Assembly (NCBI GenBank): GCA_035519495.1
Contig: DATIWE010000056.1
Span: forward strand, 18,657 to 82,656
Direction: 5' to 3'
Length of the DNA stretch: 64,000 nucleotides
Source of the DNA: Actinomycetota bacterium
GTDB lineage: Bacteria; Actinomycetota; UBA4738; HRBIN12
Below, piece by piece: positions 1 through 64,000 of the stretch. The notes under the pieces are model-generated. The model was not told the origin of the DNA. It was given only the letters and a program-made list of their open reading frames with translations, and made no database searches. Positions within the stretch are counted from its first letter, which is position 1, and each line of letters begins with the position of its first letter. The position numbers were made by a program, and so were the translations under genes.

Positions 1-1
1 G

Positions 2-277
2 GACGTCGATCGATCATGGATGGGTGTGATGAAGATGCCGATCGGGCCATTCGGGATCCTCGACGGCGTCGGACTCGACACGGCGCTGCACATCACGCAG
101 TTCTGGGCGAACGCCCTCAACGATCCGCAGCTGCGGGCGAACGCCGAGCTCCTGCGGACCTACGTGGACCGCGGCGATCTCGGCGTGAAGACCGGCCGGG
201 GCTTCTACGAGTATCCCGACCCCGCGTTCGCCGCTCCGGGCTTCGTCGAGGGCGCGCCCCGATCGGGTTGCGCGTAG
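2..277 (+). CDS. 3-hydroxyacyl-CoA dehydrogenase, C-terminal domain (5' truncated at window edge)
   Basis: The frame is open from base 2. The C-terminal dimerisation-domain motif MGPFGILDGVGLDT and the ending YEYPDPAF are typical of HADH/FadB C-termini. Confidence 0.6.
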   Translation, partial: DVDRSWMGVMKMPIGPFGILDGVGLDTALHITQFWANALNDPQLRANAELLRTYVDRGDLGVKTGRGFYEYPDPAFAAPGFVEGAPRSGCA

Positions 278-287
278 AGTCCGGCGG

Positions 288-1490
288 GTGGGCGAGCACG
301 AGCCACTCCAGGTCGAGGAGCTCGTTCGAGACAACGAGAACCTGCGCGAGCAGCGGCGGGCGATCGGCGAGGTCCTGCGGGCGGTCGCGCGTTCCGAGGG
401 ACTGCAGCCCGTTCTCAACGAGATCGTCGCGGCCGCGAAGCGACTCTGCCACGGCGAGCACGCCCAGCTCTATCTGGCGGACGGCGATCTCTTCGTGGTG
501 TTCTCGCAGAGTGACGACTCCCCCGCCGGCTACGAGTACGCCGAGGACCATCCGCACGCGCGCGACCGCACGACGGTCGTCGGCCGGGTAGCGCTCGCCG
601 GCGAGGCGGTGCAGATCCCCGACGTCCTGGCCGATGCGGAGTACTCGTTCGGAGGACAGCCGATCGCCGGCTATCGCGCGTTGCTGGGCGTCCCGATCGT
701 CCTTGACGGCGAGCTGATCGGTGCGATCGCGGTCGGCCGGAACGTTCCGGGGCCGTTCGCCGACGAACACGTCGAGATCGTCACGACGTTCGCCGATCAG
801 GCCGCGATCGCGATCGCGAACGCACGGCTGATCGACGCCGTCGAGCGACAGCGGACGGAGCTGTCGCGCTTCGTCTCGCCGGCGGTCGCCACCCTCATCT
901 CCTCGTCGGAAGGTGAGCGGTTGCTCGCCGGCCACCGCGGGTACATCTCTTGCTTCTTCTGCGACCTGCGCGGCTTCACGGCGTTCGCGGAGACCGCGGC
1001 GCCGGAAGAGCTGATCGAGGTCCTCCGCAGGTATCACGAGATGCTCGGCGAGCTGATCCCCGACTTCGGCGGGACGCTCGAGCACTTCGCCGGGGACGGC
1101 GTGATGGTGTTCTTCAACGACCCGATCGCCGTCGAGGACCATGAACTCCAGGCGATCCGGCTCGCGATCGCCGAGCAGGAACGGTTCGAGGAGTTGGCGC
1201 AGGGGTGGCGCAAGCGCGGCACGGAACTCGGGCTCGGGATCGGGATCGAGGCGGGGTACGCGACGATCGGGAGGATCGGCTTCGAGGGCCGCTACGACTA
1301 CGGAGCGCTTGGGCCGGTGACGAACCTCGCCGCTCGGCTCAGCACCCTCGCCGCGGCCGGTCAGATCCTGATCGGCCCACACGTGTTCGGGGTCGTCGAG
1401 GAGACGGTGCAGACGGCTCCCGTGGGCGACCTCGAGGTGAAGGGGTTCGGCCGGCCCATCCCGACGTACGAGGTGCTGGGGCTCCGCTAG
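288..1490 (+). CDS. GAF domain-containing class III adenylate/guanylate cyclase
   Basis: 400 aa. The N-terminal half is GAF-like (LYLADGDLFVV...GAIAVGRN). The C-terminal cyclase core is FCDLRGFTAFAE ... HFAGDGVMVFFNDP ... GYATIGRIG. Confidence 0.8.
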   Translation: MGEHEPLQVEELVRDNENLREQRRAIGEVLRAVARSEGLQPVLNEIVAAAKRLCHGEHAQLYLADGDLFVVFSQSDDSPAGYEYAEDHPHARDRTTVVGRVALAGEAVQIPDVLADAEYSFGGQPIAGYRALLGVPIVLDGELIGAIAVGRNVPGPFADEHVEIVTTFADQAAIAIANARLIDAVERQRTELSRFVSPAVATLISSSEGERLLAGHRGYISCFFCDLRGFTAFAETAAPEELIEVLRRYHEMLGELIPDFGGTLEHFAGDGVMVFFNDPIAVEDHELQAIRLAIAEQERFEELAQGWRKRGTELGLGIGIEAGYATIGRIGFEGRYDYGALGPVTNLAARLSTLAAAGQILIGPHVFGVVEETVQTAPVGDLEVKGFGRPIPTYEVLGLR

Positions 1491-2455
1491 GGATCGAGGG
1501 TGATCACGACGTTGCCGACCTTCTGCCCCGTCTCGACGTACCGGTAGGCCTCGATGATCCGGTCCAGGGGATACCGCCGGTCGATGACCGGCTTGAACGC
1601 CTCGGACGCGATCATCCGCTGGAAGAACCGCACCTCTTCTTGGAGGTACTTCCGCGGGATGGGGAACATCACCCGCTTGCCGCCGAGGAGCGGCGTGACG
1701 AGTCCCAGGATCGGATTCAGCGAGAGCGGACCGAGGTCCGACGAGAGGTAGATCCCGCGCGGCTTCAACAGTGGCTTGCACCTGCCGAACGAGCTCTTGC
1801 CGACCGCGTCCATGACCGCGTCGTAGCGCTGCGCGTCCTTCGTGAAGTCCTCGGTCGTGTAGTCGATGGCCCGGTCGGCACCGAGGCCGCGCACCAGCTC
1901 CAGGTGCTTCGTGTCACAGACCGCGGTCACGGTGACGCCGAAGCTCTTCAGGAGCTGGACCGCCGCCGAGCCGATCGCCCCGGTCGCGCCGTAGACCATC
2001 ACGTCCTGCCCGCGCCCGATCTTCGCCTTCCTGATCATCGACATGGCGTAATGCGACCCCTCGGTGCTGGGAGCGGCCTGTTCGTACGTCACGTTGGCCG
2101 GCATCGTCGCCAGCGAGCCGTCGTCGGGCATCGACAGGTACTCGGCGTGCGCGCCGAAGCGCCATTCGCTGAACCCGAACACGTCGTCGCCGACCTCGAA
2201 GGACGTGACGCGGCCGCCCACTTCCTCCACGACCCCGGCGAACTCGCTCCCCAGGATCGTCCGGCGTGGCCTGCGGAGCCCCGTCAGGAGTCGAACGAAG
2301 AACGGCTCGGCCGCCCGGAACCCGCAGTCCGTCCGATTCACCGTCGTCACGTGCACCTTGACGAGCACGTCGTGCTCCCCGACCGGCGGCCTCTCGACGT
2401 CGGCGATCCGAACGACCTCGGGTGGCCCGTAGCGGGTGTGGACGGCTGCCCTCAC
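1487..2455 (-). CDS. NADPH:quinone oxidoreductase / zinc-binding alcohol dehydrogenase (MDR) family protein
   Basis: MDR fold with a Rossmann motif VYGATGAIGSAAVQL and the N-terminus MRAAVHTRYGPPEVV. I chose the internal GTG at 2455. The ORF could extend to the GTG at 2512. There is a 4-nt overlap with the upstream cyclase stop. Confidence 0.7.
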   Translation of the reverse strand: MRAAVHTRYGPPEVVRIADVERPPVGEHDVLVKVHVTTVNRTDCGFRAAEPFFVRLLTGLRRPRRTILGSEFAGVVEEVGGRVTSFEVGDDVFGFSEWRFGAHAEYLSMPDDGSLATMPANVTYEQAAPSTEGSHYAMSMIRKAKIGRGQDVMVYGATGAIGSAAVQLLKSFGVTVTAVCDTKHLELVRGLGADRAIDYTTEDFTKDAQRYDAVMDAVGKSSFGRCKPLLKPRGIYLSSDLGPLSLNPILGLVTPLLGGKRVMFPIPRKYLQEEVRFFQRMIASEAFKPVIDRRYPLDRIIEAYRYVETGQKVGNVVITLDP

Positions 2456-2574
2456 GAGCGCACCGTACCGACTGCCCGTCGCACCGGCTATCGGAGAAGG
2501 TCCTTCCGACACCGAGCCGATAGGCCCAGGCGTTCGCTCATCGGCCCACCACCATGGGGTGGGGAGGTGAGGTC

Positions 2575-3063
2575 ATGCAGGCCCCAACCAAGCAGACGCA
2601 GGTGGCTGCGACCCGCTCGACCCAGCCCCGGCGAACGGCCCGACCCGAAGGGCGGTACCTCTTCGCCGGTGTCAGCGTCGCGAGCATCTGGGTGGCGGTC
2701 GCGCTGGCGAGCATCTGGTCTCCGGACATGACCACCGGCACGCAGCACGACCACTTGGCGATCGCGTCGTTCGCGGACTGGCTGTACGCGGCCCTCGCGA
2801 CCGGACTGGTGCTGATGGCGTTCGGCAGGCGTACGCCGGGCGCCAGCCGCTCGTTGTGGCTCGGCTTCACGGTCGCCGTCGCTTGCATCTGGCTCGCCGT
2901 GGCGGTCGCGAGCATCTTCGCGCCGACCCTGGTGACGGGGACCGACCCGACGACGATCCCGATCGCGGCGTTCGCCGCGCCGATCGGAGGCATCCTCGCG
3001 ACCGCGTTCGCGAGCGTGTTCGCCGCCGGCAGCCAAGGCCGGGATGTCACCGACGAGCGGTAG
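2575..3063 (+). CDS. membrane protein with internal tandem duplication (hypothetical)
   Basis: A strong SD (GGGGAGGTGAGG) precedes the ATG at 2575. It has four predicted TM helices in two homologous halves (VASIWVAVALASIWSPDMTTGT / VACIWLAVAVASIFAPTLVTGT). Confidence 0.55.
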   Translation: MQAPTKQTQVAATRSTQPRRTARPEGRYLFAGVSVASIWVAVALASIWSPDMTTGTQHDHLAIASFADWLYAALATGLVLMAFGRRTPGASRSLWLGFTVAVACIWLAVAVASIFAPTLVTGTDPTTIPIAAFAAPIGGILATAFASVFAAGSQGRDVTDER

Positions 3064-3123
3064 CGCATCCGGACGAACGGAAGGAGGGGCTCGGGCGCCG
3101 CGTTCGCGTCGCGCCGTGCCGGA

Positions 3124-3396
3124 TCAGCCGGTCGCGTGGCCCTGGTTGCTCGCCACCCACCGACGCAGGTTCTCGACGTTCGCGATGGCCTCGGTGGCGT
3201 GCTCGCACGTCATCGGGTCGTCGCACATCGGGTTCCCCTCCATCGTGAAGAAGTTGAACATGCAGTTCGGACACTGCACCTTCAGCTCCTCGGGCAGATA
3301 GGGGCAATCGCCGTACGCGCACGAGCGCTGCCCCTCGCCGGTGGCGATGTCGAAGCCGCAGCCGGGGCACTGCCGGAAACCTTCCCATCTGGCCAT
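3124..3396 (-). CDS. small cysteine-rich protein (8 Cys; putative metal-binding/zinc-ribbon)
   Basis: 90 aa. AGGAGG sits 6 nt upstream of the ATG. The Cys pattern is CPGC ... C-x4-C ... CPNC ... C-x5-C. Confidence 0.6.
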   Translation of the reverse strand: MARWEGFRQCPGCGFDIATGEGQRSCAYGDCPYLPEELKVQCPNCMFNFFTMEGNPMCDDPMTCEHATEAIANVENLRRWVASNQGHATG

Positions 3397-3488
3397 CGTT
3401 CGCCTCCTGGCGAACGATGCGCACGCGTGGGGCCGGTCGCCCAGGTCTCAATGGCCCGGGACGGCTGGGTCGTTCGGCGGCGGGGGGA

Positions 3489-3836
3489 TCAGCTGAAGCT
3501 GAACGTCCCTTCCCAATGCCACAGTTCGTCCGCGTCGGCGGAGACGTCGGCGTTGGCCTCGAACCCCACGAGCGTTCCGGTCCCGCCGAAGAACGTCACC
3601 ACGCCCTTGTCGGCAGCCAGGTCCAGCACGACATGGCCGGTCGCGGTGTTGCCGGATCCCGCGTCCAGGACGATGTCGGTGTCGAGCGTGCCGTCGCCGG
3701 CCGCCTCCGCGTAGATGACCTTCGAGCCGACCCCGATCTCTTCGATGTTCGACGACGTGATCGTGCAGAAGTCACCTGCGGCGCCCTTGTACTCCGAGCA
3801 CTCCTTGGTCATGTGGAGATCTCCACTTCGAGCCAT
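3489..3836 (-). CDS. hypothetical Gly/Thr/Asp-rich 115-aa protein
   Basis: GGAAGGAGG SD upstream of the ATG at 3836. It is co-directional between the CDGSH protein and the Cys-rich protein. Two Cys near the N-terminus lie in CSEYKGAAGDFC. Confidence 0.5.
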   Translation of the reverse strand: MARSGDLHMTKECSEYKGAAGDFCTITSSNIEEIGVGSKVIYAEAAGDGTLDTDIVLDAGSGNTATGHVVLDLAADKGVVTFFGGTGTLVGFEANADVSADADELWHWEGTFSFS

Positions 3837-3932
3837 GCGCCCCTCCTTCCGGCCGGCGGTCCCTCCGGGGATACGAAGGTTGTCGTCACCCTACGCGCTT
3901 ACCACCAGGGCCGCTCGCCGGGGTCCGTCGCG

Positions 3933-4598
3933 CTAGCCGTCGCGGAACCCGATCTCCTGATGCGTGCCGTCGCAGAACGGCTTGTTCTGCGATCCGCCGC
4001 ACCGGCAGAGCGTGACGCGGTGACGGATCTCGTAGGGCTCGCCATCGTCGCCGACCACGGCCACCCCGCCGCGGACCCAGAGCGGCCCGTTGCGGATCGC
4101 CGAGACCGCCGGCGGGTGGTCGAGTTCGTCGGGCTCGGTCGCGCCGTCGGCGAGGAACTCGAGCCGACCCGAAGGACAGAGCATCACCATCGATCGGATC
4201 CGTGCGCGGATCGCGTCGTCGTCGCTTTCGCCGAGCATCGCCCACACCGTCGTGGAACGGTCGCCGCAGTAGCCGGCCCGCGAGCAGAGCGTCAGGTCAT
4301 CGGACATCTCGAAGCCGCTCCCCGGATACGGATACGCCCGTGCCCGGCGGGGTCCTCGATCAGCCACCTCGGTCCCGTCGAACCCCTCCGCACACCCGCG
4401 TCGATCGCACAGTGGCTGCGTGGCCGTCCGCCCACATCGGCAGACCTCGATCGGGTCCGCGTCGGTCGGGACCGGTGTCTCCGGCGCCCAGTCGACCGGC
4501 TCACCGAACTCCGTCTCGATCTGTGCCGTTCGCGACAACGAGACGCCGTGCACCCGGTAGGGGCCGTCGGCTTCGATCTCGATCCGCTGCGGGTCCAT
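3933..4598 (-). CDS. CDGSH iron-sulfur domain protein with divergent 4Fe-4S mono-cluster domain
   Basis: Two CDGSH-type motifs are present (CRCGRTATQPLCD and CRCGGSQNKPFCDGTH). A central Cys cluster LCSRAGYCGDRS ... MLCPSG follows. I chose the start at MDPQ (ATG 4598). The larger track ORF carries upstream Arg-rich junk. Confidence 0.75.
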   Translation of the reverse strand: MDPQRIEIEADGPYRVHGVSLSRTAQIETEFGEPVDWAPETPVPTDADPIEVCRCGRTATQPLCDRRGCAEGFDGTEVADRGPRRARAYPYPGSGFEMSDDLTLCSRAGYCGDRSTTVWAMLGESDDDAIRARIRSMVMLCPSGRLEFLADGATEPDELDHPPAVSAIRNGPLWVRGGVAVVGDDGEPYEIRHRVTLCRCGGSQNKPFCDGTHQEIGFRDG

Positions 4599-4625
4599 CG
4601 CCGGAACCCTAGTACGTGACCCCAC

Positions 4626-5516
4626 GTGTCCGAGACCCACGCTGGGCGCCTCGCTCCTGCCCGACCCGTGGCGCCTGCCCGACCGACCTGCAAGGCTCCC
4701 ACCGTGGACCGACCATCGCCGCGGGATCATGTGGACGTGATCGCGCACTTCGTCGACCTCTGTTCCGCCGACCGGCGGATCGTCGCCGCCTTCCTCTCGG
4801 GATCCAACGCGCGAGACGAGGCCGACGCATATTCGGACCTCGATCTGTGCCTGATCGCCACCGACGCGGCGTACGACGACGTCGTGGCCGACCGGGCGGC
4901 CATCATCGGGAGGCTCGGCGAGCCGCTCTTCTTGGAGAACTTCGGCCGCGGCGACAACGCGTTCTTCATCCTGGCCGACGGCACCGAGGGCGAGCTGTTC
5001 TTCGCACGCGAGGGCGGGCTCGATGCGATCGACGCGGGGCCGTACCGCCCGCTTGTGGACAAGACGGGCATCCTGGCCGGCGCGGTGTTCCCGTTCACCG
5101 AGCCGGACCGTGCGGAGCAGGTCGAGGAGCTCCGCCGCGTCCTTCAGTGGTTCTGGCACGACCTGTCCCACTTCATCGCCGCGCTCGGACGCGGCCAGCT
5201 CTGGTGGGGGGCCGGCCAACTCGAAGCGCTCCGCGCGTACTGCGTGAACCTCGCGCGCATCGAGCAGCACGTCGAAGCGCAGGACGAGCCCTACGAGAAG
5301 CTGGATCACGTGCTGTCGACGACCGAGCTCGAGGTGCTGCGCTCGACCTTCTGTCCCATGGAACGGCGCGCGATGCTCGAAGCCGCGAGTGACATCCTCG
5401 CCTTCTATCGGGAACGGGCACCCATCGTGGCCAAGGCGTACGGGTTGCCCTATCCCGCCGAGCTCGCGGAGCTGATGTGCACCCGCTTCGACGAGCTCGA
5501 GCCTGCCTCGGGCTGA
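4626..5516 (+). CDS. nucleotidyltransferase, ANT(6)/AadK-like aminoglycoside adenylyltransferase family
   Basis: The NTase motif is RIVAAFLSGSNARDEADAYSDLDLCLIA and the length is about 280 aa, as in ANT(6). The true start is probably the internal VDVIAH near 4734. The 3' end overlaps the convergent membrane-protein gene by about 67 nt. Confidence 0.55.
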   Translation: MSETHAGRLAPARPVAPARPTCKAPTVDRPSPRDHVDVIAHFVDLCSADRRIVAAFLSGSNARDEADAYSDLDLCLIATDAAYDDVVADRAAIIGRLGEPLFLENFGRGDNAFFILADGTEGELFFAREGGLDAIDAGPYRPLVDKTGILAGAVFPFTEPDRAEQVEELRRVLQWFWHDLSHFIAALGRGQLWWGAGQLEALRAYCVNLARIEQHVEAQDEPYEKLDHVLSTTELEVLRSTFCPMERRAMLEAASDILAFYRERAPIVAKAYGLPYPAELAELMCTRFDELEPASG

Positions 5517-6169
5517 GAGCCTGGGTCCGTAGCCATCCTCGAGGCGCGGATCGCGTCCACGCCGAGACCGATGAAGCCTGCGCCGAGCAGGATGGCCGAG
5601 ACGGTCAGCGCCGGGTGGAGGTACGTGATCCCGAAGAACGCTTGCACGGCCATGCCGGCCGCGATGGCGACCGCCGTCCAGCGCGGGATCCCACGAGAGC
5701 GGTAGAGCCCGACCGCGAGCGCGAACACGCCGATGTTCAGCAGGATCCCCGGGCCGAACGCGACCTGGAGCGGGGCGCTCTTCGTCAAGTCGTCGAACAC
5801 CGTGCGCACGGTCGCGGGATCGAGGCCGGGCTTCGCGAGGACCCAGAACACGAACGCGTCAACGGTGACGAACGCGATGACCGAGACCAGCCCGACGAAC
5901 GCCACGACGCCCCATCCGAGCGCCAGGCGCGGAGCGGTCGACGAGAGCCGGTGCATCAGCAGCAGGATCGAAGGGATCAGGAACCCGAGTCCCACGAAGA
6001 TGAGCAGGTGGGCCATGTACCAGCGGTTCGGATCGCTCGCGACGCTCGCCACCTGAGCGGCGGCATCCGTCGACTCCGCGGGGTGGATCAGGAAGCCCAG
6101 TCCGATCAACGCTCCCGCCACGACCGCTCCGTACCCCATCGCACGCACGTTCCGTTCGGCGGGGGCCAT
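5450..6169 (-). CDS. integral membrane protein (hypothetical, 6-7 TM)
   Basis: The start is MAPAERN. Its ATG overlaps the cupin stop (ATGA coupling at 6167-6171). The protein has multiple hydrophobic helices. Confidence 0.55.
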   Translation of the reverse strand: MAPAERNVRAMGYGAVVAGALIGLGFLIHPAESTDAAAQVASVASDPNRWYMAHLLIFVGLGFLIPSILLLMHRLSSTAPRLALGWGVVAFVGLVSVIAFVTVDAFVFWVLAKPGLDPATVRTVFDDLTKSAPLQVAFGPGILLNIGVFALAVGLYRSRGIPRWTAVAIAAGMAVQAFFGITYLHPALTVSAILLGAGFIGLGVDAIRASRMATDPGSQPEAGSSSSKRVHISSASSAG

Positions 6170-6564
6170 CACGCACCACTCCCCGACCCGCTCGTCGCCG
6201 CGTCGACGACGTCCTGCGTCGCCTGATCGCCTGCCGGCGCCCAGTCGATCGTCCGCACCGGTTCGTCGCCGACGACCCAAGCGTCGTGGCCCGGCGGGAT
6301 CGCGTACGCGTCGCCCGGGCCGAGGTCGACGCCGGTGCCGTCATCCATCTCCACGTGCCAGCGCCCCGAGAGCACGAACCCGGTGTGCGGGAGGCGGCAA
6401 CTGGTCGTGCCCATGATCGGTTGCCAGTCGTTGGACCAGCGCCACCCGGGCTCCAGTACGCCTCGCACGACGAGCTGATCCCCGAGCCGAACGAGCTCCG
6501 CGTGTCCCTTCGGGAGCTCCGGCCGCTCGTCGGGACGGTCCAGGCTCTTCACGATCGGTTCCAT
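6169..6564 (-). CDS. cupin domain protein
   Basis: 131 aa. A cupin-like beta-barrel segment is GFVLSGRWHVEMDDGTGVDLGPGDAYAIPPGHDAWV. It is translationally coupled to the downstream membrane protein. Confidence 0.6.
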   Translation of the reverse strand: MEPIVKSLDRPDERPELPKGHAELVRLGDQLVVRGVLEPGWRWSNDWQPIMGTTSCRLPHTGFVLSGRWHVEMDDGTGVDLGPGDAYAIPPGHDAWVVGDEPVRTIDWAPAGDQATQDVVDAATSGSGSGA

Positions 6565-6629
6565 GACTCCTCCTTCCGGTCCCGGCCGACGCTAGCCGTC
6601 GGTCCCGACCGGCACATGAGGAGTTCTCC

Positions 6630-8198
6630 TTACCGGTCCTCCGCGCCCACCAGCCGGTGCTGCATCGCGAACATCGCCGCCTCGGCTCGGCTCGAGATCC
6701 CGATCTTCGCGTAGATGTGCTCGATGTGGTTGCCGGCGGTCTTCGGCGTGATCCCGAGCGCACGCGCGATCTGGCGGGTCGTCGACCCGCGCGCCGCGAG
6801 CACGAGCACTTCGATCTCGCGCGGGGTCAGCCCGGCCGGCCCGCTCGGCGTGCGACGCCTCGGATGCCCCTCGCCCGCCAGGACCGCGTCCGCGATCAGC
6901 GGATCGAGCTCGCCCTCGCGTCCCATCCGGTGCAGCTCGTCGACGGCCGCCTTCTCGTCGAGCGCGGGGCGATGCGGGCGATCCTCGCGCATCGCCTGGA
7001 AACGATCCGCGGCGGCCACGATCCGGCCGAGCAGTGGGATCGTCTCCCCGGCGATCCCGCGGGGGTAGCCGCCTCCGTCGACCCGCTCGTGCGCGGACGC
7101 GGCGATGGGCGCGAGCGTCGCGAGACCCATCCCGCGCCGCACGATGCGATCGGTGAAGTACGCATGCAGCCGCACCCGCTCCCATTCGTCCTCGTTCAGC
7201 GGGCTTGGCTTATCCCAGATCGAGTTCGGGACGCTCGCCCGCCCGAGGTCGTGCAGCAGCGCAGCCCTGCGAGCGGTCTCCACGTCGGTCTCCGGGACGC
7301 CGAGCTCCCGCGCCGCCGCCTCCGTCCGATCCGCGACGGCGCGCGAGTGCCCGGTGAACCAGGGCGACTTGAGGTCCGCGTAGTCGGCGATCAGCTCGAG
7401 TGCGGTGTCCACCTCCGAGGTCGAAAGTGTCCGGTTCGGCGGAGCCGTCCGGACCAGATCCCACGCAGCATCGCCGTCGGCCGCCTCGAGGATCCCCGGA
7501 GCCATCTCACACCAGGCATCGACCAGCTCGGGATCGAGCGAGATGCCCCTCCACGTGGTGGCGATGTCGATCGCTCCGTCGACGCCGCGCTCGCGGAACG
7601 ACGCCTCCACGAGATCGGCCAGCGTGCTGATGCGGACCGGCAGGGGGATGTCGCCACCGCGGACCCCAGCCGGGATCCCCTTCCCGTTCCATTGGGCGAA
7701 GGAATCCTGCAGCGCGTCGCGGACGTCGCCGCTCAGCCCGAGACGTTCCGCGAGTCGCGCGTTGACCGAGCAGTGGGCGAGGATCGAGTCGATGAACGGC
7801 CGCAGCCGCGTGCCGAGGAGCCGCAGGCGCACGCGGGTCTTCTCCGGCAACGGACGTCCCCCACCCGCGTGGCCGAACACGAACCGCGCCTGCTCGATCG
7901 TGGACGGGCCGAGGTCGTAGCCGGCGCCCCGCACCGCGATCTCGTCGCCGAAGAGTTGCGACAGCTCGAAGGAGACGGCGGAGCAACCCGAGATCATCAG
8001 CAAGGAGACCCAGTAGGTCGCCACCCGATCCTCAGAGGAGATCCCAAGGTGATCCGCGAACAGCCATGCGATCGCGCACGAGCGCACGATGTGGTCGAGC
8101 GGTTGCCCGGTCGCGAGGTCGGCCGCGCGAGCGATCGTTGCCGCCGCCTCGGCGAGGCTGACGTCGGCGCGTGTCGCCACCTGCTCAGGCTGCATCAC
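6630..8198 (-). CDS. HD-GYP domain / LuxR-family HTH transcriptional regulator
   Basis: Central HD(-GYP) motifs are HAYFTDRI ... HHERVDGGGYPRG. The C-terminal LuxR HTH is LTPREIEVLVLAARGSTTRQIARALGITPKTAGNHIEHIYAKIG. Confidence 0.8.
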   Translation of the reverse strand: MMQPEQVATRADVSLAEAAATIARAADLATGQPLDHIVRSCAIAWLFADHLGISSEDRVATYWVSLLMISGCSAVSFELSQLFGDEIAVRGAGYDLGPSTIEQARFVFGHAGGGRPLPEKTRVRLRLLGTRLRPFIDSILAHCSVNARLAERLGLSGDVRDALQDSFAQWNGKGIPAGVRGGDIPLPVRISTLADLVEASFRERGVDGAIDIATTWRGISLDPELVDAWCEMAPGILEAADGDAAWDLVRTAPPNRTLSTSEVDTALELIADYADLKSPWFTGHSRAVADRTEAAARELGVPETDVETARRAALLHDLGRASVPNSIWDKPSPLNEDEWERVRLHAYFTDRIVRRGMGLATLAPIAASAHERVDGGGYPRGIAGETIPLLGRIVAAADRFQAMREDRPHRPALDEKAAVDELHRMGREGELDPLIADAVLAGEGHPRRRTPSGPAGLTPREIEVLVLAARGSTTRQIARALGITPKTAGNHIEHIYAKIGISSRAEAAMFAMQHRLVGAEDR

Positions 8199-8222
8199 GG
8201 CGATCCGCCGCTCCCCCTGGCG

Positions 8223-9023
8223 CTACAGCGAGTGCTTCTTCAACCAGGCGAGCACGTGGTCGGCGACCTCGGGCCACCGGCTGTCGATCGCGAGCGAGTG
8301 CCCGCGGTCGGAGAACTCCTTGAAGTCGGTCACCGCGCTCGAATGCCGGTACTGCTTGAGGGTCGAGCGGGTGATCGCCGCCGGCACCGTGTGGTCCTTC
8401 CCGCCCGCCGTCAGCAGCAACGGTCCTCGCGTGGAGTTCCCCGTGTTCACCTTCGCGGGTGAGTGCGACGCGAAGTTGGCAGATGCGGCCTCGAACAGCG
8501 GCTGGCCGGGCGACGGGATCGTCCAGCGGTCGAACAGTTCGTTGGACTCGGCCTCGGACAGCGCGTTGCCGAAGCCGTACCGGAACTGCGCCTGCGTCAG
8601 CGAGACCGCGCGATCCTTGTTCGCCGGGTTCCGGAGCGCGATCGACGCGACCCGAAGGGCCGAGGGCGGCAGGTACAACACACCCTTGATCGGCGCCGCG
8701 TCGATCGCGACACCCGCGGCGGCGAGGTCGTCCCCGAGCAGTCGCTCCACGATCAGGCCGCCGAAGGAGTGGCCGATCACGATCGGCTTCGCGCCGAGGT
8801 CGGCGATCGCCTTCGCGTAGTGATCGACCACGTCGTCGATGCCGTGGCCCGCGATCGCGTCGGGGTCCGCGCGGGTCTCCTCTACGGTCGCGGCGTCGCC
8901 GGGCCATCCCGGCGCGGACGGCTCGTAGCCGGCCTCACGGAAGCGGTCGACCCACGGGCCCCACGAATCGGCGTGCAGCCACAGGCCGTGCACGAACACC
9001 ACGGGCGTGCGTTTCTGGGCCAT
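8223..9023 (-). CDS. alpha/beta hydrolase (paralog of 14683-15537)
   Basis: The start is MAQKRTPVVFVHGLW. The nucleophile elbow is GHSFGG. It is about 55% identical by eye to the second hydrolase. The 590-aa track ORF N-terminal extension is Arg-rich artefact. Confidence 0.75.
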   Translation of the reverse strand: MAQKRTPVVFVHGLWLHADSWGPWVDRFREAGYEPSAPGWPGDAATVEETRADPDAIAGHGIDDVVDHYAKAIADLGAKPIVIGHSFGGLIVERLLGDDLAAAGVAIDAAPIKGVLYLPPSALRVASIALRNPANKDRAVSLTQAQFRYGFGNALSEAESNELFDRWTIPSPGQPLFEAASANFASHSPAKVNTGNSTRGPLLLTAGGKDHTVPAAITRSTLKQYRHSSAVTDFKEFSDRGHSLAIDSRWPEVADHVLAWLKKHSL

Positions 9024-9049
9024 GATCGTCCCCCAGGCTCGACCGGAAG

Positions 9050-9904
9050 CTACGAGTATAGGAGCGCGGGCCGCGAGTAGGCCCGGCGAGCCGAAGACGC
9101 GTAGCGAGCCGGCGTCGTTCCGACGTATCGCCGGAAGTGGCGAGTGAGGTGCGCCTGGTCGTGGAAGCCGACCTCCACCGCCACGCGCGCAGCGGGCTCG
9201 CCGTCGAGCAGCCTCCTGCGCGCCGCGTCGATCCTGCGCCCGATCAGGTACCGGTGCGGCGCGATGCCGAACGTCTTGGAGAAGCTCCGCACGAGATGCG
9301 CGGGCGACACGTGGAAGATCCGTGCCGCCTCGGCGAGCGTCGTCGAACCGAACCGGTCGTCGTCGAGGAGGTCTCGGAGATCGGCCGCGACATCGTTGCG
9401 GGGTCGCTCTGATCGCTCCTCGACGCTTTCGCCCAGATGCTCCCGGAGCTGCGCGCCCACGACGGCGAGTCGGGACTCGGCCTCGAACGTCTCGTCCGGA
9501 TCCTGCAGCGCCGCGTCGAGCGCACGGAACCCACGGACGATCGAGGTGTCCTCGACGTCCGGCGCATCGACGGCCGGGCCGGTCAACGCCGTGCCGAGCA
9601 CCTCGGTGTCCACGTAGAGGACACGCTTGCGATAGCCGTCGCTGCTCGCGGCGCGACCGTCGTGCACCACGTGCGGCGGCAGGACGGTCACGCGCGCCCC
9701 GGCCGCGCCACGATGCCTCGACTCGAGGTCGTAACGGACCGCGCCCTCCTCGACGATGAAGACCGTCCACGCGTCGTGGGTGTGGGGCGGATACGCGTGC
9801 TCGACGAACCGCGCGTGGAAGACCTCGGAGATACCGGGAACCGCCGGCCTCCATACGCGGATCCACTCGTCGCGCCGAACGTCCGACACGTCGCGATCGT
9901 ACAA
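9050..9904 (-). CDS. AraC family transcriptional regulator (cupin N-domain + AraC HTH)
   Basis: The C-terminal AraC HTH is LAEAARIFHVSPAHLVRSFSKTFGIAPHRYLIGRRIDAARRRL ... FHDQAHLTRHFRRYVGTTP. Confidence 0.8.
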   Translation of the reverse strand: MYDRDVSDVRRDEWIRVWRPAVPGISEVFHARFVEHAYPPHTHDAWTVFIVEEGAVRYDLESRHRGAAGARVTVLPPHVVHDGRAASSDGYRKRVLYVDTEVLGTALTGPAVDAPDVEDTSIVRGFRALDAALQDPDETFEAESRLAVVGAQLREHLGESVEERSERPRNDVAADLRDLLDDDRFGSTTLAEAARIFHVSPAHLVRSFSKTFGIAPHRYLIGRRIDAARRRLLDGEPAARVAVEVGFHDQAHLTRHFRRYVGTTPARYASSARRAYSRPALLYS

Positions 9905-9943
9905 GACCTCCTGGCTGCCCTGGCGTTGGATGGCCGTCGTCGC

Positions 9944-10531
9944 ATGGAACGACTCGTCGCGTTGGTGGTCTTCGCGTTCGTCGGCACCGTCTCACCGGGG
10001 CCGAACAACACGGTGCTGTGGGCCTCCGGCATGCGGTTCGGCTTCGGGCGGACCGTCCCGCACGTTCTCGGAACGGCCCTGGGCATGGGGACGTTGGTCA
10101 TGGGCGTCGCCGCCGGGATCGGGGTCGTGCTCCGGGCGGTGCCGCCATTCGAGCTCGTCCTGAAGGTCGTGGGTTCCCTGTACCTGCTGTACGTGGCCTT
10201 CCTCGTCCTGGGGAACCACGCCGTCGGGCGCGCGAGCGTCTCCCGCCCGCTGAGCCTCCCCCAGGCGGTGGGGTTCCAGTTCGTGAACCCGAAGGCGTGG
10301 ATCTTCACGATCGCGGCGGTCGGCGCGTTCGTTCCGCCGGCGCTGCACCGCGTCGCAGGGACCGGCGTGGTCGTCTGCATCGTGATGCTCATCGCCGTGG
10401 CCTCGTCGTCGATCTGGGCGGCGGGCGGCGCCGCCCTCAGCGGGATCGTCGACGACGAACGCACACGGCGCGCGGTGAGCATCGCCCTCGCCGTCCTGCT
10501 CGTGGCGTCGGTCGCCCTACTGTGGATCTGA
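9944..10531 (+). CDS. LysE/RhtB family amino-acid exporter
   Basis: The start is MERLVALVVFAFVGTVSPGPNN, the LysE signature. It is divergent from the AraC regulator, a classic pairing. Confidence 0.75.
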   Translation: MERLVALVVFAFVGTVSPGPNNTVLWASGMRFGFGRTVPHVLGTALGMGTLVMGVAAGIGVVLRAVPPFELVLKVVGSLYLLYVAFLVLGNHAVGRASVSRPLSLPQAVGFQFVNPKAWIFTIAAVGAFVPPALHRVAGTGVVVCIVMLIAVASSSIWAAGGAALSGIVDDERTRRAVSIALAVLLVASVALLWI

Positions 10532-10559
10532 CGGACCGCGCCATGCGTACGATGCGCCG

Positions 10560-11348
10560 ATGGGAACGAACGACCTCCCGGTGTGCGAGGCTTGGTTCGA
10601 GGCCGAACCCGTCGACGACCTCTTGGTCCGTATCTTCGAGCCGCACGTCGGCCCCCTCATCCAGGCGAACAGCTGGCTGCTCGGCGGAGCGACGTCGGAC
10701 CTCCTGGTGGACTCGGGCAACGGGCTCGCACCGCTCCGGCCGTTCCTTCAGCGATTCCGGCCAGACCCGGACAAGCCACTGATCGCGGTCGCAACGCACG
10801 CGCACATGGATCACGTGTGCGGCCTGCACGAGTTCGAGGAGCGGGTGCTGCATCCCGCCGACGTGCGGACCGCCGAGGTCCCCGACCGCCTCCTGTTCTC
10901 CGAGGAGGTCTGGCCTGGCGCTCGCGCGCAGATGGCCAGGGCCGGCTATCCGCTCGCACCGCTCGGGATCCAGGCTGCCCCCTTCGAGGGATTCGACCCG
11001 CGCACGTTCGAACCACCCGGGGTGACCCCGACGCGCCTGGTCGAGGAGGGCGACCAGATCGACCTGGGCGACCGGGTGTTCGAGGTCCTGCACCTCCCGG
11101 GACACACGGACGGCTCGATCGGGTTGTGGGACGCCGCGAACGGCACGCTCTTCTCGGGCGACGCGGTCTACGCGCTCGATCCGGTGATCGACACGGCCCC
11201 CACGTCGGACATCGCGCGGTACGTCGAAACGATGCGCCGTCTCCGGGAGCTTCCGGTCGACGTGGTGCACGCCGGCCACGACTTGAGCTTCGGGCGGGAC
11301 GTGCTGGTCGAGCGGTGCGAGGACTACCTCCGGCGCCGAGCGACCTGA
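10560..11348 (+). CDS. MBL-fold metallo-hydrolase
   Basis: The metallo-beta-lactamase motif is ATHAHMDHVCGLHEF, with HLPGHTDGS and HAGHD downstream. Confidence 0.75.
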   Translation: MGTNDLPVCEAWFEAEPVDDLLVRIFEPHVGPLIQANSWLLGGATSDLLVDSGNGLAPLRPFLQRFRPDPDKPLIAVATHAHMDHVCGLHEFEERVLHPADVRTAEVPDRLLFSEEVWPGARAQMARAGYPLAPLGIQAAPFEGFDPRTFEPPGVTPTRLVEEGDQIDLGDRVFEVLHLPGHTDGSIGLWDAANGTLFSGDAVYALDPVIDTAPTSDIARYVETMRRLRELPVDVVHAGHDLSFGRDVLVERCEDYLRRRAT

Positions 11349-11438
11349 ACCTCGGCCGAGCGGCCCACCGGCAGCGGGACGAACGACCGTGAGGGCCATC
11401 TTGCTCCGTGCCCACACTGAGGCTTGAGAGGAGGCGAG

Positions 11439-12089
11439 GTGCGCCACGGAACGTGGGGACTGGCGGCGGCCGCGGCCTACGCCGGGTTGTGTCACCTCGG
11501 CCGCACCTGGGGCAGCACGACGGAGGAACGGCGCCGTTCGCTCCCCGGCGACGAGCTGATCCCCGGTCCGATGGTTGTCACGAACCACGCGATCACGATC
11601 CGCGGACGTCGTGAGGACGTCTGGCCGTGGCTGACCCAGATGGGTTGGCACCGCGGCGGGTGGTACACGTACCGGTGGATCGATCGGGTGCTCTTCCCGG
11701 CGAACGCCCCGAGCGCGGACGTGATCCTGCCCGAGTACCGGGGCCTCGCGGCCGGCGATCGGATCCCCGACGGGCCTCCGGAGAGTGGCTGCGACTTCGT
11801 CGAACAGGTGGAGGCGCCGTCGCTGCTCGTGCTTCGTTCCCGCTCCCACCTGCCGCCTTGGCCGAAGGATCGGTGGCTGGATTGGGTGTGGACGTATTCG
11901 CTCACGCAGGACACCGACCGTCAGGTCCGGCTCCAGCTGCGGACCACGGCATCGCTCGGCCCCCCGTGGCTGGCGCTCGTGTACCGAGCCCTCGTGTGGA
12001 CCGACTTCGTGATGAGCAGGAGCCACCTCCGCGGCATCGAGGCTCGGGTGGCGGGCAACGTCGTGATGGAGGGACGTGAGGTGGGATGA
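11439..12089 (+). CDS. SRPBCC (START/Bet v1-like) family protein
   Basis: An SD (AGAGGAGG) precedes the GTG at 11439. About 215 aa with a polyketide-cyclase/SRPBCC-like composition. Its stop overlaps the next start (ATGA). Confidence 0.5.
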   Translation: MRHGTWGLAAAAAYAGLCHLGRTWGSTTEERRRSLPGDELIPGPMVVTNHAITIRGRREDVWPWLTQMGWHRGGWYTYRWIDRVLFPANAPSADVILPEYRGLAAGDRIPDGPPESGCDFVEQVEAPSLLVLRSRSHLPPWPKDRWLDWVWTYSLTQDTDRQVRLQLRTTASLGPPWLALVYRALVWTDFVMSRSHLRGIEARVAGNVVMEGREVG

Positions 12090-12622
12090 AGGCGCTGGTC
12101 GTGTACGAGTCGATGTACGGCAACACCGCGGCGATCGCCGAGGCGATCGCGCGTTCGCTGACGATCGCCGGCATGGAGGTCGAACTGACCCCGATCTCAG
12201 GTTGCGCGCCTGAACGCGCGGCCGAGGTCGACCTGTTGGTCGCCGGCGGGCCCACGCACGCGCACGGGATGAGCTGGCCCGCCACGAGGAAGGCGGCCAC
12301 CCAGGACGCGAAGAACCGGTTCTCCGAGCCGACCGTCGAGCCGGGCCTCCGCCGGTGGATGAACGACCTTCCCCCCGGCATCGGGAGGCGGGCCGCGGCG
12401 TTCGATACGAGGTTCGATCGATCCGTCGCGATCACCGGCTCGGCGGCCAAGGGCCTCGCGCGCCGGCTCGAGGGGCACGGGTACGAGGTCTGCACCGCGC
12501 CGACGAGCTTCTTCGTGACGCAGGACAACACGCTCGCCGACGGCGAGGCCGCGCGGGCCGCGGCCTGGGGCGCCGCGCTGGCGGAGCGGTGCGCCGCCCG
12601 GCCGGACCGTTCCAACGTTTGA
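12086..12622 (+). CDS. flavodoxin-like fold protein
   Basis: MKALVVYESMYGNTAAIAEAIA is the flavodoxin N-terminus. It is coupled to the upstream SRPBCC gene. Confidence 0.7.
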   Translation: MKALVVYESMYGNTAAIAEAIARSLTIAGMEVELTPISGCAPERAAEVDLLVAGGPTHAHGMSWPATRKAATQDAKNRFSEPTVEPGLRRWMNDLPPGIGRRAAAFDTRFDRSVAITGSAAKGLARRLEGHGYEVCTAPTSFFVTQDNTLADGEAARAAAWGAALAERCAARPDRSNV

Positions 12623-12757
12623 CGGCTCGAACGCCCGCCGGGCCCGGCGCCGCGCGTCCCCCGAAGTGATGAGCGCCGGAATCACCCGATGGGCGTATGC
12701 CGCTGCCCGCCATAGGCGGTTAGACCGGGACCGATCCGTCCGACGATGGGAGGCACC

Positions 12758-14320
12758 GTGGAACGGCATGGCTCCGAGACGTACTACGTGATCGGCGAAG
12801 GGCTCCTCGGCGAGAGCGTCGGGGGCCGTGTGCACACGATGGCCGCCGCCTCCGCCGAAGCCGAGCTGGTGCCGCCGTTCCGCTTCTCCCGGATGGGGCC
12901 GAGCGGCGTCAACCGCCAGCTCGGCGACCCGCTCCGCAAGAAGCTCGCGAACCTGATGACCTCGGGCCCCGAGGCGTTCTCGCAGATCCCCTCCGGTTAC
13001 ACGTACCTCGGGCAGTTCGCCGACCACGACCTGACCTTCGACAAGACGAACGTGATGTTCGGCCAGAACGTGCCGCCGGCGCAGCTGCTCGAGGCTCGCT
13101 CCCCCAGCCTCGACCTCGACTCGCTCTACGGCGCCGGCCCGACCGATCCCGGATCGGCGGCCTTCTACGAGGCGGACGGGGTCCACCTCAAGAGCGGCAC
13201 GACCGCCGCGGCCGATGGGATCCCCGCGAAAGCTGGCTTCGACCTGCTCCGCGGGGCGGGCGCGACCGCGAAGGCGAAGCGGACCGCGATCATCCCCGAC
13301 CCGAGGAACGACGAGAACCTCGCGGTCGCGCAGACGCACCTCGCGTTCATCCGCTTCCACAACCGGGTCGTCGACACCCTCCCGAGCTCGACGCCCGTCG
13401 GCCAGCGCTTCGCGAAGGCGCGCAAGATCGTCACGAACCACTACCAATGGATGCTCCGCACGGACTTCCTGCCGCGCATCTGCCAGCCGAGCGTCGTGAA
13501 CGATGTGTTCGCCCACGGGAGGAAGGTCTTCGAGGTGGGCGCGTCGCCGACCGACATCCCCACGATGCCGATCGAGTTCTCCGTGGCCGCCTACCGACTG
13601 GGGCACTCGATGGTCCGCGAGGCGTACAGCTGGAACAAGATCTTCGACGACGGCAGCGGCACGCTCGAACTGCTGTTCACGTTCACGGGGCTGAGCGGCG
13701 ACCTCGGCGGTGGGCTGCGGCTCCCCAGCACGTGGATCGCCGACTTCCGGCGCCTCTACGACTTCAGCGAGGCCGGCCGTGCCGATCTCGTCGTGCCTGC
13801 CGCCCGGTTCAATCGGGCGATGCGCATCGACACGAAGCTCTCGAACCCGCTCAAGCGCGTGCCGGGGTTCCCCGCCGGCGAGAACAACCTGGCGTTCCGC
13901 AACCTGACGCGGGCCCGGATGGTGAAGCTCGCGACCGGCCAGCAGATGGCCACCTTCCTGAAGTCGAAGGGCGTGACGCTCACGCCGCTGACGAAGGCGC
14001 AGATCCGCGACGGCGGCACGAACGGGGTCACGCTCGACGGGCTGACGACCGTGCAGCGGAACAGCCTGCTGAAGGACACGCCGCTGTGGTTCTACATCCT
14101 GCGCGAAGCGGAGCTCGGTCAGGGCAAGCTGCGCGGCGTGGGCGCCCGCATCGTGGCCGAGACGTTCCATCGGGCGATCGAGGGCAGCTCGACCACGTCG
14201 ATCGTGCGCGATCCCACATGGCACCCGACGCTCGGCCCGAACAACACGACGTTCCGCATGGTCGACCTGCTGCTGTTCGCGTTCCAGGGGAAGAAGAGCC
14301 TGCTGGCGCCGCTCGGCTGA
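12758..14320 (+). CDS. haem peroxidase of the peroxidase-cyclooxygenase (animal haem peroxidase) superfamily
   Basis: About 520 aa. Family motifs include GQFADHDLTFD (distal His region), RNDENLAVAQTHLAFIRFHN and the proximal region AYRLGHSMV. A GGGAGG SD precedes the GTG at 12758. An alternative ATG is at 12746. Confidence 0.75.
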   Translation: MERHGSETYYVIGEGLLGESVGGRVHTMAAASAEAELVPPFRFSRMGPSGVNRQLGDPLRKKLANLMTSGPEAFSQIPSGYTYLGQFADHDLTFDKTNVMFGQNVPPAQLLEARSPSLDLDSLYGAGPTDPGSAAFYEADGVHLKSGTTAAADGIPAKAGFDLLRGAGATAKAKRTAIIPDPRNDENLAVAQTHLAFIRFHNRVVDTLPSSTPVGQRFAKARKIVTNHYQWMLRTDFLPRICQPSVVNDVFAHGRKVFEVGASPTDIPTMPIEFSVAAYRLGHSMVREAYSWNKIFDDGSGTLELLFTFTGLSGDLGGGLRLPSTWIADFRRLYDFSEAGRADLVVPAARFNRAMRIDTKLSNPLKRVPGFPAGENNLAFRNLTRARMVKLATGQQMATFLKSKGVTLTPLTKAQIRDGGTNGVTLDGLTTVQRNSLLKDTPLWFYILREAELGQGKLRGVGARIVAETFHRAIEGSSTTSIVRDPTWHPTLGPNNTTFRMVDLLLFAFQGKKSLLAPLG

Positions 14321-14326
14321 ACCCGC

Positions 14327-14674
14327 TCAGCCCTCGCTCGGGTGCGGGTCGTCGCGGTCGGTGGCTCCGGGCGCGCGGTCCCGCACCGTGAGCGCTGCCT
14401 CCTCCGGCGCTGAGAAGTCGTCCTCCTCGAGCACGGCCTCGCCGACGAGCTCGTCCTCGCCGTCGGCCAGGCCCTGGTCGAGCACCGAGAGCGTCTCCTC
14501 CGTCCCCGGACCGTCGGGACGTTCCTCGGCGAGGCGCTCGTCGAGGGACTCCCCCTCGAGCGCCTCCTCGGCGGTGGTTCCGAACGACTCAGCGGCGAAC
14601 GCGTGGTCCGCACGCATGATCGCGGCCTCCTGCTCGTCGCCGTCGTCGGCGTCGATCGGCTCGATATCCTCCAC
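14327..14674 (-). CDS. highly acidic hypothetical protein (DUF5709-like)
   Basis: 115 aa, more than 30% Asp/Glu, low complexity. It sits between the peroxidase and an alpha/beta hydrolase. Confidence 0.4.
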   Translation of the reverse strand: MEDIEPIDADDGDEQEAAIMRADHAFAAESFGTTAEEALEGESLDERLAEERPDGPGTEETLSVLDQGLADGEDELVGEAVLEEDDFSAPEEAALTVRDRAPGATDRDDPHPSEG

Positions 14675-14682
14675 GGCTCAGC

Positions 14683-15537
14683 TCACGTGAACTTCTGCAC
14701 GAACTCGAGCGCGGTGTCGGCGACCTCGCGCCAACCGCTGTCGATCACCAGCGCGTGGCCTCGGTTCCGCATCTCGACGATCTCCGTGATGCCCTCGTTG
14801 CGACGCTGCCGCTTGTACGAAGCGTTCGCGATCGACCACGGGGCGGTGTTGTCCTTCTCGCCCGAGATGATCAGCAACGGGCCGCGCTTGGGGTTCTTCG
14901 TCTTCACCTTCGCCTCGGTCCAGGGGTTCAGGTTGGCCGACGCGGCCTGGAAGAGCGGTTCGCCGGACGCCGGGACCGCGAACCTCGCGTAGAGGTCCTT
15001 GGCCTCCTCCTCGCTCACCGCGTTCGCGAACCCGAAGCGGAACTGCTCGAACGTGAGCGGGATCGCCCGGTGGTGGTTCGCCGGGTCGTGCAGCACCGGC
15101 GAGGCCGACCTCAGCGCGGAGATCGGCAGCGGCAGCACGCCACGGAAGGGCGCCGGATCGATCGCGACCGACACGTCCGCCAGGCCGCGCCCCGCGAGGA
15201 TCTGGGTCAGCAGCCCCCCGAAGGAGTGGCCGATCACGACCGGCTTCTTCGACAGGCCCTCGATGACCTCTTCGAAGTGATCCGCGACATCGCCCACCGA
15301 CGTGCCGGCGAAGACGTCGGGGTTCGCGTTGGCCTCCTGCACCGTCTCGGGGTCGTTCGGCCAACCGGGCGTCAGCGCGACGTAGCCGTTGTCCTCGAAC
15401 AGCCTCGCCCACCGATCCCAGCTGCTCGGCAGCAACCACAATCCGTGGACGAACACGACCGGCCTGACGCCCTTACGGTTCGCGCGCTCGACCTGTTCGG
15501 CCTCGTGCTCGGTGACCGTGGTGGTCGCCTTCGACAT
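14683..15537 (-). CDS. alpha/beta hydrolase (paralog of 8223-9023)
   Basis: VVFVHGLWLLPSSWDRW ... GHSFGG ... It has the same architecture and many identical blocks as the first hydrolase. Confidence 0.75.
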   Translation of the reverse strand: MSKATTTVTEHEAEQVERANRKGVRPVVFVHGLWLLPSSWDRWARLFEDNGYVALTPGWPNDPETVQEANANPDVFAGTSVGDVADHFEEVIEGLSKKPVVIGHSFGGLLTQILAGRGLADVSVAIDPAPFRGVLPLPISALRSASPVLHDPANHHRAIPLTFEQFRFGFANAVSEEEAKDLYARFAVPASGEPLFQAASANLNPWTEAKVKTKNPKRGPLLIISGEKDNTAPWSIANASYKRQRRNEGITEIVEMRNRGHALVIDSGWREVADTALEFVQKFT

Positions 15538-15649
15538 GTATGCGTCCCCTCGCTTCCTCGATGGTGCGTGTCGTCAGCGTACGACCATCGGTCGGGCGTG
15601 CCTCCGCGCACGCGTCGACAGCGATGCACACGGGTGGAACGATGCGTGC

Positions 15650-16396
15650 ATGGGTTCCGACGGTACGCCCTACTACCGAGCCGATCTGGCGCACATCCAC
15701 CACCTCGGGTTCGGCTTCCACGCCGAGAGGTGCGCGCCGGGGATCCTGGCGCTGCTCGAGCCGGTCCGGGAACGCGACGGCCTCGTCGTCGAGCTCGGCT
15801 GCGGCAGCGGCCTGCTGACGAAGCACCTCGTCGACGCCGGCCATCGCGTGATCGCGACCGACGCGTCACCGGCGATGCTCGACCTGGCACGCGAGCACGC
15901 GGCCGGCGCGCAGGAGATCCGCCGCCTGACGCTCCCCGACGATCCGATCCCGGACGCCGACGCGATCGTGTCGGTCGGACATGTGTTGAGCTACCTCCCG
16001 AGCGCCGACGCGATCGACCGAGCGCTCGTTGCGATCGCGGATGCGCTGCGGCCCGACGGGCTGCTCGCGATCGACCTCTGCGACCGGACCTATGCGGAAG
16101 CGGCGTCCGCACCGAACACCGTGGGCTGGGTCGAGGACGATTGGGCCATCATCACCGCGCGTTCCACGCCGTCGCCGGATCGGTTCGTCCGGCAGATGGC
16201 GATGTTCACGCGGAACGCGGACGGCACCTGGCGGCGCGACGACGAACGGCATGACAACGTCCTGATCGACACGGCGAAGGTGCCGGCGCTGCTCGCCGAG
16301 CACGAGGTCGACGCACATCTCGGTCGATCCTTCGGAACCGAAGAGCTCCCGCAAGGACTCCACACCGTGATCGGACATCGACGCATGGATCGCTGA
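15650..16396 (+). CDS. class I SAM-dependent methyltransferase
   Basis: Motif I is VVELGCGSGLLTKHL, with the acidic residue in VIATDASPAM. I chose the start at MGSDGT (15650). The upstream part of the track ORF is antisense junk. Confidence 0.7.
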   Translation: MGSDGTPYYRADLAHIHHLGFGFHAERCAPGILALLEPVRERDGLVVELGCGSGLLTKHLVDAGHRVIATDASPAMLDLAREHAAGAQEIRRLTLPDDPIPDADAIVSVGHVLSYLPSADAIDRALVAIADALRPDGLLAIDLCDRTYAEAASAPNTVGWVEDDWAIITARSTPSPDRFVRQMAMFTRNADGTWRRDDERHDNVLIDTAKVPALLAEHEVDAHLGRSFGTEELPQGLHTVIGHRRMDR

Positions 16397-16460
16397 TCCA
16401 TCCGCGGAGACATGGCGCCGGTTCGCCCTGCGATCGGCCCTCTTCCGTCGTTCGGGTTCA

Positions 16461-17138
16461 TCAGGGTCCCGCGCGGACGCCGACCTCGTCCAGGTGGCGC
16501 AGCAGATCGGCCGGCTCCTCGTAGACCCGGTACGCGCCGGCGCGCTCCAGCTCGACCTGCCCGTACCCGCCCGACAGCAGCCCGAGGCCGAGCGCCCGGG
16601 CGCGCCGGGCCGCCAGCAGGTCCCAGACGCTGTCGCCGACGACGATCGACTCAAGGATGTCGACCCCGAGCCGGCCCGCGGCGGCCAGGAAGAGGTCCGG
16701 ATCCGGCTTCGCGTGGGCCACCTGGTCCCGCGTGATCACCGGCACGCCCTGCGGCACCCCGAGGGCCTCGATCGTCGGGCCGGCGCTCTCGATGTACCCG
16801 CTCGTCGCGATCGCCCACGGGACCGCGATGTCCGTCAGGTACGCGAGGAGCTCCACCGCGCCCGGGAGCGGGCGGACGCCCTCGGCCCTGGCGGCGTAGG
16901 CCTCGCCGTGATAGCGCCGGAGCCGGTCGGCCTCCTCGGTCGTCACCGCCCTGCCCGTCTCGCGCAGCAGGGCGTTCGCGAAGAGGCCGCCGCTCATGCC
17001 GATCTTCCGGTGGATCCGCCACACGGCCAGCTCGATCCCCATCCGGTCGAGGGCGTCCTGCCACGCCAGCACGTGCTGGTAGACGCTGTCGACGAGGGTG
17101 CCGTCCAGGTCGAACAGGAACGCCGGGCCGGATGCCAT
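16461..17138 (-). CDS. HAD family hydrolase
   Basis: HAD motif I is FLFDLDGTLVDS. A later motif is VVGDSVWDLLAA. Confidence 0.8.
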   Translation of the reverse strand: MASGPAFLFDLDGTLVDSVYQHVLAWQDALDRMGIELAVWRIHRKIGMSGGLFANALLRETGRAVTTEEADRLRRYHGEAYAARAEGVRPLPGAVELLAYLTDIAVPWAIATSGYIESAGPTIEALGVPQGVPVITRDQVAHAKPDPDLFLAAAGRLGVDILESIVVGDSVWDLLAARRARALGLGLLSGGYGQVELERAGAYRVYEEPADLLRHLDEVGVRAGP

Positions 17139-17144
17139 GACGAC

Positions 17145-17438
17145 TCAGGGTAGCGGGACCAGGCCGACGTCCCCCTCGAGCACGATCGACCGCTCCCCTT
17201 CCTCGGCGTCGATCTCCCACTCCTCGAAGAACGCGTTCGCTCCCTCGCGCGAGTCCCACTCTGCGAGCGCATAGAACGCGGACCCGTCGGCGGCGAACCA
17301 CGCCCGATGGAAGCGGCACCCATGCTTGCGGGCGCTCGCCTGCATCTCCTCGGTGATCCAGTCGATGCGCTTGTCGTACAGATCGCGAGCCGTCGCGCCG
17401 CTGGGGGTCGGGCACGGAACCTCGAACATGATCCACAT
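17145..17438 (-). CDS. small hypothetical protein (about 97 aa, alpha+beta)
   Basis: A GGAGGTG SD precedes the ATG at 17438 (MWIMFEV...). No recognisable family. Confidence 0.4.
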   Translation of the reverse strand: MWIMFEVPCPTPSGATARDLYDKRIDWITEEMQASARKHGCRFHRAWFAADGSAFYALAEWDSREGANAFFEEWEIDAEEGERSIVLEGDVGLVPLP

Positions 17439-17483
17439 CTCGCACCTCCGACGTCTCGGGACCACCCTATGCGCCCCGCAGGC

Positions 17484-18257
17484 CTATCGCAGGCGCACGA
17501 CGTTCGCGGTGATGAGCGCGGCCGCGTCCGAGACGAGGAAGGCGATCACCTCCGCCACCTCGTCCGGCGTCGCGATATGGAACAGCTCGGCGCTGTCCTC
17601 CACGGCACGACGAACCTCCGGCGTGATCCATCCCGTGTCGGTCACTGGCGGGTGGACCACGTTGGCCGTGACGCCGTACGGAGCCAGCTCGAGCGCGGCC
17701 GACATCGTGAAGTTCTCGAGCGCGGCCTTGGCGGCGCCGTAGGAGACCTCCTCCGGGAAGCCGAGCGGCCCTCCCGACGTGAGACCGACGATCCGGCCCC
17801 ACGTGCCGCCGCGTGCGAGGTGGCGCCGCGCGAACTCCGCGATCAGGAGCGCGCCGGCGCGAGCGTCGACGGCGAACACGCGATCGATCGTCTCCGGCGA
17901 AACCCACGCCTGCTCGCGACCGAACCGGTCGGACGGCCGCCGCGCGAACGAGTCGCCCACCCAGGCGCTCGCGTCGTTGATGAGGATGTCGACCGGGCCG
18001 AAGGCGGCCTCGGCCTCGTCGAAGAGGTGGGCTGGCGCGTCCTCGTCCGTAAGATCGATCTCGATCGTCGCGGCCCGCCCGCCCGCGCTCCGGATCCGCG
18101 CCTCGGCGTCACCGGCGCTCGGCTGCGCATCGGACCGGAGCCACGACAGCAGGACCCCGGCGCCTCGAACACCGAGGGCCTGCGCCGTCGCGGCGCCGAT
18201 CCCGTGGTTCGCCCCCGTCACCAGGGCGACGTGGCCCCGCAGCTCGTCGCGTTCCAT
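17484..18257 (-). CDS. SDR family oxidoreductase
   Basis: The Rossmann motif is VALVTGANHGIGAATA. The catalytic YGAAKAA is present. Confidence 0.8.
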   Translation of the reverse strand: MERDELRGHVALVTGANHGIGAATAQALGVRGAGVLLSWLRSDAQPSAGDAEARIRSAGGRAATIEIDLTDEDAPAHLFDEAEAAFGPVDILINDASAWVGDSFARRPSDRFGREQAWVSPETIDRVFAVDARAGALLIAEFARRHLARGGTWGRIVGLTSGGPLGFPEEVSYGAAKAALENFTMSAALELAPYGVTANVVHPPVTDTGWITPEVRRAVEDSAELFHIATPDEVAEVIAFLVSDAAALITANVVRLR

Positions 18258-18293
18258 CGGATCTCCGGCGCCCAGCGTACGGGCGGAGGCAGG

Positions 18294-19232
18294 TCAGGGC
18301 ATCGTGATGACGCGCTTGCCCAGCGTGTGCTGGGCGGTGAAGTCCTCCAGCGCCTCGGCGGCACGCGCGAGCGGGTACGCCTGCTGGATCAGGGCGCGGA
18401 GCTTGCCGTCGGCGACCAGCGCGGCGAGCGGCGCCAGATGGGCTTCGTCGCTCCCGACGTTGGCCACGGTCACGCCGTCGAGCTCGGTCGCCTCGCCGGC
18501 GCCGCCGACCGCGGAGACGGCGCGGCCGCCGGGCCGGGCGAGCGCCGCGAGCGCTCCGAACGCACTCGGGTCGCGGTTCACGAAGTCCAGGACGGCGTCG
18601 ACCCCGTTCGGGTAGCGGCGCCGGATCTCCGCACCCAGGTCCTGCGTGTAGTCGACCACCTCGGCGGCGCCCAGCTCCGTCAGCGATGCCTCGTCACCGG
18701 GCCGGGCCGATGCCAGGACGCGCGCGCCGTCCAACGCCGCCAGCTGGACCGCGAACGTGCCGACGCCGCCGGTCGCGCCGACGACGAGTACCGTCGCCCC
18801 CTGCGTGAGCTCCAGGGCATCGATCGCGCTCTTCGCCGTGGTCCCGGCCACGCCGAGGGATCCGGCCTGCTCGTCGTTCACGTTGCCGGGCGTGATGGCG
18901 AGCGCGGCGGCCTGTGGCGTCGCGCGCTCACCGAACGACCCGTCGTGGATCGCGGGTTTGTTGCCCATCCTGCCGAACACCCGGTCGCCCTCCGCGAGTC
19001 GGTCGACGCCCTCCCCCGCGCGCTCGACGACCCCGGCAACATCCATCCCGATCACCGCGGGGAACCCGTACGGGAGGTAATCCTTCATCATCCCCATGGC
19101 CACGGCGACGTCGTAGGCGTTCACCGAGGCGGCGAGCACGCGGACGAGCACCTCGCCGGGGCCCGGCTCCGGCACCGGGACGTCGATCACCGCCGCCCGT
19201 GTGTCGAACCCCTGGAGCGCCAGCGCCTTCAT
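18294..19232 (-). CDS. NADP-dependent zinc-binding (MDR) oxidoreductase
   Basis: MKALALQGF... with a GroES-like N-domain and the Rossmann motif VLVVGATGGVGTFAVQLA. AGGACGG precedes the ATG at 19232. The track ORF extends to 19331. Confidence 0.75.
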   Translation of the reverse strand: MKALALQGFDTRAAVIDVPVPEPGPGEVLVRVLAASVNAYDVAVAMGMMKDYLPYGFPAVIGMDVAGVVERAGEGVDRLAEGDRVFGRMGNKPAIHDGSFGERATPQAAALAITPGNVNDEQAGSLGVAGTTAKSAIDALELTQGATVLVVGATGGVGTFAVQLAALDGARVLASARPGDEASLTELGAAEVVDYTQDLGAEIRRRYPNGVDAVLDFVNRDPSAFGALAALARPGGRAVSAVGGAGEATELDGVTVANVGSDEAHLAPLAALVADGKLRALIQQAYPLARAAEALEDFTAQHTLGKRVITMP

Positions 19233-19369
19233 CGTTCCGTCCTGCGGCATCCTCGTCCCCTCTCGGTCGGAGAAGGTTCGGACGCGCGACGTCCCGGTTC
19301 TATTCCTCAGTGGCCCAGCATGGAAAGTCAACTTGACACTTCGGCCGATGGAAAGCTACCTTTACCTCC

Positions 19370-19573
19370 GTGCGGAACCGGGTCCGAGAGCTGCGGACGC
19401 AGGTGGGGATGACGCAGGCCAACCTGGGCGATGCGCTCGGCGTGTCGCGGCAGACGATCAACTCGATCGAGGCCGGCCGATACCTGCCCTCGCTGCCGCT
19501 CGCCCTGAAGATAGGGCGACTGTTCGGCTCCCCGGTGCACGAGATCTTCGAGATGGACGAGGAGGACGGGTGA
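19370..19573 (+). CDS. XRE-family HTH transcriptional regulator (Cro/C1-type)
   Basis: 67 aa with a GTG start: (M)RNRVRELRTQVGMTQANLGDALGVSRQTINSIEAGRYLPSLPLALKIGRLF. Confidence 0.8.
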   Translation: MRNRVRELRTQVGMTQANLGDALGVSRQTINSIEAGRYLPSLPLALKIGRLFGSPVHEIFEMDEEDG

Positions 19574-19968
19574 TGCGCGGGACGAAGAACGGCCATCGGG
19601 GCTCGTCGGCGGCGATCCTGCTGGTCGGAGGCGGGGCCGTCGCCGTCGCGGCGTGGGCCGGCGGGCATCCGGGCGTCGCGGCGATCGTCGTCGGCGCGTA
19701 CGTGGTGCTCGCCGCGATCGCGTTCGTGTGGTCGGGCGGCAGCGGCGACGTCGCGGCGATCCTGCGCGGCGGGTCCGATGAGCGGCAGCGCGCGATCGAC
19801 CTGCGGGCGACCGCGGCCGCCGGCTCGGTGACCGCGCTCTTCACGGTGATCGCCGCGATCGTGAACATCGCGCGGACCGGCGGCGATCCCGGCGCGTACG
19901 GCGCTGTGTGCGTCGTGTTCGGGATCAGCTACGGCGTGGCGCTGGCGGTCGTGCGCCGCCGAGCCTGA
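19573..19968 (+). CDS. small membrane protein (3-4 TM) coupled to XRE regulator
   Basis: GGAGGACGG SD. The ATG overlaps the regulator stop (TGATG). The protein is hydrophobic and Ala/Val/Gly-rich. Confidence 0.6.
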   Translation: MRGTKNGHRGSSAAILLVGGGAVAVAAWAGGHPGVAAIVVGAYVVLAAIAFVWSGGSGDVAAILRGGSDERQRAIDLRATAAAGSVTALFTVIAAIVNIARTGGDPGAYGAVCVVFGISYGVALAVVRRRA

Positions 19969-19975
19969 GCGCGCG

Positions 19976-20932
19976 ATGCTGGATCCGCTCGATGCCCCTC
20001 GGATCGCCGATCGCTACGCGCTCGGTCCCGACGGCGTCCTCGAAGGCCCCGAAGCTCGAGGAGAGCTCGGGCAGGTGTGGCGGCTCCGGACCGCACGGGG
20101 GGCGTGGGCCGTCAAGGAACCCTTCGAGGCGTCGGTGGAAGCCGACGCGCGGGAGGACGCCGACTTCGAGCGCGCGGCGCGGGCCGCCGGCGTCCCCACG
20201 CCCGCGGTGATCCGCACCATCGACGGCGCCGTGCTCCTGGATCTGCCGACCGCGCAGGTCCGGGTGTTCGAATGGGTGGATCTGCGCGAGCGCGACGAAG
20301 GACTCGACCCGACGCTCGTCGGCCAGCTAACCGCGGCGATCCACCAGGTGCCCTTCGAGGGCACGAGGCCGGTCGACCCGTGGTACCGCGAGCCGGTCGG
20401 CGCCGATCGATGGGACGAGCTCGTCGAGGACCTGACCGGTCGCGGCGCTTCGTTCGCGCCCGATCTCGCCTCACTGCGCGACGAGCTCGTCGCGCTCGAG
20501 ACCCTGCTGGAGCCCGAACGCGCGCTTCGGACCTGCCACCGGGACCTGTGGGCCGACAACGTCCGGGCCACGACCACCGGCGAGCTGTGCGTCATCGACT
20601 GGGACAACTTCGGCCTCGCCGACCCGAGCCAGGAGCTTGCGCTGGTGCTGTTCGAGTTCGGCGCCGGGAACCCCGCCCGCGCCGCCTCGCTGCACGCCGC
20701 CTACCGGGAGGCGGGCGGTCCGGGCCGGCTCGAGGCGCCGGGGAGCTTCTCGATGGTCATCGCGCAGCTGGGCCACATCGGTGAGCTGGCATGCCGTCGA
20801 TGGCTGGATCCGAACGCCACCGAAGCCGACCGCGCCCGCGCGGTGGGACGTGCCGAGGAGTTCACGACGCGGCCGCTGACGCGCGCGACGATCGACGAAC
20901 TGCTGGACGCCGTCGGCGACCGAGCGACCTAG
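19976..20932 (+). CDS. aminoglycoside/antibiotic phosphotransferase (APH/protein-kinase-like) family protein
   Basis: The Brenner catalytic motif is CHRDLWADNV and the Mg-binding motif is VIDWDNFG. Confidence 0.75.
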   Translation: MLDPLDAPRIADRYALGPDGVLEGPEARGELGQVWRLRTARGAWAVKEPFEASVEADAREDADFERAARAAGVPTPAVIRTIDGAVLLDLPTAQVRVFEWVDLRERDEGLDPTLVGQLTAAIHQVPFEGTRPVDPWYREPVGADRWDELVEDLTGRGASFAPDLASLRDELVALETLLEPERALRTCHRDLWADNVRATTTGELCVIDWDNFGLADPSQELALVLFEFGAGNPARAASLHAAYREAGGPGRLEAPGSFSMVIAQLGHIGELACRRWLDPNATEADRARAVGRAEEFTTRPLTRATIDELLDAVGDRAT

Positions 20933-21468
20933 GTCTCGGCGGGCTCATCGACGACCCGACCGTCCTGCCAGCCGAAGTCCCACACGTCGATCGACGGCGG
21001 CTCGATGCCGAGCGCCGTCAGACCGGTGCAGATCTGGCTGCGATGGTCCGTGCCGTGGTGCAGCACCTGGGCGAGCCGGATGCTGACGGGGGCGCGCGTG
21101 CGCGAACCGTCGGCGTGGACCGCCACGACCTCGTGGTTCGGATCGGGGTCGGCGGCGAGCACCGTGGACCACTCGCCGGCGTTGCGCTCCATCACCGCGC
21201 GGAGCTGCGCCAGATCCATCGTGTCCTCGTCGATGTTCGAGACCCGGCCGTCGGTGAGGCGGAACAGGTAGGAGGCGTCGGCGCCGACCAGATGCCGCAT
21301 CGTGTCGAGGATCGACCCGTAGGTGCCCGGCGCCGGAGCGGCCAGCTGCTCGGGCGTGAGCGCCGAACACACGTCCAGCAGGGTGAGGGTCGCCCAAACG
21401 TGATGCCCGAACGCGTCGTCCAGCGTGGATCGGCTCACGGCGCGCACTCTACCGACGCGGGCGGACAC
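20929..21468 (-). CDS. DinB/mycothiol-dependent maleylpyruvate isomerase N-terminal-like protein
   Basis: About 179 aa with conserved His residues (HHVWATLTL ... MRHLVGAD ... HHGTDH) typical of the DinB_2 four-helix bundle. Confidence 0.55.
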   Translation of the reverse strand: MSARVGRVRAVSRSTLDDAFGHHVWATLTLLDVCSALTPEQLAAPAPGTYGSILDTMRHLVGADASYLFRLTDGRVSNIDEDTMDLAQLRAVMERNAGEWSTVLAADPDPNHEVVAVHADGSRTRAPVSIRLAQVLHHGTDHRSQICTGLTALGIEPPSIDVWDFGWQDGRVVDEPAET

Positions 21469-21490
21469 GCGGACGCGCGCGGCTTATCGC

Positions 21491-22624
21491 TCAGACGGCG
21501 CGGAGCGGCGCGGCTTCCGGCACGTGCTCGACCTGGCCGGGCAGCGTGACCACGAACCGAGCCCCGCCGCCGTCGCGATCTTCGACGTGGGCGTCGCCGC
21601 CGTGCAGGCGGGCGAACCGGTACACGAGCGACAGACCGATGCCGACGCCGCCGCGCGCGCTCTCCCCCTGCCGGAACGGCTCGAAGATCGCGTCCTTCAT
21701 CTCGTTCGGCACGCCCGGGCCTTCGTCTTCGACGACCAGCGTGACCCCGTCAGGCCGCTCGTTGACCAAGACGCGGACGGGCGTCCCCTGCGGGGTGTGC
21801 CGCGCCGCGTTGTTCAGCAGGTTCTCGACGATCCGTTCGACCTTCGCGGGGTCGATGTCGACCATCACCGGGTCGCTCTCGACACGGACCGGGTGCCCCG
21901 CGAGCGGCGCCAGCTCCATGGAGATCCGGTCGGCGAGCGCCCCGACATCGGTGAGGGCGCGTTCGGGCTGGAGTTGGCCACGACGGAGGCGATCGAGGTC
22001 GAGGAGGTCGTCCACGAGCCGCGCGGCCTTGCGCCCCGCCTGCTCGATCACGCCGTACAGGTCCTCCATCTCGACCTCGGTGAGGTTGAGCTTCTCGGCG
22101 CGGCGGATCGTCTGCATCGCCCCGAGGATCCCCGCGAGCGGACCCTTCAGGTCGTGCGAGACCGCGTGGAGCAACGTGTTCTTGATGTCGTTCTGGTTCC
22201 GGAGGTCATCGGAGACCTCCGTCTCCTCTTCGATCTGCATCCGCTGGCGGCGGACGGTGCCGCGGAGCGCCGAGAGGATCCACACGACGAACGCGAGGAC
22301 CGCGAACCATACGACGGCGTTCCACGACGGCACGAGCACGCTACCGTCCTGGGCGTTCGCGTCGGCCAGGCGCGTCGCGACGGCCGAGAGCCCCGCGATC
22401 GTGAGCCCCCACGCGCGGCCAGCGTTCCACGTCACGAGCGCCACCGGCATCAGGTAGAACGGCGCCAGCGAGGCGCCCTGGCCCGTGAGGTGGTCGACCA
22501 CGCCGACCGCGATCACGAAGCAGACCGCGACCACGATGCAGGGGGCTTTCGGGGCGCCGCCGAGGAACGCTTCGAGGGGAAGCGCCCGAGCCGCGCCGGA
22601 GCCACCACGGGTATCCGAACCCAT
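21491..22624 (-). CDS. sensor histidine kinase (membrane-embedded sensor, orphan)
   Basis: It has four or more N-terminal TM helices. The H-box is LLHAVSHDLKGPL. The ATPase N/G boxes are LLNNAARHT ... DEGPGVP ... GGVGIGLSL. No cognate response regulator is adjacent. Confidence 0.8.
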   Translation of the reverse strand: MGSDTRGGSGAARALPLEAFLGGAPKAPCIVVAVCFVIAVGVVDHLTGQGASLAPFYLMPVALVTWNAGRAWGLTIAGLSAVATRLADANAQDGSVLVPSWNAVVWFAVLAFVVWILSALRGTVRRQRMQIEEETEVSDDLRNQNDIKNTLLHAVSHDLKGPLAGILGAMQTIRRAEKLNLTEVEMEDLYGVIEQAGRKAARLVDDLLDLDRLRRGQLQPERALTDVGALADRISMELAPLAGHPVRVESDPVMVDIDPAKVERIVENLLNNAARHTPQGTPVRVLVNERPDGVTLVVEDEGPGVPNEMKDAIFEPFRQGESARGGVGIGLSLVYRFARLHGGDAHVEDRDGGGARFVVTLPGQVEHVPEAAPLRAV

Positions 22625-22681
22625 GGTGGAGTCCTCGGCCCCCGGCCGACCTACCTTGAGTTCGGTAGGCCGGACCGGGAC

Positions 22682-23299
22682 CTAGGTCGGGGTCGGACCC
22701 GCTTCCAGGGCCGCCCGGAGGGCCCGGAACGCCTTGCCCCGGTGACTGATCCGGTCCTTCTCCTCCGGCGTCAGCTCGGCCATCGTCCGGTCCCAGCCGG
22801 CGGGCACGAAGATCGGGTCATAGCCGAACCCGCCGTCGCCCCGAGGGTCCTTCCGGAGGGTCCCTTCGCAGATCGCCTCGGCGTCTGCCTCGGTCCCGTC
22901 CGGGAGCGCGAGCACCGCCGCGCACCGATATCGAGCCGTCCGGCCGCCCGCGGGGATGCCGCGGACCGCACGGATCAGTTCCTGAAGGTTGCGTTGGTCG
23001 GAGGCGCCCTCGCCCGCGTACCGCGCGCTCCGGACGCCCGGCTTGCCGCCCAGGGCGTCCACCTCGATACCGGAGTCGTCCGAGACGGCAGGGAGGCCGA
23101 GCGCGGCGGCCACCGCGCGTGCCTTCAATGCCGCGTTCTCCCGGTACGTGGCCCCGGTCTCCTCGACGTCGGGGAACGCGGCCGGATCGGCGTTCGCGAC
23201 GCTCACCCACGTCACCGGCCAGTCGCCGCAGATCCTGGCCAGCTCGCGGAGCTTGTGGGGGTTCCGGGTCGCGATCGCGATCGTGTCCGGCAGGGTCAT
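22682..23299 (-). CDS. rdgB: non-canonical purine NTP pyrophosphatase RdgB/HAM1
   Basis: MTLPDTIAIATRNPHKLRE ... FGYDPIF. The track ORF N-terminal extension was rejected. Confidence 0.85.
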   Translation of the reverse strand: MTLPDTIAIATRNPHKLRELARICGDWPVTWVSVANADPAAFPDVEETGATYRENAALKARAVAAALGLPAVSDDSGIEVDALGGKPGVRSARYAGEGASDQRNLQELIRAVRGIPAGGRTARYRCAAVLALPDGTEADAEAICEGTLRKDPRGDGGFGYDPIFVPAGWDRTMAELTPEEKDRISHRGKAFRALRAALEAGPTPT

Positions 23300-23306
23300 C
23301 CGGACC

Positions 23307-24026
23307 TCAGCCGGCGAGGGCGTCGCGCTGCACCTTCGTGAGCGCGGCGATGCCGTCGCCGGCCAGATCGAGGATGGCATCGAGTTGGCTGCGCGAGAAG
23401 GGCTCGCCTTCGGCCGTCCCCTGCACCTCGACGAGCGCGCCGGAGCCGGTCATGACGACGTTGAAATCCACCTCGGCCTTCGCGTCCTCCTCGTAGCACA
23501 GATCCAGCAGCGACTCGCCGTCGACGATCCCGACCGACACGGCGGCCACCGAGTCGGTCAGCAGATCGTCCGGCGTGGCGCCGGCGGCGCTCATCTTCCG
23601 AAGTGCGAGCGCGAGCGCGATGTACCCGCCGGTGATCGACGCGGTCCGTGTGCCGGCGTCCGCCTGCAGGACGTCGCAGTCGATCGTGATCATGCGCTCC
23701 CCCAGGCGCGGCAGGTCGGTCACGCTCCGGAGCGCGCGGCCGATCAGCCGCTGGATCTCCTGCGTCCGCCCGCCCGGACGACCGCGGTTCACCTCGCGCT
23801 GGGATCGTTCGCTCGTGGAGGCCGGCAACATCGAGTACTCGCCGGTCACCCATCCCTTGCCGGTCCCGCGGAGCCACCGCGGCGTCTCTTCGGCGATCGA
23901 GGCCGCGCACAGCACGCGCGTTCTGCCCATCGAGAACAGGACCGAGCCGTCGGCCCACTCCTGGAAGCCGAGCTCGAACGACACGGGACGGAGGTCGTCC
24001 GCGGCCCGGCCGTCGGACCGCGTCAC
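23307..24026 (-). CDS. rph: ribonuclease PH
   Basis: GTG start (V)[14 protein letters not shown]. RNase PH blocks [26 protein letters not shown] are present. Confidence 0.85.
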
Positions 24027-24771
24027 GAACGGACCTCGATCGACCCGCCCGGCACCGCGATCTCCACCGTACCGAACACCGCGGCCGCCTCGTCCAGCGA
24101 CACGTCGGGATCGAGGTCGGGCGTGATGTGCGTCAGCATCAGGCGCCCCGCGTCCGCCCTCGCCGCGTGCTGCGCAGCCTGCGCGGCGCTCAGATGGAAG
24201 TACGTCAGGTTCGACGCGTTCTGGTACGTGGCCTCGCAGAGGTAGAGGTCGGCGCCGCGCGCGAGCTCGACGGCCTCCTCGCACGGGCCCGTGTCGCCGC
24301 TGTAGGCGAGCACGACGCCGCCGGCCTCGATCCGGTACCCCAGCGAGTACACGCCGATGTGCGTCATCTCGAACGGCGTCACGAGGAACGGACCCACCTC
24401 GAAGGGCTGCGCGCGCTCGGCCGTGGTGAAGGCGTAGGCCTCGCTCATCACGTTGCGGCCGTTCTCGGAGACCAGGAGCGCGACCTGATCCGTGAACCCC
24501 TCCGGCGAGTACAGCGGCAGGCCGGGATCGCCCTTGCCACCGTAGTGCCGCGCGTAGAACGCCGGGATGATGTCGAGGAAGTGGTCGGCGTGACCGTGGG
24601 TGATCAGCATCGCGTCGACCTGGTCGACCTTGAGGTGCTCCTGGAGGCGCGCGAAGGTCCCGGTTCCGGCGTCGAGCCAGATGTGGTAGCCGTCCTGCGC
24701 GACCAGGTACCCGGAGCACTCGCCGTCGGCGCCCGGCCACGTGCCCTGCGCCCCCAGCACGGTCAGCTTCA
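24023..24771 (-). CDS. MBL-fold metallo-hydrolase (Rv1339-like)
   Basis: [10 protein letters not shown] ... ITHGHADHF. It overlaps the rph start and the murI stop and occupies a conserved position between murI and rph. Confidence 0.8.
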
Positions 24772-25578
24772 TCGGCGCGCCCCCACCTCGATGTGCACCG
24801 GCTCGACGTCGCCGATGCCGCGCCCCAGGAACAGCTCGGCCAGGTCGCGGAAGCGCTCCGCATCGCCGGTCGTGCCGAACGCACACACGGGCGGATAGGG
24901 GTCCTCTCGGAGATGATGGCTCCGCCGGAGCTCGGCCTCCACGTCCTTCGCGGTCTCCTCCGCGGACGATACGAGCACCACGTCGGGCCCCAGCTCCGAG
25001 TGGAGCAGCCCGGACAGCAGCGGGTAGTGCGTGCAGCCGAGGATCAACGTGTCGATGCCCCCTTCTCTCAGCGGAGCAAGATACTCCCGCGCGGCCATCC
25101 GTAGCTCGTCGGAAGTCGTATCGCCCCGCTCCACGTGCTCGACGAACACCGGGCACGCGGCCACGTGCAGCTCCACGGCGGAGCCGATGGCGCGCTGGTA
25201 CGCACCCGTTCCGATCGTCGCGACGGTGCCGATCACCCCGACGACCCCCGAGCGGGTGGCGCGGGCGGCCGCCCGCGCGCCCGGGTTGATCACCCCGATG
25301 ACCGGAACCCCATGCGCCGCGGCGATGTCGCCGATCGCCGAGACCTCGATCGAATTGCAGGCCACGACGAGGAGCTTCACGTCGCGCTCGACCAGGTACG
25401 CGGCGATGTCGAGCGCGTAGCCCCTGATCTCCTCGACCGGTTTGGGACCGTAGGGGAAGTGCGCCGAATCGCCGACGTACAGGAGAGATTCGTTCGGTAG
25501 CCGGTCCAGCACGGCCCGGGCGACCGTCAGCCCGCCGACCCCGGAGTCGAAGATGCCGATCGGGCGGCTATCGGACAC
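24769..25578 (-). CDS. murI: glutamate racemase
   Basis: [13 protein letters not shown] ... VVACNS ... GCTHYPLL are canonical MurI motifs with two catalytic Cys. Confidence 0.9.
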
Positions 25579-25581
25579 CGA

Positions 25582-26514
25582 CTACCACCACAACGACTCC
25601 TCGACGCCGCGCTCCGCCTTCGTGAGGTCCTCGGCCCAGGCCTGGGTCGACAGGTACTTCCATCCGCCGTCGGGCAGCAGGCAGACGATGTCGGCCTGCT
25701 CCACCTCCTGGGCGACGCGCTGGGCGACGTGGATCACGGCGCCGCTGCTGATCCCGGCGAAGATCCCCTCGCGCGCCGTCAGCTCGCGCGTGGCCCGCAG
25801 CGAGTCCGCCGAGTTGACCAGGAATTTCCGGTCGATCTGCGCCGGATCGAAGATCGGCGGGATGAAGCCGTCGTCCAGCGACCGGAGCCCGTACACCAGG
25901 TCGCCCAGCTCGGGCTCCGCGGCGATGATCTTCACGTTCGGGTCGTGCGCGTGCAGTCCTCGGCCGGTGCCGGTCAAGGTGCCGCCGGTGCCCATGCCGG
26001 CGACGAAGTGCGTCACGGTCGGCAGGTCGCGGATGATCTCCTGCGCCGTCCCCCGCTCGTGCGCGCCCGGGTTCGCGGGGTTCCCGTATTGGAACGGCAT
26101 GTAGTAGCGCTCGTCGTTCGCGAGGGCGCGCGCCACTTCGATCGACCCGTTCGTGCCCTTCGCACCGTCGGAGAAGACGATCTCCGCGCCGAAGAGCCGG
26201 AGCAGGACGATGCGCTCCTCGCTGGCGTTGTCGGGGATCACGACCGTGAGCGCGTACCCCTTCCGGCGGCTCACCATCGCGAGCGCGATGCCCGTGTTGC
26301 CCGACGTCGGTTCCAGGATGGTCTTGTCCGCCGTGAGCTCGCCGCTGGCTTCGGCGGCCTCCACCATCGCCAGCGCGATCCGGTCCTTCGTGGAGCCGGT
26401 CGGGTTCTGCCCTTCGAGCTTCGCCCACAGCCGAACGGACGGCGAAGGCGACAGCCGAGGGATGCCGACCAGCGGCGTGTCGCCGATCGCATCGAGGATC
26501 GAGTCGAAGCGCAC
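25582..26514 (-). CDS. cysM: cysteine synthase (PLP-dependent). Synteny suggests the CysO-thiocarboxylate-dependent CysM type
   Basis: The PLP lysine lies in NPTGSTKDRIAL. The glycine-rich loop is GTGGT. Gene order matches M. tuberculosis cysM (Rv1336). Confidence 0.8.
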   Translation of the reverse strand: MRFDSILDAIGDTPLVGIPRLSPSPSVRLWAKLEGQNPTGSTKDRIALAMVEAAEASGELTADKTILEPTSGNTGIALAMVSRRKGYALTVVIPDNASEERIVLLRLFGAEIVFSDGAKGTNGSIEVARALANDERYYMPFQYGNPANPGAHERGTAQEIIRDLPTVTHFVAGMGTGGTLTGTGRGLHAHDPNVKIIAAEPELGDLVYGLRSLDDGFIPPIFDPAQIDRKFLVNSADSLRATRELTAREGIFAGISSGAVIHVAQRVAQEVEQADIVCLLPDGGWKYLSTQAWAEDLTKAERGVEESLWW

Positions 26515-26553
26515 GAGAACGGAGTATCCCAGCGCGAGGGGGCCGGGACCCGC

Positions 26554-26964
26554 TCATCCCATGACCCACCACGGGCCGAGTCCCTGCTCGCCGGGGTTCG
26601 GTGCGTCCTCGAACAGGAGCCTCGTGGCCCGATGCCCGGCGTTCGTGAGCATCCACATCTTCGTCGCGCCGCGCGCCCGCGCACCCGCGACGAACGCGCC
26701 CAACAGCTCCTTGCCCACGCCGTGCTCGCGGACGGCCTCCGCGACCTCGAGACCGCAGAGGAGATCGGACGGCCCGCCCACCGGCTGCGGCAGCTCGAAG
26801 CCCCACGCGAACCCCACGACCGTCTCGCCGTCGAGCGCCACGAACGCGAGCGATCGGGGGTCGGCGAGGAACGCGGGATCGGTCTGCAACTCGAAACCGT
26901 GGAACGCCCGCACCGCCGCATCCATCACGGCGCCGTCGCGCGCGCCGAGTCGACGGATCTCCAT
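26554..26964 (-). CDS. GNAT family N-acetyltransferase
   Basis: The start is MEIRRLGARD. The acetyl-CoA-binding motif is REHGVGKELLGAFVAGARARG. Confidence 0.65.
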   Translation of the reverse strand: MEIRRLGARDGAVMDAAVRAFHGFELQTDPAFLADPRSLAFVALDGETVVGFAWGFELPQPVGGPSDLLCGLEVAEAVREHGVGKELLGAFVAGARARGATKMWMLTNAGHRATRLLFEDAPNPGEQGLGPWWVMG

Positions 26965-27008
26965 CCGCCGAGCTTGACCCACCCGGGCGCCGCCGTCACG
27001 GTTGGCCG

Positions 27009-27401
27009 GTGAGCCAGCTCCCCGGTGAGCCTCGAGAGCAGATGGACGCCCTGATGCGGCTGCTGCTGGCGTACGCGCGCGCCGCGGTGGCGGCCGACGA
27101 CGGCTTCGCGCCGTTCGGCGCGTCGATGGCCCCCGACGGCGAGCTCGAGACCTCCTCGGCCGAGGAGCTGGATGTCCTGCGCGACGAGCTCCGCGGACGC
27201 GCCGATCGCGGCGAGCTCCTGGCGGTGGGCGTGTGCACCGACGTCGTGGTCGACGTTCCGGCGTCGCGGGCGATCCGGGTCGAGCTGGAGCATCGGGACG
27301 CGGAGCCGCTCACCTGCGTGCTCCCTTTCCGCCTGGGCGAGGAACGCCCCGCGTGGGGGGAACTCACGTCGATGCCCGGCGAGCGCCGGACCTGGGACTG
27401 A
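27009..27401 (+). CDS. hypothetical protein (130 aa) upstream of ECF sigma factor
   Basis: ORF with an acidic central region. No recognisable domains. Coding potential is supported by codon bias only. Confidence 0.4.
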   Translation: MSQLPGEPREQMDALMRLLLAYARAAVAADDGFAPFGASMAPDGELETSSAEELDVLRDELRGRADRGELLAVGVCTDVVVDVPASRAIRVELEHRDAEPLTCVLPFRLGEERPAWGELTSMPGERRTWD

Positions 27402-27453
27402 CGCGACCCGGCACCTCTACAGATTCCGGCCGCCCCGGGCGTTGGAAGAGACG

Positions 27454-27990
27454 ATGGAAGAAGTCGCCCATGTGGACGAGTTGATCGCGGAGAGCCGAGC
27501 GTTGTCGGGGCCCGCGCAGCCGTTCGAGGAGTTCTTCATCCGAGAGATGGACCGGCTCCAGCGGGCGCTGGTCCTGATCACGGGGAGCCGCTCCGACGCC
27601 GAGGACATCGCCCAGGAGTCCTTCATGCGGGTCTTCGCGCGCTGGGACGAGGTCGGCACGATGGACCAGCCGGCCGGCTACCTGCATCGGGTCGCGATGA
27701 ACCTGTTCCGCAGCCGGTACCGCCGGGCCGTCCGTGAGCTGAAGCGAACGACCGGGATGGTCGACCGGCACGACGACGGTCTCGGACCGGTCGAGGATCG
27801 GGACGAGGCCGGGCGGATCCTCGCCGAGCTCACGCCGCGGCAACGAGCCGCGCTCGTGCTGACGGAGGCGTTCGGCTATTCGGGCGAGGAAGCCGCAGAG
27901 CTCCTCGGCGTGAAGCCCTCGACCGTGTACGCCCTCACCCACCAGGCCAGGCGCGCCCTGGCCGGGATCGCCGGAGGGATCGATGCCTGA
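27454..27990 (+). CDS. ECF (sigma-70 family) RNA polymerase sigma factor
   Basis: Region 2 is DAEDIAQESFMRVFARWDEV ... YLHRVAMNLFRSRYRR. Region 4 is LTPRQRAALVLTEAFGYSGEEAAELLGVKPSTV. GGAAGAG precedes the ATG at 27454. Confidence 0.85.
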   Translation: MEEVAHVDELIAESRALSGPAQPFEEFFIREMDRLQRALVLITGSRSDAEDIAQESFMRVFARWDEVGTMDQPAGYLHRVAMNLFRSRYRRAVRELKRTTGMVDRHDDGLGPVEDRDEAGRILAELTPRQRAALVLTEAFGYSGEEAAELLGVKPSTVYALTHQARRALAGIAGGIDA

Positions 27991-29113
27991 GGTGCGCGAC
28001 GTCCTCGAGCGGCAGATGGACCGCACCCCGATCGAGCCGATCACGGTCGAGGCCTTCTTCCGTCGCCGCGACTCGTTGCTCCGGCGCCGACGGATCACGG
28101 CGGCCGTGGTCGCGATCGCGGTGGCGGTGGCGGCGACCGGGCTCGCCGTCCACGCGTTCGACCGGGCGCAGGGCGCGGTCCCCGCGCTCCCGCCGCCGCG
28201 CGCGGGGTCGATCGTGTTCGTCGGCCGCGGATCGGCGTGGGCGCCGACGGACAACGGGAGCGTCTACGTCTACGACCCGGCTTCGGGGAACGTCTCGAAG
28301 CTGCTGGATCTCAGCTGCACCCAGGATGCCGCCGGGCACCGATCGTGCCCGGGCGTCCGGGTGAACGGGGTCGCCGCATCGCCCGACGGTACCCGCTTCG
28401 TGTACTCGCTCGCGGAGAGCCACCCCGACACCGTGAGCGATACCACGTGGACGATGACCGATGCGGTTGGGTTGCACGTGCTCGACCTCCGGTCGGGCCG
28501 GAGCACCCGGATCGTGCCGTGCGCGCCGCCTTCCTGCTCCGAGATCGGCTCGGTGGCCTGGTCGCCCAACGGGACCACGATCGCCTACACGATCGACCGT
28601 CTCGACGGAGCGTCGATCCGGCTCGTGGACCCCGACGGCTCGAACGATCGCGCGCTCGACGTCGGGCTGGCCGACGCCCGCGATCCGGCCTGGTCGCCCG
28701 ATTCGTCACGGATCGCGTTCAGCGCGATGCCATCGCACGGTCCGCAGGTCCCGACCCTCTTCGAGACGGCGATCTGCTGCGACACGCGGGAGCTGATCTT
28801 CGGACACACGCAGAGAAGTGGATACGCGCCCGCTTGGTCACCGGCCGGTACGTCGCTCGCGTACGTGCAAGGGGAGGGAGGTCCGACCGGATCGGTATGG
28901 GTGCTCCGGACGGAAAGCGGGATCGCGACCCGGGTCGAAAGCCTCGGGGTCGCGGAGCAAAGCACGCCGGCGTGGAGCCCGGACGGTTCGCGGATCGCCG
29001 TGATCTCCAACGGCCGCCTCCTGCTCGTTGATCCCGACGGAGGAACAACGACCGTGCTCACCAAGGCATGGAGCCGGGTCGGGCCCGTCTTCTACCCAGG
29101 AGGTTCGTGGTGA
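27983..29113 (+). CDS. anti-sigma factor with single TM and extracytoplasmic TolB-like beta-propeller
   Basis: It overlaps the sigma gene by 8 nt. A TM segment (ITAAVVAIAVAVAATGLAV) is followed by repeated AWSPDGS/AWSPNGT/AWSPDSS blades. Confidence 0.7.
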   Translation: MPEVRDVLERQMDRTPIEPITVEAFFRRRDSLLRRRRITAAVVAIAVAVAATGLAVHAFDRAQGAVPALPPPRAGSIVFVGRGSAWAPTDNGSVYVYDPASGNVSKLLDLSCTQDAAGHRSCPGVRVNGVAASPDGTRFVYSLAESHPDTVSDTTWTMTDAVGLHVLDLRSGRSTRIVPCAPPSCSEIGSVAWSPNGTTIAYTIDRLDGASIRLVDPDGSNDRALDVGLADARDPAWSPDSSRIAFSAMPSHGPQVPTLFETAICCDTRELIFGHTQRSGYAPAWSPAGTSLAYVQGEGGPTGSVWVLRTESGIATRVESLGVAEQSTPAWSPDGSRIAVISNGRLLLVDPDGGTTTVLTKAWSRVGPVFYPGGSW

Positions 29114-30105
29114 ACATCACTCGCGGGGTCGGGCTCCTCGGTGCCGTCGCGCTGCTCGGTGCCTGCACCGGTGGCGGGTCGGGTCCCACGCAGGCGCCGA
29201 CGACGTCGATCGCACCGACCCCGGGGGTGATCGTGTTCGGGAACGACCCCCTGAGCGCGGGTGGCCACGCGCAGCTCTACATCGAATCCGACGACGGCTC
29301 GCATGTGCGACGGTTGGTCGTCTCGAGCGAGAAAGACGTGGGTCCGTCCATCTCCCCCGACGGGACGCGGGTCATGTTCACGCGGATCCACGATCCCCGC
29401 CCCGATCGCATCTTCGTCGTGAACGTCGACGGATCCGATCTGCATCAGGTCGTCCCGACGGGGTGCCCGGGCCGCTGCGGAGACGCGGTCGAGAGCGATC
29501 CCTGGTCGCCCGATGGGACCCGGATCGTGTTCACCCGGGCGATCTACGGCCGGGGACCCATCCCGATCCACGTGCAGCTCTGGACGGCGAACGCGGACGG
29601 GACCGGCGCACGGCAGATCACCGACCCGCACCACGCCCAGGACGATCAGGCCAGCTGGTCGCCGGACGGGACGCAGATCGTCTACCTCCACTGGGCGTAC
29701 GGCCACCCGGATCGGTTCACCATCCAGATCGCTGCCGCCGACGGCACCGGGAGCCGGCAGCTGACCCCGGACGGACTCGATGCCGCAGACCCCGCGTGGT
29801 CGCCGGACGGGGCGTTGATCGCCTTCCAGTCGCCCCCGGATCCGGGCGGGGCCATGCAACAGCTGTACACGATCCGTCCGGACGGCTCGGGCCTCCGCTC
29901 GCTCACCCCGGAGCTCGCCGGCACCGCCACGAACCACCCGTCGTGGTCGCCGGACGGATCGCAGCTCGTGTTCGCACACGCTCCCTCCGGTCCCCTCGGC
30001 GGCGACCTCTTCGTGATCGATCGCGACGGGACCGGCGTTCACGTCCTGCGGGTGACGGGGTTGAACGAGAACGGCCCGGACTGGGGACCCGCCGTCGCGC
30101 CCTAG
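29110..30105 (+). CDS. TolB-like beta-propeller lipoprotein
   Basis: AGGAGG sits 6 nt before the GTG at 29110. The signal peptide has a lipobox GLLGAVALLGAC. Repeated WSPDGT blades follow. There is a 4-nt overlap with the anti-sigma gene. Confidence 0.7.
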   Translation: MNITRGVGLLGAVALLGACTGGGSGPTQAPTTSIAPTPGVIVFGNDPLSAGGHAQLYIESDDGSHVRRLVVSSEKDVGPSISPDGTRVMFTRIHDPRPDRIFVVNVDGSDLHQVVPTGCPGRCGDAVESDPWSPDGTRIVFTRAIYGRGPIPIHVQLWTANADGTGARQITDPHHAQDDQASWSPDGTQIVYLHWAYGHPDRFTIQIAAADGTGSRQLTPDGLDAADPAWSPDGALIAFQSPPDPGGAMQQLYTIRPDGSGLRSLTPELAGTATNHPSWSPDGSQLVFAHAPSGPLGGDLFVIDRDGTGVHVLRVTGLNENGPDWGPAVAP

Positions 30106-30124
30106 CTCCGGGACGGAGCTCGGG

Positions 30125-30403
30125 CTAGCTGCCGCCGGCGACGGCCGGCAGGATCGAGACCGTGTCGCCTTCCTTGACCTCGGTCTGGAGCGAGCCGAGG
30201 TAGCGCACGTCCTCGTCGTTCAGGTACACGTTGATGAACCGATGCAGGCCGCCGTCCTCGGACACGACGTTCTTCGTGATGCCCGGGTACTTCGCTTCGA
30301 GGTCCTGCAGGACGTCGGCCAGCGTGGCGCCGTCCGCACCCACGCGGGCCTCGTCGCCCGCGAACTTCCGCAGGATCGTCGGCAGCTTCACGGTCACGGT
30401 CAT
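30125..30403 (-). CDS. cysO: MoaD/ThiS-family sulfur-carrier protein (CysO-like) with C-terminal Gly-Gly-Ser
   Basis: 92 aa with a beta-grasp composition. The C-terminus is ...SILPAVAGGS. The position matches CysO (Rv1335) in the mec-cysO-cysM synteny. Confidence 0.8.
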   Translation of the reverse strand: MTVTVKLPTILRKFAGDEARVGADGATLADVLQDLEAKYPGITKNVVSEDGGLHRFINVYLNDEDVRYLGSLQTEVKEGDTVSILPAVAGGS

Positions 30404-30428
30404 GTCGGCTCTCCTCGGGGGTCTGGGT

Positions 30429-31256
30429 CTACTCGGGCCTGGCGGGGACGCCGCAGAACTGTTCGTAGTCGATCAGCTCGGTGATGGTCGGCTCCTTGCC
30501 ACACACCGGGCAGTCCGCGTCCCAGCGGATCTTCACTTCCTGCACGTCCATCGTGAGGGCGTCGTAGAGGAGCAACCTTCCTTCCAGCGTCACGCCCTCG
30601 CCGGTGAGGATCTTGATCGCCTCGGTCGCCTGGACCGAGCCGATGAAGCCCGGCAGTACGCCGAACACGCCCCCTTCGGCGCACGACGGCACGGTGCCCG
30701 GCGGCGGCGGCGAGGGGAACAGGCAGCGATAGCACGGCGTCTCCTGCCCCGGCATGAACACCGAGGCCTGGCCTTCGAACTGGTAGATCGAGCCGTAGAC
30801 GAGCGGCTTGCCCAGGAACTGCGTGGCGTCGTTCACCAGGTAGCGGACCGGGAAGTTGTCGGTGCCGTCGACGATCACGTCGTAGCCGTTCATCACGTCG
30901 AACACGTTCGTCGAATACAGGAGCGTGTCGTGCCCGACGATCTCGATCGTCGGGTTGATCGCACGGAGGTGCTCGACGGCCGACTCGACCTTCGGACGGC
31001 CCACATCGGCGGTCGTGTGCAGGATCTGACGTTGGAGGTTCGTCACGTCGACGCGGTCGAAGTCCACGATGCCGAGCTTGCCCACGCCCGCGGCGGCCAG
31101 GTACATCGCGACCGGCGAGCCCAGCCCGCCGGCGCCGATCACCAGCACCGAACCGTCCAGGAGCCTGCGTTGGCCCTTCCCGCCGATGTTCGGCAGGATG
31201 ATGTGTCGCGAATACCGCTGGACCTGCTCCTCGGTGAACATCGGCTGCTGGCTCAT
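30429..31256 (-). CDS. ThiF/MoeB-family E1-like adenylyltransferase (MoeZ-like but lacking rhodanese domain)
   Basis: The start MSQQPMFTEEQVQRYSRHIIL overlaps the mec stop (ATGA). The nucleotide-binding motif is VLVIGAGGLGSPVAMYL. Zn Cys pairs are CYRC and CPVC. At 276 aa it has no C-terminal rhodanese domain. Confidence 0.8.
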   Translation of the reverse strand: MSQQPMFTEEQVQRYSRHIILPNIGGKGQRRLLDGSVLVIGAGGLGSPVAMYLAAAGVGKLGIVDFDRVDVTNLQRQILHTTADVGRPKVESAVEHLRAINPTIEIVGHDTLLYSTNVFDVMNGYDVIVDGTDNFPVRYLVNDATQFLGKPLVYGSIYQFEGQASVFMPGQETPCYRCLFPSPPPPGTVPSCAEGGVFGVLPGFIGSVQATEAIKILTGEGVTLEGRLLLYDALTMDVQEVKIRWDADCPVCGKEPTITELIDYEQFCGVPARPE

Positions 31257-31651
31257 GCGACCGTCAGCTCCTCCTCGGTGACCTCGCCCTCGTGGATGAA
31301 GAACGAGCGAAGGACGGGATGCTCGCGGTCGGCCAGCGACAGCAGGATGTAGCGGGCGTCGGGGTAGAAGGCCAGCTTGATGTCGGTCTCGCTCGGGTAC
31401 GCCTCGGAGTGCGTGTGCGAGTGGTAGATCGCCCAGAGATCCCAGCCGTGCTCGTCGAGCTCGTCGAAGACCCGCAGCTGCTCCCTGCCGTCCAGGCGGT
31501 ACGTCGCCGGGCTGGCGTCGGCGTTCTTCATCGGGAACACCTTCACCGGCGCCCCGGCCTCGGCGGCGACCAGGCCGCAGCATTCGTTGGGGAACTCACG
31601 CATCCCCTGTTCGAGGATCTCCTTGTACAGGACGCCGTCCAGCTCGCTCAA
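31253..31651 (-). CDS. mec: Mov34/MPN/JAMM-family metalloprotease (Mec-like)
   Basis: The JAMM motif is HSHTHSEAYPSETD. An upstream Glu/Cys lies in FPNECCGLV. I placed the start at the TTG at 31651, which is preceded by GGAGAC. The ORF could extend to the ATG at 31702. Confidence 0.75.
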   Translation of the reverse strand: MSELDGVLYKEILEQGMREFPNECCGLVAAEAGAPVKVFPMKNADASPATYRLDGREQLRVFDELDEHGWDLWAIYHSHTHSEAYPSETDIKLAFYPDARYILLSLADREHPVLRSFFIHEGEVTEEELTVA

Positions 31652-31738
31652 CGCTCGTCTCCATCGTCGACAGACGCGGAACCCCGCCTGTTGCAGGTGC
31701 AAATGCTATCAGCGGACCGGCTATTCCCGATACGGGCT

Positions 31739-32833
31739 TTAGGCGGGTAATACGACCCTGCCCGAGCCGTCCACGACGACGTCGATGCGTTGCAACGGAG
31801 CACTTGCGGGCCCGGCCACCGGCTCGGCCCCTCGAGAGGGATCGAACTCCGCCCCGTGACACGGGCAGATCAGGAGTTGGGACGCCGGATCGTAGCCGAC
31901 CACGCACCCGGCGTGGGTGCAGATCCGGCTGTACGCGAGCACGCTGTCGTTCGCGAGCCGCAGCAGGACGGCCGGACCGACCCCGGGGGCCGAGAACCCG
32001 ACCGCCTTGCCCACGGGGAGCTGCGAGAGGTTCGCGATCACGGTGCCCGCAGGCGAGGCTGGGGAAGAGGGTTGCGCTGGTGCGCTTGTCCCGCCCGCGG
32101 CGGGCGTGGACGGCGCCGTCGCGGGCGAGTGGCTCGCCGGCGATCGACGGATCGCCGGCGAGATCGCGTCGACGTTCGTCGGGACGCCGCGGAACACCCG
32201 CGCGACCCCGTCCAAGACGAGCGCGCAGAGGCCGACGGTGGCGACCTGCAGGGCGACCCGCCGGTCGACGGGCGGGCCGGCGTTGACGTACGCGACGCGA
32301 CCCCCTGCGCCGGGCACGGGCGTTCGACGCAAGCGCGACCACGTCCCGACCACGAGGGCCAGCCACGCCACGGCGTAGATCGAATCGGATCCGAGGAAGT
32401 ACGGGTGGACGTGCCACGTCGCCGAGAGCAGGAGCGAGAGGTTCACGAGGAACCCGCCGAGCGCCGCGAGCGGCAACGCGATCCCGAACAGGACGGCCAG
32501 GCCGATCGCCGTTTCGAGCAGCGCGGTCGATACGCCCACCAATACCGCGTGGTGCGCGAGGGCGCCGAACACGGCCCCGAGCGGCGTGCCCAGTGCGAAC
32601 CCGCGCAACTGCGTGCCGATGTAGTCGGGACTCCCCCGGCGCAGGAAGTTGGGGTCCAGGAGCTTCTGCATCCCCGCGAACACGAACGTGCCACCGAGGA
32701 ACGCGCGGAGGATCCCCAGGGGCCATCCCGTGGCGCGCCAGTCGGCGACAAGGAGCGCACCGAACGTCGCATGGCGATGCGCGCCGCGGAGGCTCCGGTC
32801 AGGGCGTGGCGGCGCATACGTACGTGGTCGCAT
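31739..32833 (-). CDS. DoxX-family membrane protein fused to C-terminal Rieske [2Fe-2S] domain
   Basis: The N-terminal 4-TM DoxX-like region is ILRAFLGGTFVFAGMQKL. The C-terminal Rieske motifs are CTHAGC ... CPCHGAEFD. Confidence 0.7.
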   Translation of the reverse strand: MRPRTYAPPRPDRSLRGAHRHATFGALLVADWRATGWPLGILRAFLGGTFVFAGMQKLLDPNFLRRGSPDYIGTQLRGFALGTPLGAVFGALAHHAVLVGVSTALLETAIGLAVLFGIALPLAALGGFLVNLSLLLSATWHVHPYFLGSDSIYAVAWLALVVGTWSRLRRTPVPGAGGRVAYVNAGPPVDRRVALQVATVGLCALVLDGVARVFRGVPTNVDAISPAIRRSPASHSPATAPSTPAAGGTSAPAQPSSPASPAGTVIANLSQLPVGKAVGFSAPGVGPAVLLRLANDSVLAYSRICTHAGCVVGYDPASQLLICPCHGAEFDPSRGAEPVAGPASAPLQRIDVVVDGSGRVVLPA

Positions 32834-32868
32834 CTGCCTACTTTCGGCGCCGGTCGGCTAAGAGTGGG

Positions 32869-33927
32869 TTAGGAGAACGTCGAGACTTCGTGGCGTTCCG
32901 CCGGCCGGCCAACGACGCGGATCGCGCCCGGAGCGCCCTCGACGACCGCGCCGACGCGTGTGAACAGCCCGGATGCCTCGAGGGCGCTCGGATCGTGCGT
33001 GGTCACGAGCAGCCCGCCGCTCGTCTGCGCGTCGGCCAGCACCAGCTGCTCGGGCGGAGTCAGTTCGCCCCAATCGGTGACCGGGGCCAACCAGGCGTGG
33101 TTCCGCTTCGAGCCGCCGGGTACGACGTCGCCTCGGGCGAGATCGAGGACCCCCGGGATCAGCGGCACGGCCGCCGCGTCGACGATCGCCGCGCAGCCGC
33201 TCGCCTCCAGCAACCGGCGGAGGTGGCCGAGCAGGCCGAAGCCGGTCACGTCGGTGCCGGCCTCGACGCCGGCGTCCAGCATCGCCGCGGCGGCCGCGGC
33301 GTTACTCGTCGTCATGAGCTCGACGGCCGTGGCCACCAGCTCGGCGGTCACGACGCCCCGCTTCAGCGCCGTCGCGATGATGCCCAGACCGATCGGCTTC
33401 GACAGCCAGAGTTCCGCGCCGGGCGTTGCCGTCGAGTTGCGCACGATCCGGTCCGGATCCACGAGCCCCAGGACGACCATGCCGTACTTCGGCTCCGGGT
33501 CGGTGATCGAGTGCCCGCCGAGCACCGCGACGCCGGCCGCACCGGCGGCGTCGATGCCGCCCTGCAACACCTGCCCGAGGGCTTCGCGCGGCAACTCGTC
33601 GATCGGCCAGCTCACGATGTTGAGCCCGAGGAAGGGCCGGCCGCCCATCGCGTACACGTCCGAGAGCGCGTTCGTGGCGGCGATGCGGCCCCAGTCGTAC
33701 GGGTCGTCGACGATCGGCGTGAAGAAGTCCAGCGTCGCCACGACGGCCTCGCCGGAGGGAAGGCGGTAGACGGCGGCGTCGTCGCCCGTGTCGGCGGCAA
33801 CCAGCACCTCGGCAGGGACCGGCGGCAGGTCGAGGCCGGCGAGCACGGCCAGGAGATCGTCCGGTCCGAGCTTGCAGCCGCAGCCCGCGCCGTGGCTGAA
33901 CGAGGTGAGACGGCGTTCGGTCTGCAT
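32869..33927 (-). CDS. selD: selenide, water dikinase (selenophosphate synthetase), Cys-type
   Basis: The start is MQTERRLTSFSHGAGCGCKLGP. This is the SelD signature with Cys, not Sec. The AIR-synthase-like fold is present. Confidence 0.85.
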   Translation of the reverse strand: MQTERRLTSFSHGAGCGCKLGPDDLLAVLAGLDLPPVPAEVLVAADTGDDAAVYRLPSGEAVVATLDFFTPIVDDPYDWGRIAATNALSDVYAMGGRPFLGLNIVSWPIDELPREALGQVLQGGIDAAGAAGVAVLGGHSITDPEPKYGMVVLGLVDPDRIVRNSTATPGAELWLSKPIGLGIIATALKRGVVTAELVATAVELMTTSNAAAAAAMLDAGVEAGTDVTGFGLLGHLRRLLEASGCAAIVDAAAVPLIPGVLDLARGDVVPGGSKRNHAWLAPVTDWGELTPPEQLVLADAQTSGGLLVTTHDPSALEASGLFTRVGAVVEGAPGAIRVVGRPAERHEVSTFS

Positions 33928-33977
33928 GCCGGCAGGATACGGCCGCACACCCTGCGCCGGAGCGCGATACTCCGGGC

Positions 33978-35819
33978 GTGGACGTAGCGGCGTTCCTCGC
34001 CATGTATCCCCCGTTCTCGGAGCTGGTGCCCGACCGGCTCGCGGCCATCGCCCGGGCGATCGAGATCGCCCACTTCCCCGCCGGCGAGGTGATCCTCGAG
34101 CAGGACGGCACGCCGGCCTCCAACCTGTTCGTCGTCCGCAAGGGCGCCGTTGAGGTGCTGGACGACGGGATCGTGCTGGACCTGTTGGGCGAAGGGGAAG
34201 TGTTCGGACAGTTCTCGCTCCTCGGTCAGGTCAGCCCGGTCGCCACGATCCGCGCGCTCGAGGACACGCTCGCCTACCTGATCCCTCGCCCGGTCGCCGT
34301 AGACGTCCTCTCGTCGCCCGCCGGCAGATCGGTCGTCCTGGCTACGATGCGACGGCGGCTCGAGGTGGCGAACGACGAAGTGAGCGTCGCCCGGTACGAG
34401 GACCCGCGGTTCGCGACGATCGGCTCGTTGATCCGTCGCGAACCCGTGACGATCGAACCCGACGCGCCGATCGCCCAGGCCGCGCTGAGGATGACCGAGC
34501 AGCGGGTTTCGTCCCTCCTGATCCCGACGCCGGAGGGTTGGGGGATCCTCACCGACCGGGATCTGCGTGCGAAGGTCGTCGCGGAGAAGGCCTCGTACGA
34601 CGCCCCGGCGATCACGTCGGCGACCGTGCCGGCACGGACGCTACCGTCCTCCACGCTCTCCGGCGAAGCGTTGCTCGAGATGTTCGCCCAAGGCGTCCAC
34701 CATTTCCCCGTGACCGAGGGCGGGCGCGTGATCGGCATCGTGACCGACACCGACCTCATGGGGATCGGCCGGCACACGCCCTTCGCGATCAAGAGCGCGA
34801 TCGAACGCGCCGACACGCGCGAGGCTGTGGTCGATGCCGGCCGCCAGCTCCCCAACGTGGTGGCGGCGCTCGTTGACTCGACCGCTGACCCGGTGGCGGT
34901 CGGACGGGTGATCGCGCTGGTGATCGACGCCCTCACCGAGCGCCTGGTCCTGCTCGCCGGCCGGTCGATCGGCGAGGCGCCCGCCGCGTTCGCGTGGTTG
35001 TCGCTCGGCAGCGCGGCCCGCCACGAGCAGGCGCTGCACACCGATCAGGACCACGCGCTGGCATACGAGCTCGCGCCGGGATCAACGGACGAGGACGTGG
35101 ACGGCTTCTTCGCCGATCTCGCCGAGTTCGTGACGAGCGGCCTCGAAGCCGTCGGCATCCCCCGGTGCCATGGCGACGCGATGGCGGTCCATCCGGCGAT
35201 GCGCCGCTCGCTCGAACAGTGGGCCGGGCGCTTCCGACGCTGGATGGACGAACCCGACCTCGACGCCAGGATCCTGTCGTCGATCGGGTTCGACTTCCGG
35301 CGCGTCGCCGGTCCGCTGGCCGCCGAGCCGACGCTGGACGCTGCGGTCCGGGAAGCACGCACACACCCGGCGTTCATCGAACTGCTGGCGCGCGGCGCGC
35401 TCACACTGAAGCCGCCCACGGGCTTCTTCCGGGATCTCGTGGTCGAGGCGAAGGGCGAGCACGCCGGCCGGCTCGACGTGAAGCACGGCGGCATCACGAT
35501 CGTCACGAACATCGCGCGCGCCGTCGGCATCGCCGCGGGGACCGCCTCGAAGGGCACGCTCCCGCGGCTCGACGCCGCGGCCGCGGCTGGCACGCTCGAC
35601 CCCACGGTTGCCGGCGAACTGGGCGACGCCTTCCGGTTCCTGTGGCAGGTCCGACTCCGTCATCAGGTGACGCAGATCGAGGCGGGGACCGCGCCGGACG
35701 ACTTCGTCGATCCGACGGCGCTCGGGCCGCTGGACCGGAGCGGCCTCAAGGAAGCCTTCCGGGTGATCCGCGCGGCGCAGACGCTGGTCGCGACGGAGTT
35801 CAACGCCCAGCTCCGCTGA
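33978..35819 (+). CDS. cyclic-nucleotide-binding + CBS pair + DUF294 nucleotidyltransferase domain protein
   Basis: The N-terminal cNMP-binding domain is FPAGEVILEQDGTPASNLFVVRKGAVEV. CBS domains sit in the middle. The C-terminal half is DUF294/DUF294_C-like. Confidence 0.7.
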   Translation: MDVAAFLAMYPPFSELVPDRLAAIARAIEIAHFPAGEVILEQDGTPASNLFVVRKGAVEVLDDGIVLDLLGEGEVFGQFSLLGQVSPVATIRALEDTLAYLIPRPVAVDVLSSPAGRSVVLATMRRRLEVANDEVSVARYEDPRFATIGSLIRREPVTIEPDAPIAQAALRMTEQRVSSLLIPTPEGWGILTDRDLRAKVVAEKASYDAPAITSATVPARTLPSSTLSGEALLEMFAQGVHHFPVTEGGRVIGIVTDTDLMGIGRHTPFAIKSAIERADTREAVVDAGRQLPNVVAALVDSTADPVAVGRVIALVIDALTERLVLLAGRSIGEAPAAFAWLSLGSAARHEQALHTDQDHALAYELAPGSTDEDVDGFFADLAEFVTSGLEAVGIPRCHGDAMAVHPAMRRSLEQWAGRFRRWMDEPDLDARILSSIGFDFRRVAGPLAAEPTLDAAVREARTHPAFIELLARGALTLKPPTGFFRDLVVEAKGEHAGRLDVKHGGITIVTNIARAVGIAAGTASKGTLPRLDAAAAAGTLDPTVAGELGDAFRFLWQVRLRHQVTQIEAGTAPDDFVDPTALGPLDRSGLKEAFRVIRAAQTLVATEFNAQLR

Positions 35820-35822
35820 ACC

Positions 35823-36602
35823 TCAGTCCAGGTCGGTGCCCATCGCGTGGAACCCGCCGTCCACGTGGATCACCTCGCCAGAGATCCCGTCCGAAAGGCC
35901 CGAGAGCAGGAACGCGATCGCGTTGCCGACCGGCGTGGGATCGTCGATGTCCCAGCCGAGCGGGGCACGGCGCTCCCACGTGCCGCCGATCCGCTCGAAC
36001 CCGGGGATCCCTTTGCCGGCCATCGTCTTGATCGGCCCGGCGCTCACGGTGTTCACGCGGATCCCCTTCGGCCCGAGGTCGCGCGCGAGGTAGCGCGTGA
36101 CGGCCTCGAGGCCCGCCTTCGCCACGCCCATCCAGTCGTAGACGGGCCAGGCGACCTGCCCGTCGAAGTCGAGCGAGACGATCGACGGGCGCTCCGCCGC
36201 CTCGAGCAGCGGGAGCATGCCGGCGGCGATCGCCTTCAGGGAGTACGCGCTGGTCTGGATGGCCGTCGCGACGCTCTCCCACGGCGTGTACAGGAAGTTG
36301 CCGCCGAGCGCGTCCTGGGGCGCGAATGCGATCGCGTGCAGGAAGCCGTCGAGGCGGCCCCAGCGTGCCGCGAGCTCCTCGCGCACGGCCGCGATCTGCT
36401 CCTCGTCGTTCGCGTCCATCTCCAGGACGTCGGGGGGATCCGGCAGGCGGCGCGCCACCTTCTGCGTGATGCTCACCGTCCGGCCGAAGTTCGTCAGGAC
36501 GATCTGCCCGCCCTGCTCCTGGACGGTCCGCGCCGCCGCGAACGCGATCGATTGCTGCGTCAGGACCCCGGTGATCAACAGCCTCTTCCCCTCGAGCAGC
36601 AT
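35823..36602 (-). CDS. inhA: enoyl-[acyl-carrier-protein] reductase (NADH), InhA/FabI type
   Basis: MLLEGKRLLITGVLTQQSIAFAAARTVQEQG ... It is near-colinear with M. tuberculosis InhA, including YDWMGVAKAGLE (catalytic Tyr/Lys). Confidence 0.85.
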   Translation of the reverse strand: MLLEGKRLLITGVLTQQSIAFAAARTVQEQGGQIVLTNFGRTVSITQKVARRLPDPPDVLEMDANDEEQIAAVREELAARWGRLDGFLHAIAFAPQDALGGNFLYTPWESVATAIQTSAYSLKAIAAGMLPLLEAAERPSIVSLDFDGQVAWPVYDWMGVAKAGLEAVTRYLARDLGPKGIRVNTVSAGPIKTMAGKGIPGFERIGGTWERRAPLGWDIDDPTPVGNAIAFLLSGLSDGISGEVIHVDGGFHAMGTDLD

Positions 36603-36728
36603 GCCCCGCCCTTCCATCTCCCCGCGAGCCACCGGACGACCGAGCGTAGCGACGGCGCACCGGGAGGGCAACGCGCGGTCCGTCGCGCCGCGGGTACGCT
36701 GGGCTCCCGCAGATCCTCAGGAGGAACC

Positions 36729-38387
36729 GTGACGCCGAACGACCAGGTTCGCCAGCTCGTCGACCGCTTCTGGCAGGGCTTCCTGGAGCGACAGCCGCTG
36801 GCCGGCACCTACGTCGGCGACGAACGCTTCGACGACCGGCTCCCGGACCCGAGCGAGAACGGTCGCGCGGCCGAGGACACCGCGTGCCGAGGGGCTCTCG
36901 CCGAGCTGGCCGCGATCGACCGGACGCAGCTCGACGAGCCCGCGCAGCTCGACGCGGACGTGCTCGAGGCGGTGTGCGCGCGGTCGCTCGCCGCACTGGA
37001 GCACCGGGTCGATCGGTTCGAGGTCGTGAACCACATGCACGGCGCGGGGACGATGATCGCCCAGATCGCGTCCGTGCAACGGGCGGACACGCCGGAGCGG
37101 CTCGACCGCTACGAGGCGCGCCTCCGCGCATTCCCGGCGTTCCTCGACGCATCGGCCGAGGTGGCGCGCGAGGCCGTCGCGACGGGGGTCGTGACCTCGA
37201 CGATCGTCGCCGAGCGCGCGCTCGCACAGCTCGACCGGATCCTCGCGCTGTCGCCGGAGGATTCGCCGGCGATGCTGCCGCTCGGACCGGACGCCGATCC
37301 GGGGACGCGCGAGCGGTTCGTGTCCGTGGTCCGCGACGTCGTGGCGCCCGCCCATACGCGGTTCCGCGACCTGATGCGCGACGAGTACCTCCCGGCGGCG
37401 ACCGAGACGATCGGCATGACCGCGCTGCCCGGCGGCGCCGGCATGTACGCGGCCGAGATCCTGGGATGGACGTCGCTGCCCCTCGATCCCGCCGACGTCC
37501 ATCGGCTGGGCAACGAGCGGTTCGAGGCGATCCAGGCCGAGCGACGGCAGATCGCGACCGACCTCGGCTACGCGAGCCCGCTCGAGGCGATCACCGCCCA
37601 CAACGCCAGCGGGGCGAACACCGCGGCGACGCCCGACCAGCTCGTCGTCATGGCCGAGGACCAGGTCCGACGGAGCTGGGAGACGGCGCCGTCGTTCTTC
37701 GGCACGCTGCCGAAGGCGAACTGCACGGTCCGCCGCGTGGAGGAGTTCCGCGAGGCCGACGAACCGTTCGCGTTCTACAACCCGCCCACCGAGGACGGCT
37801 CTCGGCCCGGCACGTACTACATCAACACCTACGACCTCCCTGACCGGGCGCTGCATCACGTGGCGAGCGTCACGTACCACGAGGCGAACCCCGGCCATCA
37901 TTTCCAGATCGCGCTCGAACAGGAGATGACCGACCGCTCGGATCTCCGGCGCTTCGGCGGCACGCTCGCCGGCGCGGCGCACTGCGAGGGGTGGGGGCTC
38001 TACGCGGAACGCCTCGCCGACGAGATGGGGCTGTACCTCGACGACTGGGAGCGGCTCGGCATGCTGGACAACCAGGCGCACCGGGCCGCGCGGCTGATCA
38101 CCGACACCGGGATCCACGCGCTCGGGTGGACGCGCGAGGCCGCGATCGACACGCTCGAGGAGGCCGGCCAGACGCATACCGACGCCGTCATCGAGGTCGA
38201 CCGGTACATCGGCATGCCGGGGCAGGCGCTCTGCTACATGATCGGCATGATCGAGATCGAGCGCGCTCGGGAGGCCGCCGCCGCGGCCGCGAACGGCGAC
38301 TTCTCGCTGCGTGCCTTCCACGACCGCGTGCTCGCCACGGGCGAGCTGCCGCTCCCCTCCTTCCGGCGGGTCTTCGGCACCGACTAG
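36729..38387 (+). CDS. DUF885 family metallopeptidase-like protein
   Basis: AGGAGG sits 4 nt before the GTG at 36729. The HExxH-like motif is YHEANPGHHFQ. The length of about 550 aa is typical of DUF885. Confidence 0.7.
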   Translation: MTPNDQVRQLVDRFWQGFLERQPLAGTYVGDERFDDRLPDPSENGRAAEDTACRGALAELAAIDRTQLDEPAQLDADVLEAVCARSLAALEHRVDRFEVVNHMHGAGTMIAQIASVQRADTPERLDRYEARLRAFPAFLDASAEVAREAVATGVVTSTIVAERALAQLDRILALSPEDSPAMLPLGPDADPGTRERFVSVVRDVVAPAHTRFRDLMRDEYLPAATETIGMTALPGGAGMYAAEILGWTSLPLDPADVHRLGNERFEAIQAERRQIATDLGYASPLEAITAHNASGANTAATPDQLVVMAEDQVRRSWETAPSFFGTLPKANCTVRRVEEFREADEPFAFYNPPTEDGSRPGTYYINTYDLPDRALHHVASVTYHEANPGHHFQIALEQEMTDRSDLRRFGGTLAGAAHCEGWGLYAERLADEMGLYLDDWERLGMLDNQAHRAARLITDTGIHALGWTREAAIDTLEEAGQTHTDAVIEVDRYIGMPGQALCYMIGMIEIERAREAAAAAANGDFSLRAFHDRVLATGELPLPSFRRVFGTD

Positions 38388-38397
38388 CGCCATCGCC

Positions 38398-39594
38398 GTG
38401 ACCACGTACTCGGCCGAGGAGCTCGCCGCCGCGGCCGGTACGGACGTTGCGTGGGTCCGCCGCATGACCGAGCTCCATGTCCTCGAGGACGAGGGCGGTC
38501 GCTATCGCGATCAGGACATCGCGCGCGTCCGGATCGCCGAGGCGATGGATCGCGCGGGCATCCGCGTCGACCTCCTGCACGACCTGATCGAGGACGGCCG
38601 CTATTCGATGGCGTGGATCGACGCGATCTTCCCCGATCCGGTGCCGATGGCCGGCATCACGCTGCGGGAGGCGGGCGAACAGCTCGGCCTACCCGCCGAG
38701 CACCTCCCGCGGATCTTCACGATGTCGCTGCAGGTGCCGGCGCCCGAGATGGACGCCGAGATCCGCGCCGACGACCTCGAGTTGCTGCGGATCTTCGGGC
38801 TCATGGCCTCGGTCGCCGAACGCGACCCCGATCGGCTGGTCGCGAGCACCCGGTTCATCGGCGAGAACCTGCGCCGGCTCGCCACGTCGCAGATCGCGTT
38901 CTTCCGCGAGCACGTGGAGCAGCCGATGTTCGACGCCGGCGTGCCGATGAAGGAGGTGCTCGACACGGCCGTCCCGATCGCGAGCGCGATGCTCGAGATC
39001 AGCGACCGGCTGATCTCGCTGATCCACCACCGGCACTTCGAGCACGCCGGCACCGAGGAGATCGTCACCAACATCGAGATCGCGATGGACGAGGCGGGCG
39101 TGCGCCGGCGCGACAGCGGTCGCGACCCCGCGATCGCGTTCCTCGACCTCTCCGACTCCACCAGCATCACGGACGAGCGCGGCGACGCGGCGGCGCTGTC
39201 GATCGCGGAAGGACTCGTCGAGCTCTCCGCCGCGGCGGAGGCCCGCGGCGGCCGAACCGTGAAGTTCCTCGGGGACGGCATCATGTTGCACTTCGCCGAC
39301 CCCGCCCCGATGGCCGAGACCGCGCTGGACCTCGTGGAGACGGCGCCGACGCTCGGCCTGCCGCCGGCGCGCGTCGGCGCGAGCGTCGGACCCGTCCTGC
39401 ACCGTGACGGCGACTACTTCGGGCGCACCGTGATCGTCGCGGCGCGGCTGGCGGGGCACGCGATCGCCGACGAGGTCCTGCTGACCGAGGCGGCGGCGGC
39501 CGCATCCGCGGGGGTCGCGTTCGACGACGCCGGCGCGGCCGAGCTCAAAGGGTTGTCGCGGCCGGTCGCCGTGCGTCGCGCCCGGCGCGCGTGA
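38398..39594 (+). CDS. MerR-like HTH domain fused to class III adenylate/guanylate cyclase domain
   Basis: The N-terminal HTH is YSAEELAAAAGTDVAWVRRMTELHVLE. The C-terminal cyclase core is AFLDLSDSTSI ... VKFLGDGIMLHF ... The GTG start at 38398 is just after the DUF885 stop and its placement is uncertain. Confidence 0.65.
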   Translation: MTTYSAEELAAAAGTDVAWVRRMTELHVLEDEGGRYRDQDIARVRIAEAMDRAGIRVDLLHDLIEDGRYSMAWIDAIFPDPVPMAGITLREAGEQLGLPAEHLPRIFTMSLQVPAPEMDAEIRADDLELLRIFGLMASVAERDPDRLVASTRFIGENLRRLATSQIAFFREHVEQPMFDAGVPMKEVLDTAVPIASAMLEISDRLISLIHHRHFEHAGTEEIVTNIEIAMDEAGVRRRDSGRDPAIAFLDLSDSTSITDERGDAAALSIAEGLVELSAAAEARGGRTVKFLGDGIMLHFADPAPMAETALDLVETAPTLGLPPARVGASVGPVLHRDGDYFGRTVIVAARLAGHAIADEVLLTEAAAAASAGVAFDDAGAAELKGLSRPVAVRRARRA

Positions 39595-39597
39595 GCC

Positions 39598-40779
39598 TCA
39601 CGCGGCGGCGCGCCACGCGTCGCGGATCTTCACCCGCCCGCCGGAGCGGAGGATGGCGCCCATGTACAGGCGAGCCGCCGCCGGAACGAGCAGGATCGTG
39701 CTGGCGATGATCAGCGCGAGCGACAGCGCGATCTGCCACGCCGGCGCCGCGCCGAGCACCATCCGGACCGGCATCGCGAGCGGCGCGGAGGTCGGCACCA
39801 GCGAGGCGACGGTCACCAGCGTGCCGTCCGGGTTCTGGAGCGCGCCGATCGAGATGAAGAACGACACCAGGATGATGAGGTTGATCGGCACGATCACGTT
39901 CTGAAGCTCCTCCATGCGCGAGGCGAGCGCCCCGGCGGCCGCGAACAGCGATGCGTAGAACGCGAAGCCGAGGATGAACCATCCGACGACGAGTCCCGCC
40001 GCGCCGATCGCGCTGAGCGGCACCTTGATCGCCCCCGTGACCAGCGCCAGCACGATCGCGAACGTCGCCACCACGATCAGCTGACCGAGCCCCAGGACCC
40101 CGATGCCGACGATCTTCCCCGCGAGGAGCTGCTTCGGTCGGATCGCCGACAGGAGCAGTTCCACGACGCGCGAGGCCTTCTCCTCGATCACGCCACTCGC
40201 GACCCAGATCCCGTAGCCGAAGAGCTGCCCGTAGAGCAGGATGACGGCGACGAACGCGACCTGGGCGTTCTCGGGACGGTGCGCCGGCGGCGGGGGCTCG
40301 AGGGTCTGCACCCCGAGCGGCGCGTTCGCCTCCGAGCGCTCCTCGGCCGTGACGCCGTGCTGATCCAGCAGCGCCGCGAGCCGCACGTTGCGCTCCGACG
40401 CTTGGACGAGGCCGCCCAGCGTGGTATCGATCGAGCTCTTCGCAACGAGCAGGTCGCCGACAACGACCGCGTCGATCGACCCGTCGCGCAGCGCGGCGTC
40501 CGCCGCCTGCTCATCGGTGAGCTGATGCACGCGCACGGTGACGCCGGCCTTCGCGCCCAGCTCGGCCGCGCCCTGCGCCACGGCCGGCCCCCCGACGTAC
40601 CCCAGGTCGAACGACGGGCCCGCGCCGCCGCCGCCGTAGGCACGTGCCAGGACCAGGATCGAGATCACCGCGATGTTCAGCAGCGTCGAGATCAGGAAGC
40701 TGCGCTCGCGCAGGCGCACCCAGAAGTCCCGTCGCGCGATCAGTCGCCAGGCGCCCCGATCGGTCGTGGACTCGGTCAT
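39598..40779 (-). CDS. ABC-2 family transporter permease
   Basis: MTESTTDRGAWRL... with six TM segments in the C-terminal half. There is a 4-nt overlap with the upstream ATPase gene. Confidence 0.75.
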   Translation of the reverse strand: MTESTTDRGAWRLIARRDFWVRLRERSFLISTLLNIAVISILVLARAYGGGGAGPSFDLGYVGGPAVAQGAAELGAKAGVTVRVHQLTDEQAADAALRDGSIDAVVVGDLLVAKSSIDTTLGGLVQASERNVRLAALLDQHGVTAEERSEANAPLGVQTLEPPPPAHRPENAQVAFVAVILLYGQLFGYGIWVASGVIEEKASRVVELLLSAIRPKQLLAGKIVGIGVLGLGQLIVVATFAIVLALVTGAIKVPLSAIGAAGLVVGWFILGFAFYASLFAAAGALASRMEELQNVIVPINLIILVSFFISIGALQNPDGTLVTVASLVPTSAPLAMPVRMVLGAAPAWQIALSLALIIASTILLVPAAARLYMGAILRSGGRVKIRDAWRAAA

Positions 40780-41669
40780 CCGGCCACCACCTCGCGGAAC
40801 AGCTGCGCCAGGCTCGGCTCGATCGGGCCGAACGCACGCACGTCGCCCTCGGCCCGCGCCAGATCGAGCACGCGCTGCGGATCGGCGCCGTCGTCCAGCT
40901 CGAGGATCACGACGCCGTCGTTGCGGTCGTCCAGCCGGACGCCGGGGATCGCGGCCCACCACGCGTCGCCGGCGCCGGCCACCTCGACCCGCCAGAGGTT
41001 CCGCGCGCGCATCGCGCGCAGCTCCGAGATCGTGCCGCTCGCGACGACCCTGCCGCCGTCGATCAGAACCACCGCGTCGCACAGGCGCTCGACGAGCTCG
41101 AGCTGGTGGCTCGAGAACACCACGGCCACGCCGCGCTCCCGCGCCTCGCGCTGCAGGACGCCGGCCAGCACGTCGACGCCGACCGGATCGAGCCCCGAGA
41201 ACGGCTCGTCGAGGACCAGCAGGTCGGGCGCGTGCACGAGCGAGGCCGCCAACTGCACCCGTTGCTGGTTCCCGAGCGAGAGCGACTCCATGCGGGCCTG
41301 CGGGTCGCCGATCACCTCGAGCACCTCGAGGAGTTCGAGCGCGCGCGCCCGCGCGACGTCCTTCGGCGTGCCGCGCAGCCGCGCGAGGTACACGAGCTGT
41401 TCGAGCACGTGCATCTTCGGGTAGAGCCCACGCTCCTCCGGCATGTACCCGAAGCGCCTGCGCGCGTCGGCGTCGACCGGCGCATCGCGCCAGCGCACCT
41501 CGCCATCGTCGGCCTCGAGGACGCCGAGCGTGATCCGCATCGTCGTCGTCTTCCCGGATCCGTTGCGACCCACGAAACCGACGATCCGGCCTTCCGGAAC
41601 GTCGAAGGAAAGGCCGTCGAGCGCGACCACGTCGCCGAACCGGCGGCGGAGTTCGATCAGCTGCAACAC
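40776..41669 (-). CDS. ABC transporter ATP-binding protein
   Basis: Walker A is GRNGSGKTT, the signature is LSLGNQQRV, and Walker B is LLVLDEPFSGLD. The start is a GTG. Confidence 0.85.
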   Translation of the reverse strand: MLQLIELRRRFGDVVALDGLSFDVPEGRIVGFVGRNGSGKTTTMRITLGVLEADDGEVRWRDAPVDADARRRFGYMPEERGLYPKMHVLEQLVYLARLRGTPKDVARARALELLEVLEVIGDPQARMESLSLGNQQRVQLAASLVHAPDLLVLDEPFSGLDPVGVDVLAGVLQREARERGVAVVFSSHQLELVERLCDAVVLIDGGRVVASGTISELRAMRARNLWRVEVAGAGDAWWAAIPGVRLDDRNDGVVILELDDGADPQRVLDLARAEGDVRAFGPIEPSLAQLFREVVAG

Positions 41670-41713
41670 GGGCGCGCCCAGGATAGGTCAGGAACCGCCC
41701 GCGACCGGCGAAG

Positions 41714-44056
41714 CTAGGCGGCGGTCGAACCCGTCGCCACGCCGGCGCGATCCAGCGCGACCTCCAGCGCCTCGCGGACGTCGCCGACCAGATGGAAGGT
41801 CATGTCTCCGCGTACGCGCTCGGGCACGTCGTCCAGATCGCCCTCGTTCCGCTTCGGCAGGATCACCGTCGTCAGCCCAGCTCGGTGCGCGGCGAGCACC
41901 TTCTGCTTGACGCCACCGATCGGGAGCACACGTCCCTGCAGCGTCACCTCGCCGGTCATGCCGACCTCGGGCCGGACCGTCTCGCCGCGGAGCAGCGACA
42001 CGAGCGCGGTCGTCATCGTAACGCCGGCGCTCGGGCCATCCTTCGGCACGGCGCCAGCCGGAACGTGCAGGTGGAACCGACCCTTCAGCTGCGCGGCATC
42101 GATCGAGAGCGCGGCCGCGTGCGATCGCACATACGAAAGGGCGATCTGCGCGGACTCCTTCATCACGTCGCCCAATTGCCCCGTGAGCGTCAGCCCCTCG
42201 CCCTCGTCCTCGCGGGTCGCCTCGATGAACAACACGTCGCCACCGCTGCCCGTCACCGCGAGCCCCGTCGCGACGCCCGGGACGCTGGTGCGCTCCGCCA
42301 TCTCCTCGAGCGAGAACCGCTCGCGGCCGAGGTAGGCGCGCACCTCCTCGCGGCCCACGCTCACGGGCGCCAGCGTCTCGTCGGCCGCCAGCTTCGTGGC
42401 GACCTTCCGCAGCACCTTGCCCAGCTCGCGTTCGAGGTTGCGGACGCCGGCCTCGCGCGTGTACGCGGTCACGATCTCGCGGAGCGCGTCGTCGCTCAGC
42501 TCGACCTCGTCGGGGCGCAAGCCGTTGCGCTCCGTCTGGCGCGGCAGGAGGTGCAGCCGGGCGATCGCGACCTTCTCGTCCTCGGTGTAGCCGTCGAGTC
42601 GGATGACCTCCATCCGGTCAAGCAGCGGCCCCGGGATCGTCTCGGCGACGTTCCCGGTTGCCACGAACAGGACCTCCGACAGGTCGAGATCGACGTCGAG
42701 GTAGTGATCGCGGAACGTGTGGTTCTGCGCGGGATCGAGCACCTCGAGCAGCGCCGCCGAGGGGTCGCCGCGCCAGTCGGCGCCGACCTTGTCGATCTCG
42801 TCCAGCATCATCACCGGGTTCTTCGTGCCGGCGTCCTTCAGCGCGCGCACGATGCGCCCCGGCAGCGCGCCGACGTACGTCCGCCGGTGCCCCCGGATCT
42901 CGGCCTCGTCGTGGACGCCGCCCAGGGACACGCGGACGAACCTCCGTCCGAGCGCGCGGGCGACCGACTCGCCGAGCGAGGTCTTGCCCACGCCGGGAGG
43001 TCCGACGAGCGTCAGGATCACGCCCGAGCCGCGGCCACCGGTTTCCGTCAAGCCGCGGTCGGCGCGCAGCTTGCGCACGGCGAGGTACTCGACGATGCGG
43101 TCCTTCACGTCCTCGAGGCCCTCGTGATCCTCGTCGAGGATCCGGCGCGCCCCAACGATGTCGAGGTTGTCGTCGGTCCGCACGTCCCACGGGAGCTCGG
43201 TTATCCAGTCGAGGTAGGTCCGGATCCATCCGTACTCCGGCGACTGCTCGGACGTGCGCTCGAGGCGACCGAGCTCACGCTCGGCCTGCTCGCGCACGTC
43301 GTCGGGCATGCCGGCGCTCGCGATCTTGTCGCGGAAGGTCTGGATGACGTCCTCGCTGCCGTCCTCCCCGAGCTCCTTGCGGATCGCGCTCATCTGCTCG
43401 CGGAGGATGGCCTCACGCTGCCGCTGCTCGAGGCTGTCGGTCACGTCTCCGCGGATCTTCTCCTTCAGCTCGGTCTCGGCCAGGGTGTCCCTCGCCCAGC
43501 CGAGCACGAGCTCCAGACGCTCCTCGACGTCGAGCGTCTCGAGGATCTCCACCTTCTGCTCGAACGACAGGTCGGGCGAGTAGCCGGCGGTGTCCGCCAT
43601 CTGTCCGGGTTCGTTGATGCCGCGGAGGAACTCGGCGATCGCGGGAACGCCGCGGGCCTCCACGATGCCTTCGATCGTGGCGCGATACTCGCGCGCCAGG
43701 GCGCGCGTCCGCTCGGTCGCCTGCTCGTCCTCGACCGGCTCGACCTGGACCCAGGTCGCCTCACCCGTTCCCGGCACGCCCACGCCGACCTCGGCCCGGC
43801 GGAGCCCGCGGATCACGATCGCCTCGGTGCCGCCGCGGAGGCTGCCGATGTCCTCGATCTTCCCGATCGTGCCGACCCGCGCGTAACGGCCGTCCAGGCG
43901 TGGGACGAGCAGCAGCAGACGCTCCTCCCCAGCCGCGGCGTCGACCGCGGCTCGCGCCTCCGGCGATTCCAACGTCAAGGTGACGACCATCCCCGGCAGC
44001 ACGACGCCGGTGGTCAGCGGCAACAGGGGGAGGACAAGGGTGTCGATCTCGGGCAT
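41714..44056 (-). CDS. lon: ATP-dependent Lon protease (endopeptidase La)
   Basis: 780 aa. The LonN domain starts LPLLPLTTGVVLPGMVV. AAA+ Walker A is GPPGVGKTS. The protease domain Ser is in PKDGPSAGVTM, with the Lys downstream. Confidence 0.9.
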   Translation of the reverse strand: MPEIDTLVLPLLPLTTGVVLPGMVVTLTLESPEARAAVDAAAGEERLLLLVPRLDGRYARVGTIGKIEDIGSLRGGTEAIVIRGLRRAEVGVGVPGTGEATWVQVEPVEDEQATERTRALAREYRATIEGIVEARGVPAIAEFLRGINEPGQMADTAGYSPDLSFEQKVEILETLDVEERLELVLGWARDTLAETELKEKIRGDVTDSLEQRQREAILREQMSAIRKELGEDGSEDVIQTFRDKIASAGMPDDVREQAERELGRLERTSEQSPEYGWIRTYLDWITELPWDVRTDDNLDIVGARRILDEDHEGLEDVKDRIVEYLAVRKLRADRGLTETGGRGSGVILTLVGPPGVGKTSLGESVARALGRRFVRVSLGGVHDEAEIRGHRRTYVGALPGRIVRALKDAGTKNPVMMLDEIDKVGADWRGDPSAALLEVLDPAQNHTFRDHYLDVDLDLSEVLFVATGNVAETIPGPLLDRMEVIRLDGYTEDEKVAIARLHLLPRQTERNGLRPDEVELSDDALREIVTAYTREAGVRNLERELGKVLRKVATKLAADETLAPVSVGREEVRAYLGRERFSLEEMAERTSVPGVATGLAVTGSGGDVLFIEATREDEGEGLTLTGQLGDVMKESAQIALSYVRSHAAALSIDAAQLKGRFHLHVPAGAVPKDGPSAGVTMTTALVSLLRGETVRPEVGMTGEVTLQGRVLPIGGVKQKVLAAHRAGLTTVILPKRNEGDLDDVPERVRGDMTFHLVGDVREALEVALDRAGVATGSTAA

Positions 44057-44127
44057 CTCGTGGCTCCTTCAAGCTGGAACGGTCTGCACCTGCAAGAACG
44101 GCCGGCTCGGCGCCGGCATTCCCGATA

Positions 44128-44143
44128 GGTAATCTTCATTACA
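44128..44143. promoter_or_regulatory. AT-rich inverted repeat GTAAT-CTTC-ATTAC in lon/ABC divergent intergenic region
   Basis: This is the only AT-rich patch in the 180-nt divergent region. It is a perfect 5-nt inverted repeat with a 4-nt spacer, about 75 nt upstream of the lon start. It is a candidate operator or promoter element. Confidence 0.3.
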
Positions 44144-44236
44144 CCATGAGGGCTGGTTGAAGCGTTCCCGCAGGTCAGAGGCTCCTCGAGAGCGCGTGTG
44201 CCACCTGTCGGCGACGCTCGGTAGGCTGGGCGCCCC

Positions 44237-45253
44237 ATGGGGGACGCCATCATCCGCACCGAGGGCCTCGCGAAGTCGTTCGGGGACGTCCATGCGCTCA
44301 AGGGGATCGACCTCGAGGTCGCCCAAGGCACCGTGTTCGGCTTGCTCGGCCCCAACGGCGCCGGCAAGACGACGGCCGTCCGCATCCTGACGACGCTCCT
44401 ACTCCCCGATGCGGGCCGGGCCGAGGTGGCCGGGCTCGACGTGGTACGCGACGCCGAGGCACTCCGCAGCCGGATCGGCCTGGCCGGCCAGTCCGCCGCG
44501 GTCGACGAGAACCTGACCGGTCTGGAGAACCTCGAGATGGTCGGGCGGCTCTACCACCTCCCCGGCCGGGAGGCCCGACGGCGCGCCAATGAGGTCCTGG
44601 AGCGCTTCGGACTGGCCGACGCGGGCCGCCGACTCGCGAAGACCTACTCCGGCGGCATGCGGCGACGCCTCGACGTGGGCGCGAGCCTCGTGGCCCGTCC
44701 CGACATCCTCTTCCTCGACGAGCCGACCACCGGCCTGGACCCACGGAGCCGGATCGACCTGTGGGAGCTGATCCGCGAGCTCGTCCGCGAGGGGAAGACG
44801 ATGCTCCTGACCACCCAGTACCTCGAGGAGGCCGACCAGCTCACCGACCGGATCGCGATGGTCGACCTCGGGACCGTGATCGCCGAAGGCACCGCCGACG
44901 AACTCAAAGCGCAGATCGGCGGGGAGGTCTTGGAGGTCCACGTGGCGGATACGATCCAGGCCGGGGTCGCCGCCGGCACGTTGAAAGGCGTCGGCGCCGG
45001 CGATCCCAGCGTCGATGCGGAGGCCGGGATCGTCCGCGTCCCGGTCGGGCAGGCCGGACCGGAGGCGCTGCTCGACTCGGTCCGACGACTCGACGACGCG
45101 CGGATCGTGGTCGACGACATCGCGCTGCACCGGCCCACCCTCGACGACGCGTTCCTCGCGCTCACGGGCCACGCGGCCGAGGAGGCGGCGACGGAGGAGT
45201 CGGCTCCAAAGCGGGGGCGGCGGCGGCGCTCGAAGGAGGGAGACGAGCGATGA
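44237..45253 (+). CDS. ABC transporter ATP-binding protein (DrrA-like)
   Basis: Walker A is GPNGAGKTT, the signature is YSGGMRRRL, and Walker B is ILFLDEPTTGLD. A C-terminal extension is present, as in DrrA. Confidence 0.85.
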   Translation: MGDAIIRTEGLAKSFGDVHALKGIDLEVAQGTVFGLLGPNGAGKTTAVRILTTLLLPDAGRAEVAGLDVVRDAEALRSRIGLAGQSAAVDENLTGLENLEMVGRLYHLPGREARRRANEVLERFGLADAGRRLAKTYSGGMRRRLDVGASLVARPDILFLDEPTTGLDPRSRIDLWELIRELVREGKTMLLTTQYLEEADQLTDRIAMVDLGTVIAEGTADELKAQIGGEVLEVHVADTIQAGVAAGTLKGVGAGDPSVDAEAGIVRVPVGQAGPEALLDSVRRLDDARIVVDDIALHRPTLDDAFLALTGHAAEEAATEESAPKRGRRRRSKEGDER

Positions 45254-46083
45254 GCATCGCGATCGAACCGTCCACGCGCGTCGAGTCGGGCACGCGCCTG
45301 CGCCACTTCGTCTCGGACAGCACGGTCGCCGTCTGGCGCAACCTGCTGCAGATCTCCCGCGTGCCCACCGTGATGATCTTCGAACTGCTGCAGCCCATCA
45401 TGTTCGTGCTGCTGTTCAGCTGGGTGTTCGCGCGCAACATCGCGAACCTGCCCGGCGACATCACCTACGTGGAGTTCCTGATGCCCGGCATCTTCGTGCA
45501 GAACGCGATCTTCGGGGCCACCACCACCGCGGTCGGGCTGGCGGAGGATCTGAAGAAAGGCATCATCGACCGGTTCCGCTCCCTCCCGATGGCCCGCTCG
45601 GCAGTGCTGGTGGGCCGGACCGTGGCCGACGTCGGGAAGAACTTCGTGCTCGTGCTCCTCGTGATCGTGGTCGGTTACCTCGTGGGGTTCAGGTTCGAGA
45701 ACGGCCTCCCGGGCGCCGTGGGCACGGTGCTCCTCGTGCTCGCGATCGGGTTCGCCTTCTCGTGGATCTCCGCGACGGTCGCCCTCACCCTGAAGGAGGT
45801 CGAGGCGGTGCAGGCCGCGATGTTCACCGGCGTCTTCCCGATCGTCTTCGTGAGCTCGGCGTTCGTCCCGGTGGCGGGCATGGCGAACTGGCTCCAGCCG
45901 ATCGCCGAGCACAACCCGGTCACGATCTGGGCCAACACCGCGCGCGTCCTGTCCATCGGCGATCCCGTGATGCCTGCGGGCGCATCGCTCCCGAGCATGA
46001 TCGCGCAGTCGACGGCCTGGATCGCCGGGCTCCTCCTCGTCTTCGTCCCGCTGGCGATCCGGCAATATCGCAAACTGACCTAA
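45250..46083 (+). CDS. ABC-2 type transporter permease (DrrB-like)
   Basis: Its ATG overlaps the ATPase stop (ATGA). The protein has six TM segments. Confidence 0.8.
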   Translation: MSIAIEPSTRVESGTRLRHFVSDSTVAVWRNLLQISRVPTVMIFELLQPIMFVLLFSWVFARNIANLPGDITYVEFLMPGIFVQNAIFGATTTAVGLAEDLKKGIIDRFRSLPMARSAVLVGRTVADVGKNFVLVLLVIVVGYLVGFRFENGLPGAVGTVLLVLAIGFAFSWISATVALTLKEVEAVQAAMFTGVFPIVFVSSAFVPVAGMANWLQPIAEHNPVTIWANTARVLSIGDPVMPAGASLPSMIAQSTAWIAGLLLVFVPLAIRQYRKLT

Positions 46084-46171
46084 GCTCGGAGGCTCGGGAA
46101 CAGAACGACCCCGCGGGCGGTTGGCCCCAGGAACGCTGCCCCGCGACAGCTCGGATCGGAAGGGAGTCCCG

Positions 46172-47752
46172 GTGCTCGGCTTCGAAGGCGAACACGCGAG
46201 AGAGAAGGTCATCGTCCTGTTGACGATGTGCTTCGCGCTGGCGATGGCGATGCTCGACAACACGGTCGTCAACGTGGCATTGCCGAGCATCCAACTCCAC
46301 CTCGGCGCCGGCTTCTCCGAGCTCCAGTGGGTCGTGGACGGCTACGTGCTGGCGTTCGCCTCCCTGCTCCTGACCGGCGGGATCCTGGGCGACCGGTATG
46401 GCCGCAAGAAGATCTTCCTCATCGGCCTCGTGGTCTTCACGATCTTCTCGTTCATGTGCGGCGTTTCGCAGAACGCGACGCAGCTGATCGTCTTCCGCGC
46501 CCTCCAGGGCGTCGGCGGCGCCCTCATGATCCCGGGCACACTGTCCATCATCACCGTGACGTTCCCGCCGCAGGAGCGCGCCAAGGCGCTGGGCATCTGG
46601 GCGGGCGTGTCGGGGATCGCCCTGGCCCTCGGGCCGACGCTCGGCGGCTACATGGTCGAGCATCTCGGCTGGGCGTCGGTGTTCTTCCTCAACGTGCCGA
46701 TCGGCATCACGGCGTTCTTCGTGGCGATGTCCACCGTCACCGAGTCGGTCTCCGAGGTGGAGCGCAAACTCGATGTCGTGGGTCTCGCGCTCGGCACGTC
46801 CGCGCTGTTCTTCGTGACTTATGGCCTGATCGAAGCGAACCAGCTCGGGTGGAGCAGCCCTCGCATCGTCGGATCGTTCGTCTTGTTCGCGGTGCTGCTC
46901 GCCTCGTTCCTGTACTGGGAGCTGAAGAACGAGCACGCCATGATGCCGCTGCGATTCTTCAAGATCCCGGCCTTCTCGGCCGGCAACACCGTCGCGTTCA
47001 GCGTGTCCCTCGGGATGTTCGCGACGTTCTTCTTCCTGACCCTCTACATGCAGCTGATCCACGGGTACTCGCCGTTCCAGGCCGGCGCGGCGTTCCTGCC
47101 GATGACGCTCGCGATCATCATCACTGCGCCGAACGCGGGCAAGTATGCGTCCGAGCACGGCTCGCGCGCGCCGATGACGTATGGCCTGATCCTCGGCGGC
47201 ACCGGACTCGTTCTCCTGGGCCTGTTGCTGACGCCGACGACCTCGTACTGGGTGCTGTTCCCGATCTTCATCTTGATGGGCCACGGCCTCGGCTCCACGA
47301 TGGCGCCGATGACCGCGGCGGTGATGAACTCGGTCGGTCACGAGCGAGCCGGCCTCGGCTCCGCGATGACGAACACGAGCCGCGAGGTCGGCGGCGTCCT
47401 CGGCATCGCGTTGCTCGGCGCGATCTTGACGACCAAGCTGAACAGCGCGTTCGCCCCGGCGGTCGCGAACCTCGGCCTGAGCCGGACCCAGCTGGCCACG
47501 GTCAGCGACGCGGCCAAGCACGGCACGCTCTCGGTCGACGGTCTCAACCCGACCCAAGCGCAGGGCGTGCTCGTCGCGTTCAAGGACGCGTTCATGCAGG
47601 GCTTCCATCCGGCGCTCGTCTTCGCCGGCTGCATCCTGCTCGTGGCCGCCGTGATCGCGAACCGGTTCATCCCCGGCCGCGAGACGGTCGCGGCGCACCA
47701 CGCCGCCGCCGCGGGTCAGCCTGCCCAGGAGCAGCTCGCCGTCGAGATGTGA
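46172..47752 (+). CDS. MFS transporter, DHA2 (EmrB/QacA) family, 14 TMS
   Basis: Motif A-like sequence is LGDRYGRKKIF and the length is about 525 aa. GGGAG precedes the GTG at 46172. An alternative ATG is at 46121. Confidence 0.8.
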   Translation: MLGFEGEHAREKVIVLLTMCFALAMAMLDNTVVNVALPSIQLHLGAGFSELQWVVDGYVLAFASLLLTGGILGDRYGRKKIFLIGLVVFTIFSFMCGVSQNATQLIVFRALQGVGGALMIPGTLSIITVTFPPQERAKALGIWAGVSGIALALGPTLGGYMVEHLGWASVFFLNVPIGITAFFVAMSTVTESVSEVERKLDVVGLALGTSALFFVTYGLIEANQLGWSSPRIVGSFVLFAVLLASFLYWELKNEHAMMPLRFFKIPAFSAGNTVAFSVSLGMFATFFFLTLYMQLIHGYSPFQAGAAFLPMTLAIIITAPNAGKYASEHGSRAPMTYGLILGGTGLVLLGLLLTPTTSYWVLFPIFILMGHGLGSTMAPMTAAVMNSVGHERAGLGSAMTNTSREVGGVLGIALLGAILTTKLNSAFAPAVANLGLSRTQLATVSDAAKHGTLSVDGLNPTQAQGVLVAFKDAFMQGFHPALVFAGCILLVAAVIANRFIPGRETVAAHHAAAAGQPAQEQLAVEM

Positions 47753-47764
47753 CGCCGGCCGGGC

Positions 47765-50431
47765 TCAGCTGCCCGGCTTGAAGACCATGTCGGTCGGGCG
47801 CCCCTCCACGGGCAGGATCTCGACGTATCCGTCCGTCCCATGCACGCGGATCCGCTGCCCATCCCGGATCAGCCGGGTTGCGTGCTCCACGCCCACGACG
47901 GCCGGCAATCCGTACTCCCGTGCGATCACCGCGCCATGGGTCATCAAGCCCCCGACTTCCGTCACCAGACCTGAGATCGCAACGAACAGCGGCGTCCAGC
48001 TGGGGTCCGTGGAGGTCGTGACCAGGATGTCGCCCGCTTCGAGATCGGCCTGCGCCATGTCGTGGATGACGCGGGCCCGCCCCTCGATGGTCCCGGCCGA
48101 AACCGGGAGGCCTACCAGGGCGCCGGCCGGCACGTCATCGCGCCGGTAGGCCCCGGCGATGGCCTCGCCATCGGACGTGAGCACCCGGGGTGGTGTGAGC
48201 GTTCGATACGACCGGAACGCGTCCTTGCGCTGGTGGACGAGCTGGTCATCCACGTGGTTCGCGCGCACGACGTCGCGGAGCTCCTCGAACGTGAGGTAGA
48301 AGACGTCTTCCTTCTCACGAAGCACGTGGGCATGCACGAGGCGCTCGGCCTCCTCCAGCAACGCCTGCTTGTAGACGAAGTAGCGGCTGACCATGCCGTA
48401 CTTCGGATACTCCCGGTACCCGATGAAGGTCCGGACCCGTTCGATCATCCGCTTGACTTCCTCGGCCTTCCGCTCCCCGTCCGGCAGGGCCCGCACGCGC
48501 TCGAGCAGCTCCTGTTCCTTCGCCCACGCCTCCTGCCGTCCTTGCTCGAAGCGCCGCTCGCCAGCGCCCGGCTCGACGTTCTTGATGTTGCCGAGGATCA
48601 CGGGGACGAGCGCGGTGGGACGTTCGCTCCAACGCGGCCTCGTGATGTCGATCTCGCCGACGCAGCGCATGCCGTACGTGCCGAGGAAGGCCCCGATGGC
48701 GTCTCTCGCCTCCCGCCCGCCATCGAGCTTGGCCATCTCGTCCAGGAAGCCGTCGTCCTGGACGTGTTCGAGGAAGGCCACCACGTCCGGGTGTAGGCGG
48801 ATCACATCCGCGACGTCCAGGAGCGCCAGCCCCATCTCTGACGTCACGTTGTTGGGGACGGACCGCGTGAGCGTGTCGGCCGCGTTCTTCTCTCCCAGCC
48901 ACGCCTCCAGCCGCTCGTTGAGCCACCACGTGGCCTCCATGGCCGACATGAACACCTGATGGCTCCGCGGATCGAAGAGGATCCGCTTCAGCTCCTGGAT
49001 ATCCGCAAGGATGAAGTCGATCAGCGCCGGTCCGGACCTGGTTCGGATATCGCGCCGCAGTGCGGCGATGGACGCCTGCGTGTGCGCGACCAGCCCGGCG
49101 ACGATGGCCGGATCGGTCTCGAGCGGGGCGGGAGCGCTCGGGGTCGGCGCACCGACCTGACCCTCGTCCGGGCTCGGCGGGATGAAGTCGTCGCGTTCCA
49201 GGACGGTCTCCAGCGCGTCCCGCATCAACGGATCGCCCCTCCCCATGACTTCCAGGAGGCTCGCGCGGCCGGCCGGGGACGCCAGGCGCTGGGTGACGTC
49301 GACGAACAGCCTCCCGCCGGCCTCGTACATCCGCGGAAGGGCCGTCAGCTGCCACATGGAGATCCCCAGGGGCTTCATGGCCTCGGTCATCATCTGGCCA
49401 TGTCCGACGGAGACGAAGACGTGGTTCCGTCCGTCGTCCGTCTCTGGGATGGGGAAGAGTGTCGTGATCGGCCGGCTCTGAACGATCTGGAAGTCGTCGT
49501 CGACCAGGCACCATTCGATGTCCTGGGGGTGGCCGAAGTGCGCCTCGATCCGCCGTCCCAGCTGCGCGAGTCGTACGACCTGCCCGTCCGTCAGCGCCGG
49601 CTTCTCCTGCCGCTCCGGGTCGATCGCCTCTTCCCGCGTACCGCCGCCCGGCAGGGCGTGGAGAGCGCGCTGCTTGGTGGCGATCGCCTTGGCGACGACC
49701 TCGCCGTCCCGCACCGTGTAGGCGTCGGCGTTCACCAGACCTGAGGCCAGGGCCTCGCCGAGGCCGTAGCTGGCCTCCACGGAGACGACCTTCCGGTTCG
49801 ACGTGACGGGGTCGGCCGTGAACAGGATGCCGGACGCGTCCGGGAAGACCATCCGCTGCACGACCACCGCGATGGCGACCTTCGCCTGGTCGACGCCGTT
49901 CCGCAGGCGATAGGTCACGGCCCGCTCGGTGAACAGCGATGCCCAGCACCGGCTGATGTGCCGGAGGATCGCCGCCGGCCCCACGACGTTGAGGTAGGTG
50001 TCGTGCTGGCCCGCGAAGGAGGCCGTCGGCAGGTCCTCTGCCGTCGCGCTGGAGCGGACGGCGTACGCGGCGTGCTCGCCGAGGCGGGAGAGCGAGCGAG
50101 AGATCGCCGCCGCCAGATCGTCGGGGACGGCGATGCCTTCGACGGTCCGGCGGATCTCCGCGGTGAGCGTCCGGATCGACCCCAGGTCATCCGGGTTCAG
50201 GCGCGACAGCTGATCGAGCGGTTCGTCGATCGATCGCGCCTCCGCCCTGATCCGCCGGAAGGCGTCGGTCGTCACGCAGAAGCCCGCCGGCACGTGGACG
50301 CCCTCGATCCGCGAAAGCTCCCCGAGGTGCGCGCCCTTGCCGCCGACGAGCGCGACCTGGGTCTGGTCGATCTCCTGGAGGCCCAGCACCTGGCTGGCGG
50401 GGACCTCGTCGATCGGAACCTCGCGGGTCAC
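47765..50431 (-). CDS. PEP-utilising-enzyme family protein with rifampin phosphotransferase (RPH)-like domain order
   Basis: 888 aa. The N-terminal domain is PPDK_N/ATP-grasp-like (QVALVGGKGAHLGEL). The mobile phospho-His swivel domain sits at the extreme C-terminus (GGLMTHGAVIAREYGLPAVVG). That order is characteristic of RPH rather than PpsA. Confidence 0.7.
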   Translation of the reverse strand: MTREVPIDEVPASQVLGLQEIDQTQVALVGGKGAHLGELSRIEGVHVPAGFCVTTDAFRRIRAEARSIDEPLDQLSRLNPDDLGSIRTLTAEIRRTVEGIAVPDDLAAAISRSLSRLGEHAAYAVRSSATAEDLPTASFAGQHDTYLNVVGPAAILRHISRCWASLFTERAVTYRLRNGVDQAKVAIAVVVQRMVFPDASGILFTADPVTSNRKVVSVEASYGLGEALASGLVNADAYTVRDGEVVAKAIATKQRALHALPGGGTREEAIDPERQEKPALTDGQVVRLAQLGRRIEAHFGHPQDIEWCLVDDDFQIVQSRPITTLFPIPETDDGRNHVFVSVGHGQMMTEAMKPLGISMWQLTALPRMYEAGGRLFVDVTQRLASPAGRASLLEVMGRGDPLMRDALETVLERDDFIPPSPDEGQVGAPTPSAPAPLETDPAIVAGLVAHTQASIAALRRDIRTRSGPALIDFILADIQELKRILFDPRSHQVFMSAMEATWWLNERLEAWLGEKNAADTLTRSVPNNVTSEMGLALLDVADVIRLHPDVVAFLEHVQDDGFLDEMAKLDGGREARDAIGAFLGTYGMRCVGEIDITRPRWSERPTALVPVILGNIKNVEPGAGERRFEQGRQEAWAKEQELLERVRALPDGERKAEEVKRMIERVRTFIGYREYPKYGMVSRYFVYKQALLEEAERLVHAHVLREKEDVFYLTFEELRDVVRANHVDDQLVHQRKDAFRSYRTLTPPRVLTSDGEAIAGAYRRDDVPAGALVGLPVSAGTIEGRARVIHDMAQADLEAGDILVTTSTDPSWTPLFVAISGLVTEVGGLMTHGAVIAREYGLPAVVGVEHATRLIRDGQRIRVHGTDGYVEILPVEGRPTDMVFKPGS

Positions 50432-50471
50432 GTCAATCGCTTCGAGGTCGGGCGATCACACGGGTCCATCC

Positions 50472-51308
50472 TCATCGGAGGAGACGGTCCAGCCGCCGAT
50501 CCGACAATCGCTTCCCGCCCGTCTGGCACGTGGGGCAGTACGTCACCTCGTGGCTCTCGTAGGACACGCGCCGCAGATCCGCGCCGCATCGCGGGCAGGG
50601 CTCACCCGCGCGATTGTGCACCGTGAAGTGGTCCCCGATCTTCGTGGGCAGACCACCCGTGCGCTTCCGCTCCGCCACGAGCGCCTCGTCGAGGATCGAG
50701 CGGATCGCGGCGACCAACCGCTCGCGCTGCTCGGCGTCGAGCTTGCCCAGCTGGGACGTCGGCGACAGCTGCGCCTCATGCAGCACGTCGTCGGTGTAGC
50801 CGCGTCCGAGACCCGCGATCGTGCGCTGGTCGCGCAGGATCGTGTGGACGCGTCGGGTGTCGTCCGAGGTGCGCAGGAGCTCGTCGGCCTCGGGTGAGAG
50901 CGCCTCGGGACCGAGCCGCCCCAACGGCCCGTCGTCCCCCGCCGCCAGGACCCACCACCCGGCCTTGCGTTGCGTGCCGAACTCCTTGACCAGGATCGAA
51001 GGCCGCTCGGCGAACCGCAGCCGCACGACCGAGCCGCGGGGCTTCGTCTGCTTCGGCGGCGCCTCGACGTCGATGCGCCCGCCCTGCGACAGGTGCACGA
51101 GCAGTCGCCGATCGTCCTCGAACCCGACGATCGCGTACTTCCCGAGGCTGGTAACGCCGGTGGCGAGGGCGCCGGCCAGCTCGTCGGGGCGTGGCGCGTA
51201 GGTCTTCAGCGACGAGAACTGCAGGACGTCGGCACGCTCGAAGGCGGCGCCGCCCACGACCTCGTCCAGCCGCTCGGACATCGCGCGGATCTCGGGGAGC
51301 TCGGGCAC
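50472..51308 (-). CDS. formamidopyrimidine-DNA glycosylase / endonuclease VIII (Fpg/Nei family)
   Basis: The N-terminus MPELPEI has catalytic Pro2/Glu3. The C-terminal zinc finger is CPRCG ... CPTC. Confidence 0.85.
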
Positions 51309-51315
51309 GGCGGCC

Positions 51316-52734
51316 TCAGCCGGCGATCGCGGCGGCGGCCTCGCGCACGATCGCCGCGCATTCGTCGATCCGGTCCGCGTGCGTGCGGTGCGACACGATG
51401 CACGCGCGGATCCAGTAGTCGTCGCGGATCATCGTGCTGGACAGGAACACGCGCTTCGACGCGTTGATCCGCGTGAGCAGCTGGCGGCTCGCGGCTTCGT
51501 CCCCGCCGCGCATCCGGAACGGGACGACCGTCAGCTGGGGGCGCCAGCCGATCTCGATGTTCGGGTCGTCGGCGAGCGCGGCGTGCAGCCGGTCGGTGAG
51601 GTCGAGCTTCTCGTCCAGCGCCGTCCGGAACGAGTCGACGCCGTGCAGCACCAGCGGGAACCACACGCGGAGGCCGCGCATGTCGCGCGAGAGCTCGGGC
51701 GAGTACTCGTTGTAGTTCGGGAGGTCGCCGGAAGGCGGCATGTCCTGGAGGTACGCGGCGCCCTCGTAGTGGGCGTCGCGCAGCGCCGCGCCGTCGCGGA
51801 CGACGACGCCGCCGGTCCCGTACGGCAGGAACAGCCCCTTGTGCGGATCGAGCGTCACGCTGTCGGCTCGTTCGATGCCGCGGAACCGCTCACGGCCCCG
51901 GTCCGTCAGCTGGAAGAACCCGCCGTAAGCGGCGTCCACGTGGAGCCACAGGCCCTCGTCCCGCGCGACATCGGCAACCGCGTCGAGCGGATCGACGGCG
52001 CCGGTGTTCGTGGTGCCGGCGGCCGGCGAAACGAGGAACGGGCGCAGGCCCGCCGCACGGTCGGCGCGGATCGCGGCGCGCAACGCGTCGGGATCCATCC
52101 GGAGCTCGGCGTCGGTCGGCACGATCCGGAGGTTCCGGCGCGAGAAGCCGGCGATCGTCGCGTTCTTCGTCACGCTCGCGTGCGTCTGGTCGGTGCAGTA
52201 GTACGTGCCGTCGGTGAAGTCCTCCCCCAGCCGCGTGTGCCGGGCCGTGACCATCGCCGCGAGCGTCCCCATCGAGCCGCCCGTCGTCAGCAGCCCCTGC
52301 GACCCCTCCGGGAAGTCGAACAGCGAGCAGAGCCAACGCGTGACGTTCTCCTCCAGCTGCACCATCGCCGGGCTGGGCTGCCACAGGCCGACGTAGCGGT
52401 TGAGGCCCTGCGCCAGGAACTCGGCGAGCGCCGCCGTGTAGAGCCCGCCGCCCGGGATGTACGCCAGGTAGCCGGGCCCGCTGTACTCGTACGTGTGGCT
52501 CGCGGCCTCGATCGCGTCGTCGATCAGACCGCGGACGTCGGGCTCGCCGTGCTCGGGCGGCTCGGCGGCCAGCTTCTGGGCGATCTCCAGCGCCCCCTCG
52601 GTGTTCTCCGCCGGCGCGTCGTCCAACCCCTCGATCCACGTGATCAGGGTCTCCACGACGGCCTGGCCCATCGCACGCATGTCGGCGGCCGAGGGGTCGA
52701 GCGGGTAGCCCGCGCCACCGGGAACGCCGCTCAC
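51316..52734 (-). CDS. pyridoxal-phosphate-dependent group II decarboxylase
   Basis: The PLP-Lys motif is [15 protein letters not shown]. The fold is type I with a length of about 470 aa. Confidence 0.75.
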
Positions 52735-52937
52735 GCCATCTCCTTGGCCACCGAGTCCAGCAGCTCGCTCGAAGCCGCCGCGATCTCCTCGACGGCCCGG
52801 TCGAACGCCTCCCGATGTCGAGCCGACGGTTCGCGGAAGCCGCTGACCTTCCGGACGTACTGGAGGGCGGCCTCGCGGATCTCCTCGGACGGCGCGATCT
52901 GGACCCCTTCACGCAGACGCTTGATGCTCCGGCACAT
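52731..52937 (-). CDS. DUF2277 domain protein
   Basis: MCRSIKRLREG... is the typical DUF2277 N-terminus. It is 68 aa and overlaps the decarboxylase start by 4 nt. Confidence 0.6.
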   Translation of the reverse strand: MCRSIKRLREGVQIAPSEEIREAALQYVRKVSGFREPSARHREAFDRAVEEIAAASSELLDSVAKEMA

Positions 52938-52970
52938 GGCGACCACGCTACCGCGCCGGCGCGCGAGCGG

Positions 52971-55142
52971 TCAGCCTGCCCCGGTCCGCGCGGCCACCCG
53001 TGCTGCAGCCGACACCGCGAGCGCCTCTTCATCGGGGCCCGGACGGGCCCCAGGCTGTGCGAACCGCGCCCGCTCGAACGTCCGCACGACGATCCGGCTC
53101 TCTTCGACGGCCTCCGCGTCGAAGCGCGCGTCCCGTCGCACCGCCTCCAGCACCTCGGCCGGCGTCCGGGCCGGCGAGCGGGCGTGCCCGGCCGCTTCGA
53201 GCACCGTCAGGAGCTCCTCGAACGCGCGGCCGGCGGCGTCGGGCGGCCGCGGCGGGCGGCGGCGGCGCCGACGGCGGAGCAGCTCGACCATCGCGATCCC
53301 GGCGGCCGCCCCCACCGCGAGGACGACCCCGGCGCTCCGGATCGCGTGCGTCGCGGTCACCACGGCGTGCTCGGCCGCGACGGCCGCGCGACGGACCGGC
53401 GCCGGGACGTGCTGGCGCGCCACTCGCTGGATCGCGGCGATCACCTCCTGGCCGACGAAGCTCCCCGCGGTGGTTCCGGCCTCGGGGACCCCGAACGTCG
53501 GGTCGTACGGCAGCCAGCCGGCGTTCGGGTAGTAGACCTCGACCCATGCGTGCGCGTCGGACTGACGCACCTCCCAGTACCCCGTGAGGGGGTTGCGGTC
53601 CCCGGGCCCGTAGCCGGTCACGATGCGCGTGGGGATCCCTTCGGCGCGCAACAGGATCGCCATCGCGCTCGCGATGTGCTCGCAGAAGCCCCGTCGCGTG
53701 TCGAACAGGAAGTGGTCGACGGCGTCCACGCCCGGAGGCTCGCGCGGCACGTTCAGGTCGTAGCGGGTGTTCGCACGGAGCCACGCCTGAACGCGCTCGA
53801 CCGCGTCCTCCTCTCCCGTGGCTCCCGCGGTGATCCGCGCCGCGAGGTCGCGGTCGCGCTGCGGCAGGTCGGCGGGGAGCTCGAGGTACGGCTCGAGGTG
53901 CCGTGTGAGGGGCGGGAGCGGCACGCTGGCGAGCGCCGCCGCCGGGATCCGTGGCACCTGGGAGACCACCGAGTAGACGAGACCCTCGTCCAGGAGGATC
54001 GGCGAACGGATCGACCCGTCGCGATCGTACCGGAGGCCGCCGCTCGGGAAGTACACCGACTCGGCCCGCGCCGCCGCGAACAGCACGTTCGGCTGCGGTT
54101 GCGCGATGTAGAACGTCTGGACGACCTCGTCGGTGAGCGACCTCGCGAGCGGGCCGCCGGGATCGACGTCGGGGATGTCGGCCGCCCCGGTGTCGGGATC
54201 GAGCGACACGTCCTCGAGCCCGGGGGCCGTCGAGGTCCACACCGACCCGTCGAAGCGATCGAAGGCCTCCGCCCGCCACAGCGCCGGCTGGTCGGCGCGG
54301 ACCCGGAACACGACCTGATCCGAGAGACGACCCCGGGCCCGGAGGTCCATCGCCGAGCTGAACCCCGGGTAGCCGAGCGCGCCGAAATCCACGATGCCGT
54401 CGGTGTCGGCTTGCGGCAGGCCGGGGTTCGTCACGTCGCCGTCGGCGGGCGTCGGCGTCCGGTTGCCCAGGGTGAACGGTGGAGTGTGCGTCAGCGTGCT
54501 CGGCAGGCGCGGCATCGCGAGGAACAACAGACCGCCGAGGACGATCGCCGCGAGGCCGGCGCTCCCGGCCGACCGGGCGGCGGCCAGGCGCGGCGGGCGG
54601 CCGGCCGCGATCCGGCGCACCGAGACCGGCGCCGTCATCTCGTCCGGGCGCGGCTGCGCGGACAACCACAGCCATGCGGCGGACAGCGCCGCCCACGCCA
54701 GGAGGATCCCGGCGAAGCCGGTCGTGAGCGACAGCACGGCCGCCGCGGCCACGAGCGTCGTCGAGGACACCATCGAGAACGCGAGGTCGCGCCGTCGCGG
54801 CACATCGAACGCGTGCAACACCTGCACCCACAGGAACAGCGCCGCCAGCGGCATGCGCGCGGCGTCCACCGTCTGGGCGGTGCGCACCGTTCGGACGAAC
54901 AGGTCCATCGCGACGAGCAGCCCGATCACCAGCCCGGCCTTGATCACGAGGTTCGACCGGTACCGGCGGTGGTACGAGAGGAGGTAGCCGGCGGGCGCGA
55001 GGACCAGCGCCGCCGCCGCGGTCGACGGGGCCACGGCGGCGCGGGTCACGACGGCCCAGATGCCGAGCTCCACCGCGAGCGCGACGACGACCCGCATCGC
55101 GATCGAGTCCTCGGGCGGCGGCGCGGGGCGACGGAGGTTCAT
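52971..55142 (-). CDS. transglutaminase-like (TgpA-type) membrane protein
   Basis: The N-terminal polytopic region is DUF3488-like. The transglutaminase core is GFCEHIASAMAILLRAEGIPTRIVTGY ... DAHAWVEVY (Cys-His-Asp). Its ATG overlaps the DUF58 stop (ATGA). Alternative-frame ORFs were rejected. Confidence 0.8.
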   Translation of the reverse strand: MNLRRPAPPPEDSIAMRVVVALAVELGIWAVVTRAAVAPSTAAAALVLAPAGYLLSYHRRYRSNLVIKAGLVIGLLVAMDLFVRTVRTAQTVDAARMPLAALFLWVQVLHAFDVPRRRDLAFSMVSSTTLVAAAAVLSLTTGFAGILLAWAALSAAWLWLSAQPRPDEMTAPVSVRRIAAGRPPRLAAARSAGSAGLAAIVLGGLLFLAMPRLPSTLTHTPPFTLGNRTPTPADGDVTNPGLPQADTDGIVDFGALGYPGFSSAMDLRARGRLSDQVVFRVRADQPALWRAEAFDRFDGSVWTSTAPGLEDVSLDPDTGAADIPDVDPGGPLARSLTDEVVQTFYIAQPQPNVLFAAARAESVYFPSGGLRYDRDGSIRSPILLDEGLVYSVVSQVPRIPAAALASVPLPPLTRHLEPYLELPADLPQRDRDLAARITAGATGEEDAVERVQAWLRANTRYDLNVPREPPGVDAVDHFLFDTRRGFCEHIASAMAILLRAEGIPTRIVTGYGPGDRNPLTGYWEVRQSDAHAWVEVYYPNAGWLPYDPTFGVPEAGTTAGSFVGQEVIAAIQRVARQHVPAPVRRAAVAAEHAVVTATHAIRSAGVVLAVGAAAGIAMVELLRRRRRRRPPRPPDAAGRAFEELLTVLEAAGHARSPARTPAEVLEAVRRDARFDAEAVEESRIVVRTFERARFAQPGARPGPDEEALAVSAAARVAARTGAG

Positions 55143-56317
55143 CGCGCCACCGCCCGCGCCCCGAGGCATGCGGCCAGGTCCTGGTCGACGCGCCAGGGCC
55201 GGATCTCCACGCCCGGGTGCGTCTCCTCGGCGAGGGTGCCCACCACGTCCAGGAGCACCGGCACGAGCACGACGCGCTCCACGACGGCGCTCGCGCGCAC
55301 GGCCGCGTCGAGCACCGGGACCCGGTCGCGGTCCCGCCACGCCGGGAAGGCCACCACGAGGGTCTCGACACCGCGGAACTCCTCGGGCCCGAGCCGGTCG
55401 AGCACGGTGGGGAGCGGCACGCCGCTCGGCCGCAAACGGGCCAGCCACTCCAGCAGCTCCCGCCCGTCGGTCCGCCCCAGGACATCGACGGTCCGGTCCG
55501 GGAGCGCGCCGGCCAGCCGGACGCCGTGCCCGTTCGCGAACGCCGCCTCGACGACGGATGCCGCGACGCAGCAGCACCGATCCAGGGGCGTCCAGGACTC
55601 GCCGAGGTCGCGCTCGGTGTCGATCACGACGGCGAGCCGGCGGGTCCGCTCCTGCTCGAATTCGCGGACCATGACCTCGCCGTGACGGGCCGTCAGGCCC
55701 CAGTGCACGTGGCGCATCGAGTCGCCGGGGCGGTAGCCACGCACGGCCAGGTAGTCCGGCCCCTGCCCGCGCCGGGGCGCCGTATGGATCGCCGGCTCGA
55801 GCGTGCCGACCGGCTCGACGAACGGCAGCCCCGGGAGCGGGAGCACGCGCGGCAATACAAGGGTGCGCGCCTGCACCGGCACGCGCCGGACGCGCTCCGC
55901 GACGCCGAACGGCGCGGCCGACCGCAACGTGATCGAGGCGGTCGCGACCTCGCCGCGACGCGCCGGCGTCCGACGCGTCGTGACGTCGATCCGCTCGTGC
56001 GGTCGCACCGACGGCAGGAACAGTTCGGTCGGCTGGAGGTGTTCGTCGTGCACCCGCACGCCCCAGCGGACGCCGCGACGGCGGTTCTCCAGCTGGAGCT
56101 CGATCGTCGCCTCGCCGCCCTGCGAAGCGTCGGCCGGCGCGTCGAGCGCGGCGTGGAGCCCGCGGAGCGCGGCGAACGGCAACACGAGTCCGGCGGCGAC
56201 CGCGCCGAGCAGCATCGCCGAGATCACGTAGAGCCAGCCCGCCTGCACCATCGTGCCGATCAGGAACAGGACCGCCGCGCCGATCAGGAGGCCGCCGGCG
56301 CGTTTGCGCAACCGCAC
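55139..56317 (-). CDS. DUF58 domain protein (MoxR partner, vWA-like)
   Basis: It has N-terminal TM helices and a DUF58 core, and sits between MoxR and the transglutaminase as in canonical operons. Confidence 0.75.
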   Translation of the reverse strand: MRLRKRAGGLLIGAAVLFLIGTMVQAGWLYVISAMLLGAVAAGLVLPFAALRGLHAALDAPADASQGGEATIELQLENRRRGVRWGVRVHDEHLQPTELFLPSVRPHERIDVTTRRTPARRGEVATASITLRSAAPFGVAERVRRVPVQARTLVLPRVLPLPGLPFVEPVGTLEPAIHTAPRRGQGPDYLAVRGYRPGDSMRHVHWGLTARHGEVMVREFEQERTRRLAVVIDTERDLGESWTPLDRCCCVAASVVEAAFANGHGVRLAGALPDRTVDVLGRTDGRELLEWLARLRPSGVPLPTVLDRLGPEEFRGVETLVVAFPAWRDRDRVPVLDAAVRASAVVERVVLVPVLLDVVGTLAEETHPGVEIRPWRVDQDLAACLGARAVAR

Positions 56318-56321
56318 GGGA

Positions 56322-57293
56322 TCACCCCGTCCGCGCGACCTGCAGCGGCACCGGAGTCTCCTCGAGCAGGCGCCGGATCACGGCGCGGCACGTGTCGCCG
56401 CCCCCGCGAGCCTGCATCGCCAACAACCGATGGGCGATGACGGGCACGGCGAGCGCCTTCACGTCGTCGGGCAGCACGTACTCCCGGCCCTGCGAGAGCG
56501 CTCGCGCCTGGGCGCAGCGCACCAGCCAGACGGACGCACGAGGGGAGGCGCCGAGCGCGATCTCCGGAGCCGCGCGCGTCGCCGTCACCAGGTCGACGGC
56601 GTAGCGGACGACGGCGTCGTCGACGTACACGCTCCGGACGGCGCGCTGCGCTGCGGCGACGTCCGGCGGCGAGAGCACCGCTTCGAGGTCGCGCAGCGGA
56701 TGGCGCTCGAGCTGCCGCCGCACCAGTTCGGTCGAGCCGCGCTGGTCCGGATACCCGACGCGCACCGCGAGGGCGAAACGGTCCAGCTGCCCCTCCGGGA
56801 GCGGATACGTGCCGTGCTGTTCGGTCGGGTTCTCCGTGGCGATCACGAGGTAGGGCTCGGGCAGCGGGTGCGTCACCCCCTCGACCGTGACCTGGCGTTC
56901 CTCCATCGGCTCCAGGAGCGCGGATTGGGTCCGTGGCGTGGTGCGGTTGATCTCGTCGACCAACACGACGTTCGCGAACACCGGCCCGGGGACGAAGCGG
57001 AACTCGCCGTGCGCCTGGTCGTAGACGCTGATGCCGGTGAGGTCCGACGGCAGGAGGTCGGGCGTGGCCTGCACGCGGGAGAACGCGCCGCCGATCGAGA
57101 CCGCGAAGGCGCGGGCCATCGTGGTCTTCCCGACGCCGGGGACCCCTTCCAGCAGCAGGTTCCCGTCCGCGAACAGGCAGATCGCCGCGCATGCGACGGC
57201 GTCGTCGTTGCCGGCGATGACGCGGGCGACGTTGTCGACCAGCCGACGGAACGCCGCGGTCGCCTCGCCGACGGCGGGCGTGGGCTCGATCAC
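56322..57293 (-). CDS. MoxR-family AAA+ ATPase
   Basis: Walker A is GVPGVGKT and Walker B is VVLVDEINR. The length is about 320 aa. Confidence 0.85.
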   Translation of the reverse strand: MIEPTPAVGEATAAFRRLVDNVARVIAGNDDAVACAAICLFADGNLLLEGVPGVGKTTMARAFAVSIGGAFSRVQATPDLLPSDLTGISVYDQAHGEFRFVPGPVFANVVLVDEINRTTPRTQSALLEPMEERQVTVEGVTHPLPEPYLVIATENPTEQHGTYPLPEGQLDRFALAVRVGYPDQRGSTELVRRQLERHPLRDLEAVLSPPDVAAAQRAVRSVYVDDAVVRYAVDLVTATRAAPEIALGASPRASVWLVRCAQARALSQGREYVLPDDVKALAVPVIAHRLLAMQARGGGDTCRAVIRRLLEETPVPLQVARTG

Positions 57294-57336
57294 CCAAGGA
57301 ACTTCGACCCCGGGGCGGGAAGCCTTGAGGCGCCGA

Positions 57337-58173
57337 CTATCCGTCCCGGCGAGCCCGCAGGGAGAACATCAGGGGCAGCGTCCCGCGCTGGCCCTTCGGC
57401 CAGCCGGACCGGCCCTCGCCGAGCGGGGTCAGGAACGGCGCCGGCCAGTCGAGGATCCGCTTCTCGTCCAGGAGCTCGATCCGGAGGCCCTCGCCGGCCA
57501 GGAGCGTCACGATCTCCCCGAGCGAGTGGTTCCAGCCGTGCTCGACCTCCGCGTCCACGTCGGCGTCCGGATCCGCGTAGGACCCCTCGACCGCGAACGA
57601 GAGCGTCTCGCCGCCCCAGTAGTCGTACCCGAGCTCGACCGGGTTCGGCTCGGTGGCGTCGTCGTCGATCGCGTGCAGCACCGGATGCGCCTCATGGATG
57701 TAGAAGATCCCGCCCGGCTTCACGAACCCGGCGACGGCGGCCGCCCAGGGCGCAAGGTCGGGGAGCCACCCGAGCGCGCCGCGCCCCGTGTACACCACGT
57801 CGAACGTCTCGCCCGCCAGAGGCCCCGGCAGGTCGTACACGTCCGAGACCAGGAAACGCGAGCGCTCGGCCAGCCCGACCTCCGCCGCCAGCTCTCGCGC
57901 GAAGGCGATCGCCGGCTCGCTGAAGTCGACGCCGGTGACCTCGCTCGCGCCGAGGCGCGCCCACGACAGGGTGTCCAGGCCGAAATGGCACTGCACGTGG
58001 AGCAGTGTCTTCCCGGTGACGTCGCCGACCTCCTCACGCTCCCACGGCTCGATCCGCACGTCGTCGAGGTCGTCGCGGAAGCGCGCCACGTCGTAGAAGT
58101 CGCCGGCCGTGTGGATCGGGGTCCACGCGTCCCAGAGCCTGCGGTTGTCCGCGATCTCCCGGTCGTGGCTCAT
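57337..58173 (-). CDS. class I SAM-dependent methyltransferase
   Basis: MSHDREIADN... The track ORF extension was rejected. Its stop and start overlap the agmatinase gene by 4 nt. Confidence 0.6.
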   Translation of the reverse strand: MSHDREIADNRRLWDAWTPIHTAGDFYDVARFRDDLDDVRIEPWEREEVGDVTGKTLLHVQCHFGLDTLSWARLGASEVTGVDFSEPAIAFARELAAEVGLAERSRFLVSDVYDLPGPLAGETFDVVYTGRGALGWLPDLAPWAAAVAGFVKPGGIFYIHEAHPVLHAIDDDATEPNPVELGYDYWGGETLSFAVEGSYADPDADVDAEVEHGWNHSLGEIVTLLAGEGLRIELLDEKRILDWPAPFLTPLGEGRSGWPKGQRGTLPLMFSLRARRDG

Positions 58174-59201
58174 GCGCGCTTCGCGGCGAGCGCGCTGATC
58201 GCCTCCATCACCACGCGGTGCGCCAGGAGCGCCGTGATCTCCGCGTGGTCGTACGGCGGTGAGACCTCCACGACGTCCACCCCGACGAGGTCGACGCGCG
58301 TGACGATCTGGCGCACCGCCCGCAGCAGCTCTCGCGAGAGCATCCCGCCGGCTTCGGGCGTGCCCGTCCCCGGCGCCATGCCGGGATCGACGACGTCGAT
58401 GTCCACGGACAGGTAGATGACCTCGGGGCCGTCGAGCGCCTCGTCGATCGCGTCGGCGATCACGGCCTCGCTCCCCCGCTCCTCGATCTCCACCATCGGG
58501 TGCCAGCGCATCCCCTGCTCCCCCATCCAGGCGAGCGTCTCCTGCTCCGGCCAGTACCCGCGCAGGCCGACCTGCACGAAGTTCTTCCCGGCGACCCAGC
58601 CCTCCTCGATCAACCGGCGCATCGGCGTGCCGTGGCCGTAGAGGTTGCCCCACTGATCCTGGCCGGTGTCGGCGTGCGCGTCGAAGTGCACGACGCCGAC
58701 CCGGCGCGGCCACACGGCCCGCGCGACCGCGGCGGCGCTCGGGTACGTGATCGCGTGGTCGCCGCCCAGCACGATCGGGATCGGTCCGGCGCTCGCGACG
58801 CGGAACACCTTCTCGTGGATCACGCGGAGCGCACGCTCGAACCGTGTCGGCACGACCGGCGCGTCGCCCGCGTCGACCACGGTGAGCGCGTCGTACGGCG
58901 CCACGTCCAGCTGGAGGGACCACGCGGTCTCGGGACCCCACACGGTCGGCGCCATCCGGATCGCGCGGGGGCCGAACCGAGCCCCCGGGCGCGCCGACAC
59001 GGCCTCGTCGAACGGCGCCCCGACGATCGCGACGTCGGCGTGCGCGGCCGCCAGCGCGGCGTCGTCGGTCGCCCACGGGAGCCGGTCGAACGACCCGTGC
59101 CAGTCCGCGTAGTAGGGAAGGTCGGCGTTCGAGAACTCCGCGAACTCGTCGTCGGCGCGCAGCTCGCTGTGCTCGAGGCGGAAATCGGGAGCGTCGCTCA
59201 C
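58170..59201 (-). CDS. agmatinase/arginase-family ureohydrolase
   Basis: The Mn-binding motifs are GGDHAITYP, DAHADT and SVDIDVVDP. GARFGPRAIR is typical of agmatinase/guanidino-acid hydrolases. Confidence 0.8.
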   Translation of the reverse strand: MSDAPDFRLEHSELRADDEFAEFSNADLPYYADWHGSFDRLPWATDDAALAAAHADVAIVGAPFDEAVSARPGARFGPRAIRMAPTVWGPETAWSLQLDVAPYDALTVVDAGDAPVVPTRFERALRVIHEKVFRVASAGPIPIVLGGDHAITYPSAAAVARAVWPRRVGVVHFDAHADTGQDQWGNLYGHGTPMRRLIEEGWVAGKNFVQVGLRGYWPEQETLAWMGEQGMRWHPMVEIEERGSEAVIADAIDEALDGPEVIYLSVDIDVVDPGMAPGTGTPEAGGMLSRELLRAVRQIVTRVDLVGVDVVEVSPPYDHAEITALLAHRVVMEAISALAAKRA

Positions 59202-59235
59202 GGCGCGTAGCTTCGCACACGGCCGACCGGCGGGG

Positions 59236-60039
59236 TCACGCCGGCGACGGGAGCCCCTCCACCACGTCGCCGGAGCGGAACGTCTCGCGGCCGTCCGCCG
59301 TGATCACCTCGACCGCGCCGGGACCATAGGCGCGCCAGGTCCCCACGGCGAACACCGCGGCGGTGCGCTCCCCCAGACCGAGCAGGACCGTGTCCTTCTC
59401 CGGCATCGCCCCGATCGCGCCGTCGATCCACGTGCCGCCGAACGCGTCGAGGTGCGGCACGACGGCGATCCGCGGCACCAGGCCGAGAGCCGCGCGGTAC
59501 CGGCGGCGCTCGTCGCCCGGCATGCGGTCGCGGATCAGCGTCCACGCGCCGATGGCCATCGCGCCCGCGGAGGACCCGCCGAGCGCGGCGCCGCCGCGCC
59601 AGGCAGCGACGATCGCCTCCCACACGGGCGTGTCCGCCAGGACGGTCGGCACGATCCCGGGATCGCCGCCCACCAGGTAGAAGAAGTGGCCCTCGCGAGC
59701 CCGCGCGGCGATCTCGGGCGACTTCGCGAGCGACCGCGTCGTGGCCGGGAGCTCTTCGACCTCCAAACCCAGCGCGGCGAACCAGCGCTGCGCGTTGGCG
59801 ACGGCGAGCTCCGGCCGGTGCCGCGCGGCAGCTGTCGCCACGACGTACGCGGGCCCGCCGCCTGCGGCCTCGACCAGCACGCGGTCCTGCGGTTCGTTGC
59901 CGGGGTTCAGCTCGTCGCCGCCGACCAGCGCGAGCGGCCCGGGAGCACTCAGCCTGTGCCGTCCTTCAGGATCTGCCGCGCGGCGTTCGCGCCGGGGCCG
60001 CCGGTGATGCCACCGCCTGGGTGCGCGCCCGAGCCGCAC
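59236..60039 (-). CDS. peptidase S51 (cyanophycinase/dipeptidase E-like). The start is unresolved
   Basis: Family motifs are LALVGGDELNPGNE ... FYLVGGDPG ... LGGSSAGAMA. The only in-frame ATG/GTG starts (60039, 60096) lie inside the upstream CrtI-like gene. The true start may be the CTG at 59952, which overlaps that gene's TGA. Confidence 0.55.
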   Translation of the reverse strand: MRLGRAPRRWHHRRPRRERRAADPEGRHRLSAPGPLALVGGDELNPGNEPQDRVLVEAAGGGPAYVVATAAARHRPELAVANAQRWFAALGLEVEELPATTRSLAKSPEIAARAREGHFFYLVGGDPGIVPTVLADTPVWEAIVAAWRGGAALGGSSAGAMAIGAWTLIRDRMPGDERRRYRAALGLVPRIAVVPHLDAFGGTWIDGAIGAMPEKDTVLLGLGERTAAVFAVGTWRAYGPGAVEVITADGRETFRSGDVVEGLPSPA

Positions 60040-61526
60040 AGGTAGAGCCCGTCGAAGAGGAAGCGGTAGCGCGCCTCCCCCAGCATCGGGCGCCACGCGA
60101 AGAACTGATCGAGCGCCGGCTCCGCGTGCTGGATGTCGCCGCCCGTGAGGGCGAAGCGATCCTCCAGGTCCTCCGGCGTGATCACCTCGCGCGCCTCTAC
60201 GAGCTCACCGAACCCCGGCGCGTACGCCTCGAGCGTCTTGACGGCGATCTCGCCGACGCGGTCGCGCTCGTCCGCCCACGGGCCCTCGCGCAGGTGCCGC
60301 GGCGCCGCCTGGAACACGACGCTCATCACGTGCTTGCCCTCGGGCGCCAGCGATGGATCCGAGAGCGAAGGGATCGTCGCCTCCAGCACCGGCTCTTCGC
60401 TCACGTGCCCGTACTTGACCGCGTCCATCGCGTGCTCGACGGCGTCGATCGACGGCCCGATCACGATCCGGCCGCGGAGCCGCTCCTCATCGCCGCCCGC
60501 GAACGCCGGCAGACCCCCGAGCGCGAAGTTCAGGCGCGCGGTTGCGCCGGGCTGGCGGATGTTCTCGCCGCGCCAGACCGTCGTCGGCCCCACGGCCGCC
60601 GGATCCAGCAGCCGCAGGGTGCGCTTCGGGTCGGCGCCCGACACCACGAGCGGCGCGTCCAGCTCGGTGCCGTCGGCCAGGCCGACGCCGACGGCGCGGT
60701 CGCCGCGCGTGCGGATCGCGACGACCTCGGCCCCGGTTCGGATCGCGACGCCGGCCTGCGTCGCCGACGCCACGAGCGCGTCGGCGAGGGCGTCGGTGCC
60801 GCCCCGGGCGAACACCGCCGTCCCGGCCGCGCCGCCGTCCGTGCCGGCCGAGTCGTTGAGGAACACCTGCGCGGTGCCCGTGGCCCACGCGCCCATCGCC
60901 GTGTACAGCACGCCGCGCGTGGCGAGCGGCCCCCGCACGGCCTCCTCCTCGAACACCTCCTGCACGAGGTCCGCGACCGCCATCGGGAGCGCGCGGATCG
61001 CCTCGCGGCCGGTCCGCGCCCCGAGGTCGCGGAACGCCTTGCCCAACTTGAGCCCCATGATCGCGTCGGCGAGGGACGGCGAGGCGGGGTCGGGGGGGAT
61101 CGCGACCTGCACGTAGGCGAGGAAGCTCGCGATCGCGCGGATCTTCGCGTCGAAGCCGGGGTACGCGTCCGCGTCGTGCGCGCTCCGGGGCCGCAGCTCC
61201 TCGGCCGTGCGGGCGGCGTCGCCCCAGAACGTGACGGAGGAGCCATCGGGCATCGGCGCGTGCAGGCGCACGTCCGGTGCGATCGCCTCGAAGCCGAACC
61301 GGTCGAGCTCCAGGTCCTTCACGACGGATGCGCGCAGGCGTCCGACCGTGTGCACGAGGCCCGGAGCGCGGAACCAGGGCGCCGGCTCGGATCCGCGGAG
61401 GATCCCGCCGCTCCGCTCGGCGCGCTCCAGCACCACGACCTTCTTGCGCGCTTTCGCGAGGTATGCGGCGGCGACGAGGCCGTTGTGGCCGGCGCCGATC
61501 ACGACGGCGTCGATACGCGCCGCCAT
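59949..61526 (-). CDS. phytoene-desaturase (CrtI)-like FAD/NAD(P)-binding oxidoreductase, copy 2
   Basis: MAARIDAVVIGAGHNGLVAAAYLA is the dinucleotide-binding motif. Its ATG overlaps the stop of copy 1 (ATGA). The C-terminus is LCGSGAHPGGG. The 1085-aa track ORF is a frame-fused artefact. Confidence 0.75.
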   Translation of the reverse strand: MAARIDAVVIGAGHNGLVAAAYLAKARKKVVVLERAERSGGILRGSEPAPWFRAPGLVHTVGRLRASVVKDLELDRFGFEAIAPDVRLHAPMPDGSSVTFWGDAARTAEELRPRSAHDADAYPGFDAKIRAIASFLAYVQVAIPPDPASPSLADAIMGLKLGKAFRDLGARTGREAIRALPMAVADLVQEVFEEEAVRGPLATRGVLYTAMGAWATGTAQVFLNDSAGTDGGAAGTAVFARGGTDALADALVASATQAGVAIRTGAEVVAIRTRGDRAVGVGLADGTELDAPLVVSGADPKRTLRLLDPAAVGPTTVWRGENIRQPGATARLNFALGGLPAFAGGDEERLRGRIVIGPSIDAVEHAMDAVKYGHVSEEPVLEATIPSLSDPSLAPEGKHVMSVVFQAAPRHLREGPWADERDRVGEIAVKTLEAYAPGFGELVEAREVITPEDLEDRFALTGGDIQHAEPALDQFFAWRPMLGEARYRFLFDGLYLCGSGAHPGGGITGGPGANAARQILKDGTG

Positions 61527-63127
61527 CAGGCCGCCCGCCGCCCCTTCTTCTTCTCCTTCAGGTACTCGAGCGCCGCGATCCGGCCCGGCGCCCCCATGAT
61601 GCCGCCGCCGGGGTGCGTCGCGGATCCGCACATCCAGAGGTTCGCGACCGGCGTGCGGTAGCGCGACCAGCCCGGAACGGGCCGGTTGAAGAACAGCTGC
61701 TCGAGCGAGAGCTCGCCCTGGAAGATGTTGCCTTCGGTGAGCCCGGTGATGTCCTCGATGTCCTTCGGCGTGATGAACTGCTGGCCGACGATCAGCGAGC
61801 GGATGTTCGGGAACCGTTCCTCGAGCGTGTCGATCACGTTCTGCCCGAACGCCTCGCGCCTCGCGTCGTCCCAGACCGCGCCGTCGGCGAGGTGGTACGG
61901 GGCGTACTGGACGAAGCAGCTCATCACGTGCTTGCCCGGCGGCGCCATCGTCGGATCCACCAGCGTCGGCATGATGATGTCGATGTACGGGCGCGCTGAC
62001 GGACGGCCGTACTTCGCGTCGTCGTACGCGCGCTCGATGTAGTCGATCGACGGGCTGATCGAGATGGCGCCACGGAGCCACTCCCCCGTCCCGGGCTTGC
62101 ACGCCAGCTCCGGCAGGCCGTCGAGCGCGAGGTTCACCTTGCCGGAGGAGCCGCGGTACTTGTACCGGAGCACCTCCTCGCGGAACGACGGCTCGAGCAC
62201 GCCGTCGTCCAGGAGGTGGATGAACGTCTGTCGCGAATCGAGCGAGGACATCACGGCGTCGGCGGCGATCTCCTCGCCCGAGGCGAGGATCACGCCGGTG
62301 GCGCGGGTGCCGTCGGTGCGCACGCGCGCGACGGGGGCCTCGGTGCGGATCGTGACGCCCGCCGCGAGCGCGGCCTCGGCGATCGCGTACGCGATCGCGC
62401 CGGTCCCGCCGCGCGGCACGCCCCACGCGCGGAACGCGCCGTCGATCTCGCCCATGTAGTGGTGGAGCAGGACGTAGGCGGTGCCGGGCGAGCGCGGCCC
62501 CTGGAACGTCCCGATGATCCCGGACGCGCTCATCGTGGCCTTCAGCGGCTCGGTCTCGAACCACTGATCCAGGAAATCGGCCGACGACATCGTCATCAGC
62601 TGGATGAACGTCGTCTGCAGGCGCCGGGGCAGGTCCCGGAACTGCTTCGCGAGCGGCGTGAGCGGCAGCCACTCGAACGGCGAGATCTTGCCCGGATCGG
62701 GCGGCGGGATCGACAGGATCGGCTTGATGAACCTGCCCATCTCGGCCATCAAGGGCCCGTACTCCTCGTAGGCCTCGGCATCGTTCAGGGACCACCGGCG
62801 GAGCTCGCGGACGGTGGTGCCGTGGTCGTTCACGCGCCACAGGTAGTCGTCCTCGAGCGGCGTGATCGTGCCGTCGAGCGGGAGGATCTCCAGCCCGTGC
62901 TTCGGGAGCTCCAGCTCGCGGATGATCTCGGGACGCAGCAACGACACCACGTAGGAGAAGACCGAGAACCGGAACCCCGGCACGATCTCCTCCGTCAGCG
63001 TGGCGCCGCCGAGGATCGGCCGCCGTTCGAGGACGAGGACCGTGAGGCCGGCCTTCGCCAGGTAGGCGGCGTTCACGAGGCCGTTGTGCCCGCCTCCGAC
63101 CACGATCACGTCGTACCGCTCGGCCAT
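61526..63127 (-). CDS. phytoene-desaturase (CrtI)-like FAD/NAD(P)-binding oxidoreductase, copy 1
   Basis: MAERYDVIVVGGGHNGLVNAAYLA is the N-terminus and the C-terminus is MCGSATHPGGG. A GGAGGGAAGG SD precedes the ATG. Confidence 0.8.
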   Translation of the reverse strand: MAERYDVIVVGGGHNGLVNAAYLAKAGLTVLVLERRPILGGATLTEEIVPGFRFSVFSYVVSLLRPEIIRELELPKHGLEILPLDGTITPLEDDYLWRVNDHGTTVRELRRWSLNDAEAYEEYGPLMAEMGRFIKPILSIPPPDPGKISPFEWLPLTPLAKQFRDLPRRLQTTFIQLMTMSSADFLDQWFETEPLKATMSASGIIGTFQGPRSPGTAYVLLHHYMGEIDGAFRAWGVPRGGTGAIAYAIAEAALAAGVTIRTEAPVARVRTDGTRATGVILASGEEIAADAVMSSLDSRQTFIHLLDDGVLEPSFREEVLRYKYRGSSGKVNLALDGLPELACKPGTGEWLRGAISISPSIDYIERAYDDAKYGRPSARPYIDIIMPTLVDPTMAPPGKHVMSCFVQYAPYHLADGAVWDDARREAFGQNVIDTLEERFPNIRSLIVGQQFITPKDIEDITGLTEGNIFQGELSLEQLFFNRPVPGWSRYRTPVANLWMCGSATHPGGGIMGAPGRIAALEYLKEKKKGRRAA

Positions 63128-63273
63128 GCCCGCCTTCCCTCCGCCGGAACCGTTCGGGCATGCTAGCCGTGGCCCCGAGGGCCAGCCAACGTGCCCTTGA
63201 CCTCAAGTCAATCGCCCCGGGACGGCCACCAGCGGCCTGCCGTAGGCTCCGCCGGAACGAAGGAGGAGCTTCC

Positions 63274-64000
63274 GTGTCGATCGGGACCGCGTTCTACCCG
63301 CGCCAGCAGGAGCTGAACCGCAAGCACGTCTGGGGCGAGTGGTCCGGCTACCTCTCCGCGCAGGTCTACGCCGACTTCCACGACATCGAGTACGCCGCGA
63401 TCCGCGAGGCGGCGGCGGTGATCGACACCAGCCCGCTCTACAAGTACCGGGTCCACGGGCCCGACGCTGGCCGGCTCCTCGACCGGATCGCGACCCGCAA
63501 CATCGCCTCCCTGAAGGTCGACCAGGTCCTGTACACGCCCTGGTGCGACGAGGACGGCAAGGTCCTCGACGACGGCACCGTGACGAGGCTCGGCGAGGAC
63601 GAGTACCGGGTCACCGCCGCCGACCCCTGCCACCGCTGGTTCCTGCTGAACGCCACGGGCCTGGACGTCGCGGTCGAGGACATCAGCGAGGCGCTCGGCG
63701 CGCTCGCGCTCCAGGGCAAGCTCAGCCGAGAGGTGCTCGAGGCCGCGACCGGCGAGGACTGGACCGGCGTCGGGTACTTCCGGCATCGCCGGACGGAGAT
63801 CGCCGGCGCCGACGTGAGCGTCACGCGGACGGGCTACACGGGCGACCGCGGCTACGAGCTGTGGATCCCGGCCGATGCGGCCCTGGTCGTGTGGGACGCC
63901 GTCTTCGCCGCCGGCCAGCCCTACGGCATCCACCCGGTGGGGATCCGCGCGATGGACGTCGCCCGGGTCGAGGCCGGCCTGATCCTGATCGAGGCCGAGT
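63274..64000 (+). CDS. glycine-cleavage T-protein (GcvT) family aminomethyltransferase, 3' truncated at window edge
   Basis: AGGAGG sits 7 nt before the GTG at 63274. My own translation reads VSIGTAFYPRQQELNRKHVWGEW ... AVIDTSPLYKYRVHGPDAG ... TRTGYTGDRGYELW, the GcvT folate-binding fold. It is absent from the ORF track because there is no stop inside the window. Confidence 0.7.
   Translation, partial: MSIGTAFYPRQQELNRKHVWGEWSGYLSAQVYADFHDIEYAAIREAAAVIDTSPLYKYRVHGPDAGRLLDRIATRNIASLKVDQVLYTPWCDEDGKVLDDGTVTRLGEDEYRVTAADPCHRWFLLNATGLDVAVEDISEALGALALQGKLSREVLEAATGEDWTGVGYFRHRRTEIAGADVSVTRTGYTGDRGYELWIPADAALVVWDAVFAAGQPYGIHPVGIRAMDVARVEAGLILIEAE

Follow-up and report, generated by a model that had tools for sequence, protein, structure and literature searches.

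Which reaction is served by a tandem pair of carotenoid-desaturase-like flavoproteins that lie divergently from a folate-binding aminomethyltransferase? This arrangement closes the stretch of DNA that we analyzed (64,000 nt, hereafter the window), in which genes A and B encode CrtI/CrtO-like FAD proteins and face a GcvT-like gene (Table 1). A preliminary description had likened the three genes to catabolic modules for amine oxidation or demethylation, as opposed to carotenoid synthesis. We examined the gene structures, protein families and conservation of this triad, and weighed the demethylase reading against its alternatives.

Table 1. Positions of the triad, its intergenic elements and adjacent genes in the window
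Feature	Position	Strand	Remarks
SAM-dependent methyltransferase, class I	57337..58173	-	278 aa; 4-nt overlap of its start with the arginase-family stop
Arginase-family gene (agmatinase-like)	58170..59201	-	343 aa; TIGR01230 190.7 bits (cutoff 174.3)
Peptidase S51 family gene	59236..59880	-	214 aa; 68 nt downstream of B
Gene B	59949..61526	-	525 aa; paralogous CrtI/CrtO-like FAD protein
TGATG stop/start junction of A and B	61524..61528	-	1-nt overlap
Gene A	61526..63127	-	533 aa; CrtI/CrtO-like FAD protein; listed ORF
Divergent intergenic region, gene A/GcvT-like gene	63128..63273		146 nt
-10-like hexamer TAGCAT, gene A	63160..63165	-	32 nt from palindrome; putative promoter element
Palindrome TGACCTCAAGTCA (TGAC-N5-GTCA)	63198..63210		Candidate dimeric-regulator binding site
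-10-like hexamer TAGGCT, GcvT-like gene	63243..63248	+	32 nt from the opposite palindrome end; putative promoter element
GcvT-family THF-binding aminomethyltransferase-like gene, 5′ part	63274..64000	+	242 of 397 codons; extends past the window end

Gene structure and protein families

The open reading frames, together with 39% identity between the products over 511 residues (E = 6e-102), confirm that A and B encode two paralogous CrtI-type proteins of the sizes first described. Gene B, which begins with MAARIDAVVIGAGHNG, is the 3′ part of a 1085-aa ORF (59949..63206, minus strand). The upstream half of that ORF is spurious, as had been proposed, because the frame of gene B stays stop-free through gene A, out of frame with it. 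On the minus strand the junction reads GCC TGA TGG, with the stop TGA (61528-61526) and the start ATG (61526-61524) having one base in common, which corrects the 4-nt ATGA overlap of the preliminary description. Among relatives, 36 of 52 loci place the inferred start of B between −4 and +5 nt from the stop of A, and translational coupling of the two genes is plausible. The GxGxxG motif assigned to both N-termini is present (GGGHNG in A, GAGHNG in B), whereas the C-terminal GSGxHPGGG is exact in B (GSGAHPGGG) and only approximate in A (GSATHPGGG); the motifs at both ends are conserved in orthologues.

Both proteins exceed the gathering threshold of Pfam Amino_oxidase (PF01593; 53.4 bits for A and 45.0 for B, threshold 19.8). 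Their top NCBIfam match is the CrtO equivalog NF045689 (287.7 and 214.7 bits), full-length but distant and below the cutoff of 1000, and crtI_fam (TIGR02734) yields 112.5 and 104.2 bits, short of its curated whole-protein cutoff of 238.1. A and B carry the motif pair of crtI_fam, GxGxxG plus a C-terminal HPG-type motif. Similarity to the DAO family (PF01266) is limited to the FAD-binding start of about 40 residues, the full-length affinity being to CrtO/CrtI. The source annotation is "phytoene dehydrogenase-like protein", and "NAD(P)/FAD-dependent oxidoreductase" also appears in databases. The closest structures are CrtI/CrtD (4dgk, E = 4e-17; 4rep, Foldseek E = 7e-19). With an AlphaFold2 model of A, used for fold ranking only (shallow alignment, pLDDT 66, with residues 85-234, the presumed substrate domain, below 50), Foldseek placed carotenoid desaturases first and NicA2, MAO, spermine oxidase and putrescine oxidase close behind. 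By sequence, A and B group with the carotenoid desaturases (CrtO-like) within the superfamily, which counts against a demethylase reading; to our knowledge, the characterized members of that branch oxidize lipid C–C bonds, not C–N bonds.

A-type and B-type proteins form two separate clades in the phylogeny, with the same lineages in each. Orthologues of A are 66-95% identical over three phyla and 66-70% identical between phyla. Columns conserved in at least 95% of sequences number 210 of 529 in A and 83 of 527 in B; by this measure A is the strongly conserved member of the pair and B the faster-evolving one. Neither B nor GcvT accompanies some of the homologues at about 46% identity, which are singletons. 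A search for fusions through the 150 best representatives yielded no A-GcvT or A-B protein and a single type of fusion, to a GFA formaldehyde-activating domain. This protein (P0197, 39% identical to A) is a single case from a eukaryote-looking contig, and it clusters outside the A clade with singleton homologues and a third paralogue described below.

The GcvT-like gene starts with GTG at 63274, preceded by GAAGGAGG, and its window fragment scores 201.9 bits against Pfam GCV_T (PF01571), in agreement with the family and divergent orientation initially assigned. The full-length protein (from locus L001) contains both PF01571 and PF08669, and its alignment with T-proteins and Tdm includes the DD and RTGYTG motifs. 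Among solved structures, the C-terminal domain of TMAO demethylase comes nearest (9q5a, E = 2.8e-46; residues 5-396 align to 411-784), followed by T-proteins, DMGO and SoxA. The match to Tdm (NF053776, 261.9 bits, cutoff 1100) spans profile positions 387-760 only, the DUF1989 domain being absent, and the full-length protein from L001 scores 133.4 bits against the GcvT equivalog TIGR00528 (cutoff 235.85). Neither the window nor L001 contains gcvH or gcvP neighbors. Judged by these alignments, the protein is most closely related to THF domains that capture formaldehyde or iminium, namely those of Tdm, T-protein, DMGO and SoxA.

Conservation, neighborhood and the divergent region

Synteny was surveyed in 80 genomes with an A orthologue, drawn from Actinomycetota, Chloroflexota and Acidobacteriota. 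Gene B lies directly downstream of A in 76 of them, and a GcvT orthologue occurs within 10 kb of A in 69 (within 2 kb in 61 and within 400 nt in 40), nearly always divergently; of the 11 genomes lacking GcvT within 10 kb, 5 have the contig cut within 3 kb. When all neighboring ORFs were clustered all against all, cross-phylum conservation was found only for A/B and GcvT. Alpha- and Gammaproteobacteria carry A, B and GcvT in one overlapping operon, which, with the count above, shows that the association first noted in a single contig is not due to chance. On four alphaproteobacterial plasmids, overlapping and co-directional A-B-GcvT genes are accompanied by a TetR gene, a PotD-like ABC transporter, omega-aminotransferases, GbcA-like Rieske oxygenases and an OYE/Fe-S flavoenzyme. 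A proteobacterial contig has the order purU-A-B-gcvT with all genes overlapping. The PurU (formyl-THF deformylase) scores 351.9 bits, above the equivalog cutoff of 285.95, and purU is part of the triad operon in loci L095 and L096.

Other neighbors vary by lineage. A GbcA-like Rieske oxygenase adjoins the triad in 15 acidobacterial loci, where amino-acid permeases and P5C dehydrogenase also occur, and chloroflexotal triads neighbor a group-II PLP decarboxylase or a class-III aminotransferase fusion protein. Of the genes that flank the triad in the window, the S51 gene is shared only with the closest relatives and the arginase-family gene occurs at 6 of the 80 loci, each of them from Actinomycetota, marking both as lineage-specific. 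About 3 kb past the window end, a third CrtO-like paralogue (C) heads translationally coupled soxD-soxA-(149 aa)-soxB-like genes. Neither purU nor folD nor an electron-transfer partner is present within the 64-kb window. Overall, the triad is kept together in bacteria from soil and sea that span at least five phyla or classes, with Shinella zoogloeoides ATCC 19623, Fuscovulum ytuae and Parasedimentitalea marina as cultured carriers. Full-text searches, whose reach did not extend to subscription-only papers, returned no published description of it.

The divergent region contains a candidate regulatory site. Its palindrome is invariant across 8 actinobacterial intergenic regions with a mean column identity of 51%, and the 32-nt spacing to the hexamers, read from the sequence, is symmetrical on its two sides. 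On the gene A side, 7 of the 8 relatives in the alignment retain CTAGCATG, and the remaining one has TACGAT. A second TGAC-N5-GTCA copy precedes the sox-like operon, 33 nt upstream of a TACGAT hexamer, and the palindrome also occurs upstream of A in 9 Acidobacteriota loci. The triad and the sox-like operon thus have an operator-like site in common, a candidate site for a regulator. A scan for the sigma-70 consensus returned no promoter, as expected for a GC-rich organism. A riboswitch or other RNA in this region was rejected, as an Rfam search of 55000-64000 at E ≤ 1 returned no match. A 12-nt direct repeat, CTCCGCCGGAAC, lies at both intergenic ends; it is not conserved in the actinobacterial alignment and was set aside as probably due to chance or related to ribosome binding.

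A proposed folate-coupled demethylase and its alternatives

We propose that A, B and the GcvT-like protein act as one unit that oxidatively removes methyl groups from a small N-methylated amine or amino acid in a THF-coupled reaction, and give this reading a probability of roughly 0.6. It is favored by the conserved synteny and overlapping operons, the amine-related and sox-like neighbors, the palindrome in common with the sox-like operon, the affinities of the GcvT-like protein, the paired A and B clades, the amine oxidases high in the fold ranking and the GFA fusion. The CrtO-like sequence affinity, the singleton homologues, the absence of purU, folD and an electron-transfer partner from the window and the isolated nature of the GFA case weigh against it. 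The FAD of protein A would take a hydride from the N-methyl group to leave an iminium ion, and the one-carbon unit would pass to THF on the GcvT-like protein, yielding 5,10-methylene-THF and the demethylated amine, a transfer step as in dimethylglycine oxidase, heterotetrameric sarcosine oxidase and TMAO demethylase. B, as an ancient FAD-binding paralogue, could be the obligatory partner in an A:B heterodimer or the catalyst of a second consecutive demethylation. The methylene-THF may be oxidized and leave as formate, with PurU recycling THF, or it may be assimilated, and the electron acceptor could be O2, a quinone or ETF. The substrate may be a secondary or tertiary methylamine that a Rieske-type demethylase of quaternary amines supplies, for example dimethylglycine- or sarcosine-like compounds, N-methyl omega-amino acids, N-methylated ethanolamines or polyamines, or N-methylproline. 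We infer the chemistry, the heterodimer, the electron acceptor and the substrate from comparative genomics; no single substrate emerges because the lineage-specific neighbors differ widely (agmatinase, S51 and methyltransferase genes here; Rieske oxygenases, a PLP decarboxylase or aminotransferase fusion, P5C dehydrogenase or a PotD-like transporter elsewhere) and hint at several directions.

The same genes could also be read as a non-oxidative demethylation with a later desaturation, such that the GcvT-like protein acts like DmdA or LigM, demethylating a substrate methylated on S, O or a quaternary N by direct transfer to THF to form 5-methyl-THF, and A/B then perform a CrtI-type C–C oxidation or desaturation of the demethylated product. 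Methyltransferases of this kind belong to the GcvT family, and their models match the GcvT-like protein (137 bits for DmdA, 73 for LigM and 79 for DesA); PurU and THF-recycling genes would fit here too, and the known chemistry of the CrtI family is C–C desaturation or ketolation, with CrtO leading the NCBIfam matches and carotenoid desaturases the fold ranking. We nonetheless consider this distinctly unlikely: the scores of Tdm, T-protein and SoxA-type domains (262, 185 and 132 bits) were read as lying much above those of DmdA and LigM, the recurrent neighbors are amine-specific (GbcA-like Rieske N-demethylases, omega-aminotransferases and sox-like genes), and the tight translational coupling of A, B and GcvT points to a complex in which a reactive intermediate is channeled. 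A demethylase in which A and B are independent enzymes and form no heterodimer, converting tertiary to secondary to primary amine with one THF-binding partner for both, appears unlikely. The FAD-binding motifs are intact in both proteins, the neighborhoods suggest stepwise demethylation to a primary amine followed by transamination, and carotenoid clusters often contain tandem CrtI-family paralogues that work in sequence. A stoichiometric complex, however, would also fit the 1-nt or 4-nt overlaps of A and B and the fact that they nearly always occur together, and A is far more constrained than B (210 versus 83 columns), an asymmetry more typical of a catalytic and an auxiliary subunit.

That A and B are genuine carotenoid or isoprenoid desaturases or ketolases, with the GcvT gene an unrelated neighbor, is highly improbable, even though the source annotation, the best HMM (CrtO) and the best structures (CrtI/CrtD) all point that way. 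The scores fall far under the curated cutoffs (CrtO, 288 and 215 versus 1000; crtI_fam, 112 and 104 versus 238), and GcvT linkage is kept across phyla and is operonic in some. Pfam tables and hmmscan recovered no phytoene synthase (PF00494), polyprenyl synthase (PF00348) or lycopene cyclase in the 64-kb window and 9 kb beyond it, so that crtB, crtE and a cyclase are absent from about 73 kb. On these grounds a carotenoid locus was rejected as largely refuted, and comparative genomics supports the demethylation module first suggested.

Soil and sea are rich in methylated amines (betaines, choline derivatives, sarcosine and methylated polyamines), which serve as sources of carbon and nitrogen and as osmolytes; the enzymes that demethylate them determine which organisms can use these compounds and by what path C1 units reach folate metabolism. 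Because A and B carry the labels "phytoene dehydrogenase-like" or "NAD(P)/FAD-dependent oxidoreductase", metagenome surveys could take them for carotenoid genes or pass over them. More speculatively, at slightly less than even odds, the triad would represent a previously unrecognized, multi-phylum class of THF-coupled amine demethylases, built on a third flavoprotein scaffold besides the DAO-fused enzymes and heterotetrameric SOX. It might be a major route for methylated amines in uncultured soil Acidobacteriota, Chloroflexota and Actinomycetota, and would include the first CrtI/CrtO-clade enzyme shown to act on a small polar nitrogen compound. If the demethylase reading is true, a function can be assigned to a module that is both widespread and strongly conserved, and the catalytic range of the CrtI clade widens from lipid C–C bonds to amine C–N bonds. 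The cultured, tractable carriers make the hypothesis directly testable.

Relation to known flavoproteins and folate enzymes

The triad resembles DMGO, DMGDH, sarcosine dehydrogenase and 4-methylaminobutyrate oxidase in joining a flavoprotein with a GcvT-type folate domain and, as proposed, in releasing the methyl carbon as 5,10-methylene-THF. The THF domains of DMGO and DMGDH align with the GcvT-like protein over its full length (E = 6e-26 to 3e-23), purU accompanies the triad in a relative though not in this window, and GcvT-like and flavoprotein genes are genetically coupled (69 of 80 genomes and the proteobacterial operons), as in the THF-linked N-demethylase class (DMGO, DMGDH and SOX). 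Its flavoproteins, however, are not of the DAO family (PF01266) found in that class but CrtI/CrtO-like members of the PF01593 superfamily; there are two paralogues, and the THF protein is a separate polypeptide. With SoxBDAG and MgdABCD the triad has in common a multi-subunit, translationally coupled organization and a GcvT-like THF site, yet it lacks SoxB (DAO), SoxD and SoxG, and its flavin subunits are of the CrtI family. A further link to SoxBDAG is the sox-like operon on the same contig, which has the TGAC-N5-GTCA site and the third CrtO-like paralogue as its first gene. Tdm (DUF1989 + GcvT; 9q5a) likewise captures one carbon from an N-methyl compound, as proposed for the triad, but is not a flavoenzyme, and its N-terminal DUF1989 has no counterpart in the GcvT-like protein.

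On the flavoprotein side, CrtI, CrtD and CrtO are the best sequence and fold matches of A and B and have the N-terminal FAD and C-terminal HPGGG-type motifs in common with them, whereas A and B fall under all of the family cutoffs and are found without carotenoid gene context. We know of no carotenoid enzyme with an obligatory pairing to a folate enzyme. MAO, NicA2, and the putrescine and spermine oxidases belong with A and B to the PF01593 superfamily and follow closely in the fold ranking (TM about 0.52-0.60), although sequence similarity is confined to the FAD-binding N-terminus. These flavin amine oxidases work without THF as homo-oligomers or monomers, and they oxidize C–N bonds, the chemistry that we propose for the triad.

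Organization and family placement of A, B, and the GcvT-like gene

Genes A and B, which encode tandem paralogous CrtI/CrtO-like FAD proteins, lie in GC-rich DNA (70–77% across the window), divergent from a gene for a GcvT-family, tetrahydrofolate (THF)-binding aminomethyltransferase-like protein. The paralogy of A and B proposed in the preliminary description holds, with 39% identity over 511 residues (E 6e-102), as do the 146-nt gap reported between gene A and the divergent GcvT-like gene and the dismissal of a 1085-aa ORF (59949–63206) as spurious, the gene B frame being stop-free but out of frame through gene A. The A/B junction had been read as an ATGA overlap; the actual reading is GCC-TGA-TGG, i.e., TGATG, in which one A belongs to both the stop TGA and the start ATG. 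GxGxxG occupies residues 11–16 in both proteins. The C-terminal GSGxHPGGG motif that had been assigned to both is present in B (GSGAHPGGG) and is not strictly kept in A (GSATHPGGG).

Along their entire length, both proteins matched the CrtO beta-carotene ketolase model (A, 288 bits; B, 215 bits; cut-off 1000). They also matched the crtI family model (A, 112 bits; B, 104 bits; cut-off 238), and both passed the Pfam Amino_oxidase threshold. Judged by sequence, CrtI (4dgk; E 4e-17 and 1e-15) is the closest solved structure. An AlphaFold2 model of A was moderately confident only (pLDDT 66, pTM 0.70, with residues 85–234 poor). Queried with Foldseek, this model appeared most similar to the carotenoid desaturases 4rep and 4dgk, closely followed by nicotine oxidoreductase, monoamine oxidases, spermine oxidase, and putrescine oxidase. 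Together, the HMM, Pfam, and structure matches place A and B in the CrtI clade of the amine-oxidase/CrtI superfamily, outside every curated carotenoid family.

The window belongs to a metagenome contig of 100 kb (ENA ERZ27256589 k141_2937559). The GcvT-like gene leaves the window, and its full-length product (397 aa) was obtained from L001, the window's contig in reverse orientation, which reaches past the window end. Pfam GCV_T scores 201.9 bits on the part of the gene inside the window. The full-length protein has its nearest match in TMAO demethylase, whose THF domain is C-terminal (9q5a, E 2.8e-46), followed by T-proteins, dimethylglycine oxidase, and SoxA; its DD and RTGYTG segments align with those of T-proteins and Tdm. 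It scores under the cut-offs of both genuine GcvT and Tdm.

Features of the triad, its intergenic region, and the sox-like operon (L001 coordinates carry a prefix; all others refer to the window)
Feature	Position	Strand	Description
Gene B	59949–61526	minus	525 aa; begins with MAARIDAVVIGAGHNG
Gene A	61526–63127	minus	533 aa
-10-like hexamer TAGCAT	63165–63160	minus	Ahead of gene A, exactly 32 nt from palindrome
Palindrome TGAC-N5-GTCA	63198–63210		Divergent A/GcvT intergenic region
-10-like hexamer TAGGCT	63243–63248		Ahead of GcvT-like gene, exactly 32 nt from palindrome's other side
GcvT-like gene	63274 (GTG start), runs out of window	plus	Behind GAAGGAGG
Alkaline-phosphatase-superfamily protein	L001:6704–8620		638 aa, PF01663, weak PafA similarity; between GcvT-like gene and sox-like operon
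Palindrome copy	L001:6677–6689		Before sox-like operon
Sox-like operon	L001:536–6608		3–9 kb past window end; five genes, successive overlaps of 4–8 nt
Paralogue C	First gene of operon		CrtO-like, 540 aa, 43% identical to A
SoxD-like protein	Second gene of operon		
SoxA-like protein	Within operon		858 aa; N-terminal 2Fe-2S (Fer2_4) and GCV_T domains
149-aa protein	Between SoxA-like and SoxB-like		No family match
SoxB-like protein	Last gene of operon		

Conservation of the triad

Scanning one genome per species yielded more than 550 relatives, of which the best 80 (66–95% identical to A) were analysed. By MAG title, these belong to Actinomycetota (including Gaiellaceae), Chloroflexota (Limnocylindria), Acidobacteriota, and one "Chlamydiota" MAG (L050), whose A, B, and GcvT genes nest within Acidobacteriota sequences in the tree, suggesting a binning error or recent transfer. 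Among these 80 loci, a B-type paralogue directly follows A in 76, and in 36 of the 52 loci that could be measured, the spacing between the A stop and the inferred B start falls between −4 and +5 nt. The association with the GcvT-like gene, already put forward in the preliminary description, is not due to chance: an orthologue lies at most 10 kb from A in 69 of the best 80 loci (61 within 2 kb, 40 within 400 nt), nearly always divergent, and five of the 11 loci without one have less than 3 kb of upstream DNA. All-against-all ORF clustering of the 80 loci found no further family conserved across phyla.

In Proteobacteria, all three genes share one operon. The order is A, B, GcvT on four alphaproteobacterial plasmids (Shinella zoogloeoides ATCC 19623, Rhizobium sp. 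SL42, Fuscovulum ytuae, and Parasedimentitalea marina), where the genes are co-directional and either overlap or lie no more than 12 nt apart, with A proteins 47–51% identical to that of the window; the Shinella genes are K8M09_RS20840, RS20835, and RS20830, respectively. On a proteobacterial metagenome contig, purU, A, B, and gcvT overlap in succession and follow a divergent AraC-family gene, and the PurU scores above the equivalog threshold.

In a neighbour-joining tree (no bootstrap, no outgroup), A-type and B-type proteins fall into separate clades with the same lineages in each, so that the duplication is old and the pair was inherited or transferred as a unit; C groups with singleton homologues. 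Constraint on A is much stronger than on B, with 210 of 529 columns at least 95% conserved versus 83 of 527, and the A orthogroup of three phyla forms a single cluster at 50% identity.

A shared palindrome and the sox-like operon

Past the window end, L001 continues with the remainder of the GcvT-like gene, the PF01663 gene, whose product is kept in the closest actinobacterial relatives, and the five-gene sox-like operon. Given the triad and this operon, CrtO-like flavoproteins are thus tied to GcvT-type folate domains twice in the organism. A CrtO-like gene at the head of a sox-type operon is unusual, as is the 2Fe-2S Fer2_4 domain at the N-terminus of the SoxA-like protein; the 149-aa protein occupies the place expected for SoxG.

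TGAC-N5-GTCA is invariant in an alignment of the GcvT/A intergenic region from eight actinobacterial relatives, in which mean column identity is 51%, and the CTAGCATG block at TAGCAT is conserved in seven of the eight. A second copy of the palindrome, in both L001 and L006, precedes the sox-like operon, with a TACGAT hexamer 33 nt downstream of it. L001 contains three matches against 0.24 expected, a number that none of 100 shuffles reached, and the palindrome also occurs upstream of A in nine Acidobacteriota loci (L037, L039, L047, L048, L055, L060, L080, L083, and L085). The spacing at three promoters and the Acidobacteriota occurrence suggest a common regulator, and the palindrome looks like the site of a candidate single dimeric regulator serving the two divergent promoters as well as the sox-like operon. 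Near the window's triad, no gene for such a regulator was identified, and no Rfam family matches the divergent region. The intergenic region also has a 12-nt direct repeat, CTCCGCCGGAAC, with identical copies close to its two ends (63139–63150 and 63247–63258). One copy overlaps the ribosome-binding region of gene A, and the other sits immediately upstream of the corresponding region of the GcvT-like gene; the repeat is absent as a conserved feature from relatives and probably reflects chance.

Neighbouring genes and the proposed reaction

The genes beside the triad differ between lineages. Alphaproteobacterial neighbours comprise a TetR gene, a PotD-like ABC transporter, an omega-aminotransferase, and one or two GbcA-like Rieske oxygenases (128–151 bits, under the 670 cut-off), while two of the four plasmids encode a DgcA/StcD-sized flavoenzyme, the Shinella copy matching OYE/Fe-S flavoenzyme models. 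In Acidobacteriota, a GbcA-like Rieske oxygenase adjoins in 15 loci, and APC permeases and P5C dehydrogenase also occur. Chloroflexota loci carry a group-II PLP decarboxylase or a 986-aa protein with a C-terminal class-III aminotransferase domain, whose N-terminal half looks kinase-like by eye only. The window's own clade has peptidase S51, an agmatinase-like arginase-family enzyme, and a SAM-dependent methyltransferase, with a PLP decarboxylase farther off. The common pattern would be stepwise demethylation of a quaternary or tertiary amine to a primary amine for PLP enzymes, and the amine may differ between lineages.

Several other features were recorded. P0197 (L092:1437–3887, 816 aa) fuses an N-terminal GFA domain (PF04828; glutathione-dependent formaldehyde-activating enzyme) to a CrtO-like flavoprotein that shares 39% identity with A; this is the sole example, and its contig looks eukaryotic, with VMP1, RTC, and CDP-alcohol phosphatidyltransferase as neighbours. 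The methyltransferase gene is followed immediately downstream by a row of genes (51900–57300, minus strand) for a MoxR AAA ATPase, a DUF58 protein, and a TgpA-like transglutaminase, a standard trio that is probably unrelated to the triad. At 12746–14320 (plus strand), a 520-aa product (ORF span 524 aa) has a domain uncommon in bacteria, animal haem peroxidase (PF03098), and a flavodoxin-like gene adjoins.

Comparative genomics best supports a THF-coupled oxidative N-demethylase, to which we assign a probability of about 0.6. The CrtO and CrtI matches of A and B could instead denote true carotenoid or lipid enzymes beside an unrelated GcvT gene, a reading we regard as highly improbable: Pfam searches of called genes in the window and the 9 kb beyond it found no phytoene synthase, polyprenyl synthase, or cyclase, nor did hmmscan of the window's first 11 kb, and the negative crtB/crtE check over the window and those 9 kb bears out the preliminary view that this is not a carotenoid locus. 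The pairing of a folate protein with CrtI-family proteins could also be read as DmdA/LigM-like non-oxidative methyl transfer followed by CrtI-type desaturation, which we consider unlikely. Within the oxidative N-demethylase reading, A and B could form a heterodimer or act in sequence, and the conservation asymmetry and translational coupling favour a catalytic A and an auxiliary B.

Public annotations of the triad proteins are generic, and we found no description of the triad in the openly searchable full-text literature. The module itself is well supported by comparative genomics, and its proposed chemistry is predicted. Whereas DMGO, DMGDH, and SOX employ a DAO-family flavoprotein, the triad would use the CrtI-family pair A/B in its place, with the folate domain carried on a separate protein.
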